From Candidatus Cloacimonadales bacterium (lineage in GTDB: Bacteria; Cloacimonadota; Cloacimonadia; Cloacimonadales; JAIOQZ01): a stretch of 64,000 nucleotides of DNA. The translations under genes were made by a program, and so were the position numbers. Shown piece by piece: positions 1-64,000 of the stretch (position 1 is its first letter; each line of letters opens with the position of its first letter). The stretch spans positions 234,383 through 298,382 of the forward strand of contig OY762463.1 of the NCBI GenBank assembly GCA_963665815.1, read 5' to 3'. The notes under the pieces were generated by a model. It saw only the letters and a list, made by a program, of their open reading frames with translations. It had not been told where the DNA came from and did no database searches.

Positions 1-4
1 TTTA

Positions 5-1312
5 ATGTTCTACAAAAAAGCTGCTGAAATTGATAATAGAATAGGGGAGATGAAGAACTATTGCACTAATATAAGTAATATTGCTGTTATCAAAATTATC
101 CAGGGAAATTATGCTGAAGCTCTTGAGTCCTTGAATTCCTGTATTCCTATTGAAAAGGAACTTGGTAATTATGAAAATCTAAGCTCAACATATAACAACA
201 TTGGAAATGTCTATAATAAGCTTAATGATAATGAAAGAGCTCTGAAGTATTATCTCAAAGCATTAAGTATCAGGGAAGAACATAATCTGGAGAGGCTGCT
301 TTTGTCATCTTATGCAAACATTGGAGCTTTGCTGCGTACAAGCTATGAGTCCGAACGTGCGAACATGTATATCGAAAAGGGAATTGAGCTTTGTGATAAA
401 CTTGGTCAATTTCATCAAAAACCTTTCCTGCTCAATCAGAGAGCACTGATTCTTGCCTCCAGTGGTGAACTGGATACTGCCCTTGAAATTTTGAATCAAT
501 CTGTTGAACTTAATAAACAGAATGGTAATAAAGAAGGACTGGCAGTTGCATATGAGCATATTGCAGAAATTTATAGTGATTTCCAATGCTACAAAGAATC
601 ACTTGATGCTCATAATAACTCTTTCAGATATACCAGAGAGCTTAAAATGATGGACTATCTGATCAAAGGTCTGGTTAGAGCGGCAAATTCTTATTTAAAG
701 ATTCATGAAGTTGAAAAAGCTGAAGAGATGTTAGCAGAAGCTGAGGAATATCTCAAGAATTACGAAGATGATAATTTAAAATCAGATTTGAACAAGATTA
801 AAGCAAAGTACTATGCTGAGCGGGGTGACTATAAGAAAGCATTTGAATGTTCTGACAGAAATTCGGATCTTGAAGCAAAAATAAGAGATAACGCCCTTAA
901 GCAGAGAGCTCAAGAGCTTGAAATAATATATGCAGTAGAAAGAAAAGAAACGGAAAATGAGATTCTTCAACATAATAATACTGAACTCTCAGAAAAGAAT
1001 TTAAGACTTGAGGAGCTGAACAGAGAATTGCTCGAAACTCAGAAGTCACTTCAGGAGAAGGAACGCAAAGTTGCTGTACTGGCAATGGCAGCAACAGCGA
1101 ATCATGAGATAAACCAACCATTAATGATAATAAAAGGCTCACTGGAATTGCTGGAAATGGAACTCGGAAAAGTTTCGCCTAAGGGAAGCAGACACTTCAA
1201 ACATATCTCTGAGTCGGTAGATCGGATACAAAGAATTCTAAATACATATAAAACTGTAAATAATGTAGAATATGAGGATTATGTCGAAGATAATCCAATG
1301 GTTTCAATATAA
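5..1312 (+). CDS. TPR-repeat protein with coiled coil and C-terminal HisKA (H-box) domain, no HATPase; probably 5'-partial
   Basis: TPR motifs (STYNNIGNVY...ALKYYLKAL); H-box ATANHEINQPL near the C-terminus; frame is open to the window edge (codon 2-4 is TTA). Confidence 0.8.
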   Translation: MFYKKAAEIDNRIGEMKNYCTNISNIAVIKIIQGNYAEALESLNSCIPIEKELGNYENLSSTYNNIGNVYNKLNDNERALKYYLKALSIREEHNLERLLLSSYANIGALLRTSYESERANMYIEKGIELCDKLGQFHQKPFLLNQRALILASSGELDTALEILNQSVELNKQNGNKEGLAVAYEHIAEIYSDFQCYKESLDAHNNSFRYTRELKMMDYLIKGLVRAANSYLKIHEVEKAEEMLAEAEEYLKNYEDDNLKSDLNKIKAKYYAERGDYKKAFECSDRNSDLEAKIRDNALKQRAQELEIIYAVERKETENEILQHNNTELSEKNLRLEELNRELLETQKSLQEKERKVAVLAMAATANHEINQPLMIIKGSLELLEMELGKVSPKGSRHFKHISESVDRIQRILNTYKTVNNVEYEDYVEDNPMVSI

Positions 1313-1321
1313 GCAGGTGTT

Positions 1322-1780
1322 GTGATGCTTAAAGATATAGCATACAAATTGGAAAATGATAAAGCTTCCTTGATAAAAGAATTAACTGAGATTCTTGAAC
1401 TCCCAGTCGTAAAAGTCATGTATCACTTGGAAGAAGAACCGATTCGTCATTTTCTCGAGTTTTATATAAATGATTTCGGCGGTTTAGGCAGAATTGAGTA
1501 TGCAGAATACAACAGACTGGAAGCTCAAGAAGATGCTGTTTCAAGATCAACAATCTGGCGAGTTGATACCTGGAGTAACTTTATCGAAGAAAATTCAGAG
1601 TTTTTCAGAGATTTGATAATGATGGAAATTGGTATCAATGAATTTACAATGAGAGCAGACAATATGTATAAGCTTTCTTGCTGGAAAAAACAGGAAGACG
1701 GTGTTATCCGGCAAAAAGAACTGATTGCTGAAATTGATTTGAGATTTATAAACAGTTCCTGGCGAGTTCGAACTGAGTAA
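1322..1780 (+). CDS. hypothetical protein
   Basis: 152-aa ORF directly after the upstream gene, AGGT RBS-like sequence; no family recognised. Confidence 0.65.
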   Translation: MMLKDIAYKLENDKASLIKELTEILELPVVKVMYHLEEEPIRHFLEFYINDFGGLGRIEYAEYNRLEAQEDAVSRSTIWRVDTWSNFIEENSEFFRDLIMMEIGINEFTMRADNMYKLSCWKKQEDGVIRQKELIAEIDLRFINSSWRVRTE

Positions 1781-1879
1781 TGAATGAATTTTCAGTGAAT
1801 ATAATGAGGAATTACGAAATAAAAATCTTGACTATACTGTAAAGAAATAAGTTAGTGTCATTCAGTAAAGAGGCTTAAA

Positions 1880-2173
1880 ATGAAAAAATGTCCAATATGT
1901 CATCAGCATACTCTATTGAATGAGTTAACTACTGATACCAGAAAAAGAGAAATCAGGGGGATATGTCTTAATTGTGGAAGGTTTAGTATAACTGAATCTT
2001 TTATGGATGATGCCAGAGATGCAGGCGTATATAATTCCAGTATTTCTTTGATTACTAAAAGAGAATCTATAAACAGCAATGACGCTACAAGAATCTCTTC
2101 TCTTTCTGATTTCAGGAAGCTTGCAGAAAAATACAAAATAAAAATTGCTTACAGGTGCAGACCGGAACTCTAA
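1880..2173 (+). CDS. small zinc-ribbon protein
   Basis: CPIC...CLNCG motifs; GAGG RBS; TTGACT upstream. Confidence 0.65.
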   Translation: MKKCPICHQHTLLNELTTDTRKREIRGICLNCGRFSITESFMDDARDAGVYNSSISLITKRESINSNDATRISSLSDFRKLAEKYKIKIAYRCRPEL

Positions 2174-3429
2174 CACTGTTTTACGTGAAAATCTAACTCT
2201 TCAAGCTTGTCAAAAAAATCCGGAAAGGATTTTTTAACTGATTCTGTTTCTGACAGTCTCAGAAATGGGAAAACACTCTTCAATATTGAGAAAGACATAA
2301 CAACTCTGTGATCTTCATAAGTGTCTATTACGACAGGTAATGGATTCATTTTTAATGGATGAATAACAATGCTGTTATCTTTTAAAGCGTATAACACACC
2401 AATCTTAGTGAAATTATCTATCATTGCTTTTATTCTATCTGTTTCTTTATATCTTAAATGATTTATCCCGGATATTACTGTGGGTGAATCAGCAAAAAGA
2501 GCGAGAATAGCAAGAGTGAGAACCTGGTCAGGCATTGTACTCATATCTGCATTGATACCATGAAGTTCATTCTTTCTGACGCTTGCATATTTTGAAATCA
2601 AATTTACTTCTGCCCCCATTTTTTTTAGAATGGAGAAGAATCCTGTATCCGCCTGATCGAAATCAATATCCTTTATCTCAATACCGGTTTGGCTTAATGC
2701 TCCCAATGCACCAAAGTAACAGGCCGAGGACATGTCACCGGGAATAAAAATTTCTTTAGGGAATTTGTATTCCTGACTACATCTGATTTTTATTTTATCA
2801 TCGGATTTATCAACAGCAATACCGTTTTCTTCCATTAAACTGATAGTTAAATCAATATATTTCATACTCACTTGCTTTGGATGTAACATCACTTCTGTGT
2901 CTTCAGAAAAATAAGGAGCTGAAAGCAGAATACTACTTAAATACTGACTGCTGACATCAGGGCTGATATCAACAATTCCACCATTAAGCCTTGTCCCGGT
3001 TATTTTAACTGAATCTTTATGAGGTGTGACATCCCCCTTCATGTTATTAATCGCCTGATAAAGTAAATCCGTTGGTCTCAAAGCAAGTTGATCTGATACT
3101 TTAATTTTTGTAAGTAGCCTTGGATAGTTTGCGAGTCTTGTCAGGAGGAATCGATATGCAGAAGCCGAATTTTTTATGTATAATTCAATATTCTCAGAAA
3201 TTTGTCCATTATAGTTAATTATCACATTCGAATCATTATGTGTGAAAGTATATCCCAGTTTCTTCATTGTATTCTCAAATGTTTTGATATCTTCAGCTCT
3301 TGAGTAGTTCTTAAGTTTAACAGATGTATGAGAATAAGAGATCATTGTCAGTAATCTCTGGATTACAGATTTTGATCCCGGGAAGAGGATACTTTTCTGT
3401 TTATTTGTAAGTAATATTGATTTATACAT
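2170..3429 (-). CDS. aroA: 3-phosphoshikimate 1-carboxyvinyltransferase (EPSP synthase)
   Basis: PGSKS, SSQYLSS, LRYKETDRI, DHRVVMSF and KSFPDFF motifs. Confidence 0.95.
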   Translation of the reverse strand: MYKSILLTNKQKSILFPGSKSVIQRLLTMISYSHTSVKLKNYSRAEDIKTFENTMKKLGYTFTHNDSNVIINYNGQISENIELYIKNSASAYRFLLTRLANYPRLLTKIKVSDQLALRPTDLLYQAINNMKGDVTPHKDSVKITGTRLNGGIVDISPDVSSQYLSSILLSAPYFSEDTEVMLHPKQVSMKYIDLTISLMEENGIAVDKSDDKIKIRCSQEYKFPKEIFIPGDMSSACYFGALGALSQTGIEIKDIDFDQADTGFFSILKKMGAEVNLISKYASVRKNELHGINADMSTMPDQVLTLAILALFADSPTVISGINHLRYKETDRIKAMIDNFTKIGVLYALKDNSIVIHPLKMNPLPVVIDTYEDHRVVMSFSILKSVFPFLRLSETESVKKSFPDFFDKLEELDFHVKQC

Positions 3430-3515
3430 GCAAACCTCATTAATTTGCTTTACATACTACAAACATGTGCTATCTCTTGACAAGATAAATTTATCTTTAT
3501 GTGAAAAGGATTTAT

Positions 3516-6368
3516 ATGGAAGCTATTGAAAAAATCTTTGATATAATGAGATACGGTGTAGAAGATTATCATACTCTCATGCAGAGAAAAGTCAACAGGG
3601 TACTAATGGTTTCATCTGTTTATGATGCTTTTACTTTTGAAAAGGATGGAAAGCTATCTGATCGGTTATATGGTGAATACAGAAAACTTGATTTATCCTC
3701 CAATCCGGAGTTTGTTAATGTGTCTACTGCAGATCAGGCTCTGGAAGCTATTCGATATGAAAACTTCGATCTGGTCATAACGCTCCTCAGAATAGGTGAA
3801 ATGTCAGTCTTTGATTTCTCGAAGAAAGTAAAACATATTGCACCGGATCTCGGCTTAGTTCTTCTTCTTAATATACCATCTGATATTTCTATTGTTGAGA
3901 GAAACAGGAATCAGATGAGTGCCATAGACGAAGTTTACCTCTGGAATGGAGATATAAATCTATTTCTGGCGATTATTAAGCAGGTTGAAGATAAACTAAA
4001 CTATGAGAATGATATACTTAAATGCGATATCCCTTTGATTCTGCTTGTAGAGGACAGTATTGCATATTACTCAAAATTTCTCCCTCTTTTGTATTCGGAG
4101 ATTATGCAGCAGACACAGCGTCTGATTAAAAGCGAACTTGATGATTTGCAAAAAAGATACCACATGAAAGCTAGAGCAAAAGTATTGATGGTACATAATT
4201 ATGAGGATGCTGTTTTCTTTTTTAAGAAATACAGAAAACAATTATACTTAGTAATTTCTGATGTCAGGTACCCGATGTCGGGTGAATTATGTAAAGACGC
4301 AGGTTTGCAGCTCATCAGATTAGTAAAGGAATACGGTACGGATATTCCCTGTATTCTGCAATCATCAGAAGAACATAACAGAGAACTTGCTACAGAAATG
4401 TCTGTTTCTTTCCTCAATAAACATTCACATACTCTGCTGAAAGATCTACGGTTTGTGCTTGTCGAATTCCTCGGCTATGGAGAATTTGTTTTCAGGGATA
4501 AATACGGGAATGAATGCAGAAGAGCAGAAACTATAAGCGACTTCATAAGCAGTTTACATGATGTCAATAATGAGTGCATTAAGTACCACGCTGAACGTAA
4601 TCATTTTTCAAGGTGGTTTACTGCTCACGGTTTTTTACAGATGGCTCAGGATTTGAAAAAGAAGAAATTATCTGATTTTTCGTGTGTTGAAGATGTTAAA
4701 AAATATCTCAAAGAAATATACTATCACGTTTACAGAAGTAAGTTTCAGGGCAAAGTAATTCAGTATGATAAAAGGAATATAGGTAAGAAGAATCAGATAA
4801 TGCTCCTGAGTGAAGGATCCTTTGGTGGAAAAGGGCGTGGAATTACTTTCCTTAATGCATTGGCATCGGCAGTTAAAAGAAAATCGAATATTCATGATTT
4901 TGATGTTGTTATACCATCGACATACATAATTGGGACTGATGAAATGCTGGAATTTATTCAGAAAAACGGTTATCCGGATATGGAGAACGATGAAGAGCGT
5001 GAGGAACTCTTCATGAACGGTACTTTTTCTGATGTGTTAAATGAAAGACTGTTTGAAATTGCAGAAAGAACTCATTCTCCTTTAGTTGTAAGATCTTCCG
5101 GGCTGCTCGAAGATACATTGTCAATTCCTGTAGCCGGACTTTACGAAACAGTTTTTGTAAGTAACTCAGATAAAGATGTTAATTTTAGGTTCAACGAACT
5201 TAAAAAGGCAGTCAGAAAAGTATATTCATCCCTGTATAAAAAAGAAGTTCAGGATTTTCTCAGATCTGTTAACTATTTGATGCAGAATGAAAAAATGGCT
5301 GTCATTATACAGGAAGTTGCCGGTCATAAGAAAATCGGTTACTTTTATCCTGATGTATCAGGGATTGTGAGATCTCCTTTTTTTGAGCAGACTCAAACAC
5401 CATCAGTATCACTATGTCTCGGACTGGGAACGGCATTAGAGGAGCAGCAGACTTTTTACTCTTGTGTATCTGATTCCGGAAGACCGGATAGCTGTAGACT
5501 TCCATATTCAAAACATATTTCCGGGAGACAAGAACTTGTTAGTTTGATTAACCTTCCTGAACACAAGATTGAGAATGTAGACATCGATGTTTTCAACGAA
5601 AGAAATGAAACAACTGGATTTAACAACGATCTTGAGTCTGTTTATAATCGTTTCGAAAAAGTCTATGATGATCTAATAAATGTTTTAACTTTATACACAG
5701 GTTTGATTGAGAATTTTCTTCAGACTTCAGTTGAAATTGAGTTTTCTTTTGATCTGGCTAAAAAGGAAGGAGCTCGAAACAAAATTTATCTTTTACAGGT
5801 TAAGCCGTTCAGCAGAGATCAGTATCAGCTAAACGATTTCAGTTTGTTAAACAAGACTTATAAGCCTGATATTCTTATCACAAATTGTTATGGTCACGGA
5901 ATTATTGATTCAATAAAGACGATAATTATTCATAAGGTTATTCCTGAAAACGATCTTGAGGCGGGATATATTGCCAGTGAACTCAATGAATTAAACAGTA
6001 AAATGAAAAAAATGGATAGAGAATATGTTCTGATAGGTAAAGGGAAATGGGGAGGACGTGTAGCGACCAAAAGCATTCCTGTAAATGCAATGAATATCAG
6101 TCATGCAAGAATATTTATCAATATTCTGGACATTGTGGACGAATCATTTTATTTCACTCATTTTTTCTTTAACCTTAATGTTATGGATACTGTTTATATG
6201 CAGACAATATCTAACCCTCATCAAGACTACATTAACTTAGAAAAAGTAAAAGAAAAATCTGAAACAGAAGCACATGAGTATTTCGATATAATAGAATTAA
6301 AAGCAGATTCAAAAATCATTATGAATGGAAGGAAAAACACTTTTAAGTTCTACACTGATTTCAGGTAG
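3516..6368 (+). CDS. receiver-domain-modulated PEP/pyruvate-binding (PPDK_N ATP-grasp-like) protein
   Basis: Two REC-like N-terminal domains; GSFGGKGRG, PLVVRSSGLLED, AGLYET, EKMAVIIQEV and YLLQVKP motifs; ATG 3516 follows AAGGA. Confidence 0.85.
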   Translation: MEAIEKIFDIMRYGVEDYHTLMQRKVNRVLMVSSVYDAFTFEKDGKLSDRLYGEYRKLDLSSNPEFVNVSTADQALEAIRYENFDLVITLLRIGEMSVFDFSKKVKHIAPDLGLVLLLNIPSDISIVERNRNQMSAIDEVYLWNGDINLFLAIIKQVEDKLNYENDILKCDIPLILLVEDSIAYYSKFLPLLYSEIMQQTQRLIKSELDDLQKRYHMKARAKVLMVHNYEDAVFFFKKYRKQLYLVISDVRYPMSGELCKDAGLQLIRLVKEYGTDIPCILQSSEEHNRELATEMSVSFLNKHSHTLLKDLRFVLVEFLGYGEFVFRDKYGNECRRAETISDFISSLHDVNNECIKYHAERNHFSRWFTAHGFLQMAQDLKKKKLSDFSCVEDVKKYLKEIYYHVYRSKFQGKVIQYDKRNIGKKNQIMLLSEGSFGGKGRGITFLNALASAVKRKSNIHDFDVVIPSTYIIGTDEMLEFIQKNGYPDMENDEEREELFMNGTFSDVLNERLFEIAERTHSPLVVRSSGLLEDTLSIPVAGLYETVFVSNSDKDVNFRFNELKKAVRKVYSSLYKKEVQDFLRSVNYLMQNEKMAVIIQEVAGHKKIGYFYPDVSGIVRSPFFEQTQTPSVSLCLGLGTALEEQQTFYSCVSDSGRPDSCRLPYSKHISGRQELVSLINLPEHKIENVDIDVFNERNETTGFNNDLESVYNRFEKVYDDLINVLTLYTGLIENFLQTSVEIEFSFDLAKKEGARNKIYLLQVKPFSRDQYQLNDFSLLNKTYKPDILITNCYGHGIIDSIKTIIIHKVIPENDLEAGYIASELNELNSKMKKMDREYVLIGKGKWGGRVATKSIPVNAMNISHARIFINILDIVDESFYFTHFFFNLNVMDTVYMQTISNPHQDYINLEKVKEKSETEAHEYFDIIELKADSKIIMNGRKNTFKFYTDFR

Positions 6369-8262
6369 CTGTTTCTCCTTCTTTCTTGATAAGTTTTGAT
6401 AATATCATGCTGAACTCTTCTTTTTGAAATGGTTTCTTTACTAATGAGAACTCTCCGATTTTTTTCATAAGTTTAACAGTCTGCTCATTAATGAATCCTG
6501 TAAGAATAATTACACTTTTTTCTTTATCCATTTCTCTTATGTATTTAAAGGCTTCTTTTCCGTCCATAACCGGCATTGTCATATCCAGAATTACAAGATC
6601 TATTAATTCTTTCTTTTGTTCAAAGGTATTTACCGCCTCTGCACCATTTTTTGTAAGAATCACATTATAACCGAGGTATTCAAGAATCTTCTGCAGCGTA
6701 ATTCTGACAATCTCCTCATCATCTGCAAGGAGAATTGTTCCCTGACCTTTTTGAGCTTCTAATGTACTTTCTTCTGAATCTCCAGAGCTGATGTGAATAG
6801 GCAGGAGAATTTTAAAAGTGGTTCCTACACCGGTTTCACTTTCTACATTTATTAAACCATTATGTTCTTTTATAATACCGTATGCTGCCGAGAGTCCCAA
6901 TCCTGTTCCTTCTCCTTCCTTTTTGGTTGTAAAGAAAGGCTCAAATATTTTTTTCAGGTTTTCAGGAAGTATACCGCAGCCATCGTCAGCAATTGAAAGC
7001 TCAATGTATTCTCCTGGTTGTATCAGTTCAGCAATCTCATTAACTTGAGCTTTAGTAAAATTTACATTTCTGGTGCAAAACTTCAATGTCCCGTCAATAT
7101 TCATTGCATGGCTGGCATTGATTCCCATATTAAGTATTACATTTTGTAATTGTGAACTGTCACAATGCAGCAGAGATGATTCAGCAGAGAAATCAGTAAA
7201 CACATTAATTTTCTTGTTAATACTTCTCTCAAGGATTGTTTTGGTCTCATTGACAAGACTGTGCAAGTCAATATCTTTTAACTCTTTTTTGCTCTTCCTG
7301 CTGAAAAACAACAGTTTTGATGTTAAATCAGCAGCTCTTAATGATGTATTGAATATAATATCCAGAAATTCTCTGGTATCCTCTTCAATGTCTCCATTAT
7401 CTCTGATAACTTCTACAGCTCCAATTATTCCGGTTAGCAGATTATTGAAATCATGAGCAATTCCTCCGGAAAGCTGCCCAAGAGATTCCATTTTTCTGGC
7501 ATGTCTCAGCTCGTTCTCGATGTTTATCTTTTCTGTAATATCCTCGGACATGAGAATAAAGCCGTTTATACCTCTTTTATTGTGTACAGGAAATGATCGA
7601 ATCAGCTTTGTAACTTCTTCATTGCCACTTTTCCTGTGGACTATTTCTTCATGTGGTTCACCATCTGTAAGTGTAAGTATTCCGGGACAATTATCGCAAA
7701 CACAGTCCTGAGAATTACCAAAGAAATAATAACACTTTCTTCCAATGAAATAGGATTCTTCGCATCTATAATTGTTTTGGAGCTCTGAATTTACCATCTG
7801 AATAGTGAAGTATGAATCAACATAGAACAGCTCAAAACTGATGCTATCGAATAAATTTCTGTGCATGTTCTGGATTCTTTTTAACTCATCATCTCTGCTA
7901 ATGTCATTTACAATACGCATAACCACTTCAGGCAATAAATCCAGAAAATTAGAGTCTTTGACGATATAGTCTCTTGCTCCAAGTTTCATCATTTCTACAG
8001 CAATCTTCTCGTCACCTCTTCCTGTGGCTACAAGAAAAGGGGGAATCATTATACGGTTACTCCGTAACTCGGTTATCAACTCTTTGCCATTCATGTCAGG
8101 AAGACTGTAGTCCAGAATCAACAGATCCGGAGTTATATCATCCAGCTTTTCTATAACTTCACCTGCGTTGTACATATTGACAACTTTATGCCCTTTGTTT
8201 TCAAGAATATCCTTCTGAAGGAATCCTAATCCTATATCATCTTCAATAACTGCAATTTTCAT
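6361..8262 (-). CDS. hybrid sensor histidine kinase (REC-PAS-HisKA-HATPase-REC)
   Basis: GGIAHDFNNLL H-box; FEPFFTTK and GTGLGL boxes; N- and C-terminal receivers. Confidence 0.95.
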   Translation of the reverse strand: MKIAVIEDDIGLGFLQKDILENKGHKVVNMYNAGEVIEKLDDITPDLLILDYSLPDMNGKELITELRSNRIMIPPFLVATGRGDEKIAVEMMKLGARDYIVKDSNFLDLLPEVVMRIVNDISRDDELKRIQNMHRNLFDSISFELFYVDSYFTIQMVNSELQNNYRCEESYFIGRKCYYFFGNSQDCVCDNCPGILTLTDGEPHEEIVHRKSGNEEVTKLIRSFPVHNKRGINGFILMSEDITEKINIENELRHARKMESLGQLSGGIAHDFNNLLTGIIGAVEVIRDNGDIEEDTREFLDIIFNTSLRAADLTSKLLFFSRKSKKELKDIDLHSLVNETKTILERSINKKINVFTDFSAESSLLHCDSSQLQNVILNMGINASHAMNIDGTLKFCTRNVNFTKAQVNEIAELIQPGEYIELSIADDGCGILPENLKKIFEPFFTTKKEGEGTGLGLSAAYGIIKEHNGLINVESETGVGTTFKILLPIHISSGDSEESTLEAQKGQGTILLADDEEIVRITLQKILEYLGYNVILTKNGAEAVNTFEQKKELIDLVILDMTMPVMDGKEAFKYIREMDKEKSVIILTGFINEQTVKLMKKIGEFSLVKKPFQKEEFSMILSKLIKKEGETAT

Positions 8263-8274
8263 AATTAGTCCCGA

Positions 8275-8694
8275 TTATATTTTTATAACTTGTATAAATA
8301 GTCCAAGTCTGCTCAAGGTGTTAACAAATTCAGTGAAATCAATTGGTTTAGTAATGTAGCAACTGCATCCAAGTTCATAACAGTTTTTGATTTCTCGTGG
8401 GTCATCTGTTGTAGTAAGTATCATCACCGGAATCTTTTTTAAATCTTTATCTTGCTTCATGTTTTCCAGAACCTCAATCCCTGACATTCTCGGCATATTA
8501 ATATCAAGAAGCACAAGAGGGTGATTGTTTACAGCGTTGGTTCCTTTTTGGGTTTCATTGAGAAATTCCCAAAGAGATTTACCATCTTCAAATCTGGTTA
8601 TCGTATTATAAATACCGGCTCTTTGCAGGGTTTCTCTGATCAGGAGAGCATGTCCATCGTCATCTTCTGCAATAAGTATTTCCAGTTTGTTCAT
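8275..8694 (-). CDS. single-domain response regulator (Rcp1-like)
   Basis: AEDD, LLDINMPRMSG and CYITKP motifs. Confidence 0.95.
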   Translation of the reverse strand: MNKLEILIAEDDDGHALLIRETLQRAGIYNTITRFEDGKSLWEFLNETQKGTNAVNNHPLVLLDINMPRMSGIEVLENMKQDKDLKKIPVMILTTTDDPREIKNCYELGCSCYITKPIDFTEFVNTLSRLGLFIQVIKI

Positions 8695-8706
8695 CTTTTA
8701 TTTCCT

Positions 8707-11700
8707 TTACTCAAAATAAGTTCTTCTTAATGAAACAATAACCTCAGTACCTTCATCTATTTCTGATTTCATGTTTACCTGACCCTTCAGTTTCTCAGAG
8801 ATTCTCTTTACAATACTGAGTCCCAGTCCCTCCCCTTCTACTTCAGGAATTGTTCCTGCCCTGTAAAATACATTCCAGATTCGTTCCATATTTTTAGCTT
8901 CAATACCAATACCGTTGTCACAAACATGGTAATTATTGAAAAGACTATCCTTTTCAGCAAAAATGTTTATTGTAAGATTTTGTCCTCTTTTTCGATACTT
9001 GATACAATTTGATACTATGTTAGAGAACAACTGATTCAAGAGATTCTTGTCTGCATAGCAGTTAGGAAGCTCTTCAACACGGACTTCAATTCCATACTTA
9101 TCAATTTCATATTTGTAACTGTTCAGGACTGACTGTACAAATTCATTCATATCAATATTCTCAACACTGATCGGTGCTCGCCCGGTTCTGGAAATTTTAA
9201 GAAGACCCTTGATAAGAATATCCATTTTCTTTACATTGTTGAATATGAAATTCATGGATTGTGGCAACTGATTAACTGTAATATCCTGAAACTCATCGTC
9301 ATTATATAATTCAAGGCATTTCTCTTTCACGATTTCGGAAATTTTAAATGAATGTCTGCTGATTCTGTCGGTAAATCCCTGAATGTTAACAAGTGGAGAT
9401 CTTAAATCGTGTGATGCAACATACAGATAATTTTCAAGCTCCTTGTTCTTCTCTTTTATTAAAGCTTCGGCCTTCTTTTTCTCTGTTATGTTCAATCTTG
9501 TACCACAAATTCTGGATGGTTTTCCATCTGATGTAAAGCTGACAATTTTACCTCTATCTAATACCCATATCCATTTCCCTGATTTATGTTGGAGTCTTAA
9601 TTCACACTCAAACATATCGTTAATCCCATTAACATGATCCTCGAATTTTTGTAAAACAGAGCTCAAATCTTTCTCATGTATTAACTCCTTCCAGAATGCT
9701 GGATTATCTCCGATCTCATCGACTGTATAACCGAGCATTTCAGCATATCGGTCATTTATGATTAATGAATTTGCAGGAATATCTATATCCCAGCTGCCAA
9801 GATCAGCCCCTTTCAATGCCAGATCAAGTCTTTTACTGCTTTCTTTTAAGAGGAATTCCGATTGTTTTCTATCGGATACATCTCGCACTAATTCTACAAG
9901 AAATTCAATGTTTCCGTGATTATCAAGTATCGGGAGTATCCGGAGATCAATCCATATATTGTTATCAAGATGTATTTCTTCCTGATATGGTTCTTTCGTT
10001 TCAATAACTTTGCTGACTTTGCATTCGGGGCAAATTGCATCAAAATTACGATATGCTTTGTAACACTTTGTACCGTTTTTTCGATTTACAGGTGAAATAT
10101 TAAATACACCATTCCAATTACTAAAAATTATGTTCATATCAAGATCATGCAGAGAAACGAGATCAGGGACAGTTTTCAGTACTTTATCAAATCTTTCTTC
10201 ATTTTTACGAATTGTTTCATGAAGTTTATATTCCTGAGTTACATCTCTGAACACTAAAACTACTCCTGTAACAGCTCCGGTTGAGTCTTTTATCGGTGCT
10301 GCTGAATCAGCTATCTGATACTCAAGACCATCTCTGGATTTAAGGACTGTATGATTTGCCAGCCCCACTATTTTACCATTCTTAAGAACTTCCTCGACAG
10401 GGCATTCTGCCATTTCACCTGTCTGTGAGTTTGAAATATTGAAAACCTCTGAAAGCATTTTACCGGAGGCTTCATCAGATATCCAACCTGTAAGTAATTC
10501 AGCTATTGGATTCATCCGGTCAATTTTTCCCTGATAGTCGGTTGTAATGACGGCATCTCCAATTGAATTTAGGGTTGTACTAAGTTTTTCAGCCATCTGT
10601 ACAAATTTGTTTCTATCTTTACTTAATTTTTCAATTAAAAGCGCGATTATCACACTTCCAACAAAAATTATGAAAAAGCTCATCATTCTCAATATAATAT
10701 GATGTAAATCATGCTTAATCAGGAATAGATTCAGAATATTAGCACCTTCTTTATTAAACCAGAAGTAATACATCAATACATCAGTAATCCAGACTAAGAT
10801 TGCTATGGTGACACCTGCAAACAAAGTGTTAAGTGATGCCCTGGTAGAGAATAACTTGCTGAATCCGGAAAGATCACGAATATATTCCGATATTGCAAGT
10901 AAATACAGGCAAATAATAAGTATTATGAATATTGATATAAGTATTAAGTTATCGGCTATAATTTTATGTTGATGTTCATCTAAAGCCCATTTTTCAATTA
11001 TTTTATTATAGTCTTCGGTTAATGTATTGTTTTCATTTTCCATGAAGTTGTTTATTCTGTTCAGTATATTTTTATCGGAAGAACTTGCTGAGGCAAAATA
11101 TGTTTCAAATGGATGGAAAACAATGGCAGTGTGAATAGCTTGCTTATCGATGAATTTCACATTTAGTAAAGTCATTCTATCACCAATACCACAATCAAAC
11201 TTTTTACTGATAATACCTTTAAACATTTCCGGGTAATTTTCAACTTCAATCAATGTATATTTGATGTTAAACTTATCGGCAAATTCAATAAAGTGATTCT
11301 TAAACATGGATTTTTTTACATATGCAACATTTTTACCGTTAATATCTAACATAGACTCTATTGCATTGTCAGTACTGGAAAATACTGTTCCCCAACTGGA
11401 TATTACAGGAATTTCAGAAAAATCAAGTAAACTGTCTCTTTGCTGTGTATAGCCTATAGGAACCATAATATCAGCTTTCCCGGTGGAAACTTGCTTTAGT
11501 GCATTCGAAAATGTTGTGCTGTGATATGATAATTTCCAGTTGTTTTTTTTCCCTGTTTCTTCAAGGATATCTTTCGCCAGACCACGTGTTTGCCCATCTT
11601 TATCAGTAAAAATGACAGGTTTTTTCTCGAAGTAAACAACATCTACATTTATTGATAAGATAACTGAGAACGAAAACAGTATTATCAGTGCAGTAAAGAG

Positions 11701-11709
11701 CTTATTCAA
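8707..11709 (-). CDS. sensor histidine kinase: periplasmic solute-binding domain, several TMs, 3 PAS, HisKA, HATPase
   Basis: SBP family 3-like N-terminus (RDSLLDFSEIP); PAS motifs; ASHDLRSPL H-box; DNGIGI and GEGLGL boxes. Confidence 0.93.
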   Translation of the reverse strand: MNKLFTALIILFSFSVILSINVDVVYFEKKPVIFTDKDGQTRGLAKDILEETGKKNNWKLSYHSTTFSNALKQVSTGKADIMVPIGYTQQRDSLLDFSEIPVISSWGTVFSSTDNAIESMLDINGKNVAYVKKSMFKNHFIEFADKFNIKYTLIEVENYPEMFKGIISKKFDCGIGDRMTLLNVKFIDKQAIHTAIVFHPFETYFASASSSDKNILNRINNFMENENNTLTEDYNKIIEKWALDEHQHKIIADNLILISIFIILIICLYLLAISEYIRDLSGFSKLFSTRASLNTLFAGVTIAILVWITDVLMYYFWFNKEGANILNLFLIKHDLHHIILRMMSFFIIFVGSVIIALLIEKLSKDRNKFVQMAEKLSTTLNSIGDAVITTDYQGKIDRMNPIAELLTGWISDEASGKMLSEVFNISNSQTGEMAECPVEEVLKNGKIVGLANHTVLKSRDGLEYQIADSAAPIKDSTGAVTGVVLVFRDVTQEYKLHETIRKNEERFDKVLKTVPDLVSLHDLDMNIIFSNWNGVFNISPVNRKNGTKCYKAYRNFDAICPECKVSKVIETKEPYQEEIHLDNNIWIDLRILPILDNHGNIEFLVELVRDVSDRKQSEFLLKESSKRLDLALKGADLGSWDIDIPANSLIINDRYAEMLGYTVDEIGDNPAFWKELIHEKDLSSVLQKFEDHVNGINDMFECELRLQHKSGKWIWVLDRGKIVSFTSDGKPSRICGTRLNITEKKKAEALIKEKNKELENYLYVASHDLRSPLVNIQGFTDRISRHSFKISEIVKEKCLELYNDDEFQDITVNQLPQSMNFIFNNVKKMDILIKGLLKISRTGRAPISVENIDMNEFVQSVLNSYKYEIDKYGIEVRVEELPNCYADKNLLNQLFSNIVSNCIKYRKRGQNLTINIFAEKDSLFNNYHVCDNGIGIEAKNMERIWNVFYRAGTIPEVEGEGLGLSIVKRISEKLKGQVNMKSEIDEGTEVIVSLRRTYFE

Positions 11710-12250
11710 ATCTGTCTCCTTTTAGAGAGTGATGTATGATTTTTATTGCAAAAAAGGGACCTGCTATTATTAAAGTACCTGTCATGTGGGCAAGAGCCCA
11801 TTTAAGCCAGCCGGAAAGTGCTTTGTCAACAGGTATCAAACCCAGGATGAATTTAGATCCAATTCCTCCTGTAGCTGTAAGAACTGGAGTAAGAATTGCA
11901 CCAAGGAAGATAAGTAGGAAAACTCCCCGCCTTATTTTGTACTCAGCTGAATGCTCATATTTTTTTATCAGTAAAGCCGAAACAGTTGGTCCAATAGTAT
12001 TCATTATGGAAATCATGCATGCAAAAATGAAACTGCTGCCAAGAGAAAAATAGTTAGCTGCAATTGCTCCCAGTGCAATTCCCGGAGATACTTTCCATCC
12101 AAAGTAATATGCAGCAATGAATGCAATGGATGCTGCTGGCCAGACGGGCATGGGGAGAATTCCTAAATTGTGGAATATGAGATAATTCACATGAGATACA
12201 CCCCAGTATAGAACAATGACATATAAATTATTCCTTATATTTTTTCTCAT
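11702..12250 (-). CDS. stand-alone MASE1-domain membrane protein
   Basis: PVWPAASIA...PGIALGA MASE1-type motif; about 5 TM segments; overlaps the HK start by 8 nt. Confidence 0.75.
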   Translation of the reverse strand: MRKNIRNNLYVIVLYWGVSHVNYLIFHNLGILPMPVWPAASIAFIAAYYFGWKVSPGIALGAIAANYFSLGSSFIFACMISIMNTIGPTVSALLIKKYEHSAEYKIRRGVFLLIFLGAILTPVLTATGGIGSKFILGLIPVDKALSGWLKWALAHMTGTLIIAGPFFAIKIIHHSLKGDRFE

Positions 12251-12411
12251 AATAAGTCTCCCTGAATTGATACTGATTCAATATTACAAATATACTCTGT
12301 ATTTGCTACATTGTCAAAACATATTTATTTACAAATGATTTTTTTTATTCCTAAAAAGAATTCATTTCTTTACTAATTTATGAAATGTACAATTCTGGCA
12401 GTGGAGTGAAT

Positions 12412-13548
12412 ATGGAATTTTTATATCAAAATGAAAAAAAATACTTTGGGCAAATTGCCGGAAGTATGGAGTCTCTGGGACTGCGTGAGTTGATAAGTCT
12501 TGGAGCATATGACGTTAAGTCAGGATACAGAGGTGTTTACTTTAAAGCAGATCAGTACACCCTATATCGTATTGTTATGACATCAAGATTGTTTTCACGG
12601 GTACTTATACCTTTAAATAAATTTGACTGTCATTCAACAAAATACTTGTACTCTAAAACCAAAGAAATACCCTGGGATTCTTTTTTCAGTGTAAAAAATT
12701 CATTCAGGATTTTTTCAACAGTGTCAAACAGTAAAATCAGGCATTCCAAGTATGCGTCGCTTGTTATGAAAGACGCTATTGCTGACTATTTCAGAGAAAA
12801 GTATGGTGAAAGACCTTCGGTAGATACTGCTAATCCTGATGTGACCTTTAATCTGCATATAGATAAGAATTTTGCAGTCATCAGTATTGATGCAAGTGGT
12901 GAATCAATGCATAAAAGAGGATATCGTATAAAAAGCGTGAATGCTCCAATGCAGGAGACACTTGCTGCTGCAATCCTGGATCTCTCGGGGTGGGATGGAA
13001 CTAAGAAACTATATGATCCATTCTGCGGATCAGGAACAATACTGTGTGAAGCAATTATGAAGTACTGTAATATTCCAGCTTCCTATAACAGAGCAAAATT
13101 TGGTTTTAAGTATCTCCCTGATTTCAATCAGGAGATGTATAATAAGGTTTTAACTGAAATTCACGATGTAACACGGGATTTACCTGAAGGCTTGATTTCC
13201 GGTTCTGATATCAGTAAAATGGCTGTAGAAGCAGCAAAAGAAAACATATCAGATCTTGAATACGATCTGGAAATTTTCAGAATGCCTTTCCAGAAACTTG
13301 GCAATTTCACTGACACAGTATTTGTAACGAATCCACCATATGGAAAAAGGCTCGGTGATGAGAGCAAAGTAAGAGTAATGCTTAAAGAATTCGGGGATTT
13401 CCTGAAAAATAACTGTAAGGGTTGTGAAGCATATATTTATCTCGGAGATTACAAGCTTGTGAAATCTCTTGGTTTAAAACCAACCTGGAAGAAACCGTTA
13501 GTTAATGGTTCTCTTGATGGGCGATTAGTCAAGCTGGAGTTATACTAA
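12412..13548 (+). CDS. THUMP-domain SAM-dependent RNA methyltransferase (RlmL/YpsC-like)
   Basis: MHKRGYR, APMQETLAAA, DPFCGSGT and TNPPYG motifs; ATG 12412 after GGAG. Confidence 0.92.
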   Translation: MEFLYQNEKKYFGQIAGSMESLGLRELISLGAYDVKSGYRGVYFKADQYTLYRIVMTSRLFSRVLIPLNKFDCHSTKYLYSKTKEIPWDSFFSVKNSFRIFSTVSNSKIRHSKYASLVMKDAIADYFREKYGERPSVDTANPDVTFNLHIDKNFAVISIDASGESMHKRGYRIKSVNAPMQETLAAAILDLSGWDGTKKLYDPFCGSGTILCEAIMKYCNIPASYNRAKFGFKYLPDFNQEMYNKVLTEIHDVTRDLPEGLISGSDISKMAVEAAKENISDLEYDLEIFRMPFQKLGNFTDTVFVTNPPYGKRLGDESKVRVMLKEFGDFLKNNCKGCEAYIYLGDYKLVKSLGLKPTWKKPLVNGSLDGRLVKLELY

Positions 13549-13705
13549 TTTTTCTTATCTGAGTTTTTGAACGGGTGCAAAAAAAATATTTTCCTCTGTG
13601 AAATGTTAATATGGTATTAGGATTATGTTAGATTTAATTTCTTGACTGTTATAAACTTAATCAAAACTTTGAAAATGTAAAAATATCAAAAAAAATGGAG
13701 GAATA

Positions 13706-15094
13706 ATGATCCGTAAGTCTACAATTGATCGGGTGATTAACAAAGCCTTGTCAAACGGTGCTGATTTTGCAGAAATCTTTGCTGAGAATACTTACTCTTC
13801 AACTCTTAATATGAACAATAGAGTTATCAAGCAAAGTATTGTCGGAAATGATTATGGTGCAGGAATCAGAGTGTTCTATGGCAATAGTGCAATTTATGCC
13901 TATACAAATGATCTTAGTGAACAATCACTGATGAAAGTCGCTGAGGCTATCAGTAAAGCACAATCTTCAGATACAATCATTAAACCTGTAGAAGTTGAAA
14001 AAGAAGATGTAAATTCTATTCATAAGTTTATGCAAAAACATGATGATGTATCCAAACAAGAAAAGATTGAAATATTGACAAGAGCTGACAAAGCTGCAAG
14101 AAACTATGATTCTTTGATTACAGAAGTTGATATAAGAATGATGGAGAAAATGCAGAGAGTTTTGATTGCTAACAGTGAAGGGCTTTATAAAGAGGATGAA
14201 CGATTTTATTCACGACTTTATACTACTGCAATTGCAGAAAAAAATGGTGAAAAGCAAACCGGATCAGATGGTCCCGGATCTTTACAGGGATTTGAGTTTT
14301 TCAGAAATCTTGATGTAGATAAAGTTGGTATTGAAGCTGCACGTATCGCAGTAACAATGATAAATGCAGATTACGCACCGGGTGGAACTTTCCCGGTAAT
14401 TATAGATAATGGATTTGGAGGAGTTATCTTCCACGAAGCGTGTGGACATGCTCTGGAGACAACTTCAGTTGCCAAAGGTGCATCGGTTTTTGCCGATAAA
14501 CTTAATCAGAAGATTGCTCATGAAGCAGTTACAGCAATTGATGATGGTACAATGCCAAACACATGGGGATCTATTGCAATTGATGATGAAGGAACTCCAA
14601 CACAGAAAACTGTTCTTATCGAAAATGGTATCCTGAAATCATTTATGATTGATAAACTTGGCGGAAGAAAAATCGGTATGAAATCTACCGGATCCGGAAG
14701 ACGCCAGTCATATAAGTTTGCTCCTACATCCAGAATGAGAAACACATTTCTTGCTCCGGGGAAATATAAACTGGAAGATCTGATTGCTACTGTTGATTAC
14801 GGTATATATGCTAAAAAAATGGGTGGCGGATCAGTTATGCCCGGAACAGGAAATTACAATTTCTCAGTTGCAGAAGGCTATATCATAAGAAACGGAAAAA
14901 TTATGGAACCGGTAAGAGGTGCTACTCTTATTGGAAACGGTGCTGAAACTCTTCATAAAATCAGTATGGTTGCAGATAACCTGGCATTGGCTCCCGGTAT
15001 GTGCGGTTCTGTGAGTGGAAGTGTACCAACAACAGTTGGGCAGCCTGCTATCAGAGTTGATGAGATAATTGTTGGCGGAAGAAAGGAGCAGTAA
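13706..15094 (+). CDS. tldD: TldD metalloprotease
   Basis: HEACGH motif, SRMRNTF, C-terminal GMCG. Confidence 0.93.
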   Translation: MIRKSTIDRVINKALSNGADFAEIFAENTYSSTLNMNNRVIKQSIVGNDYGAGIRVFYGNSAIYAYTNDLSEQSLMKVAEAISKAQSSDTIIKPVEVEKEDVNSIHKFMQKHDDVSKQEKIEILTRADKAARNYDSLITEVDIRMMEKMQRVLIANSEGLYKEDERFYSRLYTTAIAEKNGEKQTGSDGPGSLQGFEFFRNLDVDKVGIEAARIAVTMINADYAPGGTFPVIIDNGFGGVIFHEACGHALETTSVAKGASVFADKLNQKIAHEAVTAIDDGTMPNTWGSIAIDDEGTPTQKTVLIENGILKSFMIDKLGGRKIGMKSTGSGRRQSYKFAPTSRMRNTFLAPGKYKLEDLIATVDYGIYAKKMGGGSVMPGTGNYNFSVAEGYIIRNGKIMEPVRGATLIGNGAETLHKISMVADNLALAPGMCGSVSGSVPTTVGQPAIRVDEIIVGGRKEQ

Positions 15095-15095
15095 G

Positions 15096-16442
15096 ATGAG
15101 TGATAAAATGAGAAATGAAGATAAATTTGAACTTATCAGAAAATATGCGGAAGGCAGAGTGGATGATATTGAAGTTGTAATGAGTACTGATCAAACTTTC
15201 TCTACCAGGGTGCATAAACAGAAAACAGAATCTTTCGACTACTCCAATAGTAAGGGAATAGGACTCAGAATCAAGAAAGACGGGAAAATCGGTTATTCAT
15301 ACACAGAAAATTTTGATGATGATGTAATTAAAGGAATGATAGATGAAGCTATTGCTAATTCCAAAATTCTAAGCTCTGATGATGAAGAGTATATTGAAAA
15401 ATTCGATCATGAAGATAAAGATCTTAAAATATATAATCCTGATTTAAATTCTATTCCTATTGAGAAGAAAATTGAACTGCTTAAAGCTCTTGAAGATAAA
15501 ATCTACAAAATGGACAAAAGAGTAATCAATGTACCTTATTGTGGTTATAGTGATGGCTCATCAAGCTTCAGAATTTTTAACTCTAAAGGAATGGATAAAA
15601 CTTTCTCAAGCAACAGTGTTGTAATGTATGCTGGAGCTCTTGCCGAAGAAAACGGTGAAAAGAGATCAGCAATGGATTTCATTATTACAAGGGATTTTGC
15701 TGACGTTAACCCGGATAAAATCGCAGAGAAATCTGTAAGCAAAACAATTGATCTTCTTAACTCAAAACCTCTCGAAAAGGGACAATATCCTGTTGTATTT
15801 AACAACTCTGCAGCTTCATCATTGCTGGGTACTTTTATTGGTACTTTCTCATCAAGAGAAGTACAGGAAGGTCGGTCTCTGCTTAAAGGAAAGATGAACA
15901 CTAAAATTGCAGGAGATAATGTAACTCTTATTGATGATGGTCTCTATGTTAATGGAATATCTTCCAAGCCATTCGATGGTGAAGGATATCCATCACAGAC
16001 AACAGTTCTCATGGAAAACGGTGTCTTGAACAATTTCCTTTATAACACAATCACTGCACGAAAAGATGGAGTTAAATCCACAGGCAATGCAAGCCGATAC
16101 TATAAAGGCGAGATTGGTGTTGGTACAACAAACATTATCCTGAAACCGGGAACAGATAACAGAGAAGCTCTTCTCGGAAGTGCTAATAAGGTAATAGAAA
16201 TTGTTTCTCTTCAGGGACTCCATTCCGGAGCAAATCCAATATCTGGAGATTTCTCATTGTCAGCTGAAGGATTTCTTTATGAAAACGGCGTAAAGCAGCA
16301 TTCACTTAAAAGCTTTATCGTCTCAGGAAACTTCTTTGATGTGATGAAGAATATCGATGGGTTTGCTGATGACTTCGAATTCAGTATGAGCTCAATCGGA
16401 ACAGCATCCATTCTTGTTAATGGACTTGCCGTAAGCGGTTAA
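15096..16442 (+). CDS. pmbA: PmbA/TldE partner subunit
   Basis: FDGEG, STGNA and SGDFS motifs; no HExxH; follows tldD. Confidence 0.92.
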   Translation: MSDKMRNEDKFELIRKYAEGRVDDIEVVMSTDQTFSTRVHKQKTESFDYSNSKGIGLRIKKDGKIGYSYTENFDDDVIKGMIDEAIANSKILSSDDEEYIEKFDHEDKDLKIYNPDLNSIPIEKKIELLKALEDKIYKMDKRVINVPYCGYSDGSSSFRIFNSKGMDKTFSSNSVVMYAGALAEENGEKRSAMDFIITRDFADVNPDKIAEKSVSKTIDLLNSKPLEKGQYPVVFNNSAASSLLGTFIGTFSSREVQEGRSLLKGKMNTKIAGDNVTLIDDGLYVNGISSKPFDGEGYPSQTTVLMENGVLNNFLYNTITARKDGVKSTGNASRYYKGEIGVGTTNIILKPGTDNREALLGSANKVIEIVSLQGLHSGANPISGDFSLSAEGFLYENGVKQHSLKSFIVSGNFFDVMKNIDGFADDFEFSMSSIGTASILVNGLAVSG

Positions 16443-16462
16443 GATATATATTATCATAATAG

Positions 16463-16494
16463 ACAGGCTGTAAACTTTGCAGCCTGTTTTTTTT
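16463..16494 (+). terminator. Rho-independent terminator after tldD-pmbA
   Basis: ACAGGCTGTA/TGCAGCCTGT stem followed by a T-run. Confidence 0.9.
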
Positions 16495-16956
16495 ATCCTC
16501 TACAATTTTTTTTTACTGACACATTTATTCTGACATAAATAGACAATTTGATTTAACAATTTTGACACATAAGTATGTAAGTTGGCAATGAATTATTTCA
16601 TTACAATAGTTTTTCATCTTTATTATAGTTTTTTTTGTCAAACATATAATTTGCTTTGAGAACTATTTGATATTATCTATCATACAAAACTGCTGTTTTA
16701 ACTAATCGGAAAATATAAAAAACTTTACAATGAATAAACTAATATATTTTTTGAATGTGCATTCGAGAGCATTTTTCTCAGGGTGTGAGTTTCCAATTAC
16801 TTCTTTTATCAGTTTGTTGTTTAATAAATATAATTGCTACCTAATTTAAATTGCCGTTTTTAACTATCAATGTAAGTACTCTATAAAACAAATTATCATT
16901 TAATTGACAAAAAACAAATATATTTAAGTCTGCATGTAAAAAATGGTGGAGGTTCC

Positions 16957-17937
16957 ATGATTCCGGTTATAGATTTACATGCAGATTCTTTTTCTAAGCG
17001 CATGGCTTACGACAGACATAACATTTTCGATAAATGCTACATCAAAATAAAAAACAACTTCTACAGTCTGGAAAGCTCATTTCATATCAATGATCAGGCT
17101 GTTAAACAGGGTAACCTGAGAGTTCAGACGCAATCGCTTTATATAGATGATGCAGAAATGCAGTATCCGTTCAAAGCCGGAATGATGATGATTCAGAAGA
17201 TGCTGAAGTTCGTACAGGATCATGATGAGTATATAATCATTCGGAATCAGGCTGATCTTGATCGATGTCTCAACGGTGAGAAATACGGCATTCAGATTTC
17301 TATTGAAGGTCTGGAAGTACTCGAAAACAATCTTGATCTACTGGATATCTTCCATGAGCTTGGGGTAAGGATTATTGCACCCACATGGAACAGAGTACTC
17401 CCGTATATGATGCCTGTTGGCTGCGAGGGGGGATTGCTGAAGAAAGGTAAAAGACTGATTGAGAAGATGAATAACTGGAATTGTCTGATAGATGTTTCTC
17501 ATATGTCAGAAGGAAGCTTCTTCGATGTGGAAAGGGAATTCAAGGGGATTATGATTGCATCCCACTCCAATCCGAAAACACTTAACTCTCACCAGAGAAA
17601 TCTGACTGACGATCAGGTTAAGGTTATTCAGGAGCGTGGGGGAGTCATGGGTATAAATCTGGCACCTGCGTTTATAGAACCAATTGACAAAAAATCTGAT
17701 AACGGTCTGGAATGGATTTATGGGATTGTCGATTATGTATGCTCAAATTTCAGCGAGGATATCATTGCATTTGGCTGTGACTTTGATGGAATAATGTCAT
17801 TACCTCCCGGAATAAAAGACTGCAGTTTCTTCTCGGAACTCAATTCATATCTATCCCAAAAGGGATTTAGCAATGATCTTCTGGAGAAGCTGTACTACAA
17901 AAACGCGGAACGGGTTATCAAGTCAGTGTTACCATAA
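16957..17937 (+). CDS. membrane dipeptidase (peptidase M19)
   Basis: DLHAD, SIEG, DVSH, ASHSN and GCDFDG motifs. Confidence 0.93.
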   Translation: MIPVIDLHADSFSKRMAYDRHNIFDKCYIKIKNNFYSLESSFHINDQAVKQGNLRVQTQSLYIDDAEMQYPFKAGMMMIQKMLKFVQDHDEYIIIRNQADLDRCLNGEKYGIQISIEGLEVLENNLDLLDIFHELGVRIIAPTWNRVLPYMMPVGCEGGLLKKGKRLIEKMNNWNCLIDVSHMSEGSFFDVEREFKGIMIASHSNPKTLNSHQRNLTDDQVKVIQERGGVMGINLAPAFIEPIDKKSDNGLEWIYGIVDYVCSNFSEDIIAFGCDFDGIMSLPPGIKDCSFFSELNSYLSQKGFSNDLLEKLYYKNAERVIKSVLP

Positions 17938-18107
17938 TAAATAAATACCAAAACAAGGAAATATTTAAGAAAAAACATTGGAATTCTTGACATCAATCAC
18001 GATGTTTCAATTGTAAATCAAATAGAGAGCTTTGCATAATTGCAAAATCGAGTCAAATACTTCAATTATTCAAAGGTCTCAAAAAATATTCGAATAAATT
18101 TGGAGGA

Positions 18108-19283
18108 ATGATGATATATAGAAAATCAATAGATGGGAAACTGGAAGTTTCACCTTTAGGCTTTGGTGCAATGCGACTGCCATTAAATAGTGATGATCAG
18201 AAAGATATAAATGAAGAAAAAGCAATTGGCATGATCCGCTCTGCGATCGACAGTGGAATTAATTACGTAGACACGGCTTATGACTACCACCAACAGCAAA
18301 GCGAACGTCTGGTAAACAAAGCTCTACAAGACGGATACAGAGAAAAAGTTCTGCTGGCTGATAAACTCCCTATGTGGCATATCAAAGAAAAAAAAGATAT
18401 GGAACGCATTTTTAACGAGCAATTGGAAAAACTCGGAACGGATAAAATTGATCTCTATATGCTTCATGCTATGAATGCTAAGTACTGGCAGCTTGTTAAA
18501 GACTTTGATATTATGAGCTGGATGGAACAGAAAAAGAAAGATGGCAAGATCGGACAGATCGGTTTTTCATTTCATGATTCTTTTAACTCCTTCAAAATGA
18601 TTGTTGATGAATATGATAAATGGGATTTCTGTCAGATTCAGTATAATCTGATGGATGAAGACTATCAGGCTGGAAAGGCAGGTCTGAAGTACGCCTACGA
18701 AAGAGGGATTAATGTAGTTGTGATGGAACCGCTCAGAGGTGGAGATATTGTTAAAAGCATACCGGATCAGGTTAAAGAAGTCTATGATACTGCTGAGAAT
18801 AAAAGATCATACGCAGGGTGGGCATTGCAATGGCTGTGGGATCAACCGGAAGTCTGGCTTGTCCTCAGCGGAATGAACACTCAGGAAGAAGTAGACGAGG
18901 ATGTACGTCTTGCTGCTGATTCCGAAGTAAACAAATTCTCTGAAGCAGATGCAGCACTGATTAAGAAAGTACAAGATCAGTACAGAAACATGCAGTTCAC
19001 AAGATGTACCGGGTGTAACTATTGTAAGAGCTGTCCGGAAGGAATAAATATTCCTCAGCAGTTAAAACTTCTTGATGAGTATTCTATGTATCATAATGAT
19101 GCAAAAGTAAAATTCCACATGATGTTTGTTAAATTCGAAGAACGAGCAATTCATTGTACTGCATGTGGCCATTGCGTTGAGCTTTGTCCTCAGCAGATTG
19201 ATATTCCTTCACATTTGAAGAAGTACTCAGAAATGTACAAAAACTATGGTCTGCCAATGGAAAAGCCTGAGGTTAAGAAATAA
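18108..19283 (+). CDS. aldo/keto reductase with C-terminal 4Fe-4S domain
   Basis: LGFGAMRLP, DTAYDY, GFSFH; CTGCNYC and CTACGHCVELCPQ. Confidence 0.93.
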   Translation: MMIYRKSIDGKLEVSPLGFGAMRLPLNSDDQKDINEEKAIGMIRSAIDSGINYVDTAYDYHQQQSERLVNKALQDGYREKVLLADKLPMWHIKEKKDMERIFNEQLEKLGTDKIDLYMLHAMNAKYWQLVKDFDIMSWMEQKKKDGKIGQIGFSFHDSFNSFKMIVDEYDKWDFCQIQYNLMDEDYQAGKAGLKYAYERGINVVVMEPLRGGDIVKSIPDQVKEVYDTAENKRSYAGWALQWLWDQPEVWLVLSGMNTQEEVDEDVRLAADSEVNKFSEADAALIKKVQDQYRNMQFTRCTGCNYCKSCPEGINIPQQLKLLDEYSMYHNDAKVKFHMMFVKFEERAIHCTACGHCVELCPQQIDIPSHLKKYSEMYKNYGLPMEKPEVKK

Positions 19284-19957
19284 TGAATATTCTCGCTATT
19301 GATACATCATCAATGTCCGGAAGTGTAGCTGTTGGTAGCTACGAAAAACTGGTAAACCTCTCGTATCTGGACCTCAAATCCACACATTCCGAAAGGCTTA
19401 TGCCTCAGATAGATTCCTCTTTGAAAGCTTCAGGGCTTACTATTGAAGATATTGGCTGTATTGCTGTTGTAACTGGTCCCGGTTCTTTTACAGGGCTCAG
19501 GATCGGACTGGCTACCGCTAAAGGCTTGTGCGTTGCCAGAAAAATCCCACTCGTTGCAGTAAGGTCACTTGATGTCCTGGCATTTCAGGTTACGGGTGTA
19601 GAAAAGCCTGTTATCGCCTGTATTGATGCCAGAATGGGGGAGATCTATGCTGCAGTTTACGATAAAAGCATGAATTACTTAATCGAACCGGATAATTTTA
19701 AACCAGATGTCTTCACAAAAAAATGCATAGAATTGGATGATACGTTCTATGCTGTTGGTTCCGGATTGATGTTGATAAAAGATGAGATGAAACTTGTGGA
19801 AGGTGCAATGCATCAGAACATAATTATGGCATCATCGTTGATAAGCTATATGAAGCATAAAGGGCTTAAACCTGTATATAATCCTGATTTTGTGGCATTA
19901 GTTGAGCCTGAATATATGCGTAAATCTCAAGCTGAATTGAATTTTAAGAAGAGTTAG
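19283..19957 (+). CDS. tsaB: tRNA threonylcarbamoyladenosine biosynthesis protein TsaB
   Basis: ILAIDTS, HSERL, GPGSFTGLRIG, DARMGEIY and PEYMR motifs. Confidence 0.95.
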   Translation: MNILAIDTSSMSGSVAVGSYEKLVNLSYLDLKSTHSERLMPQIDSSLKASGLTIEDIGCIAVVTGPGSFTGLRIGLATAKGLCVARKIPLVAVRSLDVLAFQVTGVEKPVIACIDARMGEIYAAVYDKSMNYLIEPDNFKPDVFTKKCIELDDTFYAVGSGLMLIKDEMKLVEGAMHQNIIMASSLISYMKHKGLKPVYNPDFVALVEPEYMRKSQAELNFKKS

Positions 19958-19981
19958 TCTGTTTAAAATTTAAGATTCAGT

Positions 19982-20875
19982 CTATTTTATATATTTCTTA
20001 ATATCTTTTGCCAGAATAGAAGAAAATTTCTTTGCACCTGTATGATTCAGATGTAGCTCATCGTAAAAGTATTCCTGTTTCTTCATGTAATCGTATTTAC
20101 CATTATTATAGTCAAGTAGAGGGATGTTGTACTTTTTTCTGTATTCTGTGAACTTTTCAGGATAATCATTTTTATCAAAATAGTATATAGGAGCATCAAC
20201 AAAAATTAGATTTATATCATTATCTCTACATATTTTCATTGTATATATGAATTCATCAACTATTTCTTCTTTATATACATGAGGTGAGGTTACAGTTTCT
20301 GGGACTTCAGGAACAAGGGTTCCTGTCATTGGGCTGAAACCTTTTGTCCTCATTATATCTTGAGCTAAAAACTTCTCTTTGAGGATATAGAATATTTTTG
20401 AGTTATACTTTAGTGATTTTAAGATAAGATACATTCTATTCTTTGAGTTCAGCTTCAGTAGTCTCTCTTTAATAATTGGGTGATCATATATGACAGACAG
20501 CTTGTCGAAGCCTGAATCAATCTCTACATTACAGGAAGATCTTCTTACAGTCATAACAAGATTCTCAGGTATGTAACCTTTATCAATCATATACATAAGT
20601 GCACTGTTCTGAGAGTATATACTTATTCCATTCACTCCGGTGTTTAATACTGAAATGTTTAGTTCTTTTTCAAGAGTATCCGGGATCAGGTGCTTATATA
20701 TGCGAGAATTACCATGCAGAAGCAAATCGGGTTTTGACTCTATTGCAGCAAAATATTTTCCACAGTATTTTCCATTCCTTGCTGAAAGAGCCATACGATT
20801 TAAAGGAATTGAAACAATATTATCAATAGAAACTACTATTATCACAAGTATAACAATCTTAACAAACAGTTTCAT
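19982..20875 (-). CDS. membrane-anchored SGNH-like protein (AlgJ/DltD-like MBOAT partner)
   Basis: N-terminal TM, GNSR block and C-terminal DELHLN (DxxH); start 2 nt after the MBOAT stop. Confidence 0.75.
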   Translation of the reverse strand: MKLFVKIVILVIIVVSIDNIVSIPLNRMALSARNGKYCGKYFAAIESKPDLLLHGNSRIYKHLIPDTLEKELNISVLNTGVNGISIYSQNSALMYMIDKGYIPENLVMTVRRSSCNVEIDSGFDKLSVIYDHPIIKERLLKLNSKNRMYLILKSLKYNSKIFYILKEKFLAQDIMRTKGFSPMTGTLVPEVPETVTSPHVYKEEIVDEFIYTMKICRDNDINLIFVDAPIYYFDKNDYPEKFTEYRKKYNIPLLDYNNGKYDYMKKQEYFYDELHLNHTGAKKFSSILAKDIKKYIK

Positions 20876-20876
20876 A

Positions 20877-22322
20877 CTAGAATTGGAAATAAATGAACTG
20901 GGAATCATTTAATACTCCTAAGAAAATAATTGCAAAAATACCGAAAATATAAATCATCCATCTGGTTATCAAGGATCTTTCTTTAAAGAACTTATCTAAC
21001 CCTTTAAATCTTATAATTGAATCAACAGTTACTAACAATACAATTCCAAAAATATAGTATACCCATAATCTTGATTTAGCCCAGAAAGGAACATCAATCT
21101 GGAATTTAACAAGCTTGTAAATAATAGAAAAAGCATCATTAACAGTAACTGCTCGGAAGAAAATGAGCCCGAAGCAAAGCATTACAAATGTAATCAAACC
21201 TCGGATTATTGTCAGAGGATATTCCATAGAATGTTTCCTCATAAATTTTGTGATTGCTTTTTTTCTTTTTCTGACAATTATATCAAAACAAAGATAAACA
21301 CCTTGTATGATGCCCCATATAACGAAAGTCCAGTTTGCTCCATGCCATAATCCACTGATAGTGAATGTAAGCATTGTAACAGAAAGAATACGCCATAAGA
21401 CAGGATTTTTCTCTATCAATGGGAAATATATATAATCTCTGAACCAAGTAGTAAGAGAGATATGATTTCTTTTCCAGTATTCAGTAACATTTGTACTGAA
21501 ATAAGGTGTTTTGAAGTTATCCATCAAACTAAATCCCATGCTTCTGGCAGTTCCGATTGCAATATCAGAGTAGCCAGAGAAATCACAGTAAATTTGAATG
21601 GCAAAGAATATTGAAGCAATTAACAAACTTACAGAATTATGATTATCGACATTAGAGTATATAGGTTCAATATAAGTTGCTAGTCTGTCCGCAATAACTA
21701 CTTTTTTTATCATACCCCAGAGTATAAGTCTGAAACCGCTGATTGCTCTTTGACTATCAAAAACCTTTTCTTTACTAAATTGGGGTAAGAGGTGTGAGGC
21801 TCTCTCAATTGGACCTGCGACAAGTTGTGGGAAAAAACTAACAAAAGCGAAAAAATCAATAATACTGTCTGTAGGTTCAAATTCTTTTTTATAAATGTCT
21901 ATTGTGTAGCTAAGTGTCTGGAATGTATAAAAACTAATTCCTACCGGTAGTATTACATTCATCCTATTGAATTGAATTTCTTTGCCTAAAAAAGTAAAAG
22001 CTGTACAAAAACTTTCAATAAAGAAGTTGAAGTATTTGAAGTAAAGTAGCATACCCAGATTAACAAACAAGCTTATCAGTAATAGTATTTTTCTTTTCCT
22101 TTGCTCTGGGGTTGCAAAAAGAACTTTACCAATATGAAAATCCAGATATGAGCTGATAACGATTAAGATTAGAAATCTCCAATCCCACCAACCATAAAAA
22201 ATGTAACTGGCAATTACAAGAAAAGTGTTTCTCATTTTTATACTTGTTCTATTAGAAAAGTACCAGTACAAAATAAATACTATCGGAAAAAAAATTAGAA
22301 ATTCAATTGAATTGAATAACAT
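20877..22322 (-). CDS. MBOAT-family O-acyltransferase (AlgI/DltB-like)
   Basis: LPVGISFYTFQ, FFPQLVAGPIER, DFSGYSDIA, SGLWHGANWTF; C-terminal FIYFQF. Confidence 0.95.
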   Translation of the reverse strand: MLFNSIEFLIFFPIVFILYWYFSNRTSIKMRNTFLVIASYIFYGWWDWRFLILIVISSYLDFHIGKVLFATPEQRKRKILLLISLFVNLGMLLYFKYFNFFIESFCTAFTFLGKEIQFNRMNVILPVGISFYTFQTLSYTIDIYKKEFEPTDSIIDFFAFVSFFPQLVAGPIERASHLLPQFSKEKVFDSQRAISGFRLILWGMIKKVVIADRLATYIEPIYSNVDNHNSVSLLIASIFFAIQIYCDFSGYSDIAIGTARSMGFSLMDNFKTPYFSTNVTEYWKRNHISLTTWFRDYIYFPLIEKNPVLWRILSVTMLTFTISGLWHGANWTFVIWGIIQGVYLCFDIIVRKRKKAITKFMRKHSMEYPLTIIRGLITFVMLCFGLIFFRAVTVNDAFSIIYKLVKFQIDVPFWAKSRLWVYYIFGIVLLVTVDSIIRFKGLDKFFKERSLITRWMIYIFGIFAIIFLGVLNDSQFIYFQF

Positions 22323-22443
22323 TTAGACGTCCCCTGATTAAAATAATGAGCATCTCTAAATATGCTCAATTCAAGGTTTGAATGATGTTGAATTATGTCA
22401 AATAAAATATGAGATGAATCATTGAGATATCATGAAGGTTATG

Positions 22444-22472
22444 AAAAAAAGACTGCATTGAAAGCAGTCTTT
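22444..22472 (-). terminator. Rho-independent terminator of pfkA
   Basis: AAAGACTGC/GCAGTCTTT stem with a T-run on the minus strand. Confidence 0.85.
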
Positions 22473-22494
22473 AATAAAGATTTACATTGAGAAT

Positions 22495-23613
22495 CTATGA
22501 ATAAATCACCGGAATTTCATCTCCGAGGCAAACACCAAGTCCTCTTGCTGTTTTTATTATGTTTGATTCAGGATCAATGAAATTGTAATTTTTTATAGCT
22601 TTTTTCAATGGTACGGCAACAATGTTAGGATGCTTGTAAGCAACCATTTTACCAAAGTCTTTCTGCATTACAAGTTCAAATGCCTTAACACCGAATTGAG
22701 TTGCAAGAACTCTGTCATAAGCACATGGTGTTCCTCCACGTTGGAGGTGACCAAGTATTGATACTCTGGTGGATGCCTGAAGACCGGCAGCTTTAAGTTC
22801 TGCATTAAGTCTGTTAGCCGCTCCCTTAAGAATAAGATTCTGATATCCGACTTCATTGCTGGATTCAAAAGAAAGCTCGCCGCCAATCGATTTTGCTCCC
22901 TCTGCAATTACTATGTTGCAGAAACCAACACCGCTGTCGTATCTTCTGCGGATTACTTCAAGGACTACTTCTATGTCATATGGTACTTCAGGAATAAGAC
23001 ATATTTCAGCTCCACCTGCAATTGCAGCGTAAATAGCAATCCAGCCTGCAGATCTTCCCATAACCTCCAGAATCATAGTTCTGTTATGACTTTCTGCAGT
23101 GGATACAAGTTTATCAACAGCATCGGAGGCAATTTCTACGGCAGTCTGAAATCCAAATGTGAAGTCTGTTGACTGCAGGTCATTATCAATTGTCTTTGGA
23201 ACTCCAATAATATTACAGCCTTTCTCATATAGTATCTGAGATATCCTCTGAGAACCATCACCACCAATGTTAATCACGGCATCAAAGTTATGTATCTGCA
23301 GCTTCTTGACAAGTTCATCAGTTCTGTCAACTTCACCCCAGGATCCATCACTTTTTTTAACTGGCCAGTGAAGAGGACCACCTTTATTAGTAGTACGAAT
23401 AATAGTTCCACCCTTTACATGAATACCGCTGACTGCTTCAAGATTTAGATCGACCAGATTCATTGGTTCTGTAAGAAATCCATTAAAAGCCTCTATTGAA
23501 CCAACAACCTCCCAGTCTCTTTCTAAGGAAGCTCTCTTTACGATTGCCCTGATAACAGCATTTAATCCGGGACAGTCACCCCCGCCGGTCAGAACCAGAA
23601 CTCTTTTTTTCAT
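22495..23613 (-). CDS. pfkA: 6-phosphofructokinase (group III type)
   Basis: TGGGDCPGLN, GGDGS, PKTIDND, EVMGR and GHLQRGG motifs. Confidence 0.95.
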   Translation of the reverse strand: MKKRVLVLTGGGDCPGLNAVIRAIVKRASLERDWEVVGSIEAFNGFLTEPMNLVDLNLEAVSGIHVKGGTIIRTTNKGGPLHWPVKKSDGSWGEVDRTDELVKKLQIHNFDAVINIGGDGSQRISQILYEKGCNIIGVPKTIDNDLQSTDFTFGFQTAVEIASDAVDKLVSTAESHNRTMILEVMGRSAGWIAIYAAIAGGAEICLIPEVPYDIEVVLEVIRRRYDSGVGFCNIVIAEGAKSIGGELSFESSNEVGYQNLILKGAANRLNAELKAAGLQASTRVSILGHLQRGGTPCAYDRVLATQFGVKAFELVMQKDFGKMVAYKHPNIVAVPLKKAIKNYNFIDPESNIIKTARGLGVCLGDEIPVIYS

Positions 23614-23717
23614 ATATAACCTCGCAAAATATCATAAATTTTTATGAATATATAAATTAGTATACGTTAATAATGTACAGTTGATAAGGAAAGTGTCAAT
23701 TTTTTAAAATTGTAGGA

Positions 23718-25085
23718 TCAGATAATCTGTTCTTCTTCAACAGGTAAGTTTTCTGCATAAAAGAGAAAACGGTTTTTCCCTGCCTGTTTTGCTCTGTACA
23801 TGGCAAGGTCAGCATTGTTTATCAGATTGATAACGTTGTCAGTATCATCAGGATAAATACTTATTCCAAGAGATGCGGAAACATGAATATCCTGCTGCTG
23901 AATCATATAATTCTTTGATACATCATTGATAATACGGTTTGCAATGTGTTGGGTATTTATCCGCTTTTTTACATCCGGAAGAATAATAGCAAATTCATCA
24001 CCACCGAGCCTGGCAACAGTATCAACTTTACGAACAGCACTTTTGAGACGTTCTGCAACATGTTTGAGAAGAATATCTCCCACATTATGTCCGTATGTAT
24101 CATTAACTGCCTTAAAACCATCAAGATCAATAAACATAACAGCAGTTTTGGTTTTAAATCGATTAGTCTGGGCTATTGCCTGATGAAGCCTGTCCTGGAA
24201 AAGTACTCTGTTTGGGATACCCGTGATAGCATCATGGTGAGCAATATGAAGTAATTCTGTCTCAAGTTCTTTACGTTCATGAATGTTTACTTGTGTTCCC
24301 ACGATACGAATAGCCTCCCCGTCAGAATTCCATACAGCTTGGGCTCTGTATGCAAACCACATATATTCTTCGATTTTTGATTTTAATCTAATCTCTATAT
24401 AAAAACTAACAACCTGTCTTTTGAGATATTTATCCAGTTCATCCTGGAATTTTTGAAGATCGTCTTCATGTATCAGACTATAAAAGTCTGCTTTAGTGTT
24501 TATTACATCTTCGTCATCATATGCAAGAGCGTCTTTCCAGTGGGTGGAGAAGAACATCTCATCTGTTCTCAAGTTAAGATCCCAGATTCCCTCGTTAGTA
24601 GACTGCATGATAATTTTCCAGCGCTCTTCCAATGCATCAAGTTCTGTAGACGTCTCTTCATATTGTGTCTTCAGTTGATCTCTTTCCATTCTCAGTTTTT
24701 CTTCAGAAGCTTTCAGTCTCAGCATGGATTTTATCTGAGCAATAAGTTCAGCGATATGTACAGGCTTGTTAAGAAAAGTATCGGCACCAGCTTCAAGAGT
24801 TTTAATCTTGAGTTTACTTTGGGTATTCATCCCGGTGATTATTATTATTGGAATATATTGCGTCTCAGGATTTGCTCTTATAGCAGTACATAACTCAAGA
24901 CCTGACTTATCCGGTAGAATAAGATCAAGAAGAATCAATGATGGATTCTTGGTCATGACAAGTTCAAGTCCCAACATTCCTGTTGGAGCTGTAATAACTT
25001 CAATATCAGGCAAATATTCTTTTATTATATCACTGAATGTTTCAAGTATAAAGCGATCGTCGTCTATTATAAGTATTCTTTCCAT
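23718..25085 (-). CDS. diguanylate cyclase (REC-PAS-GGDEF)
   Basis: N-terminal receiver, PAS_3, DLDGFK and RLGGDEF. Confidence 0.95.
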   Translation of the reverse strand: MERILIIDDDRFILETFSDIIKEYLPDIEVITAPTGMLGLELVMTKNPSLILLDLILPDKSGLELCTAIRANPETQYIPIIIITGMNTQSKLKIKTLEAGADTFLNKPVHIAELIAQIKSMLRLKASEEKLRMERDQLKTQYEETSTELDALEERWKIIMQSTNEGIWDLNLRTDEMFFSTHWKDALAYDDEDVINTKADFYSLIHEDDLQKFQDELDKYLKRQVVSFYIEIRLKSKIEEYMWFAYRAQAVWNSDGEAIRIVGTQVNIHERKELETELLHIAHHDAITGIPNRVLFQDRLHQAIAQTNRFKTKTAVMFIDLDGFKAVNDTYGHNVGDILLKHVAERLKSAVRKVDTVARLGGDEFAIILPDVKKRINTQHIANRIINDVSKNYMIQQQDIHVSASLGISIYPDDTDNVINLINNADLAMYRAKQAGKNRFLFYAENLPVEEEQII

Positions 25086-25450
25086 AACTTTTCACTAGTT
25101 TTTTCTTAAACATACTGAATATACATTGTTTGTGTCAAGTTTATTATTGTGTCAACTTTGTTAAAGTTTAAAAATGATATGGTTATTGAGATAGACATCG
25201 CAGTTAAAAGGAATAAGTGAATAACTCTAACTGTCAGAAATAAAACGTATTACATGGTTAGTATGTATGCTATGTTATAAAATTGAATCAATTTCAAAAA
25301 AATGTTAAAAACATGATGAGATATTGAAAAAGATACCATATTTCACTACATATTAATAATAATTACACAAACCTTCATTTTACAGATAAAGACTTGACAT
25401 TTTTAGTATCTTGCAATCGTATTTTCTGATGAATATAAACAGGAGTGAAA

Positions 25451-25837
25451 ATGAACTCAGATAAATGTGGACATATATACGGAAATTCAAATAATCCAAT
25501 TATTAATATGCTTAAAATAAGGCTTTGCGACTATATTGAGGGGCATTTGCAAAATCCTGAAAATCTGAGACTTCTTGCCGGACAATACAGAATTGATTCT
25601 CAACCAGAAAATGAAACTAAGGATTTTGAGTTTTATGTACAGCTGGAAAAGCTTGTACAGCGTGGGATTAGCGAAGGTTTATTCAGGGATCAGAACGTTG
25701 ATTCTGTAGTTCAGTTTTTGTGGGCTTCTGTGTTTGGACTTAGCTGCCTGCTTGTACTCAGACATGGATTCCCATGGCAGGATGATATTGTGGAATCATC
25801 TGTATCTCAGATGATAAATTCTTTGCTTTCGTTGTAA
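25451..25837 (+). CDS. TetR-family C-terminal (ligand-binding)-like domain without HTH
   Basis: VQRGISEGLFR and FLWASVFGL patterns of TetR C-terminal domains; ATG after AGGAG. Confidence 0.6.
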   Translation: MNSDKCGHIYGNSNNPIINMLKIRLCDYIEGHLQNPENLRLLAGQYRIDSQPENETKDFEFYVQLEKLVQRGISEGLFRDQNVDSVVQFLWASVFGLSCLLVLRHGFPWQDDIVESSVSQMINSLLSL

Positions 25838-25858
25838 TTATTACAGAATGGAGTGCTC

Positions 25859-26755
25859 ATGAATTTCAAAAAGATTCTTTTCTTTTTATCTTTTATTCTT
25901 GTCTATCTGATAGTAAAAGAAGCAATTATCTTGACCTCTGCATGCTTCGGAATCAATCAGTACTTTGGTTATGCTGTAGTAATGATTATCTTTGGATTTC
26001 TAATCTGGTTCGGAGTCATCCCGCTTATGAAGATGCTCCGATACAAAGCTGTATTTTCTCCTGTAAGATCGGAAGGCCTGATTCAGGAAAATCTGCATCA
26101 GCGGCTTGTTCACCTGAGAGATAATCCTAAACTTGCAGTCATTGCTGAAGCAGGAGATTTATCAGGGATGGATTTGTATGATAAGTATATGGTTGAATTA
26201 CATGTGCATACGGAAAAAATCAGAAGCAAATACGTTTCCCGTTTATTTATGAGTACAGCTGTTTCACAGAATGGATTTCTTGATGCTGTTCTGATATTCT
26301 CTGCCAGTGTAAATCTGGTTAAAGAAATATTCAAATTGTATAATGGGCGTGTTAACAACAGGGATATTCTCGTAATATTTAAAAAGATATATTACTCAAT
26401 CGCAATTGGTGGATCAGAAGGTGTCGAAATCGCTGCAAACGAAATCTATTCAAAGCTGGCAAATGAAAGTATTCGAAAAATTCCATTCCTGAACATGATT
26501 ACAGGCTCCTTATGTGATGGTTTTGTTAATGCAGCTCTTTTAACAAGAGTGGCATTAATCACAGAAAACTATTGCAGCAAAATTTATATCAACAGGGACA
26601 GAGACCTGTATCCATCTCCTACATTTATTGTGAAAACAACAAAACACATTGTGACAGGCAGTATGGATATGTTTAGAAAAGAAGAAGAGAATGGTCATAG
26701 TGTAAAATCAGTTTTTTCTCGATTCAGGACTTTACTGAAAGGGAAAGAAGAATAA
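25859..26755 (+). CDS. DUF697/YcjF-like membrane protein
   Basis: Two N-terminal TMs; TAVSQNGFLD and DGFVNAALLTRV motifs. Confidence 0.75.
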   Translation: MNFKKILFFLSFILVYLIVKEAIILTSACFGINQYFGYAVVMIIFGFLIWFGVIPLMKMLRYKAVFSPVRSEGLIQENLHQRLVHLRDNPKLAVIAEAGDLSGMDLYDKYMVELHVHTEKIRSKYVSRLFMSTAVSQNGFLDAVLIFSASVNLVKEIFKLYNGRVNNRDILVIFKKIYYSIAIGGSEGVEIAANEIYSKLANESIRKIPFLNMITGSLCDGFVNAALLTRVALITENYCSKIYINRDRDLYPSPTFIVKTTKHIVTGSMDMFRKEEENGHSVKSVFSRFRTLLKGKEE

Positions 26756-26830
26756 ATTCTGATTTATGCACTAAATATGTATTTAGGAATATTTCTTGCA
26801 ATATCTGAAGAAAACTTCTGAAGAGGACTT

Positions 26831-27730
26831 ATGAAAACAGTTGTAATAGTTATTGTTCTTGTATTAGTAATAATGGGTTCATTCCTGTTAATTGCAAACA
26901 TTCTTGCGAATGATCCTGAGGAGATAGAAGTCTCGGAAGAAAAGAAACCGGTTAGTGGATCTGTAAGAGGATTTGTGAGATATGGTTTAGGTAAAGGTCA
27001 TCCTCTGGAAGGAGTAGAAGTTAAATTTGGAGAGTTGAGTATGACTACCGGGATTGACGGATATTACAGCTTTAACAATCTCGCTGAGACTGAAGATAGA
27101 TTGTATTTTTTTAAAGAAGATTATTATCACCTTCCCGAGGATGTAAAAGTGTATGGTGATACGGTAATTGTGAACATCAGCATGACGTCTGAAAAATATG
27201 TGAGGGATATTTCCGGATTTATAAGAAATTTTGATAATAGCATACCGGTTTCCGAAGCAGAAATTATCCTTGAGTCTGAGAAAGCAGTTACTGATGATGA
27301 AGGTCGGTTTGAGCTCAGTGGAATTCCATTCAGTGCATATAGAGTCATAGTTAAACATAAGGATTTTCATTCCTATGATACTACAGGAGTAGTTATAAAT
27401 AACAAATATGTGCCTGTTACTTGTTATGTTAAACCTGGCAAACCTGTAATAAAATGGATCAAAGCAAGAACGTATCAGCTCAAGGAAGAAAATTATCATT
27501 GGACTCTGGATATTAAAACAAAAGTGTTTGATCATGTTGGAATTAAGTATGTTTTCTGCACAGGAGTGTTTGTGGGGAATAATGAGGATTACAAACTATA
27601 TTGTGAACCTGAAGAGAATGGAGTGTATGCGCTTTTATATAAAGGATCTAGAAGATATAAACCACAATGGCTGCATGTTGTTGATGATGAAGATTTTGAA
27701 ACAGTGGAAGAGATATTTTACGAGGATTAG
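26831..27730 (+). CDS. membrane-anchored protein with two carboxypeptidase-regulatory-like (prealbumin-like) domains
   Basis: N-terminal TM; repeated TGIDGYYSF and TDDEGRFEL motifs. Confidence 0.75.
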   Translation: MKTVVIVIVLVLVIMGSFLLIANILANDPEEIEVSEEKKPVSGSVRGFVRYGLGKGHPLEGVEVKFGELSMTTGIDGYYSFNNLAETEDRLYFFKEDYYHLPEDVKVYGDTVIVNISMTSEKYVRDISGFIRNFDNSIPVSEAEIILESEKAVTDDEGRFELSGIPFSAYRVIVKHKDFHSYDTTGVVINNKYVPVTCYVKPGKPVIKWIKARTYQLKEENYHWTLDIKTKVFDHVGIKYVFCTGVFVGNNEDYKLYCEPEENGVYALLYKGSRRYKPQWLHVVDDEDFETVEEIFYED

Positions 27731-27839
27731 TGGTGGATTTACAGCTGATTCTCATGACACAATTTTGCATAATCAGTATTAAAAACAATTTACTGGACAT
27801 TTTTGAAAGAGTTTTACGATAGTCGCTTTTGAGGATGAT

Positions 27840-29000
27840 ATGAGTAAAAAAATATTCTGGCTTGCCGGTGAGAAATCCGGTGATATCCATGCTGCTGGAG
27901 CAATTGCTGCCTGTAATAGAAATATTTCTGATGTTGAACATATCGGGATAGGTGGTCCGGCAATGCAGGAACAGGGTCTGAAACCCATTTTTCAGTTTGA
28001 TCGTTTTCAGGTAATGGGATTTCTGGAAGTCGTGAAGCATCTGGCTTTTTTCCGGAATGTAGAGAAAAAGATACTACATAGATTCAAGACTGATCCACCT
28101 GATCTGGCTGTAATGGTTGATTATCCGGGATTGAACATGCGTATTGCCAGAATGGCTGAAGAACATGAAATTCCGGTACTCTGGTACATTTGTCCTCAAT
28201 TCTGGGCGTGGAAGTTCAAAAGAATCTATAAATTAAGAGATTACACTCGTCACGTTGCCTGTATTCTTCCATTTGAAGAAGAAATCCTCAAACGACACAG
28301 ACTCAATGCAACTTACGTTGGACATCCAATTGCTGAAGAAATAAAATTCGAGACAACTCGTGAGCAATTTGCAGTAAGATACAGCATTAATCATGAGAAA
28401 CAATGGATAGGATTTTTCCCGGGATCAAGAGAAATGGAAATCAAACGGCTCCTTCCTGTTCATCTTGATGCAATTAAAAATATGCCCTCAGCTAATTATG
28501 AATTTCTTATTTCGAAAGCAGATTCTGTAAACTCTGATTTATTCTACAATATTTTAAAAGAGTCCGGGCTGGAGAACATTCATATTATTCTACAGGATAA
28601 TTATGATATGATGAAGCATTGTGATTTCCTGACAATAACATCAGGTACAGCAACAATTGAAGCTGCATACATCGGAACTCCTGCACTTATAACATATAAA
28701 GCAAACAGACTATCTTATGAAATAGGGAAGAGGATAATCCGGATAGATAAAATCGGGCTTCCCAACATTATTATGGAAGAGATGGTTTTTCCTGAACTTA
28801 TTCAGGATGATGCAAACGGAAGAAAAATAGCAGATACTATAATGCTTCATTTAAGTAAGAAAGAAATTCTTGATGAAACAAGAACACGTCTCAAAGAACT
28901 TCATAACATTCTCGGGGACAGGAAAGCATCAAACACTGTTGCTGAGATTGCAGGGAAAATCCTGAAAAACAAAATGTGGATACCTGAATCAGATGTATAA
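27840..29000 (+). CDS. lpxB: lipid-A-disaccharide synthase
   Basis: AGEKSGD, DYPGLN, PQFWAW, LPFE, VGHP, PGSR and SGTATIE motifs. Confidence 0.96.
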   Translation: MSKKIFWLAGEKSGDIHAAGAIAACNRNISDVEHIGIGGPAMQEQGLKPIFQFDRFQVMGFLEVVKHLAFFRNVEKKILHRFKTDPPDLAVMVDYPGLNMRIARMAEEHEIPVLWYICPQFWAWKFKRIYKLRDYTRHVACILPFEEEILKRHRLNATYVGHPIAEEIKFETTREQFAVRYSINHEKQWIGFFPGSREMEIKRLLPVHLDAIKNMPSANYEFLISKADSVNSDLFYNILKESGLENIHIILQDNYDMMKHCDFLTITSGTATIEAAYIGTPALITYKANRLSYEIGKRIIRIDKIGLPNIIMEEMVFPELIQDDANGRKIADTIMLHLSKKEILDETRTRLKELHNILGDRKASNTVAEIAGKILKNKMWIPESDV

Positions 29001-29598
29001 AGTAGGTTTGTTTTTTGTGAAATATCTCGGAGCAATGCTCGTCAAGTTAATGGGCATGTTCTGGCGATATGAGATTATCAATAAGAATCACAATGATCGT
29101 GTGTTATATCTGTTCTGGCACAGGAATATCCTTCCGCTTCTGTATTTACGCAGAGGAGAAGGTGTTGGTGTAATGATATCTTCCTCAAAAGATGGTGATT
29201 ATGTTGCAGAACCTGCTAAGGTACTGGGATTCCGTCCAATACGCGGCTCAATAACCAGAGGTGGTGCAAAGGCTGCACGTGAGATGATTAAGTTTGCCAG
29301 AGAAAACAGTATCTGTATTGTTCCTGATGGTCCGAAAGGTCCTGCCTGTAAAATTAAAAACGGCGCAGGGATTGTAGCATTATTGTCTGGACTTCCAATC
29401 ATTCCGGCTGTCGTTCACATTGACAGGGAATGGGTTTTTAACTCATGGGATAGATTCCGCCTGCCAAAGCCATTCGCAAAGATTTATGTTGAGTATGGTA
29501 AAGAATATAAAATAGATGATAAGAAAAAAATATCAGAAGTGTTGACAGAAATTGAAGCAGATATGAGCAAGACATTAGAAAAATATTCTACAAAATAA
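28993..29598 (+). CDS. DUF374 lysophospholipid acyltransferase family protein (LpxJ-like)
   Basis: FWH, SSSKDG, RGS, PDGPKGP and SWDRFRLPKPF motifs. Confidence 0.88.
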   Translation: MYKVGLFFVKYLGAMLVKLMGMFWRYEIINKNHNDRVLYLFWHRNILPLLYLRRGEGVGVMISSSKDGDYVAEPAKVLGFRPIRGSITRGGAKAAREMIKFARENSICIVPDGPKGPACKIKNGAGIVALLSGLPIIPAVVHIDREWVFNSWDRFRLPKPFAKIYVEYGKEYKIDDKKKISEVLTEIEADMSKTLEKYSTK

Positions 29599-29614
29599 TA
29601 TATACGAGGTAATT

Positions 29615-30811
29615 ATGCAATTATCAGATCGAGCCATGAATATTCAGGCATCTCCTATCAGAAAACTGATGCCGTTTGCTAACAAAGCAAAAAAGGATGG
29701 TGTACATATATATCACCTTAACATAGGGCAGCCGGATATTCATACTGCACCGGAAATGATGAGCGTTTTCAGAAACTTCGATGAAGTTATTCTGACATAC
29801 GGACCATCTGACGGACTTCCAGAATATAAGACATCACTTGTTGAATACTACAAAATGAATAATATTGCTGTTAAAGAGAAGGATATCATTGTTACAACTG
29901 CCGGATCAGAAGCTATTATTTTTGCTCTTATGGCAGTATGTAATGAAGGTGACGAAGTAATCGTTCCTGAACCGTTTTATGCGAACTATAATGGTTTTGC
30001 AACAATGGCAGGTGTTACAATTGTTCCTTTGACAACACATGCAGAAGATGGATTTGAACTTCCTTCCAGTGAAAAGATAAAAGAGCTGATTACCGAAAGA
30101 ACCAGAGCTATAATCATCTGTAATCCTGGAAACCCAACCGGAGCTGTTTATACTGAAGAACAATTACTCAGACTTGAAAAAATAGCCAAAGATTACAGTC
30201 TTTATATTATCTCTGATGAAGTTTACAGAGAGTATGTATATGATGGAATGAAGCATAAAAGTGTACTTACACTTTCGGATTTTGATGATCATGCTATTAT
30301 GATAGACAGTATCTCAAAAAGATATAGTGCCTGCGGTGCAAGAATCGGTTGTATTGTCAGCAGAAATGAAAAGCTTATGAGCTGTGTTATGAGATTTGCA
30401 CAAACAAGACTTTGTCCTCCTACACTTGAACAGCTTGCTGCAAATGCCGCTGCTAATCTTGGAGAAGAGTACTTCAAAGAAATTCATGCAGAATGGGATA
30501 AAAGACGTAATATTGTATTCAACGAACTGGATAAAAACGAAGATATTATCTGTGTAAAGCCTAAAGGCGCATTCTATGTAATTGCCAAGCTTCCTATCAA
30601 GGATTCCGATCACTTTGCACAATGGCTTCTCGAAGAATACAGACATGAAAACGAAACTGTAATGGTAGCTCCTTGTGCAGGTTTCTATGCAACTCCGGGA
30701 CTTGGAAAAGATGAAATTCGTATCGCTTATGCACTTAACGAACATGACCTGAGAAAAGGAATGCATATCTTTACGAGTGCTCTCGCAGAATACAGAAAGC
30801 ATTTTGAATAG
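29615..30811 (+). CDS. class I/II PLP-dependent aminotransferase (aspartate aminotransferase-like)
   Basis: NPGNPTG, SDEVY and SISKRYSACGARIG motifs. Confidence 0.93.
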   Translation: MQLSDRAMNIQASPIRKLMPFANKAKKDGVHIYHLNIGQPDIHTAPEMMSVFRNFDEVILTYGPSDGLPEYKTSLVEYYKMNNIAVKEKDIIVTTAGSEAIIFALMAVCNEGDEVIVPEPFYANYNGFATMAGVTIVPLTTHAEDGFELPSSEKIKELITERTRAIIICNPGNPTGAVYTEEQLLRLEKIAKDYSLYIISDEVYREYVYDGMKHKSVLTLSDFDDHAIMIDSISKRYSACGARIGCIVSRNEKLMSCVMRFAQTRLCPPTLEQLAANAAANLGEEYFKEIHAEWDKRRNIVFNELDKNEDIICVKPKGAFYVIAKLPIKDSDHFAQWLLEEYRHENETVMVAPCAGFYATPGLGKDEIRIAYALNEHDLRKGMHIFTSALAEYRKHFE

Positions 30812-30822
30812 AACTTAGATAT

Positions 30823-30848
30823 AAGCCCTGCTTTGCGGGGCTTTTTTT
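30823..30848 (+). terminator. Rho-independent terminator
   Basis: AGCCCTGC-TTT-GCGGGGCT stem-loop followed by a T-run. Confidence 0.88.
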
Positions 30849-30859
30849 GAGGGATAACT

Positions 30860-31834
30860 ATGAATATGAGGTGGACTGCCGGCCTGTTACTGGTTGTGCT
30901 TTTGTTAGGTTGTTCGTATAAAAATACTGACACTATATCGCTTACTCCTGTTGACTCCATTGAATACGGCGAGCAGTCTCAATTTGCATTATCATACATT
31001 ATGGATATGGATATTGCAGACAACAAACTGTATATAGCTGATTTCGAGTTAATGACCTGTCACTCTTTCAACACTGATGATCTCAGCTATATATCGACCA
31101 TCGGATCTTTGGGGAAAGGTCCCGGAGAGCTTCTGATGCCATGCGATATAGCGGTGATGAAAGATAGAATACTGATTGAAGAATATGGAAACAACAGGAT
31201 TCAGGAATTCTATATAAGCGGAAATAGTATGTCGGTATACAGGGATTTTTCTCCAACATTAGTTACTAACAGTATGCAGGTTTATGAAGAAGAGGTTTAC
31301 TTTCGGCAAAAGGTATTTAATAAAGAGGACAACTGGCTATTCCGTTATGCAAACGGAAATGCTGTGCCGGTCTCAGACCTAAGCAGTCTTTCCGATGAAC
31401 TTATTGAGAAATACAAGTCCAGAGGTAGCATCCAGATTGATTACACGATAATAAAGAATACTGCTTACATGAGCTTCTCAAAGTATAATGATTTTTATAA
31501 GGTTAATCTGGATTCAGAAGATAAAGACTTGATTCCAATGCCTGATTTTGCAGTCCCTACCGGATATGTTTCCGTAACTCTCTGTAAAGCTGACGATGAT
31601 TTGCTAATAATGCTCTACAATGACAGCGGTGGGAAGATAACAACTGCAAATGGACAGGAATTCAATGATTTTGCCTGTGATACAATAATCCGCAGCACAA
31701 CTGAAGGGAAATTGCTGGCAACTTATAGGATACCGCGCAGGACATACCTTTCTATGGTTTATGACCAAGGTTATCTTTTTATCTCGGAGCTTGAAGATGC
31801 TGTGGTTTATAAGTTTGGAATAGGGAGAACTTAA
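30860..31834 (+). CDS. lipoprotein, 6-bladed beta-propeller-like
   Basis: Lipobox LLLGC; GSLGKGPGEL motif. Confidence 0.8.
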   Translation: MNMRWTAGLLLVVLLLGCSYKNTDTISLTPVDSIEYGEQSQFALSYIMDMDIADNKLYIADFELMTCHSFNTDDLSYISTIGSLGKGPGELLMPCDIAVMKDRILIEEYGNNRIQEFYISGNSMSVYRDFSPTLVTNSMQVYEEEVYFRQKVFNKEDNWLFRYANGNAVPVSDLSSLSDELIEKYKSRGSIQIDYTIIKNTAYMSFSKYNDFYKVNLDSEDKDLIPMPDFAVPTGYVSVTLCKADDDLLIMLYNDSGGKITTANGQEFNDFACDTIIRSTTEGKLLATYRIPRRTYLSMVYDQGYLFISELEDAVVYKFGIGRT

Positions 31835-31839
31835 TGGAA

Positions 31840-32169
31840 CTACTTCCTCCATTTACCGAAGATATTAAGGTGTCTCAGAGAGAGGGCTAATCCACGCATC
31901 ACTATGAAGCCAAGGATGAAGATAAAAGCGATATACACTAATTTATCATTAAAACTGAATAGTCTTTTGAAAACGCAAATTATGTACGATAGCTGAAGAG
32001 CAACAATGAAAACAATCCCAAGGATAAAAGAAACAGAAACCAGAGTCGATAACTCAGCCTTCTTGTCTTTCATGTAGCCAATTATCATCCTGCAGGCGAG
32101 AAAACCACCACCAATGAAAATAACAGCAAATAGACGATCTCTGATCAAGTCACTCCAGAATGCACACAT
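31840..32169 (-). CDS. small hypothetical membrane protein (3 TM)
   Basis: Three hydrophobic segments; AAGGA upstream on the minus strand. Confidence 0.55.
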   Translation of the reverse strand: MCAFWSDLIRDRLFAVIFIGGGFLACRMIIGYMKDKKAELSTLVSVSFILGIVFIVALQLSYIICVFKRLFSFNDKLVYIAFIFILGFIVMRGLALSLRHLNIFGKWRK

Positions 32170-32319
32170 ACCTCAGTCCTTTTTTGAATTATAAGATTAT
32201 CATAATAGCACATGATTAATTTATAGATGGTTGGTTGTTACTTGTCAAGGGAAATGCATATAATCGTTTTTTTTCCAACAAACATTTGTTTCTAATGTAT
32301 TTTTATAGTTAATAGTAAC

Positions 32320-32645
32320 TTATGTCGCAGATTTTCCCGACTTTATCGGGACTCAATCAACTTAAATAATTGATATACTATGATATAAAAGCTCCCTGAC
32401 AGCCTGTGTAAAAACGCGAAATATCTTGAAATTTGCAATAATTTATGTCGCGATTTCGACCCCGCTCAATCAGCTTAACTTACTGAAAAAGTATGAGTTG
32501 TAAGCACCCTGATCGGAGTCGAAGGGTATTGGTTTTTGAGTGAATGAAGCGACGAAAATATGTTTTTACACACACTGTGAGCGGAGTCGAAGGGTATTGG
32601 TTTTAACTGATATAATCGACAAAAATTACGTTTTTGCATAGTCTA
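32320..32645. mobile_element. degenerate outer MITE/REP-bearing element, interrupted by a younger related MITE
   Basis: Collinear with the inner element (TTATGTCGC...CTCAATCA...CCCTGA|GCGGAGTCGAAGGGTATTGGTTTT...CGAC.AAAAT...GTTTTTGCATAGTCTA); left end not recognisable. Confidence 0.6.
32400..32577. mobile_element. 178-bp MITE with 16-bp TIRs and 3-bp TGA target-site duplication
   Basis: Left CAGCCTGTGTAAAAAC (32400-32415) vs right GTTTTTACACACACTG (32562-32577), 14/16 match; TGA at 32397-32399 and 32578-32580; internal inverted arms TTCGACCCCGCTCA / TGATCGGAGTCGAA. Confidence 0.8.
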
Positions 32646-32732
32646 CAAGAAGCTTAGACGCTAATCTTCCAGAAAATCCTTCCAGGGCTTCAGGACTTCT
32701 TAACGGGAATATTTTCCATACAGAGAAAGCCA

Positions 32733-32806
32733 GCTCCGTAGGCGTGATACTGTTTTCAGTATTTAGAGCAGACTACAAGATTTATGCTCCATGAGGAGCG
32801 ATCTGT
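32733..32806. repeat. two degenerate REP-like direct repeats (GCTCC-N-GGAGCGAT-CTGT type)
   Basis: GCTCCGTAGGCGTGATACTGT (32733) and GCTCCATGAGGAGCGATCTGT (32786), 53 bp apart. Confidence 0.5.
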
Positions 32807-32879
32807 GAATCCAAGAAGCGATTGATTACCGTCGCTGCTTTGGCATCCCAAAGAAAAATAATCCTCCCGAATTTTAACC

Positions 32880-32907
32880 TTGACAATTCCTGCGACCATC
32901 ATATTTA
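32880..32907 (+). promoter_or_regulatory. candidate sigma70 promoter of the pyr operon
   Basis: Perfect TTGACA at 32880-32885 with a weak AT-rich -10 (TATTTA) 16 bp downstream, about 100 nt before the PyrR site. Confidence 0.5.
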
Positions 32908-32980
32908 AGTATCAAATTAAGTCTAAAAATCTTATTCGGCAACAGTACAGTTACTTAGCCGAATCAATAAAAAATAACAG

Positions 32981-33011
32981 TCCTTTAAATTGTCCAGAGA
33001 GGCAAAAAGGA
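32981..33011 (+). promoter_or_regulatory. PyrR-binding RNA hairpin
   Basis: UCCUUUAAA-UUGUCCAGAGAGGCAA-AAAGGA matches the CUUUAA and ARUCCNGNGAGGYU consensus with a compensatory U-A pair; lies upstream of an operon that contains pyrR. Confidence 0.9.
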
Positions 33012-33017
33012 GGTGGA

Positions 33018-33041
33018 ATGCCACAGACAAAATACTATTGA
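33018..33041 (+). CDS. putative leader peptide MPQTKYY
   Basis: Near-perfect SD AAGGAGGTG (33007-33015) followed by ATG CCA CAG ACA AAA TAC TAT TGA. Confidence 0.55.
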   Translation: MPQTKYY

Positions 33042-33149
33042 GTAGAAACTCTTCTTAATCCAATTATGCAATTCATTTATTTAATATCTGTTTCATAATT
33101 CGGATATACCTTGCAAATCCCAAAATATTTCAAAAGAAAAGGAGAAAAA

Positions 33150-34088
33150 ATGCCAACTAAACATAATTTTCTGGGTCGCAGCATGTTCGATCTGGATACA
33201 TATAATGCCGATGAAATCTACTCAATCATGGAAGCATCCAAAGTGATGAAATCTATCAACTTAAGAGACTACAAAAAACTGCCTACACTCAAAGGTAAAA
33301 CAGTATGTACGCTCTTCTTCGAAAACTCAACAAGAACCCTGATGTCATTCGAACTTGCTGCAAACCGTCTCAGTGCAGACGTTGTCAGCTTCTCTGCAAA
33401 AACATCTTCATTGTCAAAAGGTGAATCACTTCAGGATACCATATATACACTCAACGCAATGGGTATCGACCTTTACATAATCCGCCACAGCTACCCGGGT
33501 TCACCACAACTTGTAAACAAGTACTCCGGTAAACCAATTCTTAATGGTGGTGACGGACGTCATGCTCACCCTACTCAGGCTCTGCTGGATATCTTCTCAA
33601 TCTGGGAAAAACGCGGACCGCTCAAAGGTATGAAAGTAACAATAGTCGGCGACATTGCTCACAGCCGTGTTGTACGTTCTAACCTTATCGGAATGAAAAC
33701 ACTCGGTGCGGAAGTAACCGTCTGCGGACCAAGAACACTCGTTCCGGGATTCCTCCCTGAAATTTACGGTTGTAAAGTTGAATACGATCTTAAAACTGCT
33801 CTCAAAGATGCAGATGTTGTAATGGGACTCAGAATGCAGATGGAAAGACAGGCTGACGGTCTGTTCCCAAGTCTGGAAGAATACACTAAAAACTATATCC
33901 TCTCCAAAGAATCAGTAAAATGGGCAAAAAAAGACGCTCTTATCATGCACCCGGGACCAATGAATCGCGGTATTGAGATTCTTCCGGAAATCGCAGACAG
34001 CTCTAACTCGGTTATTATTGAACAGGTTGCAAACGGTGTTGCCGTACGTATGGCTCTGCTGTTCTTAATGCTCGGTGGAAAGTTATAA
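33150..34088 (+). CDS. pyrB: aspartate carbamoyltransferase catalytic subunit
   Basis: FFENSTRT, HPTQALLD and MHPGPMNRG motifs; ATG 33150 after AAGGAG. Confidence 0.97.
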   Translation: MPTKHNFLGRSMFDLDTYNADEIYSIMEASKVMKSINLRDYKKLPTLKGKTVCTLFFENSTRTLMSFELAANRLSADVVSFSAKTSSLSKGESLQDTIYTLNAMGIDLYIIRHSYPGSPQLVNKYSGKPILNGGDGRHAHPTQALLDIFSIWEKRGPLKGMKVTIVGDIAHSRVVRSNLIGMKTLGAEVTVCGPRTLVPGFLPEIYGCKVEYDLKTALKDADVVMGLRMQMERQADGLFPSLEEYTKNYILSKESVKWAKKDALIMHPGPMNRGIEILPEIADSSNSVIIEQVANGVAVRMALLFLMLGGKL

Positions 34089-34102
34089 TCAGGAGGTGAA
34101 AA

Positions 34103-35371
34103 ATGACTATATTAATTAAAAACGGAAACGTATTCATAGATGGTAAATTTGTAAAAAAAGACATACTCATAGAAAATGACAAAATCAAAGCTGTAGAAGA
34201 CTGCATTGAACAGGAAGCTGAAAAAGTCATCGATGCTGCCGGTAAATTTGTATCTCCGGGTTTCGTTGATCTTCATGCTCACTTGAGAGATCCGGGGCAA
34301 ACCTACAAAGAAGACATTGTAACAGGAACAAAATCAGCGGCTAAAGGTGGATTCACCACAATCTGTGCTATGCCAAACACAGATCCTGTTGTAGACAATA
34401 TTGCAACTGTTGAGTATATCCGCAGAAAAGCTCACGATCTTGGTTCATGTAAAGTTGGAGTTATCGGAGCACTGACAAAGAAATCCGAAGGCAAAGAGAT
34501 TGCAGAAGTTGCTACCATGCTTGAAGGTGGAATTGTGGCTGTAAGCGATGATGGTAAATGTGTTCAGAACGCAAAACTTAAGTTCAACGCCATGAAGTAT
34601 GTATCTGCTTTCAACATACCTGTTATTACTCACCCGGAAGATTACAATCTTGCAGGAAGCGGACAGATCAACGCCGGTAAGATGTCCACAAAACTCGGAC
34701 TTGGCGGAATTCCTGCTCTGGCAGAAGAAATCATGATTTCCCGCGACATTATGTTTGCTGAGAAAACAAAATGTCACCTCCACATTGCGCATATATCCAC
34801 AGCAAAATCAATTCAGATGGTTAGAGATGCAAAAAAGAATGGTGTTAATATTACTGCTGAAGTAACACCTCACCACCTGGTTCTTAACGAAGAAGCAACA
34901 GCGACATTTGACACTAACACCAAGATGAAACCTCCTTTAAGAACAGAGAAAGACAGACTTGCCTGCATCAAAGGTCTTATTGACGGAACAATAGATGCAA
35001 TTGCAACAGATCATGCTCCTCATTCTGACTTTGAAAAAGAAAGAGAATACAACATAGCACCATTCGGTATAGTTGGCTTCGAGCATGCTTTTTCTATTCT
35101 TTATGATAGACTCGTTTCGCAAAACATAATCAGTTTTGAAACACTTATAGATAAAATGGCTGTTTCTCCTGCCAGATTCCTCAAACTTAATTCAGGCGAG
35201 ATCAAAGAAGGAAAAACAGCAGATATCACAATACTTAACACAGAAGCTGAAACACTTCTCACAAAAGACAATATGCTTTCAAAATCATATAACACACCGT
35301 TTATTGATACACCTATGAAAGGTCTGGTGGAAACCACAATCTGTGATGGGAAAATAACATGGCAGGCGTAA
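34103..35371 (+). CDS. pyrC: dihydroorotase
   Basis: DLHAHLRDPG, MPNT, KMKPPLR and ATDHAPH motifs. Confidence 0.96.
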   Translation: MTILIKNGNVFIDGKFVKKDILIENDKIKAVEDCIEQEAEKVIDAAGKFVSPGFVDLHAHLRDPGQTYKEDIVTGTKSAAKGGFTTICAMPNTDPVVDNIATVEYIRRKAHDLGSCKVGVIGALTKKSEGKEIAEVATMLEGGIVAVSDDGKCVQNAKLKFNAMKYVSAFNIPVITHPEDYNLAGSGQINAGKMSTKLGLGGIPALAEEIMISRDIMFAEKTKCHLHIAHISTAKSIQMVRDAKKNGVNITAEVTPHHLVLNEEATATFDTNTKMKPPLRTEKDRLACIKGLIDGTIDAIATDHAPHSDFEKEREYNIAPFGIVGFEHAFSILYDRLVSQNIISFETLIDKMAVSPARFLKLNSGEIKEGKTADITILNTEAETLLTKDNMLSKSYNTPFIDTPMKGLVETTICDGKITWQA

Positions 35372-36114
35372 AGAACGTAATCTGCAAAATTACCGAAAAT
35401 CAGATTCTCAATGACAGTTATTTTATTCTGACAGTCAAGAGAAGCAAAGAATTTGGAGAAATCCTACCGGGGCAGTTCTTCGAGATGAGACTTCCGGACG
35501 ATGAGTATTCTCTGAAAATACCAATCAGTGTTTATGATGCTAATCCTTTTATCATCAGATTTATGATCAAGACAATTGGTGGAGGTACTGATTACCTTTC
35601 TACACTCGAGGAAGGAACTGAACTTGAGATTATGGGACCTCTCGGCAACTCATTCCCAATGGTAGAAGATAAGAATGTTCTGCTTATCAGTGGTGGAATT
35701 GGTTATGCACCACTTTACTATCTTGAGAATGAACTTTCCAAAAACAACAGCGTACAGTGGATACATGGAGGTAGAAGCGAAGAAGACATCTTTGATGCTG
35801 ACATGATTGCTACCGATGACGGATCCATCGGGCACAAAGGTTTTGTAACAGACCTGATCGATGAAGCTCTTAAAGTTGGTAAACCTGATGTTATATACTG
35901 TTGCGGACCTGATATAATGATGAAAAACTGCTACAATCTGCTTAAAGATACAGGTATTCCGTTCTATGTTTCACTCGAAGAATACATGGCGTGCGGAATA
36001 GGGGTCTGTTATGGTTGCGTTGTTAAAATCAAAGAAGGTGACGAAGCTGTGTTCAAAACTGTCTGCAAAGACGGACCGATCTTTGATGCTTCAAAGGTGG
36101 TATGGGATGATTAA
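35359..36114 (+). CDS. pyrK: dihydroorotate dehydrogenase electron transfer subunit
   Basis: GPLGN, GGIGYAP, CGP and MACGIGVCYGC...CKDGP motifs. Confidence 0.95.
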   Translation: MAGVKNVICKITENQILNDSYFILTVKRSKEFGEILPGQFFEMRLPDDEYSLKIPISVYDANPFIIRFMIKTIGGGTDYLSTLEEGTELEIMGPLGNSFPMVEDKNVLLISGGIGYAPLYYLENELSKNNSVQWIHGGRSEEDIFDADMIATDDGSIGHKGFVTDLIDEALKVGKPDVIYCCGPDIMMKNCYNLLKDTGIPFYVSLEEYMACGIGVCYGCVVKIKEGDEAVFKTVCKDGPIFDASKVVWDD

Positions 36115-37012
36115 AACAAAACTTGGTAAACTCCATCTTGATAATCCTGTAACTGTTGCCTCCGGAACATTTGGAAAGGAATTTGGTGATCTTATAGATC
36201 TGAACAGACTTGGTGCTATTGTCACCAAGACCATTACAATGGAACCTAAAGCCGGAAATCCTACTCCAAGGCTGTATGAAACAGAAGCGGGACTGCTGAA
36301 CTCAATAGGACTTCAGAATCCGGGATTGAAAAGCTTTATGCAGGATGTACTTCCTGAGTACGAAAAAATAGATTCTCCTTTACTTGTCAGTTTTTCAGGA
36401 TCAACCACAGATGAATTCTGTAAAATGGTGGAGGAAATGGAATCTTCAGATGTAATTAAGGGCTATGAAGTTAATGTATCCTGTCCTAATGTGGAAAACG
36501 AAGGAATAGCTTTCGGGACAGATCCGGAAGTTGTAAATAAACTTACAAAAGCACTTTCAGAAAGAACAGACAAAGAACTTATAATAAAACTTACTCCAAA
36601 TGTCACAAATATCATGGAAATTGCCAAAGCAGCAGAGGAAGGTGGGGCAGATAGTCTTGCACTGATTAACACACTTCTCGGTATGGCAATAGACTGGGAA
36701 ACGGGTAAAACCAGAATTGCCAGAGGTATTTCCGGATATTCAGGTATTGCAATCAAACCTGTTGCCCTTCAGAATGTATACAGAGTTCATAAAGCTGTGA
36801 ATATACCTATTCTCGCTATGGGGGGAATATTCAACTGGCAGGATGCAATGGAATTTTTCTATGCCGGAGCAAGTGCAATTGCAGTAGGAACAGCGAACTT
36901 TGTTAACCCGGAAGCCACAATATCAATAATAGACTCACTGACAAGATACTTTGACAAAAATGATATAATACTGGAAAATGTCATTGGAAAAGTATCAGGA
37001 ATAAGAAGTTAA
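36107..37012 (+). CDS. pyrD: dihydroorotate dehydrogenase class 1B catalytic subunit
   Basis: ASGTFG, NSIGLQNPG, catalytic NVSCPN, KLTPNV and LINT motifs. Confidence 0.96.
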   Translation: MIKTKLGKLHLDNPVTVASGTFGKEFGDLIDLNRLGAIVTKTITMEPKAGNPTPRLYETEAGLLNSIGLQNPGLKSFMQDVLPEYEKIDSPLLVSFSGSTTDEFCKMVEEMESSDVIKGYEVNVSCPNVENEGIAFGTDPEVVNKLTKALSERTDKELIIKLTPNVTNIMEIAKAAEEGGADSLALINTLLGMAIDWETGKTRIARGISGYSGIAIKPVALQNVYRVHKAVNIPILAMGGIFNWQDAMEFFYAGASAIAVGTANFVNPEATISIIDSLTRYFDKNDIILENVIGKVSGIRS

Positions 37013-37031
37013 CATTTAACCGGAGATTTAC

Positions 37032-37580
37032 ATGGAAGAAAAAAAATATATAATGGATCAGGAATCAATCAACAGGGCACTTAAAAGAATGGCTCATGAA
37101 CTTCTCGAACAGAACAGAAATCACGAAAATCTTTATCTGGTAGGAATCCGTTCTCGCGGCGTACCTATGGCAAACAGAATTGCTTCTTATTTAAGCCAGA
37201 TTGAAAACATAGACATCCCTGTCGGTGTACTCGACATTACTTTGTACCGAGATGATCTTTCAACCATATCACACCAGCCTGTAATTAAAGGATCAGACAT
37301 CGGTTTTGATATCGAAGGCAAAAATATTGTACTGGTTGATGACGTACTATATACAGGAAGAACAGTAAGAGCTGCCTTTGATGCAATTCTTGACTTTGGA
37401 CGCCCACAGAAGATTCAACTTTGTGTACTTGTAGACAGAGGTCACAGAGAGCTTCCGATTAAAGCTAATTATGTTGGAAAAAACATTCCTACATCAGCAG
37501 AAGAAATAATCAAAGTGTGTTTTGATGAAACTGATGGAGAAGATTCAGTAAGAATCATGGTCAAAAAGCAAAAGGACTAA
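37032..37580 (+). CDS. pyrR: bifunctional pyr operon regulator / UPRTase PyrR
   Basis: [24 protein letters not shown] and DRGHRELPI motifs. Confidence 0.96.
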
Positions 37581-37585
37581 TATTT

Positions 37586-38374
37586 ATGACATTTTTCGAA
37601 AAATATAATAAATCACGTGTAAAAAATGCTTCTTATGTATGTGTCGGACTGGATTCCGATATTACTAAGCTACCTGAAGCTGTGAAGAACGAGAAAAACC
37701 CTATATTGACATTCAACAAAGCTATAATTGATGCAACTAAAGACTTTGTTGTATCCTATAAACCTAACCTTGCATTTTACCTTTCAGCAGGAAAAATGGG
37801 ACTTGATGCGTTATTTGAAACTTTTGCATATATTCCATCAGATATTCCTGTGATTCTTGATGCTAAATTCGGAGACATCGGCAACACAATGTTCCAATAC
37901 GGTAAATTCGCATTTGAACAGGTAAAAGCCGATGCCCTGACAGTCAATCCGCTTATGGGAGAAGATGTTGACAAGTCCATAGAAAGCTTTGAAGGAAAAA
38001 TGAAATTCCTCCTCTGTCTCACATCAAATCCGGGAGCAAAAGACTATCTTATGCCTAATGAGCTGTATACTAAAATCGCTGCTGCTATTGGTGGAAAGAA
38101 AGATCTTGGAGCTGTTGTCGGTGGAACAAACTCTGAACAGCTGGAAAAAGTAAGATCTCTCATGCCTGAAACGATATTCCTTATTCCTGGGATAGGTGCC
38201 CAGGGTGGTAATCTTGAACTTGTATGCCAGAAAGCTGCTGCATCAAAAGATGATGCGAGATTTGTTATTAACTCTTCACGAGGAATAATCTTTGCAGATT
38301 CATCTGTAGACTTTGCAGAAACTGCAGCAAAGAAAGCGGATGAGCTTCGTAAAGCTATAAATGAAAATCTGTAG
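37586..38374 (+). CDS. pyrF: orotidine-5'-phosphate decarboxylase (type 2)
   Basis: CVGLD, KPNLAFY, DAKFGDIGNT, PGIGAQGG and NSSRGII motifs. Confidence 0.96.
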   Translation: MTFFEKYNKSRVKNASYVCVGLDSDITKLPEAVKNEKNPILTFNKAIIDATKDFVVSYKPNLAFYLSAGKMGLDALFETFAYIPSDIPVILDAKFGDIGNTMFQYGKFAFEQVKADALTVNPLMGEDVDKSIESFEGKMKFLLCLTSNPGAKDYLMPNELYTKIAAAIGGKKDLGAVVGGTNSEQLEKVRSLMPETIFLIPGIGAQGGNLELVCQKAAASKDDARFVINSSRGIIFADSSVDFAETAAKKADELRKAINENL

Positions 38375-40187
38375 ACTAATCATTTCCCTGTTTGTCCTGA
38401 GTTGTTTCAGTTTTCTGAATGCGGAGGAATTGTTCTTTAAATGGGATGACAATCCTGCATTCAACTCTGAAATCTACAAAAAGACAATAGGATTCAGATT
38501 AGTAAACTCAGATTACGATACATTTGAACAATTAGGAAGGGTGAGTTATCTTCACCCTTCCAGACTTTATGGTAACACAAAGTTCCTTGCAGAAATGCAG
38601 AAAGCAGATGACTTCGATCTGTATACAGCCGGAATAAGCTGGGGAAAACGAATCAATCCCGTATTCCATCTTGGTACCGGCCTGGAGCTTTCACGAAACA
38701 TTGATGATAAGATTAACACTATATCATTTCTTCCCGGTATTCAAATCAAATTCACAGGCAACCTGAGATATTCCGGCTATCTGTGTTTCCAAAAACTCGA
38801 TAATGATCAGAAAACTTATGTGAATTCTACTCTCTCATATTATCTCAATCCAAACCTTAGAACATCCCTTTCATATGATGTAGATGAAAAGTACAGAGCT
38901 GAGATTGACTTAATCAAATCTATTGGTATTTCACTATTTGCACAATCTAACTTAAAGAATAACTTGAAAGATAATTTAACTGCAGGATTAACCTTTTCAC
39001 TCAATCTGGCAAACAGTTTAGTCAAACTTGAAGGTGCAGTTGTTAATGATCCTGAAGATAAGCAGTACAGACAGTCTGCAGAATATATTTACAGTTTCGG
39101 TAAGTATACTCCCCCGATTGTTTATGAAGCTCCTCTATATCCTGTTTCGGGAAATGCTCTCAACAAATACGGTCTAATGATAGATCAGCAACTGAGTGAA
39201 ACAACGCAAAAAGATGTAGTTATTGTTGTTAAACCGGGAGACAATCTTACACAGATCAGCAGGAATCTACCCATAAACGCTCTTGACCATTACAAAGATA
39301 ATGTTGCAGCAATATCTGAATATAACGACATAACAGATCCGTCCAGAATCAAAGTCGGTCAGAAGATAAAAATACCGGTAAAGGTACCATCTGCTTCCGA
39401 TATTACAGTTTCAGATGAGGATAAATCAGAAGTTGATGAGCTGCTTAATACACTTTTAACAACAAATCTTGCTGAGATAAAGATTACTCAGGCATACTGG
39501 AACTTGCAGTTAAAAGATATCAATGCAATGAAAAAGCATACTCCGGGTAACATATTGAATACACCAGGTATGCTTAATATCAAAGCAATTGAAGCTGTTG
39601 CAGAAAACAATCTTGATGAAGCTGACAGATTACTGAAACAGGCAATATTAATTGATTCAACTTCTCATATCTATCTGTTTAACAAAGCGGTTATAGATTT
39701 TCAGACAGGTAAATATCAGGAGTCTTATGATAATCTTGTTAATAGTATTGAGCTTGGGGCAGGCTCAGATTATGCATTCAAGATATATAATCTTGTTAAG
39801 AAGAAAACACTATTGAAGGATTTCCCTGATACTGTAATTGCGTTACAACAGAACTTCAAAGCAGAGATTTCCTTGATACCAATGGACAGCCTTAAATCCG
39901 AATTTAAGCTGCAAAATGTTGAAAAACAAACAACTGAAAAAAAGCTTAATTTCCTGAGTGAGGAATTTGAGGATTACTTTACACAGAAAGCTACTTACTC
40001 AGAAGTTGAGAATACATCTAAAGCAGGTTCGGCATCTCACAATGAAGCTGTAAACATGCTTAAAATAATAAACAGAAAACTGGATCATATCAGTATGTCT
40101 TTAAGAACAGAACGTCAGAAACTTGTTATTTTGACTGACAACCTGAACATGATTAAACTGGAGCTGAACAGGAGAATGGCATGGTAA
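38361..40187 (+). CDS. secreted protein: beta-rich N-terminus, LysM, TPR, C-terminal coiled coil
   Basis: Signal peptide; LysM VVKPGDNLTQIS...YNDITDPSRIKVGQKIKIP; TPR helices. Confidence 0.8.
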   Translation: MKICRLIISLFVLSCFSFLNAEELFFKWDDNPAFNSEIYKKTIGFRLVNSDYDTFEQLGRVSYLHPSRLYGNTKFLAEMQKADDFDLYTAGISWGKRINPVFHLGTGLELSRNIDDKINTISFLPGIQIKFTGNLRYSGYLCFQKLDNDQKTYVNSTLSYYLNPNLRTSLSYDVDEKYRAEIDLIKSIGISLFAQSNLKNNLKDNLTAGLTFSLNLANSLVKLEGAVVNDPEDKQYRQSAEYIYSFGKYTPPIVYEAPLYPVSGNALNKYGLMIDQQLSETTQKDVVIVVKPGDNLTQISRNLPINALDHYKDNVAAISEYNDITDPSRIKVGQKIKIPVKVPSASDITVSDEDKSEVDELLNTLLTTNLAEIKITQAYWNLQLKDINAMKKHTPGNILNTPGMLNIKAIEAVAENNLDEADRLLKQAILIDSTSHIYLFNKAVIDFQTGKYQESYDNLVNSIELGAGSDYAFKIYNLVKKKTLLKDFPDTVIALQQNFKAEISLIPMDSLKSEFKLQNVEKQTTEKKLNFLSEEFEDYFTQKATYSEVENTSKAGSASHNEAVNMLKIINRKLDHISMSLRTERQKLVILTDNLNMIKLELNRRMAW

Positions 40188-42028
40188 GACAATTCATTCT
40201 TCTAATGTTTATATTCCTTATTCTGGGATGTGCTTCTGTTCCTCGAGACGAAGCTGAAACATACGAGCATGCTCTTGCTGTTTATCGTTCAGGTGATTAT
40301 GAACAGGCAATTCCTCTGTTGAAACATGAGCTTGATAAAGATTCCGATTATGCAAATCTTTATGAAGTACTCGCTCATTCATTTTATATGACAGGCCATC
40401 CTGATTCCACTATGAAATACCTGAAAAAAGGTGAGAGCTTCTGGAAGAAAAACATCGAAAACGCTTTATTGTCGGTAAAAACACAGATTACTACAAAGGA
40501 ATCCCAGAAAGATTTCCTCAGCTATGTTAACAGTGTTGCAAGAAAGTTTGATATGGATCCCGGACTTCTTCTGGCGTTCATGCATCAGGAAAGTGCTTTC
40601 AAGGTTGATGCCATTTCTTCTGCAGGTGCTGTTGGACTTGTACAGTTGATGCCGGCAACAGCAAAAGCTCTTGGCTTGAAAGTACCTCCGGAAAACTATG
40701 TAAAAGAACCGGAGATAAAAGACCATAAACAGGACGAGAGATTCCATCCCGGTAAAAACATTTATGCTTCAGCTCGTCATATCAGTTTTCTGCTTCAACA
40801 CTACAAAAAGGGGAAGAAAAAAAGAACTGACTTGCAAAAGGCAATTGCTGCATATCTTTCAGGAACAGGTAATGTAAAAGACAGTATTCCAAACTATGCA
40901 AAGCATTATGTAAATAAGGTTTCCGGATATTATAAAGATTACAGATATAATGATAAAACAAAGGCAAAAGCAGCGGATTTGTATAACAAAAGAAATAAAG
41001 GGAAGCAATTCTTCAGTTCATATAGTACCGGGAAAATCTCAAAGGGACTGAATTCTGTCAGTAAATACATCAAAAAGATGAACAATCTTGGGATTGATAT
41101 ACAGCGTTCAGCTTTCTACAACAATCTTGCACTTGCAAGCAATGCACTAGGGGAAAATCAGAAAGCGGATTCATTATTCAATATTGCTGTTTCTCTTGAT
41201 CCAAAGAATGTAACAACTTATACAAACTATGCTGTTTTTCTGTATAATACGGATCAAATGGATAAATGTTTGAATCTCCTGCTTCATCCACCTACTAATG
41301 ATCTTGAGTTGATCCTGGTTTTAAAATCCGGTATTTACCTGGCAAAGAAGCAATATAATAAGGCTGTAGGAACTGCTGAAAATGGAATCAGAATGTATCC
41401 TGACAATCTGCTTTTGAGTAATAATCTGGCTCTTGGATATTTCTTCACACGTGAACGAGACAAAGCATTGTCTATATTGAGCTCTCTAACAAGCGAAGCA
41501 GATAATCAGGTGATTATCAATAATTACCTCTGCGTACTATACGATTACTATTATGCTGAGCAATCTCGAATCACTTATACATTGTTTACCAGACTTAATG
41601 ATGAAGCTCAATCTGAATACATATGGCCAACCGATAGAATTAACATTTCTTCTTATTATGGGTGGAGACCTAATCCGGTTCTACGTAATTGGGATGATAG
41701 ACTGGAAGATTTGGATTTTCACTATGGGATAGATATTCCCGGTGCTGAAGGTGATCCTATCTATGCTGTGAAATCAGGTATCGTTACAACCTCTACATTC
41801 AATGATGTCTCCGGAAATGTTGTTGTACTGCAGCATGATGATGGTGGATATTCTGTTTACTACCACATGAGTAAGAGGGTTTCCGCAAAAGGAGACAGAG
41901 TTAAGCAGGGTGATATTATAGGAGAAATTGGAACAACAGGTCGTTCTACCGGAAATCACCTTCATTATGGACTTTACGACAAAAACTGGAAACCCCTGAA
42001 TCCAATTCTTTTCTATCCATTTTTCTAA
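40181..42028 (+). CDS. lipoprotein: TPR - lytic transglycosylase (SLT) - TPR - M23 peptidase
   Basis: Lipobox LILGC; SLT motifs QES, GLVQLMP and AAYLSG; M23 motifs HYGID, YYHM and HLH. Confidence 0.9.
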   Translation: MVRQFILLMFIFLILGCASVPRDEAETYEHALAVYRSGDYEQAIPLLKHELDKDSDYANLYEVLAHSFYMTGHPDSTMKYLKKGESFWKKNIENALLSVKTQITTKESQKDFLSYVNSVARKFDMDPGLLLAFMHQESAFKVDAISSAGAVGLVQLMPATAKALGLKVPPENYVKEPEIKDHKQDERFHPGKNIYASARHISFLLQHYKKGKKKRTDLQKAIAAYLSGTGNVKDSIPNYAKHYVNKVSGYYKDYRYNDKTKAKAADLYNKRNKGKQFFSSYSTGKISKGLNSVSKYIKKMNNLGIDIQRSAFYNNLALASNALGENQKADSLFNIAVSLDPKNVTTYTNYAVFLYNTDQMDKCLNLLLHPPTNDLELILVLKSGIYLAKKQYNKAVGTAENGIRMYPDNLLLSNNLALGYFFTRERDKALSILSSLTSEADNQVIINNYLCVLYDYYYAEQSRITYTLFTRLNDEAQSEYIWPTDRINISSYYGWRPNPVLRNWDDRLEDLDFHYGIDIPGAEGDPIYAVKSGIVTTSTFNDVSGNVVVLQHDDGGYSVYYHMSKRVSAKGDRVKQGDIIGEIGTTGRSTGNHLHYGLYDKNWKPLNPILFYPFF

Positions 42029-42064
42029 ACTTTTTCATACACTCAAATTCCTGAAAGAAAACAT

Positions 42065-42092
42065 TTGACTATATGCATAATACTTTTAGAAT
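42065..42092 (+). promoter_or_regulatory. sigma70 promoter, probably giving a leaderless mRNA
   Basis: TTGACT-16 bp-TAGAAT; ATG 42099 starts 7 nt after the -10; no SD. Confidence 0.6.
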
Positions 42093-42098
42093 ATTAGC

Positions 42099-43283
42099 AT
42101 GGAAAAATATTTTTTTAGATGTATTAATTGCGGAAAGAGCTTTCATGATGTAAATTTCATGTATACATGTCCGGAATGCTATGAATCAAGATTTGATCAA
42201 CCTCCCAAAGGTTATCTGAAAATGGAGTACAAGTATTCGGAAATCAGTGAAAAGCACTCATGTATTGATAAAGAACTACTTCTGGATCTACTGCCGTTAA
42301 AATCTCTGGCAAGCTTACCTACACTTAACGTTGGCAATACTCCTTTGTATGACATTACTCACAATCTGAGTTTATCTGATAATAACTGTAGATTGTATGC
42401 AAAAGATGATTCACAGAATCCGACATTCTCATATAAAGACAGAGCTTCTGCACTTGTTTCTGCTTTTGCTAAAGAGCAGGGAATAGATTCAATTGTGGCT
42501 GCTTCTACAGGAAATGCCGGATCGTCAATTGCAGGGATTTGTGCTAACCAGAACCAGAAAGCTATTGTTTTCGTTCCGGCATCTGCACCGGAAGCCAAAT
42601 TAACTCAGATTAACCTTTATGGTGCAGAATTAATAAGAGTAAATGGTACATACGATCAGGCATTTGATGAGAGCTTGAGGTATTCTGAGAAAACCGGTTG
42701 CTTTAACAGAAATACAGGATATAATCCACTCACTGTAGAAGGTAAGAAAACTGCTGCTTTTGAACTGGTTGCCGAATTGGAATCCATAGACAGAATTTTT
42801 GTACCTGTTGGTGATGGTGTTATTATTTCAGGTGTTTTCAAAGGCTTTGAAGATTTGATTAAATGTGGGATGGCGAAGAAAATTCCTGAGATTATTGCAG
42901 TACAGTCAATTCAAAGCAGTAATCTTGTAAATAATCTTAGCTCAGATCAGTTTAACTCAGAGGAATGCACGACTGTCGCAGATTCAATATCAGTAGCCAT
43001 TCCCAGAAACTTTTATATGGCAAGGGATTATATAAACAGGTACAATTGCAGAACTGTATTGGTCTCTGATTCGGAAATCTTAGATGCATCCGCAGAGTTA
43101 TGCAGAAAAACAGGTCTTTTCAGTGAGCCGGCCGGAGCATCATCCTATGCCGGATTCAAGAGGTACTGTGAATTATATGACAATTCAGGTGTGAACGTTA
43201 TATTATTGACAGGAAGCGGTCTGAAGGATATAAAGACAATGCAGAGATATTTAAATCAACAAAAAGAAGGTATAAATGAGTAG
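42099..43283 (+). CDS. threonine synthase-like PLP enzyme (fold type II)
   Basis: N-terminal CxxC...CxxC; NPTFSYKDRA PLP-lysine; ASTGNAG, PVGDG, EPAG and TGSGLKD motifs. Confidence 0.88.
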   Translation: MEKYFFRCINCGKSFHDVNFMYTCPECYESRFDQPPKGYLKMEYKYSEISEKHSCIDKELLLDLLPLKSLASLPTLNVGNTPLYDITHNLSLSDNNCRLYAKDDSQNPTFSYKDRASALVSAFAKEQGIDSIVAASTGNAGSSIAGICANQNQKAIVFVPASAPEAKLTQINLYGAELIRVNGTYDQAFDESLRYSEKTGCFNRNTGYNPLTVEGKKTAAFELVAELESIDRIFVPVGDGVIISGVFKGFEDLIKCGMAKKIPEIIAVQSIQSSNLVNNLSSDQFNSEECTTVADSISVAIPRNFYMARDYINRYNCRTVLVSDSEILDASAELCRKTGLFSEPAGASSYAGFKRYCELYDNSGVNVILLTGSGLKDIKTMQRYLNQQKEGINE

Positions 43284-45429
43284 TATTCTCAGAGTAGATG
43301 GAATAAGAAAACTCGAAGGTAAAACAAAATATGTAGATGACTATACTTTCCCTGCTATGCTTCACGGAGCTGTAATCTGCTCGACAATTCATAAGGGAAA
43401 GATTATTAAAATACAATATCCTAATCAATTAAATCCGAGTGATTTCGTAATATGTTCAGCCAGCGATATTCCTGGAATGAATGTTGTGCCTGAACCTGTA
43501 TCAGATGGTGTTTTCCTCACTGATGGAGAAGTAAGATATTTGGGGCAGCCCATACTTTGTGCTGCACATGCAGATAAACAGATGCTTCATGAATTTATCA
43601 GAGATACAAAAATTGTATATGAAGAATACAGTGAAGAGCTTGCCTGCACAAATTACAAAAAGTGTCTTGAGAATGAGGCCAATGCATTTGGTAGAGCAAT
43701 TGAGATTGATCATGGTAAAAAGCACGATATAGATGATTCCTGGGTTCATTTGAAGAAGATATACTTTACCCCACATCAGGAACAGGCTTATCTTGAAACT
43801 CAGGGAATGATTGCCAGTTATAATAAAGCCAGCGGAACAATGAATATTCTGGGATCAATGCAATGTCCGTATTTCGTGAAAGATGCAGTAGAACAGATTA
43901 TGGGAGATGCTGTTTCAGAAGTAGTGGTTGAAGTAGCTGAAGGTGTAGGCGGTGCATTTGGAGGGAAGGAGGATTTCCCAAACAATATTGCGGGGTTTGC
44001 TGCTCTGCTCAGTTACAAATCACATTGTCCTGTGAAGATAGTTTTAGATAGAAATCAGGATATGATGATTACAACCAAAAGACATCCATCCAGAATCGAA
44101 ATTGATTCTTATGTTGATCCTGAAACAAAGAAGATAAAAAAGATGTCTATAGATTACAGGCTTGATGCAGGATGTTTCCAGACGTTATCTCCTGTCGTGC
44201 TGTCTCGTGGTGTGTTACATGCATCAGGTGTATATGCTTGTGATGATGTGTACATTCTTGGTAGGTTGTTCAGATCGAATACTCCGCCTAATGGTGCATT
44301 CAGAGGTTTTGGTGCTCCTCAGGCAATATTCGCTGTTGAAAGCCATATTGAAGACCTTGCAGAGATGCTGAATGTTTCACCTGTAGAATTCCGAGAGTTG
44401 AATCTCCTTACTGATAATGACAAACTTCCTTCAACACAGATGGTTGACACTTCACCCTTGTATGAATGCTGGAATGAATTGCTTAGTGAATCTGATTTCA
44501 GAGCAAAATACAAAGAATTCGAGGACTGGAACAAGTCTCATAAGATAAAAAAGGGGATTGGACTTTCTCTGACTTATCATGGTGGAGGTTACACGGGTAA
44601 TGGAGAAAAGGTTTTGGCATCTGAAGTAAAAATTACTCTCACAGCAGATAGTTCTGTCGAAGTTTTTGTTTCCAATGTTGATATGGGACAGGGTTGCAGT
44701 ACAACTCTGGCTCAGAGAGTTGCAGAAGGTTTGCAGTACCCTGTTGAAAAAGTTATTGTCAATACCCCGGACACAAGTAAAACACCGAATTCCGGTCCTA
44801 CAGTTGCTTCCAGAACAATCTATGTTGTAGGAAAAATCCTGTTTGATCTGGCAAAAGACATCAGAAATCAAGTTGGTGATATAGAAACATATTTTAATAC
44901 TGGGAAAGCACTTCCTGTTGAGTTTAAAGGTAAGTTTGCTCCTGATCCTACAGTTGTATTTGATGAAGATACATATAAAGGAACAGGTTACAGAGATTAC
45001 TCCTGGGCAGCCTGTGCAGTAGAAGTCACATATGATCCGGTTTTGTTTACTATCAAAGTTGATAAAATATGGAATGTACTGGATATCGGTAAAGTAGTGA
45101 ATCCTTCAATTGCAGAAGGACAGGTCGCCGGAGCTGTTGTACAGGGAATTGGCTATGGAACAACTGAGATTACATATAAACCCGGAATTGGTAAAACTGC
45201 CGGACTTTCAAACTATGTTGTCCCAATAATTCAGGATGCACCGGACATACACATTAAATTTGTGAATACAGATTGTGATATTGCAAAGGGTCTTGGAGAA
45301 ATTCCAATGAATTATCCTGCTCCGGCAGTGAGAAATGCCCTTAAACATGCTACGGGTATAACTCTTGATGAAATACCTCTGCTTCCTGAACTGATTTTTG
45401 ATGAATGGAGTAAAAATGAAAACAAATAA
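43276..45429 (+). CDS. xanthine dehydrogenase family molybdopterin-binding subunit
   Basis: EQAYLE, GGAFGGK, AFRGFGAPQ, DMGQG, GPTVASR and KGLGE motifs. Confidence 0.93.
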   Translation: MSSILRVDGIRKLEGKTKYVDDYTFPAMLHGAVICSTIHKGKIIKIQYPNQLNPSDFVICSASDIPGMNVVPEPVSDGVFLTDGEVRYLGQPILCAAHADKQMLHEFIRDTKIVYEEYSEELACTNYKKCLENEANAFGRAIEIDHGKKHDIDDSWVHLKKIYFTPHQEQAYLETQGMIASYNKASGTMNILGSMQCPYFVKDAVEQIMGDAVSEVVVEVAEGVGGAFGGKEDFPNNIAGFAALLSYKSHCPVKIVLDRNQDMMITTKRHPSRIEIDSYVDPETKKIKKMSIDYRLDAGCFQTLSPVVLSRGVLHASGVYACDDVYILGRLFRSNTPPNGAFRGFGAPQAIFAVESHIEDLAEMLNVSPVEFRELNLLTDNDKLPSTQMVDTSPLYECWNELLSESDFRAKYKEFEDWNKSHKIKKGIGLSLTYHGGGYTGNGEKVLASEVKITLTADSSVEVFVSNVDMGQGCSTTLAQRVAEGLQYPVEKVIVNTPDTSKTPNSGPTVASRTIYVVGKILFDLAKDIRNQVGDIETYFNTGKALPVEFKGKFAPDPTVVFDEDTYKGTGYRDYSWAACAVEVTYDPVLFTIKVDKIWNVLDIGKVVNPSIAEGQVAGAVVQGIGYGTTEITYKPGIGKTAGLSNYVVPIIQDAPDIHIKFVNTDCDIAKGLGEIPMNYPAPAVRNALKHATGITLDEIPLLPELIFDEWSKNENK

Positions 45430-45898
45430 AATCTTTGTTAAGTTTAAACTTAATAACAATAAAACCAGGATAGAAGTTGATCCACTGAAACGTGTTCTGG
45501 ATTTGCTAAGAGATGATTTTGATTTGAAATCACTAAAAGAAGGATGCGGTGAAGGTGAATGCGGAGCCTGTACCATACTGCTTAATGGAAAACCTGTTAC
45601 AAGTTGTATATTCAGAGCAGGTCAACTTGAGAGTACGGAAGTACTAACTCTGGAAGGAATCAGAGAATCTGAGCTGGGAAAGATTATTATTGAAGCTTTT
45701 CATAACAATAATGCTGTACAATGCGGATTTTGTTTCCCCGGATTTCTCATGACTACTTACGCATATATTCTGTCAGGTGGAGATACACGGCAGGATAATA
45801 TTAAAAGAGCTCTGGCAGGGAATATCTGCCGTTGCACAGGTTATGACAAGATTATTAAATCTGTTATTGATGCAATCAATACTTATTGCCAGAAGTAA
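45416..45898 (+). CDS. xanthine dehydrogenase family 2x(2Fe-2S) subunit
   Basis: GCGEGECGACT, QCGFCFPG and GNICRCTGY motifs; ATG after GGAG. Confidence 0.95.
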   Translation: MKTNKIFVKFKLNNNKTRIEVDPLKRVLDLLRDDFDLKSLKEGCGEGECGACTILLNGKPVTSCIFRAGQLESTEVLTLEGIRESELGKIIIEAFHNNNAVQCGFCFPGFLMTTYAYILSGGDTRQDNIKRALAGNICRCTGYDKIIKSVIDAINTYCQK

Positions 45899-45907
45899 GG
45901 ATAAACT

Positions 45908-46744
45908 ATGAACCATAAAACACATATTGTAACAGACCTTACCGAATTACTTACATTGATTAGCTCAGACACCAAACCCTGGTTCGTTGCCGGTGGAACT
46001 GATATAAGTCTGAACATTTCAAGAAATCAACTTCCGAAGAATTCTGATATATATTTTATCAGTGGAATAAAATGCTTGAAAAGTATTACGAAAAGCAATG
46101 GATATATAAAAATAGGAGCTCTAAGTTCAATCACTGATATTCTGGAGTCTTCAATTATTAATGAAAGTCTTCCATTTCTCAGGGAGGCTCTTAAAGATTT
46201 TGCTTCAGCACAGATCAGAAATGTTGCAACACTTACGGGAAATATTGCCAATGGTTCCCCCACTGCTGATACAATACCTATACTGCTTGTTCTTGAGGCG
46301 GAGCTTCTCTTAAGTTCTAACAAAGGCTCCAGAGTCGTATCACTCTCTGATTTCTTTACAGATTACAAAACGAATGTACTTGAGAATAATGAGGTTATTA
46401 CCGAGATACTCATTCCGGATAAAAATAAGAATTCTGAACTGTTCAGCTATAAAGTCGGCAATAGATCAGCTCTGACAATCGCAAAAGTAAACATTGCAAT
46501 ATTGAAGGGAGAAGTAGTAAAAATTGCTGCAGGAAGTGTTAATAGTTATCCTATAAGACTTTTTTCTCTAGAGAAACTGATAATCGAAAAAGGTATTGAA
46601 AGGTTGACAACACAGGATATAGAAAATGAATTGGCAAATCTGATAACACCAATAACCGACTTCAGATCAACTTCAGAATACAGATATACTGTTACAAGGA
46701 ACCTTATATGCAGTACATTAGATTCCATAAAGCAAAACTCCTGA
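45908..46744 (+). CDS. xanthine dehydrogenase family FAD-binding subunit
   Basis: AGGTD, QIRNVATLTGNI and PITDFRSTSEYR motifs. Confidence 0.93.
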   Translation: MNHKTHIVTDLTELLTLISSDTKPWFVAGGTDISLNISRNQLPKNSDIYFISGIKCLKSITKSNGYIKIGALSSITDILESSIINESLPFLREALKDFASAQIRNVATLTGNIANGSPTADTIPILLVLEAELLLSSNKGSRVVSLSDFFTDYKTNVLENNEVITEILIPDKNKNSELFSYKVGNRSALTIAKVNIAILKGEVVKIAAGSVNSYPIRLFSLEKLIIEKGIERLTTQDIENELANLITPITDFRSTSEYRYTVTRNLICSTLDSIKQNS

Positions 46745-47313
46745 TAGTTTTTTGCATAGCTTTATTTGGATGTGGTCCGGCTTTGTCCACATTTCAATCA
46801 GATTCACTTCGTTTATATAAAGGAAACGGGTATCAAGTTTCATATCCTGTTTCCGCAAGAGTCAGAACAGAGCTTGCTAACACGGATGCTCGAGATGAAC
46901 TTCATATAGAAGGAGCACAGATAACAATTGAAGGCAGGCGTGTACCTTCTTTTGATCTCGTTATAAGAACTTACAAGAACAGAAACAGTAAAGGACTAAA
47001 CAGGTGGATTTACGACTATTATGAGAAGAAGTGGCAGCAGACAAGGAATCTGCTTAGTCCTCCGACTCTTCCTGTTGACATGCATGGAAATCTCTCCAGT
47101 AATTATGTAAGTGATACAACTGTTGGCCCATACAAGGCTATCGTTGTGAATACACCTGATATAAAATACATTACGAGAACATTTTACGTGTGTAACAACA
47201 AAATAGTATATGCAATTGAATATAAAGATTTCGAGCTGGCATACAATCCTCTTGCAGATGTACAGCTTAGTATTTATTCCTTAATACTTAACACTTTTCA
47301 ATTAACTCAGTAA
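46708..47313 (+). CDS. hypothetical lipoprotein
   Basis: Lipobox LFGC; overlaps the FAD subunit gene. Confidence 0.65.
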   Translation: MQYIRFHKAKLLIVFCIALFGCGPALSTFQSDSLRLYKGNGYQVSYPVSARVRTELANTDARDELHIEGAQITIEGRRVPSFDLVIRTYKNRNSKGLNRWIYDYYEKKWQQTRNLLSPPTLPVDMHGNLSSNYVSDTTVGPYKAIVVNTPDIKYITRTFYVCNNKIVYAIEYKDFELAYNPLADVQLSIYSLILNTFQLTQ

Positions 47314-47332
47314 ACATTCCGGGGAGATAAAA

Positions 47333-48421
47333 ATGGCAGATTTAAAATGCAGTTTATGGGGACATGAACTTAAAAATCCAATTATGCCTGCAGCGGGACC
47401 TAATTGTGTAGACGGTAAAATGCTTATTGCCGCATCAAGAGGTGGTGCAGGTGGACTTGTAATGAAAACAATATCTGTTGAACCTGCCAGAATACCTTAC
47501 CCGAATATAAAACGAGTTAATAAAGATACCCTGATGAATGCCGAATTATGGTCTGAATATCCATATCAACAGTATTTAGATAAAGAATATGAGCTGGCTA
47601 AATCAACAGGACAATTTCTGATGGCAAGTATAGGCTATAGTGCTGATGAACTAAGTTTTCTGGGACCTCTCGTTGAGAAAACAGGCTTTGTAGATGCAAT
47701 TGAATTCTCAGTGCATTATGTTGGTAAGGATTATGCCACTGTTGTAGAAAATGCCAGAGCACTTAAGGAATCTGTTTCTCTACCGGTTCTGGTGAAAGTA
47801 TCTCCCGGATTTCCCGATATTCCTGCATTCGTAAAGGCTATTGAACCTTATGTAGATGGTTTTATAGCAATTAACAGTGTTGGACCCGGATTGGATTTTG
47901 ATCCGGTAACCCTTAAACCTCTGATGGGCTCTGAAAATGGTTATGGGTATGTTTCAGGCAGGTCTATTTTCCCGATAGCTTTGCAGATTGTACATGAAAT
48001 CTCTTTAAACACAGATAAACCGATCATTGGAGTCGGAGGTATTTACTCAGGGCTGGAAGCAGTAAAAATGATGATGGCAGGTGCATCAGCCGTACAAGTA
48101 TGCAGTATAATTATTGAAGAAGGACATTCAGCTTATTCCCGTATTGCAAAAGAAATGTCTGACTGGCTTGATAAAAACAGTTACAGCAGTGTGAATGAAA
48201 TCGTTGGATTGTATTCTAAACAGCAGAATAATGCAGTTATGGAACGACCTTCAATGAGTATTGATTCTGATAAGTGTATCAGATGCGGAAAATGCATAAA
48301 GACATGTCTGCATCATGGTCTGAGTACAGGGGAGAAGCTGTTGCCAAAGTTTAATGAGAACTGTATTCAGTGTGGATTTTGCCAGAGTATCTGTCCTGTT
48401 AATGCTATTATAATGGATTAA
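47333..48421 (+). CDS. DHODH/dihydropyrimidine dehydrogenase (PreA)-like FMN protein with C-terminal 2x[4Fe-4S]
   Basis: LKNPIMPAAGP, KT, NAELWS, KVSP, AINS, IIGVGGI and GASAVQV motifs; CIRCGKC and CIQCGFCQSICP. Confidence 0.88.
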   Translation: MADLKCSLWGHELKNPIMPAAGPNCVDGKMLIAASRGGAGGLVMKTISVEPARIPYPNIKRVNKDTLMNAELWSEYPYQQYLDKEYELAKSTGQFLMASIGYSADELSFLGPLVEKTGFVDAIEFSVHYVGKDYATVVENARALKESVSLPVLVKVSPGFPDIPAFVKAIEPYVDGFIAINSVGPGLDFDPVTLKPLMGSENGYGYVSGRSIFPIALQIVHEISLNTDKPIIGVGGIYSGLEAVKMMMAGASAVQVCSIIIEEGHSAYSRIAKEMSDWLDKNSYSSVNEIVGLYSKQQNNAVMERPSMSIDSDKCIRCGKCIKTCLHHGLSTGEKLLPKFNENCIQCGFCQSICPVNAIIMD

Positions 48422-48878
48422 TCTTATGCATGTGCAACATAAATGCATTGCTGGATTCCTTTATATTAATGGAGCCATGGAGGAATGAAACTCATTTCCT
48501 TTTCTTAGCTGTAAACTAAAGTTTAACTCATACACTAAATCGATACCTGCATTTTCTCTACGAATTGTTTTACATTTAATATATTGATTAATATGACATT
48601 ATGATTGAAGGATTGTTATTTGATATGTAACATCCATGAACTCAAAATTAACTCCAATTTTTCCCATTTCAATTTTCGCTGACTAATGAAAAGAATCAAT
48701 TCCAATTTCATTCAATCCGTTTCAGTCCATGTAAACCTGCAGTATATTAATTTTCGAGTATTTTATTTTTTGTGGATCAAATGAAATTTAGATTTTTCGG
48801 AATAATATGTGCTTAATAATGTTAATAATATTAACTTTTACTTGACTGTGAAAAACATAGTCAGGATTAAATTGCAGT

Positions 48879-50579
48879 ATGAAAAAAATAATATTAGCTA
48901 TTTCAATATATATCGTACTTGCATCAGCGTTTGCATGTACAATAGGAGCAGCGTCCGGTATTGCTACCGAAGACGGTCGTCCAATGATTTGGAAAACAAG
49001 AGACAGGTCGGGACATGAAGATAACTTTATCATAATGGATACATCAGGATTGTACCGTTGCGTTTACGTAACAGACGTAGGAAAACCTGATGCCTGGATG
49101 GGACTTAATGAAACAGGGTTCTGTATAATGAACTCAACTTCGAACGATCTCACAGGTTTGAGACTATGGGGAGAAGGCGATCTCATGTATGAAGCTCTTA
49201 AACATTGTTCAACGGTTGATGATTTCCAGATTTTTCTTGAAAATACTGTTGGTATACGAAGTGTTGCAGCGAACTTTGGTGTTATGGATGCCCAGGGGGG
49301 AGCAGCAATATTTGAGACAAGCAGTGATCATTACTGGCGTTACGATGCAGAAGCAAGTGAAAACGGCTACGTTCTGAGGACAAACCATTCAGAGCAGGGT
49401 GGAAGTACATACGGGAGAACAAGGTTGCAGCGCTCGCATGAGCTTATAGGCAACATGTATAATACTAATACTCTCAACTATAAAAATGTGCTGCAGGTGC
49501 AGATGAGGGATTTTATGGATGATAATCAGGATGGAGTACCGGTTCCTTATGAGGGATTCTGGGAGTCCGGTATGCCCTATGGTTTTGTTGATATATATGG
49601 AAGCATATGTGGAAGAGTAACAGTTTCTACGGCTGTTTTTCATGGTGTTAGAGATGGGGAAGATCCGCTTTTGACAACTATGTGGACAATGCTTGGGCAT
49701 CCTTCGTCAACCATTGCATTCCCGATCTGGGCAGTTGATCCACCCGATAAAGTTACCGGTGAATACAGTTCTCCAATATGCACAAAAGCAAGAGAAATCA
49801 AACCACAACTTTTCAGAGATGGAGTTTATTCGGACAGGCACATTGATACTTACCTCTTAAGAAATGATTCCGGTACAGGCATCTGGGACGTTTTCTTTGA
49901 TGCAGAAGACAGAATATTCTCTCAGACAGATTCAATTCTCTCAGTATGGAGAGACAATGGATTTACTACTTCTGAACTCTATGACTTCAGCAGTAGTATG
50001 ACCGAGTATGCTTACAGTGTAATGGATTCTCTTCAGATTAACAGATCAGCAGTAGTTAAGTTTTCATCTGATAAGCTGTCTGGGTTAGCTCCATTGAAAG
50101 TCCGATTCGCAGATGAATCACTGCACAATCCTACAGATTGGTACTGGGATTTCGACAATGATGGTAATTATGAAGCGTACAGCAAAAATCCTGAATGGAC
50201 ATTTAATACACCCGGAACTTATTCTGTCAGACTGACAGTTAATAACATTGAAGGTATTTCAACCTATACAGCCGATAGTCTAATAACTGTTTTTGATTCC
50301 GGTATAATACCTGAAATTCACTTAAGTCCTAATCCGTTCAGTAAGGATGTAATTTTTAATATTAAACTACCCGATCCTTCGTATGCAAAAATAAGGATTT
50401 ATAATCTGAAAGGTCAGAAAGTACATGGATTTATGTTGGAAAATGACATTCTTGATGAGATAAATTACTTGTGGGATGGTACAGATTCAAATAATATTCA
50501 GGTTGCTTCAGGGATTTATCTTTACAAAATTGAAACGATTTCTAAAATTTTCACTGGTAAAATAATAAGAATAAAGTAA
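48879..50579 (+). CDS. secreted Ntn-hydrolase (C45/C69-like) with PKD and FlgD-Ig/T9SS-like C-terminal domain
   Basis: Signal AFA|CT; WKTRDR, GLNETG and RTNH motifs; PKD WYWDFDNDG; PNPF...IYNLKGQKV...WDGTD...ASGIYLY. Confidence 0.85.
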   Translation: MKKIILAISIYIVLASAFACTIGAASGIATEDGRPMIWKTRDRSGHEDNFIIMDTSGLYRCVYVTDVGKPDAWMGLNETGFCIMNSTSNDLTGLRLWGEGDLMYEALKHCSTVDDFQIFLENTVGIRSVAANFGVMDAQGGAAIFETSSDHYWRYDAEASENGYVLRTNHSEQGGSTYGRTRLQRSHELIGNMYNTNTLNYKNVLQVQMRDFMDDNQDGVPVPYEGFWESGMPYGFVDIYGSICGRVTVSTAVFHGVRDGEDPLLTTMWTMLGHPSSTIAFPIWAVDPPDKVTGEYSSPICTKAREIKPQLFRDGVYSDRHIDTYLLRNDSGTGIWDVFFDAEDRIFSQTDSILSVWRDNGFTTSELYDFSSSMTEYAYSVMDSLQINRSAVVKFSSDKLSGLAPLKVRFADESLHNPTDWYWDFDNDGNYEAYSKNPEWTFNTPGTYSVRLTVNNIEGISTYTADSLITVFDSGIIPEIHLSPNPFSKDVIFNIKLPDPSYAKIRIYNLKGQKVHGFMLENDILDEINYLWDGTDSNNIQVASGIYLYKIETISKIFTGKIIRIK

Positions 50580-50593
50580 ATTATATATAAGAG

Positions 50594-51058
50594 ATGATTA
50601 TGAAAAAAATATACATGATATTCATTATAGCTTTTTTAAGCAGTGTTCAGTTGTTTGCAGCTATTAATCTAAACGCTTTGAAGAGAGAAGCTGCAAAGGG
50701 AGATACTATTTCAATGTATCAATTAGGAGCTTTTTACGAAAACCTTCAGCCTGCTCCGAAATATGAGGATGCTTTATATTGGTATAGACTTGCTGCCAAT
50801 AAAGGTCATGTTAAATCCGAATATAAAGTTGCCATGTTTTTTGAAACAGGTAAAGGTGTCAGAATAAATTACAGGGAGTCCTTCAAGTGGTTCAGAAAAG
50901 CCGCAGAAGAAGGATATCCTGATGCTCTGTATAAACTCGGAGTAAAATATTTTCTTGGTAAAGGTGTATCGAAAGATATTGAGAGAGCTAACGAATACCT
51001 GAAGAAAGCTTCTGATGCAGGACATCTTCAGGCAAGATCAATGCTGGGGAATTTATAG
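50594..51058 (+). CDS. Sel1-repeat secreted protein
   Basis: Signal peptide; repeats of the KWFRKAAEEG type. Confidence 0.9.
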   Translation: MIMKKIYMIFIIAFLSSVQLFAAINLNALKREAAKGDTISMYQLGAFYENLQPAPKYEDALYWYRLAANKGHVKSEYKVAMFFETGKGVRINYRESFKWFRKAAEEGYPDALYKLGVKYFLGKGVSKDIERANEYLKKASDAGHLQARSMLGNL

Positions 51059-51624
51059 TGAGATCAATACTTGTATTTCTTTTATTATCATACTCTTTAA
51101 TTTATGCTGTAGATATCAAAAAACTTGAAAAGGAAGCCAATGCCGGAGACAGAAAAGCTCAATACAATCTTGCAGAAGCTTATTTTCACGGAGATGGTAC
51201 AAAGGTTAATCATCTGCTTGCTGTTAAATGGTTCAGAATGGCTGCAACAAATGGTGATTCCGTTGCAATGAACAATCTTGGATTAATGTACGAGAAAGGA
51301 CTTGGAGTAAAATCAAGCCTTGAACTTGCCTTTAAGCTTTACACAAAATCTGCAGGGAAAGAATATCCGCAAGCTCAATATAATCTTGGAAGGATTTATT
51401 ATAATGGTATACCCGGATTGCTCGAACCGGATTATGAACAGGCGTATGTTTTTTATAAAAAAGCTGCTGAAAATGATATCGCGGTTGCCCAGTATAACTT
51501 GGCAATTCTATGTTTCAATGGTCAGGGGTGTAAAAAAGATAAGTCTATTGCAGAAAAATGGTTTAGCAAAGCTGCTGAAAACGGATATACAAAAGCTGAA
51601 GATATTTTGAAGAAATATTATTAA
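51058..51624 (+). CDS. Sel1-repeat secreted protein
   Basis: Signal peptide; AQYNL...WF.KAA repeats. Confidence 0.9.
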   Translation: MRSILVFLLLSYSLIYAVDIKKLEKEANAGDRKAQYNLAEAYFHGDGTKVNHLLAVKWFRMAATNGDSVAMNNLGLMYEKGLGVKSSLELAFKLYTKSAGKEYPQAQYNLGRIYYNGIPGLLEPDYEQAYVFYKKAAENDIAVAQYNLAILCFNGQGCKKDKSIAEKWFSKAAENGYTKAEDILKKYY

Positions 51625-51810
51625 TATTTTCGTTAAATCAGTTATATTTCTGTGTTGCTATTCAAACGTTGTTATCTATTAAGCAACCTTAATTTCATTC
51701 AAGTTTAAATATTGACATTGTGAAACTTCGATAATCTCAAATTTTCAAACTTTTAGTTGGCAAAAACACATCTTAATTTATTTTTTACATAACATTAAGA
51801 GAGGAAAAGA

Positions 51811-52167
51811 ATGAATATGAATGATAAACCAAAATTCAGTCAAGATGAAATGTACATGTTGCTGAGAGAAGGTAAAATTGCAGAATTTAATGAAGCACGA
51901 AGAAAAGGTAAACCGGTAAACCTGAAAGGAACTAATCTCAGGATGCTTGATTTACGAGGTTTGAATGCTGATGGACTTGATTTGTCAGACACATATTTAC
52001 GACAATGTGATTTAAGAGGTTTAGACTTAACTAATACTAATCTTGAAGGAGCGAGTATACACGGAGCCCATATTTCAGGCGCATACTTTCCTAAATCTGT
52101 TAGTTCTTCCGAGTTAAGACTGTCTCTTGATCATGGAACACGACTACGCTATCGGGATGGTTTATAA
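51811..52167 (+). CDS. pentapeptide-repeat protein
   Basis: NLRML/DLRGL/DLSDT/NLEGA repeats. Confidence 0.88.
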   Translation: MNMNDKPKFSQDEMYMLLREGKIAEFNEARRKGKPVNLKGTNLRMLDLRGLNADGLDLSDTYLRQCDLRGLDLTNTNLEGASIHGAHISGAYFPKSVSSSELRLSLDHGTRLRYRDGL

Positions 52168-52169
52168 AT

Positions 52170-53462
52170 ATGAATCTTTTCAATCACCTTAAAGGTGTAT
52201 TGATTCAGCTTCAAATACTTTACTTCGACATGGCTTCTTATCTTCTCTTTGGCTTAATTGTTGTCGGAGTTCTTCATTTATTTTTTAAACGAGAACTTAT
52301 ACTCAGATTTCTTGGCGGAAATCATTACAAAGCATCAGTAAATGCTTGTTTGTTAGGAGTACCTTTACCATTGTGCTCCTGTGGAGTAATCCCTACAAGT
52401 GTTTATCTGTCAAAAAACGGAGCATCCAAAAGTGCAGTACTTGCCTTTCTGGTTTCTACTCCGCAGACAGGTGTAGACAGTATTATGGCTACATTTGGAA
52501 CCCTTGGGCCTGTATTTGCAGTATTCAGACCTTTTGCTGCCTTTATTATGGGGGTGGTGACAGGTATTTTTACAGAACTTTTCAACCGAAAGGATGATGT
52601 AATATTTGATTCTGATGAACCTGAAACTTGCTCTGGTGATTCTTGCAATGGTGAATCCTGTTCAACGGAACATCACGAGGAAAAGCCGGTAAACAGATTC
52701 AAGTACATGATGAATTATGCTTTTGGTGAGTTTCTGGATGATATATCTATCCATTTTATTGTTGGATTAATAATTGCAGCATTGATCTCATTTTACATTC
52801 CGGATAACTTTTTTGCAGAGACATCTATAAATTCAGGTTTACTGGGAATGATTGTTGTAATTCTTATAGGTGTGCCTATGTATATCTGTGCTACCAGCTC
52901 AATACCTATTGCAGTAGCCTTAATAATGAAAGGATTTTCACCCGGAGTAGCTTTTGTTTTTCTTACGGTAGGTCCAGCTACAAATGCAGCGACAATAGCA
53001 ATTTTATTCAAGGCAATAGGAAAAAAGAACACATTGATTTATCTGGCTTCCATAATAGCCGGTTCAGTAATCTTTGCCTTGCTTTTCGATTTATTCTTAA
53101 ACACATTTGATATCTCAGTTAAAGAAGTTGTGCATCAACATTATCATGAAGCTGGCAATAATGTCATTAAGGTAATTGGTGGAATTGTATTCGGACTTCT
53201 TCTATTGAGATCTGTTTATACAAACCTAAAACACAGATTTTCACGGAAAGAGGTAAAAGTGGAAGAAAAAGCTAAAACAATTGTTGTACACGGAATGTCC
53301 TGTAATCATTGTGCAAAGACTGTGCAGGATGCTGTAATGAAATTACACAATGTTAAAGATGTGCAGGTTGATCTACAACATAATCATGTACATGTTGATG
53401 GCGATGTTGACCTGAAAGAAGTCAAAAATGCAATCGAAAGTGCAGGATATACAACTGAATAA
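52170..53462 (+). CDS. DUF318/ArsP (SO_0444-like) permease fused to a C-terminal HMA domain
   Basis: PLCSCGVIP, STPQTGVDS, YICAT and GPATN motifs; Cys/His-rich loop; GMSCNHC. Confidence 0.9.
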   Translation: MNLFNHLKGVLIQLQILYFDMASYLLFGLIVVGVLHLFFKRELILRFLGGNHYKASVNACLLGVPLPLCSCGVIPTSVYLSKNGASKSAVLAFLVSTPQTGVDSIMATFGTLGPVFAVFRPFAAFIMGVVTGIFTELFNRKDDVIFDSDEPETCSGDSCNGESCSTEHHEEKPVNRFKYMMNYAFGEFLDDISIHFIVGLIIAALISFYIPDNFFAETSINSGLLGMIVVILIGVPMYICATSSIPIAVALIMKGFSPGVAFVFLTVGPATNAATIAILFKAIGKKNTLIYLASIIAGSVIFALLFDLFLNTFDISVKEVVHQHYHEAGNNVIKVIGGIVFGLLLLRSVYTNLKHRFSRKEVKVEEKAKTIVVHGMSCNHCAKTVQDAVMKLHNVKDVQVDLQHNHVHVDGDVDLKEVKNAIESAGYTTE

Positions 53463-54294
53463 CACAAGAAAAGCCAATATAGTTTATTTCTCTGCTACAG
53501 GAAATACTCTTAAGATTGTTAAGGAAGCAGAGCAATTTTTACATTCAACTGGTTATGAAGTTATTGTCAATTCTTTTGGCAGTAACTTCATTCCATCTTT
53601 CAAGGATACAGCTCTCCTTATTATTTTTTTCCCTGTAGTATATGGAACGACATACAGATTCATCTTTAATAACCTTTTAAAGCTTCCTGAAGCAAAATCC
53701 TTGAAAACAATTACCGCATGTACTTATGGAGGATATGCTCCGGGATTGATGGAAACTGTAAATGGAATTTTGTCTTCAAAGGGTTATTATATACTGCAGA
53801 GCCATAAATTGAAAACTGCTTCCATATTCAAGAAACAAGATATATCTGAAGATGATCTAAGATTAGTTGATGAATGTAGCAGATTTTTATGCAATTCTTT
53901 GCAAGAAGTTGTAAGTATAAGATATACAGTAAGCTCAAAGGATAGTTGTTCAGATTCTGAATATTCAGAAGACATTGAACTATGGGAAAACCTGCATAAA
54001 AGTATATCAATTGATATTGATAGAGATAAATGTATAAAATGCGGTAAATGTATTGAGCTTTGTCCTACTGCCAGCATTGAAAATCGAAGTTTTAACATAA
54101 ATTTTCAGGGATGCGATCTCTGCTTCAGGTGTTTTCTGTACTGTCCTGTTAATGCATTTTCCATTAAGGGACTTGACATTTTTAGAAACACATTGTTTAC
54201 AGGTAATGAAATAAATTATTCCTATGGATATACCAATGAAGACAAAAAAGAAGCAAAGCAAAGTAAAAAAGAAACACAAAAGATCACCATTTGA
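53428..54294 (+). CDS. EFR1-type flavodoxin-ferredoxin fusion
   Basis: YFSATGNT; CIKCGKCIELCP and CDLCFRCFLYCP; start uncertain. Confidence 0.82.
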   Translation: MQSKVQDIQLNNTRKANIVYFSATGNTLKIVKEAEQFLHSTGYEVIVNSFGSNFIPSFKDTALLIIFFPVVYGTTYRFIFNNLLKLPEAKSLKTITACTYGGYAPGLMETVNGILSSKGYYILQSHKLKTASIFKKQDISEDDLRLVDECSRFLCNSLQEVVSIRYTVSSKDSCSDSEYSEDIELWENLHKSISIDIDRDKCIKCGKCIELCPTASIENRSFNINFQGCDLCFRCFLYCPVNAFSIKGLDIFRNTLFTGNEINYSYGYTNEDKKEAKQSKKETQKITI

Positions 54295-54568
54295 CGTATT
54301 TGAGAAGTTTAAGATAATCAGGTTCTTCAGAAGTTATGGATATACAGATAAAAATAATACAGTTGAGCTGAATGATCTTAAGGATTTCAAAGGCTATGTG
54401 CTGAAAGTACTGATCCAGAAAGAAATTTTGAACACTAAAGATGGAAGACACTATTATATGAGAGAAAAAGCGGCTAATGCGTTTGTTAAGAAAAGAATGA
54501 ATGCTTTTATCAAATTCTCAGCCGGATTGATATTCTTTGTGACTATATTAATATGGGCAATGAAGTAA
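54236..54568 (+). CDS. small basic protein with C-terminal TM
   Basis: Lys-rich N-terminus and C-terminal hydrophobic anchor; overlaps both neighbours. Confidence 0.55.
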   Translation: MKTKKKQSKVKKKHKRSPFDVFEKFKIIRFFRSYGYTDKNNTVELNDLKDFKGYVLKVLIQKEILNTKDGRHYYMREKAANAFVKKRMNAFIKFSAGLIFFVTILIWAMK

Positions 54569-55650
54569 AGAAAATCCTGACAGGTCTGCTTCTTCTGCAG
54601 ATTTTATTTCAGTTTGTATCTTTACATGCAGCTGAAGATGAAAATGAGTTAAAGAAGACAATAGTCCCGGTCCTAATGTATTCTAACAGTGCAGGTTTGG
54701 GAAGTGGAGCTTATGTTATGCTCAGAAGAAACTATAAAAAAACTTTCAAATTGGATAAATATTCTTTAGCAGGGATTTTCACTACAGAAAAGCAGATAAT
54801 GACATTTGCTTCTCTTGATAAGTATATCATGCAAAGCTTCAAGATGAAGGCAAGAATTTCATACAGAGATAAGCCTTCTACAATATACTTGCCCGGACAT
54901 AATTCAACGTTTACAGACCATGCTGATTACAATTTGCAGGAGTTCAGTATATCTTTGTATCCTACGATAGAAAAAGGTATATTTGAAGTTGGTCCAGCTG
55001 TTAACTATTCCTTGTTTGATATTTCGGAAAGAGAAGAAGATAGAGAATATATCTTTGACTGTATAGATGGTTCCGATGATTATGTATTGTTTGGATATGG
55101 AACAAGAATATCAGCGGACACAAGAGATAATGATAATTACCCTTTAACCGGATATTATTGGGAAACTGAATTTTTGAATTTTGATAAATCGCTTTATGGT
55201 GATTTTAGTTTTCAAGTTTTTGAATCTGATCTCAGGTATTTCTTTAATATCTCAGGAATTGTAATTGCTTCACAGTATTACTCCAAATTGACCTGGGGAG
55301 AAACTCCTGTACATAAAATGCCGTCAATGGGATCAAATGATATCATGCGAGGTATATCGTCAAAAAGATATAAAGATATGGATATGATGGTTTTTCAATC
55401 AGAAATTAGATATCCGCTTTTCAGAAAATTTTCAGGAACGATTTTTGCAGGAATAGGGAACGTTGCTTCAAAAATTGAAAACCTTGAGATAGGAACATTG
55501 AAAGTCGCTTTTGGAATGGGATTACGTTATGCTGTTTCTTCTGACGATCGATTAAACCTTCGTCTTGATATGGGTTCTAATAATAGAGTTTCAAGCAATA
55601 AAGATGATGATTTGTTCAATATCTATTTTTCAATAGGTGAAGCTTTTTAA
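54553..55650 (+). CDS. Omp85/BamA-TamA family outer-membrane barrel without POTRA domains
   Basis: DTRDN, MRG...RY.D lid motif, GMGLRY, NLRLD; C-terminal IGEAF beta-signal. Confidence 0.85.
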   Translation: MGNEVKKILTGLLLLQILFQFVSLHAAEDENELKKTIVPVLMYSNSAGLGSGAYVMLRRNYKKTFKLDKYSLAGIFTTEKQIMTFASLDKYIMQSFKMKARISYRDKPSTIYLPGHNSTFTDHADYNLQEFSISLYPTIEKGIFEVGPAVNYSLFDISEREEDREYIFDCIDGSDDYVLFGYGTRISADTRDNDNYPLTGYYWETEFLNFDKSLYGDFSFQVFESDLRYFFNISGIVIASQYYSKLTWGETPVHKMPSMGSNDIMRGISSKRYKDMDMMVFQSEIRYPLFRKFSGTIFAGIGNVASKIENLEIGTLKVAFGMGLRYAVSSDDRLNLRLDMGSNNRVSSNKDDDLFNIYFSIGEAF

Positions 55651-55682
55651 ATGTTTATATAAACTAAAATCTTGGTATATTT

Positions 55683-58600
55683 ATGAAAAAACAGGAAGCC
55701 GTAGAAAAGAAGTTCATTAGTCTGCAGACAAAATTCAGCTTACAGGCAGCAATGATCACAATTATTGTTGCAGCAATAATTACTGCCAGTCTGTACCTTA
55801 ATACAAGGTATCAGTTTCGTAAGGATGTATGGGAACGTCTGCATGATGTAACTGCCGTGGCTTCTATGCATATTGTACCAGATGATTTCAAGTCAATTAT
55901 GCACCCCAAGCAGGAGTTAACTCATTACAACCATGTAAAAAACAAGTTAAGTGAGCTGGAAAAAGCCGGAACGGAAATTAACTCTGTGTATCTGATAAAA
56001 GTAAAGGAAAGTACTTTATACTATGTAATCAGCGATTCTATTGAAGCATTACAGAGATCTCATTTAAGTGGAAAGAGAGATATTGAATACAAGATATGGA
56101 AGCATTTCTCAGAAACACACGAAACTGACATAAAGAACTACTTTTTTAATGATGCTGCCGGTGCCTGGCTAACGGGTTATGCAGCAATTACGAAGGGTGA
56201 AAAACTAATAGGACTGTTTGCAATAGAACTTGATGCTCATGAGATTATTATGAGAGAAAAGAAAATTATCTTTATTGCTCTGTTTATATTTGCCTGTACA
56301 ATTCCTTTATCGTTGTTTCTTGGTTGGTATAGAGGAAAAAAACTTACAGCTCCTTTAACAATGCTCAGGGAATCTGCAGAAAATATATCCAAGCATCATA
56401 TTGAGGAGGTAGAAGCTATTGAGTCAAATGACGAGATAGGGGAGCTTTCTTCTGCCTTTCAGATGATGGCAAAACAGTTAAAGCTGAGTTTTGAGAAAAT
56501 TGAGAATCAGAATAGATTTTTGCGTCAGGAAATTGACGAAAGGAAAATGGTAGAGTCGCAACTTAAAGAATATCGGGCAAAACTGGAAAATCTGGTTGAG
56601 CGAAGAACTGCCGATTTGATGGAAAATCAAAGAATATTGTCAACTCTGCTCTCTAACCTTCAGGGTATAGCGTACAGAAGAAATATGGATGAAAACTGGA
56701 CAATGCTTTTTACAAGTGAAGGTTTGTATTATGTCACGGGGTATTCACCTGAAGAAATGGTAGGTGGAAAAGGAATGTCATTTAAATCTATTATTCTTGA
56801 TGAGGATTTACCGGAACTTGAAAAAAAAATTATTAAAGCTGTTGAAAATAATCTTCCATTTGAACATAATTATCGAGTAAAAACTAAAGATAATCAGATT
56901 GTCTGGGTATGGGAACAGGGAAGAGCTATATATGACGACTCAGGTAAAGTCAGAACAATTGAAGGTTTTATTACGGATATCAATGATTTGAAAAAAGCAG
57001 AGGATGCTTTGATAGATTCAGAAAAGAAATACAGAATTCTTGTTGAGGATATCAATGATGTAATCTTCTCTATTGATTCGGATACAGCATTAACATACAT
57101 CAGTCCTCACTTCAAAATATTGACCGGAGTTGATCCTGCTAACGCTATAGGCTACAGATTAACAGAGTTTGTTTATGAAGAAGATTTACCTATTTTGATG
57201 GAAACAATTGAAGAAACCCTTTACGGAGAGCTCAATGCTGATACTGAGTTCAGGATAAAGACAGTTAAAGGTGATCCTATATGGATTCATTTCCGTGGAA
57301 GGAATGAAATTGCTGATGGTAAATTTGAAGGAATGCGTGGAGTTTTCTCAGATATCTCTGAACGGAAACAGGTTGAAGAGGATCTCAGGCATGCTAAAGA
57401 AGAGGCTGATGAAGCAAATAGAACAAAAAGTATATTCCTGGCAAATATGAGTCATGAGATTAGAACACCTATGAATGCAATTCTTGGTTTCACGGAGGTT
57501 CTTGAAGGAAAAATTAAAGATGAGACTCAGCTTGGTTACTTGAAGTCTATTTCTGCCAGCGGTAAAAATCTGTTGGGATTGATTAATGATATTCTGGACC
57601 TCTCAAAGATTGAAGTCGGTAAAATTGTACTGAATTATGATGTTCTTCATATTGAAACGTTAATGGAAGAACTCAAACAGATTTTCAAATGGAAGATAGA
57701 ACAGAAAGAACTTGAATATATATACGAAAAACAGGATAGCGTTCCGGAATCAATATTCTTTGATGAAATCAGATTAAGACAAATTCTTATGAATCTCATT
57801 GGAAATGCCATTAAGTTTACTGATGTGGGGCATATTAAAATATCATTATCTACTGAACAGAAGAGAGAAAAGCGTTGTAAGCTGGTATTTGAAATAATTG
57901 ATACAGGGATTGGAATTGAAGAGAACCAGCATTCCAGAATTTTTGAAGCTTTCAGACAGAAATCAGGACAGAATGAAGCAAAATATGGAGGAACCGGATT
58001 AGGTTTATCTATCACTAAGAAATTAGTTGAGTTGATGGGTGGAACAATTTCTCTGACAAGTCAAGTCAATGAAGGAAGCTGTTTCAGAATAGAGTTTCCT
58101 GATGTAGAAATGAGAGATAATAATGTCGTTAAGACAAAGACCAATGTTGATCCATCAATGATAGAGTTTGAAGAGGCTACTATTCTTATTGTTGATGATG
58201 TTGAACTTAACAGATCTCTTATTATGAGTTTACTGGAGAAGCATCATTTCAAGATGCTGGAAGCAACCAATGGTAAAGAGGCAATAGAAAAAGCTTTTGA
58301 TTATAAACCTGATTTAATATTCATGGATATGAAAATGAACATTATGAATGGTTATGAAGCAACTAAGTTCATAAAAGATGATGATGAACTTAAGAATATT
58401 CCGGTTGTTGCTGTAACAGCTTTTGCTATGAAGGGTGAAGAAAAAAGAATCTATGATGTAGGATGCGATGACATCATTTTTAAGCCTGTGTCAAATCTTG
58501 GATTGATTCTTGCTATGATGAAGTATATTCCTTATACTGAAATTGATACGATAATTGAGGAAGATGTCAGCAATGCCGATATCAATGAAGAAATTTCAAA

Positions 58601-58886
58601 AGAAGTATTGGAGAAACTACCTGAACTTGTTAAAATGATTAATTCCGATTTAATGAAAGATTGGGAAAGTCTCAACCAGACTCCAATAATCAGTAAAATG
58701 CAGGAGTTTGCCGGAAAGATTCAGCTTGTCGGAGAAGATTATGGTCTTGCTTTTCTGAAGAAATGGGGAGATACTCTCGTTAATCAGGCTCAGAACTTCG
58801 ATGTTGAGAATCTGCATAAAACTTTCGATAAGTTTCCTGATATGATTCAGAAAATAAAAGTTTTAAGTTTAATTAGTGATTCTTAG
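55683..58886 (+). CDS. hybrid sensor histidine kinase (2 TM, HAMP, 2 PAS, HisKA, HATPase, REC, helical tail)
   Basis: FLANMSHEIRTPMN, NLIGNAIKFT, GGTGLGL; receiver MDMKM. Confidence 0.95.
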   Translation: MKKQEAVEKKFISLQTKFSLQAAMITIIVAAIITASLYLNTRYQFRKDVWERLHDVTAVASMHIVPDDFKSIMHPKQELTHYNHVKNKLSELEKAGTEINSVYLIKVKESTLYYVISDSIEALQRSHLSGKRDIEYKIWKHFSETHETDIKNYFFNDAAGAWLTGYAAITKGEKLIGLFAIELDAHEIIMREKKIIFIALFIFACTIPLSLFLGWYRGKKLTAPLTMLRESAENISKHHIEEVEAIESNDEIGELSSAFQMMAKQLKLSFEKIENQNRFLRQEIDERKMVESQLKEYRAKLENLVERRTADLMENQRILSTLLSNLQGIAYRRNMDENWTMLFTSEGLYYVTGYSPEEMVGGKGMSFKSIILDEDLPELEKKIIKAVENNLPFEHNYRVKTKDNQIVWVWEQGRAIYDDSGKVRTIEGFITDINDLKKAEDALIDSEKKYRILVEDINDVIFSIDSDTALTYISPHFKILTGVDPANAIGYRLTEFVYEEDLPILMETIEETLYGELNADTEFRIKTVKGDPIWIHFRGRNEIADGKFEGMRGVFSDISERKQVEEDLRHAKEEADEANRTKSIFLANMSHEIRTPMNAILGFTEVLEGKIKDETQLGYLKSISASGKNLLGLINDILDLSKIEVGKIVLNYDVLHIETLMEELKQIFKWKIEQKELEYIYEKQDSVPESIFFDEIRLRQILMNLIGNAIKFTDVGHIKISLSTEQKREKRCKLVFEIIDTGIGIEENQHSRIFEAFRQKSGQNEAKYGGTGLGLSITKKLVELMGGTISLTSQVNEGSCFRIEFPDVEMRDNNVVKTKTNVDPSMIEFEEATILIVDDVELNRSLIMSLLEKHHFKMLEATNGKEAIEKAFDYKPDLIFMDMKMNIMNGYEATKFIKDDDELKNIPVVAVTAFAMKGEEKRIYDVGCDDIIFKPVSNLGLILAMMKYIPYTEIDTIIEEDVSNADINEEISKEVLEKLPELVKMINSDLMKDWESLNQTPIISKMQEFAGKIQLVGEDYGLAFLKKWGDTLVNQAQNFDVENLHKTFDKFPDMIQKIKVLSLISDS

Positions 58887-58896
58887 AAGGATAATA

Positions 58897-59841
58897 ATGA
58901 AGAAAATATTTTTTATTTTGTTTGCCGTTTTTACTCTGTTTTCCTGCAAAAATACCATAACAGGTAATATTGTGGATGGAGAAGGTAAGCTTCATTTTGT
59001 AACTGAATACAACAATGGAAACTACTTCGATAAAGTAGCCATAAGTGATGAGTATATTCTGGCTAATGATTCAGGGGACGGATTGTCACTGTTTTACGAA
59101 CCTAATTCATCATCTATTTCATTTCTCCATAAACTGTATGCTGATGCAGAGTCTGTTTTTTTCTTTGAGAACAGGTTTGTTGTATATTATAGTGGAGCAC
59201 TTCATTATTACGAAATAAACAGCTCAAATGATTCTGAATACATTACATCATATCCAATAGGAAGTATCAAGAAAGTGGAAAAATATGGAAATGACTTTTT
59301 TCTTCTTGGAACTAATGGGGATATCAGCAGAATACGTCTCTATGATGAAGAGTTTACTCTTATTTCTGAATATCCAATGTCTGATGCTGCTGTTGATATG
59401 GTTCTGATATATCCTGTTCTGGCAGTTGTTGATGATTTCTTCATTAACATTTTTGATATTTCAAATTCTGATTTCCTGAACCTTGAGCATACAACTGCTT
59501 TTATAGGAGCAAAAGCCATAGATGGATACAATGATAACTTATTCATTGCATCTGATATTGGTATTAAGCATTTTACACTGAATGATGATCAGGTACTTCA
59601 GGAAGTTAAAACTAAGGTTATCGGAAACAACTATACAAAGATCATTGTAGAATATCCTGAGATATATTGTGCTAACGGTTCCGGTGGAATTGATCTGCTC
59701 ACAATCACATCTGGGTCAATAGATTTTGTAGAAACATATGATTCAAGCGGAATTGTAGAGGATATTGCAGTAAAGGGAAGCTATGTATATATGGCAACCG
59801 GATATAATGGCATAGTAAAACTTAAATATAACTATTATTAG
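58897..59841 (+). CDS. lipoprotein, LVIVD-like beta-propeller
   Basis: Lipobox LFSC; DIAVKGSYVYMATGYNGI repeat. Confidence 0.75.
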   Translation: MKKIFFILFAVFTLFSCKNTITGNIVDGEGKLHFVTEYNNGNYFDKVAISDEYILANDSGDGLSLFYEPNSSSISFLHKLYADAESVFFFENRFVVYYSGALHYYEINSSNDSEYITSYPIGSIKKVEKYGNDFFLLGTNGDISRIRLYDEEFTLISEYPMSDAAVDMVLIYPVLAVVDDFFINIFDISNSDFLNLEHTTAFIGAKAIDGYNDNLFIASDIGIKHFTLNDDQVLQEVKTKVIGNNYTKIIVEYPEIYCANGSGGIDLLTITSGSIDFVETYDSSGIVEDIAVKGSYVYMATGYNGIVKLKYNYY

Positions 59842-59853
59842 AAAGGTAAAAGC

Positions 59854-60303
59854 ATGAGCGATGTAAAACTCACTGATTTAATGTCAAAGACTCATCCATC
59901 AAAAATGGAGACTTTGATTAAGACAACTATTTTTGCGGTAATTATTATTTTCTTTTTAATATTTCCTGTAATTGTGCTGTCTCAGTGTTCTCAAAGTAAA
60001 ATTCTGAATAGTGTTGAAATTGTCGACTGGACTACTGAAGAAGACTACGATACAATGATTATTAACTTCAAAATATATAATGGCACTGATTTAAGAATCA
60101 CGGAGCTGAATGTCAGAATAGAGTATGAAGATGGTTCATTTGAGCACATTGGACTTGATAGTAATAAGCAGATAAGTATTGATCCGGATTATACAGAAAA
60201 CTTGTTTTTGGCAAAACCTGTTTCACAGGAGATTATTGAAATAGTAATAAGCAAGGTTGGCGGATTCAGAGGTGATTCACATTTCATGTACATAAGAAAA
60301 TAA
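59854..60303 (+). CDS. hypothetical membrane-anchored protein
   Basis: One TM followed by a beta-rich domain; AAGG RBS. Confidence 0.65.
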   Translation: MSDVKLTDLMSKTHPSKMETLIKTTIFAVIIIFFLIFPVIVLSQCSQSKILNSVEIVDWTTEEDYDTMIINFKIYNGTDLRITELNVRIEYEDGSFEHIGLDSNKQISIDPDYTENLFLAKPVSQEIIEIVISKVGGFRGDSHFMYIRK

Positions 60304-60313
60304 AGGAGGGTAT

Positions 60314-63300
60314 ATGCCGAAAATTTTCAGGGCGGTAATAATCGGTATACTGTACTTAATTCTAACAATTTCTTCGCTATATGGCAGTTTTGAGGTTCTT
60401 ATTGAGAGTAATCAGCAGTTGTCAGTAAAATTCAAATTACCTGATTACACAATTGATGAAAACAGGAGGATCCTGTTCGAAAATAATCCTGAGCCTGATG
60501 TTGATCTTCAGCAGATGTTTGGCTTTTATGCTTATATACCAACAAATTGTGAGTATACGATAACTCATGAAGTAACTTCCCGTGAGAAGATGGACTTTAT
60601 TGCAGAGCAGGATAAAAATGATCCTGTTTTTATTTCTATGGATGGCTATTCCAGAGATCACAGAATGATATTAGTGAATGTAAATCCTCTATATGTAAAT
60701 GAAGATGCATCATATGTCAATGAAGAAGTGATTATCAATCTTTCTTTTACCCTGTCATCAGAGTTTACTGAGGGGGCGAATAACCACGAGTCATATAGCT
60801 TTGATCAATATGTCAGATCTTTGGTGATTAACAGAAATACGTTGCAATCAAACACTTCACAAAGAGGATCATACCTGATAATTCATCCGGATAATTTTTC
60901 TGTTACTACCGATATGTCTGATTTTATATTATGGAAGAAGATGAAAGGTCTTGAGGTGCACACTCGGGCTTTCAGCAGTAATTCAGCAAATACAGAAATA
61001 CTCCAGTATATAAGAAATGCTTATAATACATGGGATGTTGCTCCGGAATATGTGTTATTGCTTGGAAATGCTTCAAGCTCATTTGCTGTTCCAACCTGGT
61101 ATGAAGATTTTGGTAATAATATAGTCTATGGAGATCATCCTTATAGTCTGATGAACGACGGAGATATATTTCCAGACCTGCAGATTGGACGAATAACATA
61201 TGAAAGCGCTGGGCAACTTCGTTCAATTCTTACTAAAATAATCAATTATGAGTATAAACCTGATCGAGCAGGATCGGACTGGTTTGAAAGATTGCTTCTT
61301 GTTGGAGATCATATAGATTCTGGTTCTTCAACTGTTTTAACAATGCATTATGTAAATGATATGATGGATGACTTTCCGGTTGATTACTCCTATTCACTTG
61401 TATACAATCAACCATACGTCAATGGTATTCAAAACGCATTGAATAATGGTGTCGGAGCATATTTCTATCGTGGATTCGGGACATTCAGTCACTGGACAGA
61501 AACTGACACAGAAAATCTTCTTAATTACAATATGACACCATTAATATCTGCTATTACATGTTTTACAGGAAATTTTGATCAGGATTATGTTTCTTTTGTT
61601 GAGAAATTCCTGCATATCGGAACTCCGAATACTTCAAAAGGAGCAGTTGCAGCTTTAGGTTCTACTTCTGCAACTCACACATGCTTTAACAATATTATTA
61701 CTGCCGGTATTGCCAGTTCATTTTATCAGGACGGGAATTTTAACATTTCTGCCGGACTAAACAAAGGAAAGCTGCAGTTGTATAGAAATTATCCATGGAA
61801 TCCGGAATACTATGTGGATTGGTATACACTTGGTAAAGAGCATTTTGGTGATCCCGAACTTACTTTAAGATGCAAAACTCCCGGCATAATGACATCTGAG
61901 CATTCTGATACTGTTTCAATACATAACAACTTCTTTACCGGAGTAATAGAAGATGAAAACAGTATTGGTATACCTGATGCCTCTGTTACACTATATGATG
62001 CGGCAATAGATTCTTTTTTTACAGCTATAACAGATGCTAATGGTAATTACCGGATCAGTATAAATATTGATTCACAAACTGATCTGATGTTAACTGCTTT
62101 TCATCCTCAGATGATACCTTATGCAGATACAATATATGTGATTAATGACTATTCTGATATAGATTTAAGAAGCGAATTCACAGATAACATTATATCCGGA
62201 ACAGTAAACACACTTAGGTTCAGACTTATTAATAATACAAACTCGGATGTTCAGAACGTTACTGTAAGAGTGTCATGTGATTCTCAGTATGTAAATGTCA
62301 TTGATTCGGTTATATCCGTTACAAATTTACCTGCTGTATCGTCATCTGAATATAATGTTAATATTGATCCCGCATTTGCGATTTCAGATGGTGGTTCTCT
62401 TATATTGCATACTGAGATTGATTATGGAGATGTAACAGAAGCATTTTCACATTCATTCAATGTTGAAAATACGGTTCTTGAGATTGAGAGCATTAATTTG
62501 CAGACTATCCCATCTCCTCAGGCAGATATTGATTTCTCAATTGAACTTGAAAATATCAGTAATATTCCTGTTGATTCGCTGACAATGGAACTTGAAACAT
62601 TTGATAACAGGATAACAATCACAGATAGTATTGCATATTTACAGTATGTACTAGATAATTCAATGATTTTTGTAAATGATAATTTTACATTCAGTTTTAA
62701 CGATATTTATAATACGGAAGATTTTCATTTCTATATAAAATTCAGCAATAATAAGGGATTTTATCAGGAATCAGAGTTTGTTGTAGAGAATTTAGATCCT
62801 TCTTTAGATCAACCTACAGGTCCGGATCCTTATGGGTATATTGCAGTTAATAATAATGATGCGGCTGTATACCAGCCTGAAACATATGGCTGGATTGAAA
62901 TTGATCCAGAAAACGGTGGTTCCGGAACAGTTCTGGATATGGTCGATTATGATTATGAAGGTTCAGGTGATATGGTGACTGTTCAGTTACCGTTCAGTTT
63001 CAGATTTTACGGTGATCTCTATTACAATTTAAGCATATCTTCAAATGGATTCGTTATGCCGGGTATACACTTCAACTATGGTTGGATGAACAGGACTATT
63101 CCCGGTCCAATGGTTCCCAGACCAATAATTGCTCCTTTCTGGGATGATCTGTTAATCGGAGAAAACTCAAGAATATCTTACTTTGAAGATGATACTAATC
63201 ACACTTTTATTGTGCAATGGACTGATTTACTCAGCAGGTTTGATAATTCACATCAACGCTTTCAATTGATTATTTATGACAATGAGTATTATTCTCTTCC

Positions 63301-64000
63301 CGGAAGAGAGAACTCATTTAAATTCCAATATAGTGAAATACACAATACTGATCAAGGTAACTACGGTGGTTTCTATGTGGATCATGGGGAGTATGCAACA
63401 GTTGGTATCTGTGATAAAACAGGGCAGACAGGTCTTGAATACACATTTGCCAGCAGATATCCGGATACTGCACAACAACTGACCAATGGAACAGCTTTGA
63501 CTTTCAAACATAATTTTGAGACTCCTGATAACGCATTTGTCATCCTTGATGATTATTCATCTGTAGATGCAGATAATAGCGGAGAAGTAAACAACGGTGA
63601 ATCGGTGAATATGACTGTGAGTCTCAGGAACATTGGAAATCAGGATTGTGACTCTGTGACTGTAAGTTTTGAATCGGGATCGCAGTACCTTAGTATATCA
63701 ACTGACCCTGTAACAGAATACAATATTACATCAAATGCAGTTGCAGATGTTGATACTGATATAAACTTCTCAATAGATCCTCTATGCCCAAACAATGAGA
63801 ATGTCAATCTGTTTATTATAATAGAACATGATGGAAGAAGATCAGAATATGAGTGTTCCTGGATTGTGAAATCACCGGAATTGATTTATGAAAAATTCGT
63901 GTATGATGATAATGATAATAATCAAATTGAAACAATGGAGAGTGGTGATTTTCATATCATATTCAGAAAATCAGGTAGTATAGATATCCTGAATCCTCTA
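60314..64000 (+). CDS. large secreted C25 (gingipain-like) protein with Ig-like and NIDO-like domains; 3'-partial, not in the ORF track
   Basis: AGGAGG RBS then ATG 60314 (MPKIFRAVII...). My manual translation (to about 63150) shows YLIIHP, WKKMKG, PEYVLLLG, DHPYS...PDLQIGRI, ITCFTGNF, FGDP, GPDPYGY, LPFSFRFYG and IAPFWDDL. Its absence from the ORF track fits a frame with no stop before the window end. Confidence 0.9.
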   Translation, partial: MPKIFRAVIIGILYLILTISSLYGSFEVLIESNQQLSVKFKLPDYTIDENRRILFENNPEPDVDLQQMFGFYAYIPTNCEYTITHEVTSREKMDFIAEQDKNDPVFISMDGYSRDHRMILVNVNPLYVNEDASYVNEEVIINLSFTLSSEFTEGANNHESYSFDQYVRSLVINRNTLQSNTSQRGSYLIIHPDNFSVTTDMSDFILWKKMKGLEVHTRAFSSNSANTEILQYIRNAYNTWDVAPEYVLLLGNASSSFAVPTWYEDFGNNIVYGDHPYSLMNDGDIFPDLQIGRITYESAGQLRSILTKIINYEYKPDRAGSDWFERLLLVGDHIDSGSSTVLTMHYVNDMMDDFPVDYSYSLVYNQPYVNGIQNALNNGVGAYFYRGFGTFSHWTETDTENLLNYNMTPLISAITCFTGNFDQDYVSFVEKFLHIGTPNTSKGAVAALGSTSATHTCFNNIITAGIASSFYQDGNFNISAGLNKGKLQLYRNYPWNPEYYVDWYTLGKEHFGDPELTLRCKTPGIMTSEHSDTVSIHNNFFTGVIEDENSIGIPDASVTLYDAAIDSFFTAITDANGNYRISINIDSQTDLMLTAFHPQMIPYADTIYVINDYSDIDLRSEFTDNIISGTVNTLRFRLINNTNSDVQNVTVRVSCDSQYVNVIDSVISVTNLPAVSSSEYNVNIDPAFAISDGGSLILHTEIDYGDVTEAFSHSFNVENTVLEIESINLQTIPSPQADIDFSIELENISNIPVDSLTMELETFDNRITITDSIAYLQYVLDNSMIFVNDNFTFSFNDIYNTEDFHFYIKFSNNKGFYQESEFVVENLDPSLDQPTGPDPYGYIAVNNNDAAVYQPETYGWIEIDPENGGSGTVLDMVDYDYEGSGDMVTVQLPFSFRFYGDLYYNLSISSNGFVMPGIHFNYGWMNRTIPGPMVPRPIIAPFWDDLLIGENSRISYFEDDTNHTFIVQWTDLLSRFDNSHQRFQLIIYDNEYYSLPGRENSFKFQYSEIHNTDQGNYGGFYVDHGEYATVGICDKTGQTGLEYTFASRYPDTAQQLTNGTALTFKHNFETPDNAFVILDDYSSVDADNSGEVNNGESVNMTVSLRNIGNQDCDSVTVSFESGSQYLSISTDPVTEYNITSNAVADVDTDINFSIDPLCPNNENVNLFIIIEHDGRRSEYECSWIVKSPELIYEKFVYDDNDNNQIETMESGDFHIIFRKSGSIDILNPL

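Follow-up and report, generated by a model that had tools for sequence, protein, structure and literature searches.

A PyrR-type hairpin, a seven-codon leader ORF and a complementary mask at pyrB: a candidate ribosome relay in a Cloacimonadales pyr operon

The pyr operon and its leader

The window, i.e., the whole 64-kb stretch of Candidatus Cloacimonadales DNA analyzed here, carries a pyr operon with the gene order pyrB-C-K-D-R-F; all features described below lie on the + strand. The first gene, pyrB (33150..34088), encodes the catalytic subunit of aspartate carbamoyltransferase and was assigned by NCBIfam (NF002032, 375 bits) and by the Pfam domains OTCace_N and OTCace. It is followed by pyrC (34103-35371), pyrK (35359-36114) and pyrD, all assigned by Pfam and NCBIfam; the ORF listed for pyrD opens at 36011 and the pyrC-pyrK-pyrD block ends at 37012. 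Alignments of pyrD by tblastn start at residue 33-34 of the listed ORF, and the true start of the gene is probably near 36110. The operon continues with the regulatory gene pyrR (37032..37580), which matches the NCBIfam PyrR equivalog NF003549 with 250.5 bits against a cut-off of 138, and with pyrF (37586..38374; NCBIfam TIGR02127, 200.5 bits), encoding orotidine-5'-phosphate decarboxylase. Thus, pyrR is located inside the operon that carries the PyrR site described next.

At 32981..33011, 138 nt upstream of pyrB, we found a PyrR-type hairpin. Its lower stem comprises 6 bp, formed by UCCUUU (32981-32986) and AAAGGA (33006-33011), and is followed by a 5'-side bulge and a 5-bp upper stem that closes the loop CAGAGA, a hexaloop of the UCCAGAGAGG-type consensus. 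The Rfam PyrR model (RF00515) returned no match at the gathering threshold in the 64 kb window. When 1.2 kb was searched, the site scored 30.1 bits (E 0.071), below the gathering cut-off of 54; the hairpin half of the model aligned with high posterior probability and the terminator half alone was non-pairing. Since the Rfam model stayed below threshold in the window and matched none of six related Cloacimonadota loci at E<=1, we made a hairpin-only model, R1, from six related genomes, keeping the window out of it as an independent test. R1 recognized the window hairpin with 37.8 bits (E 8e-7), and the runner-up in the 64 kb reached 13.7 bits, leaving one good match only. In the alignment of all seven hairpin sequences, 92.9% of cells are paired, and compensatory changes occur in four of the five upper-stem pairs. 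The genome encodes PyrR and the site lies 5' of pyrimidine genes, as in other PyrR regulons. Judged by its sequence, the hairpin is a PyrR site, to which PyrR would be expected to bind.

The AAAGGA strand of the hairpin overlaps the leader Shine-Dalgarno sequence (SD) AAGGAGGUG (33007..33015, read from the sequence), the first 5 nt of which lie in the stem. As the initial annotation had recognized, this SD serves not pyrB but a mini-ORF of 7 sense codons, MPQTKYY* (33018..33041; ATG at 33018, TGA at 33039-33041). The gap between the leader GGAG and the ATG is 5 nt. A spacer of 108 nt separates the mini-ORF from the pyrB ATG (33150), which has an SD of its own within the strand AAGGAGA (33139..33145), with GGAG at 33141-33144, 5 nt upstream of the ATG. 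The absence of a terminator after the hairpin, likewise noted in the initial annotation, held up: no terminator-like site was found in 32100-33400, where 0.9 would be expected, and a second scan also returned none. The binding loop is not followed by the U-tract terminator hairpin that belongs to RF00515.

Further upstream, TTGACA (32880..32885) is a candidate for the -35 box of the pyr promoter because of its conservation: in each of the seven Cloacimonadota sequences, the 160 nt preceding the hairpin contain exactly one TTGAC. A strict sigma-70 scan called no + strand promoter at this box. An additional 5' leader hairpin, UUCGGCA.../...GCCGAA (32934..32964), is predicted with -10.4 kcal/mol; we dropped it as a conserved part, as the related locus L001 has a different small hairpin and the related locus L005 has none. 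Two other starts for the leader ORF were rejected. A 53-aa in-frame ORF spanning 32880-33041 would have its first codon within the TTGACA box, and the open frame 5' of the mini-ORF lacks conservation, extending over 52, 10, and 6 codons in the window, L001, and L005, respectively. The GTG at 33013 leaves 0 nt between the GGAG of the SD and the start codon.

Complementarity between the leader and the pyrB ribosome site

In the minimum-energy fold of the window leader, the pyrB ribosome site is predicted to be masked by RNA lying at and after the end of the mini-ORF. The anti-SD UCUUCUU (33050..33056) pairs with AAGGAGA (33139-33145) over 7 bp, including one G-U. The initial annotation had proposed that the two regions pair; the pairing itself stood, but its register had to be shifted to the one given here, and a second helix over the pyrB AUG was added. 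In this helix A, the 5' strand consists of the mini-ORF stop codon with its flanks (33038..33044), of which 33038-40 and 33042-44 pair with 33151-56, i.e., with the UG of the pyrB AUG and the next 4 nt, so that pyrB nucleotides 33151-33156 form the 3' strand. The fold also contains the intervening stem that had been noted before, as an inner stem-loop (33058..33105; strands 33058-68 / 33095-105) that shortens the loop between anti-SD and SD.

The anti-SD:SD duplex of the window has an energy of -7.2 kcal/mol and is better than 99.1% of 2000 shuffles, and the post-stop segment beats 96.7% of 1190 genomic 17-mers in pairing with the pyrB SD. Some complementarity to an SD is cheap, because SDs are purine-rich and spacers pyrimidine-rich, and the shuffle fractions for extended duplexes are only 0.02. 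The z-score of the whole-leader fold is only -1.72, and the predicted accessibility of the pyrB SD (0.285) ranks as the 7th lowest among 34 window genes. In these predictions, the thermodynamics of the window alone do not single out pyrB.

A scan of genome contigs revealed at least seven Cloacimonadota loci among the matches listed, six of them with upstream sequence. One match, L058, was left out as probably spurious (19.1 bits, 19% GC, about 3 kb from pyrB). Among the matches listed, the layout of the window is common to two of the six loci, L001 and L005; conservation of the upstream ORF and of the anti-SD, which the relay interpretation in the initial annotation presupposes, is therefore found in these two of six. 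In all three sequences, the hairpin with AAAGGAGG is followed 5-6 nt on by an ATG, an ORF of 7, 7, and 6 codons (window, L001, and L005, an order kept below) and then an anti-SD, and scans found no terminator in any of the three leaders. The leader peptides are unrelated (MPQTKYY*, MNLKTPR*, and MLKLQT*), as are the sequences of the spacers to pyrB, which measure 108, 45, and 60 nt. Counted from the last base of the stop codon, the anti-SD starts after 9, 0, and 1 nt. The inner stem-loop has no counterpart in L001 and L005 because their spacers are so short.

Pairing each anti-SD with its own SD gives duplexes of -7.2, -12.8, and -11.2 kcal/mol, and each is the best in its own row and column of a 3x3 cross table. 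Shuffled sequences reach the cognate energy with fractions of 0.009, 0.002, and 0.002 of 2000, and genomic 17-mers with fractions of 0.033, 0 (of 1189), and 0.003. The pair immediately 5' of the GGAG core is A-U, U-A, and C-G, and the pair immediately 3' of it is A-U, G-C, and G-C. Judged from these alignments, the anti-SD covaries with its own pyrB SD although hardly any sequence is shared between the ORFs or between the spacers. The complementarity of the segment at which the upstream ORF ends to the downstream SD exceeds chance and is conserved in a sample of three, the window and two of the matches listed, which belong to one phylum and are probably of one origin. It is this comparison, with the layout recurring in L001 and L005 and each anti-SD following its own pyrB SD, that supports the earlier relay interpretation.

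The remaining loci, L002, L003, L004, and L006, are of a direct type, in which the hairpin SD is placed on pyrB itself (ORF of 310-312 codons). By sequence, the leader ribosome site of the window matches the true pyrB sites of these four sister genomes in geometry, including the 5-nt gap between GGAG and ATG. In a PyrB tree, L005 splits first, and the window and L001 together form the sister group of the direct clade (node support 89/90). The genomes with the relay layout do not form one clade on this tree, and the layout therefore seems to be ancestral and maintained. The ATG, the ORF length and the adjacency of stop codon and anti-SD are kept across a split at which PyrB is about 22% different and the leaders share almost no sequence beyond the hairpin.

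These data bear on the possibility that the mini-ORF is a remnant of a former start of pyrB or of another first gene, left behind by an insertion or a partial duplication. PyrR would then do little at this site or tune mRNA stability only, and the anti-SD would be a constitutive damper or due to chance. The unremarkable accessibility of the pyrB SD in the window would agree with such an origin, and the layouts have interconverted, as four sister genomes have the hairpin SD directly on pyrB. The codons of MPQTK in the mini-ORF also match those of MPTKH in PyrB after a one-codon gap, but neither L001 nor L005 shows this likeness to the N-terminus of PyrB. Moreover, a remnant would not be expected to retain its ATG, its length and the adjacency of its stop codon to the anti-SD across the PyrB split, nor to show compensatory changes in the anti-SD helix, and the PyrB tree suggests that the relay layout is the older one. 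We therefore regard a relic as unlikely.

A candidate relay driven by a terminating ribosome

Our preferred reading is a PyrR-gated relay, in which a ribosome terminating on the mini-ORF would open the mask over the pyrB ribosome site and PyrR would block the loading of this ribosome. On the strength of the sequence comparison, we give it a probability slightly above one half (roughly 0.55). By default, the pyrB ribosome site would be masked by RNA at or just after the stop of the 6-7-codon leader ORF, in the window by the anti-SD at 33050-56 lying on the SD at 33139-45 and by the stop region at 33038-44 lying on the AUG region at 33151-56. When pyrimidines are low, the hairpin would be free of PyrR and a ribosome could enter at the strong leader SD, translate the mini-ORF and terminate. 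The footprint and helicase activity of the terminating ribosome would cover or unwind the masking strand and thereby admit a 30S subunit to the pyrB SD. When UMP/UTP, the presumed nucleotide signal by analogy with Bacillus PyrR, is high, PyrR would clamp the hairpin, whose 3' strand carries the leader SD; the ribosome would be excluded, the mask would remain shut and pyrB would not be translated. The untranslated operon RNA would then probably be exposed to decay or Rho as well. Because pyrR sits within the operon, the system would form an autoregulatory loop. Beyond the observed hairpin, ORF, complementarity, conservation and covariation, the relay would require translation of the mini-ORF and unzipping of the mask by the terminating ribosome, both of which we infer.

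The minimum-energy folds of the window, L001, and L005 all contain the hairpin and the anti-SD:SD helix together, and this coexistence fits a ribosome-driven relay better than a switch made of RNA only. Blocking the initiation region alone left the pyrB SD closed, with unpaired probabilities of 0.30, 0.27, and 0.27. With a ribosome modelled at the leader stop, the unpaired probability rose from 0.27 to 0.49, 0.52, and 0.37, i.e., the modelled opening of the SD is partial (0.37-0.52). In the window, the anti-SD begins 9 nt past the stop codon and thus would lie at the edge of the reach of a terminating ribosome; such a ribosome would directly cover helix A but no more than about 2 bp of the anti-SD helix.

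In an RNA-only switch, the anti-SD would alternate between the region of the hairpin and leader SD and the pyrB SD, and the mini-ORF would be incidental. Without PyrR, the anti-SD would pair upstream and leave pyrB free, whereas PyrR would stabilize the hairpin so that the anti-SD closes the pyrB SD, a translational copy of the anti-antiterminator logic of Bacillus. Every anti-SD is indeed also complementary to the leader GGAGG, and in L001 the nascent RNA, taken to 5 nt past the anti-SD, pairs the anti-SD with GGAGAGG in the region of the hairpin loop at -11.4 kcal/mol. However, this alternative pairing occurs in only one of the three genomes; the nascent folds of the window and L005 keep the PyrR hairpin, and the full-length folds show hairpin and mask side by side in all three cases. 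Forced opening of the pyrB ribosome site costs 4.3, 5.7, and 5.1 kcal/mol. A switch of this kind also leaves unexplained why an ATG at ribosome-site spacing and a stop codon next to the anti-SD were kept while the leader diverged, and we find it quite unlikely.

It is very unlikely that polarity through Rho or decay is the main output, with PyrR stopping leader translation, the naked C>G spacer being terminated before or within pyrB and the anti-SD playing a minor role: the spacers are rich in C over G (17:7 in 94 nt, 12:2 in 31 nt, and 11:2 in 46 nt, excluding the last 14 nt with the SD) and G-poor at loci that overall have more G than C, but even translation of a 6-7-codon ORF that stops 45-108 nt short of pyrB could not protect the spacer, the 45 nt of the L001 spacer would be short for a Rho loading site, G-poverty is equally expected in a loop that needs to stay unstructured, and the covarying anti-SD would go unexplained.

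Relation to known PyrR and leader-ORF systems

Translational repression by PyrR reportedly operates in Mycobacterium smegmatis, in work by Fields and Switzer from 2007, where the hairpin overlaps an SD and no terminator is present. Since the hairpin overlaps an SD in Mycobacterium and in the window, PyrR would compete with the ribosome in both. The regulator family, the hairpin, the SD overlap and the lack of a terminator are alike; however, the occluded SD in Mycobacterium belongs to the first real gene, whereas in the window it serves the 7-codon ORF and the signal would be relayed via the anti-SD helix. The Mycobacterium-type layout is that of L002, L003, L004, and L006.

In Thermus strain ZO5, a pyr leader peptide of, reportedly, tens of codons and a terminator are said to be under PyrR control, in a study by Van de Casteele et al. 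from 1997. As in this system, the SD at the hairpin of the window serves a short leader ORF, so that a PyrR site would gate an ORF whose ribosome decides the fate of a downstream helix. In Thermus, this helix is an intrinsic terminator and the output is hence transcriptional, whereas the leader ORF has 6-7 codons in the three Cloacimonadota and overlaps no intrinsic terminator, and the downstream helix lacks a U-tract and masks a ribosome site. A leader ORF running into a terminator is found in at least six loci of other phyla (L034, L057, L050, L059, L041, and L055). A PyrR-gated leader ORF is thus not new in itself, having reportedly been proposed for Thermus and occurring with terminators in these loci. 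The ermC-type and cat leaders are cases of translational attenuation through a leader ORF; the ermC type needs drug-induced stalling, whereas in the window plain termination would suffice and the input would be a protein clamp.

Attenuation by PyrR in Bacillus subtilis, as presented in reviews, involves an anti-antiterminator, an antiterminator and a terminator (Lu and Switzer, 1996). The window shares with it the PyrR equivalog, the consensus of the binding loop and a site upstream of pyr genes, but it has neither terminator nor antiterminator and scores below the Rfam gathering cut-off, and its host is a diderm and not a Firmicute. In bacterial coupling by upstream ORFs, as described in the introduction of PMC13285730, the two ORFs either overlap or have less than about 50 nt between them. 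Those cases resemble the relay proposed for the window in that the ribosome on a short upstream ORF melts structure at a downstream ribosome site; in the cases described there, no metabolite-sensing RNA-binding protein acts as the gate, whereas in the window PyrR would act as a clamp on the leader ribosome site. A literature search, which covered few subscription journals and is weak evidence of absence, returned nothing linking PyrR with an upstream ORF, a leader ORF and an anti-SD, or with Cloacimonetes.

More tentatively, and with somewhat less than even odds, PyrR-gated leader ORFs may constitute a broad, largely unannotated class, in which the element that the ribosome encounters on finishing the ORF would set the output: bypass of a terminator, exposure of a sequestered ribosome site or direct start-stop coupling. 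The Cloacimonadota form would be a minimal one, with 6-7 codons and no peptide function, that only delivers the ribosome unzipping the pyrB site; in this part of the phylum, it would be the ancestral state, from which direct occlusion would later have arisen when the spacer was lost. PyrR sites without a terminator escape standard Rfam annotation, as seen at the six related loci, and annotations of uncultivated diderm phyla therefore probably understate the extent of pyrimidine regulation.

If the relay exists, one RNA-binding protein and one hairpin have been rewired to a new output with the sensor unchanged, and the outputs seen for the PyrR hairpin would comprise a terminator, direct SD occlusion and a ribosome relay. 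It would also represent a natural protein-gated upstream-ORF switch with a very small footprint of about 170 nt. There is no new principle in it, as occlusion by PyrR, leader ORFs and unmasking of an anti-SD are each already known.

PyrR site and pyr operon of the window

The pyr leader of the window carries a PyrR-type hairpin on the forward strand, formed by UCCUUU (32981-32986) and AAAGGA (33006-33011) with the loop CAGAGA. The Shine-Dalgarno (SD) sequence of the hairpin, AAGGAGGUG (33007-33015), serves a seven-codon mini-ORF encoding MPQTKYY (ATG at 33018 to TGA at 33041), and pyrB follows after a 108-nt spacer with an SD of its own (GGAG, 33141-33144), located 5 nt before its ATG. These elements, read from the sequence, were all found where the initial annotation had placed them; its claim that no terminator follows also held, with 0 terminator-like sites in 32100-33400.

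Using a hairpin-only covariance model built from six related genomes with the window left out, we obtained 37.8 bits (E 8e-7) for the window site and 13.7 bits for the next best site in the 64 kb. The alignment of seven hairpins shows pairing in 92.9% of cells, an invariant lower stem and changes on both sides at 4 of the 5 upper-stem pairs. Based on the covariance-model match, this stem conservation and the presence of pyrR inside the operon, we take the hairpin to be a real PyrR site. In the Rfam scan proposed in the initial annotation, over 1.2 kb, the PyrR family aligned near-perfectly with the binding-loop half, but the score (30.1 bits, E 0.071) stayed under the gathering cut-off of 54 and the terminator half was unpaired. 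The Rfam model, which includes the terminator, picked up the window site (32977-33012) only in a short-range search and detected 0 of 6 sites in other Cloacimonadota (L001-L006) at E<=1. PyrR sites without a terminator likely go unannotated.

The operon comprises, all on the forward strand, pyrB (33150-34088), pyrC (34103-35371), pyrK (35359-36114), pyrD (end 37012), pyrR (37032-37580; NCBIfam PyrR equivalog, 250.5 bits, cut-off 138) and pyrF (37586-38374). As listed, the pyrD ORF begins at 36011 and overlaps pyrK by about 100 nt (36011-36114); relatives align only from residue 33-34, and the real start probably lies close to 36110. Source records give the nearest PyrB relatives the name Cloacimonadota or Cloacimonetes. 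The window is rich in AT (GC content 34-40%), and upstream of pyrB lies about 1 kb of non-coding DNA, bordered by a hydrophobic 109-aa ORF on the reverse strand (31840-32169) that has no Pfam or NCBIfam matches. This stretch contains direct repeats at 32316-32604, for which Rfam gave no hits: a 32-nt unit occurs twice at 91% identity (32505-32536 and 32573-32604, 68 nt apart), its copies sharing an identical 23-nt core that does not recur elsewhere in the window, and a 48-nt unit occurs twice with 75% identity, 113 nt apart. With its 36-nt spacer, the 32-nt repeat superficially resembles a two-repeat CRISPR remnant.

Leader layouts and anti-SD pairing in Cloacimonadota

Our scan matched at least 80 loci, and those listed include seven from Cloacimonadota (L001-L007), six with upstream sequence, which show two layouts. 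L002, L003, L004 and L006 have the hairpin's AAAGGAG, 5 nt and then the ATG of pyrB, with ORFs of 310-312 codons; judged by sequence, this layout is direct occlusion. L001 (mini-ORF MNLKTPR) and L005 (MLKLQT) share the relay layout of the window, with the same SD and spacing, and their mini-ORFs end 45 and 60 nt before pyrB, respectively. Both features whose conservation the initial annotation had proposed to check, the mini-ORF and the anti-SD, are present in these two relatives. Beyond hairpin, SD and ATG, the three relay leaders have almost no common sequence, and an in-frame extension 5' of the mini-ORF ATG is not conserved among them. The mini-ORF start in the window (MPQTK, 33018-33035) resembles the PyrB N-terminus (MPTKH, 33150-33164), and the codons are similar too; a past duplication of the pyrB start may have left this likeness, which is absent from the L001 and L005 mini-ORFs.

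The position of pyrR differs between direct-layout and relay-layout genomes. The order pyrB-C-K-D-R-F is common to the window and L001, and L007 likewise has pyrR after pyrD, shortly before its contig ends; no pyrR follows pyrD in the flank of about 2 kb examined in the direct-layout loci L002, L004 and L006. L004 has a tmRNA gene downstream of its pyr genes (9105-9453; Rfam, 181.7 bits). A PyrB tree of 16 rows places L005 first among the seven Cloacimonadota with known layout, and window plus L001 (95/93) as sister to the direct-type clade (100/100), with a joint node of 89/90. Since one spacer loss is simpler than two gains, the relay layout looks ancestral on this single-gene tree, whose key node is moderately supported.

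In the minimum-energy folds of all three relay leaders, the pyrB ribosome site is paired with RNA at the mini-ORF stop or just past it. The window pairs UCUUCUU (33050-33056) with AAGGAGA (33139-33145), and helix A joins 33038-33044, the stop codon region, to 33151-33156 (the UG of the pyrB start codon plus 4 nt after it). The complementarity described in the initial annotation is therefore present, but its register (CUCUUCUU with AAAAGGAG) has a mismatch and the fold uses another. In L001, ACCUCCAU begins on the final stop-codon base and pairs with AUGGAGGU, and pyrB positions +6 to +9 are paired with the last codons of the ORF; in L005, AACCUCUG begins 1 nt past the stop and pairs with CGGAGGUU. 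The cognate duplexes reach -7.2 (window), -12.8 (L001) and -11.2 kcal/mol (L005), and in this comparison of three sequences each of them is stronger than every non-cognate combination in the same row or column. Shuffles of the post-stop segment (2000) did as well in 0.9%, 0.2% and 0.2% of cases (same order), genomic 17-mers in 3.3%, 0 of 1189 and 0.3%, and extended-duplex shuffles gave fractions of about 0.02. The best case for selection on the pairing is made by the pairs flanking the GGAG core, where both partners change: they are A-U, U-A and C-G on the 5' side and A-U, G-C and G-C on the 3' side (window, L001, L005). Taken whole, the window leader shows no exceptional stability (z -1.72, equalled by 11 of 200 shuffles), and on a rough scale of accessibility its pyrB SD ranks only 7th lowest among 34 genes with an SD-like start; both results, like the extended-duplex fractions, count against the relay.

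Candidate relay control of pyrB

The initial annotation proposed that translation of the mini-ORF controls that of pyrB. We give slightly better than even odds (about 0.55) to such a relay, in which PyrR would occlude the mini-ORF SD, and the leader-ORF ribosome would control the downstream helix masking the pyrB SD. Keeping the mini-ORF initiation region single-stranded gave unpaired probabilities for the pyrB SD of 0.30, 0.27 and 0.27, against 0.27 in the free RNA; a ribosome-sized block at the stop gave 0.49, 0.52 and 0.37 (window, L001, L005) in the folding model. The modelled block reaches about 10 nt past the stop, a size known from bacterial footprints and toeprints. It covers the entire anti-SD in L001 and L005; in the window it extends over helix A but reaches no further than the first 2 bp of the anti-SD helix, which makes the window the least clean of the three cases.

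The anti-SD might instead alternate between partners without any ribosome on the mini-ORF. Nascent L001 RNA does prefer pairing of the anti-SD with the hairpin region, but this preference is seen in L001 only, and hairpin and mask form together in 3 of 3 full-length folds, which also suggests that PyrR binding is unnecessary for closing the mask. Rho action on the spacer, the alternative named in the initial annotation, fits the G-poor spacers with C above G, but this composition equally fits a loop that needs to stay unstructured, and a mini-ORF ending 45-108 nt upstream could not protect the spacer. The favored relay would end with a step already described for translational coupling and leader-ORF attenuation (PMC13285730).

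Leader ORFs in other phyla and known PyrR systems

Of the 73 non-Cloacimonadota loci listed, 26 contain matches to the hairpin model at E<=1, 28 in total; the one in L058 was set aside as probably spurious. Most of the matches sit 630-900 nt ahead of pyrB, i.e., before pyrR. Among 20 such loci examined for what follows the hairpin, many have a GC-rich hairpin and U-run straight after the PyrR site, as in the Bacillus layout. At least 6 have a hairpin SD serving an 18-35-codon leader ORF that stops within the terminator just before pyrR or extends across it (L034, 4243-4397; L057, 681-901; L050, 4197-4387; L059, 151-342; L041, 4211-4362; L055, 4206-4333). Their organisms include Calditrichaceae, Fermentithermobacillaceae, Chloroploca (two loci) and Syntrophaceae, and the layout seems widespread. 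In L046 (Calditrichia, 533-663), an 8-9-codon ORF stops immediately next to the 5' strand of a strong terminator; it is an analogue of the mini-ORF, but its output is transcriptional. L042 (Zixiibacteriota, 3453-3610) carries a leader ORF of 37-38 codons ending at the ribosome site of pyrR, and no terminator is present. A PyrR-gated leader ORF running into a terminator was reportedly proposed in a 1997 study of Thermus ZO5. Together with these sites in other phyla, this means that PyrR gating of a leader ORF is not new.

The window element has neither the score nor the terminator by which the Rfam PyrR family is defined, and it also lacks the feature that defines direct occlusion and the terminator of the Thermus type. 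Our searches, which reached only a minority of the primary PyrR papers, found no published description of such a relay. By analogy, the window element works like a hybrid: it would share occlusion of an SD by PyrR with the mycobacterial mechanism, and control of a downstream helix by a leader-ORF ribosome with that of Thermus. What is new in the putative Cloacimonadota relay is its output, where an SD mask takes the place of a terminator, together with its minimal ORF.
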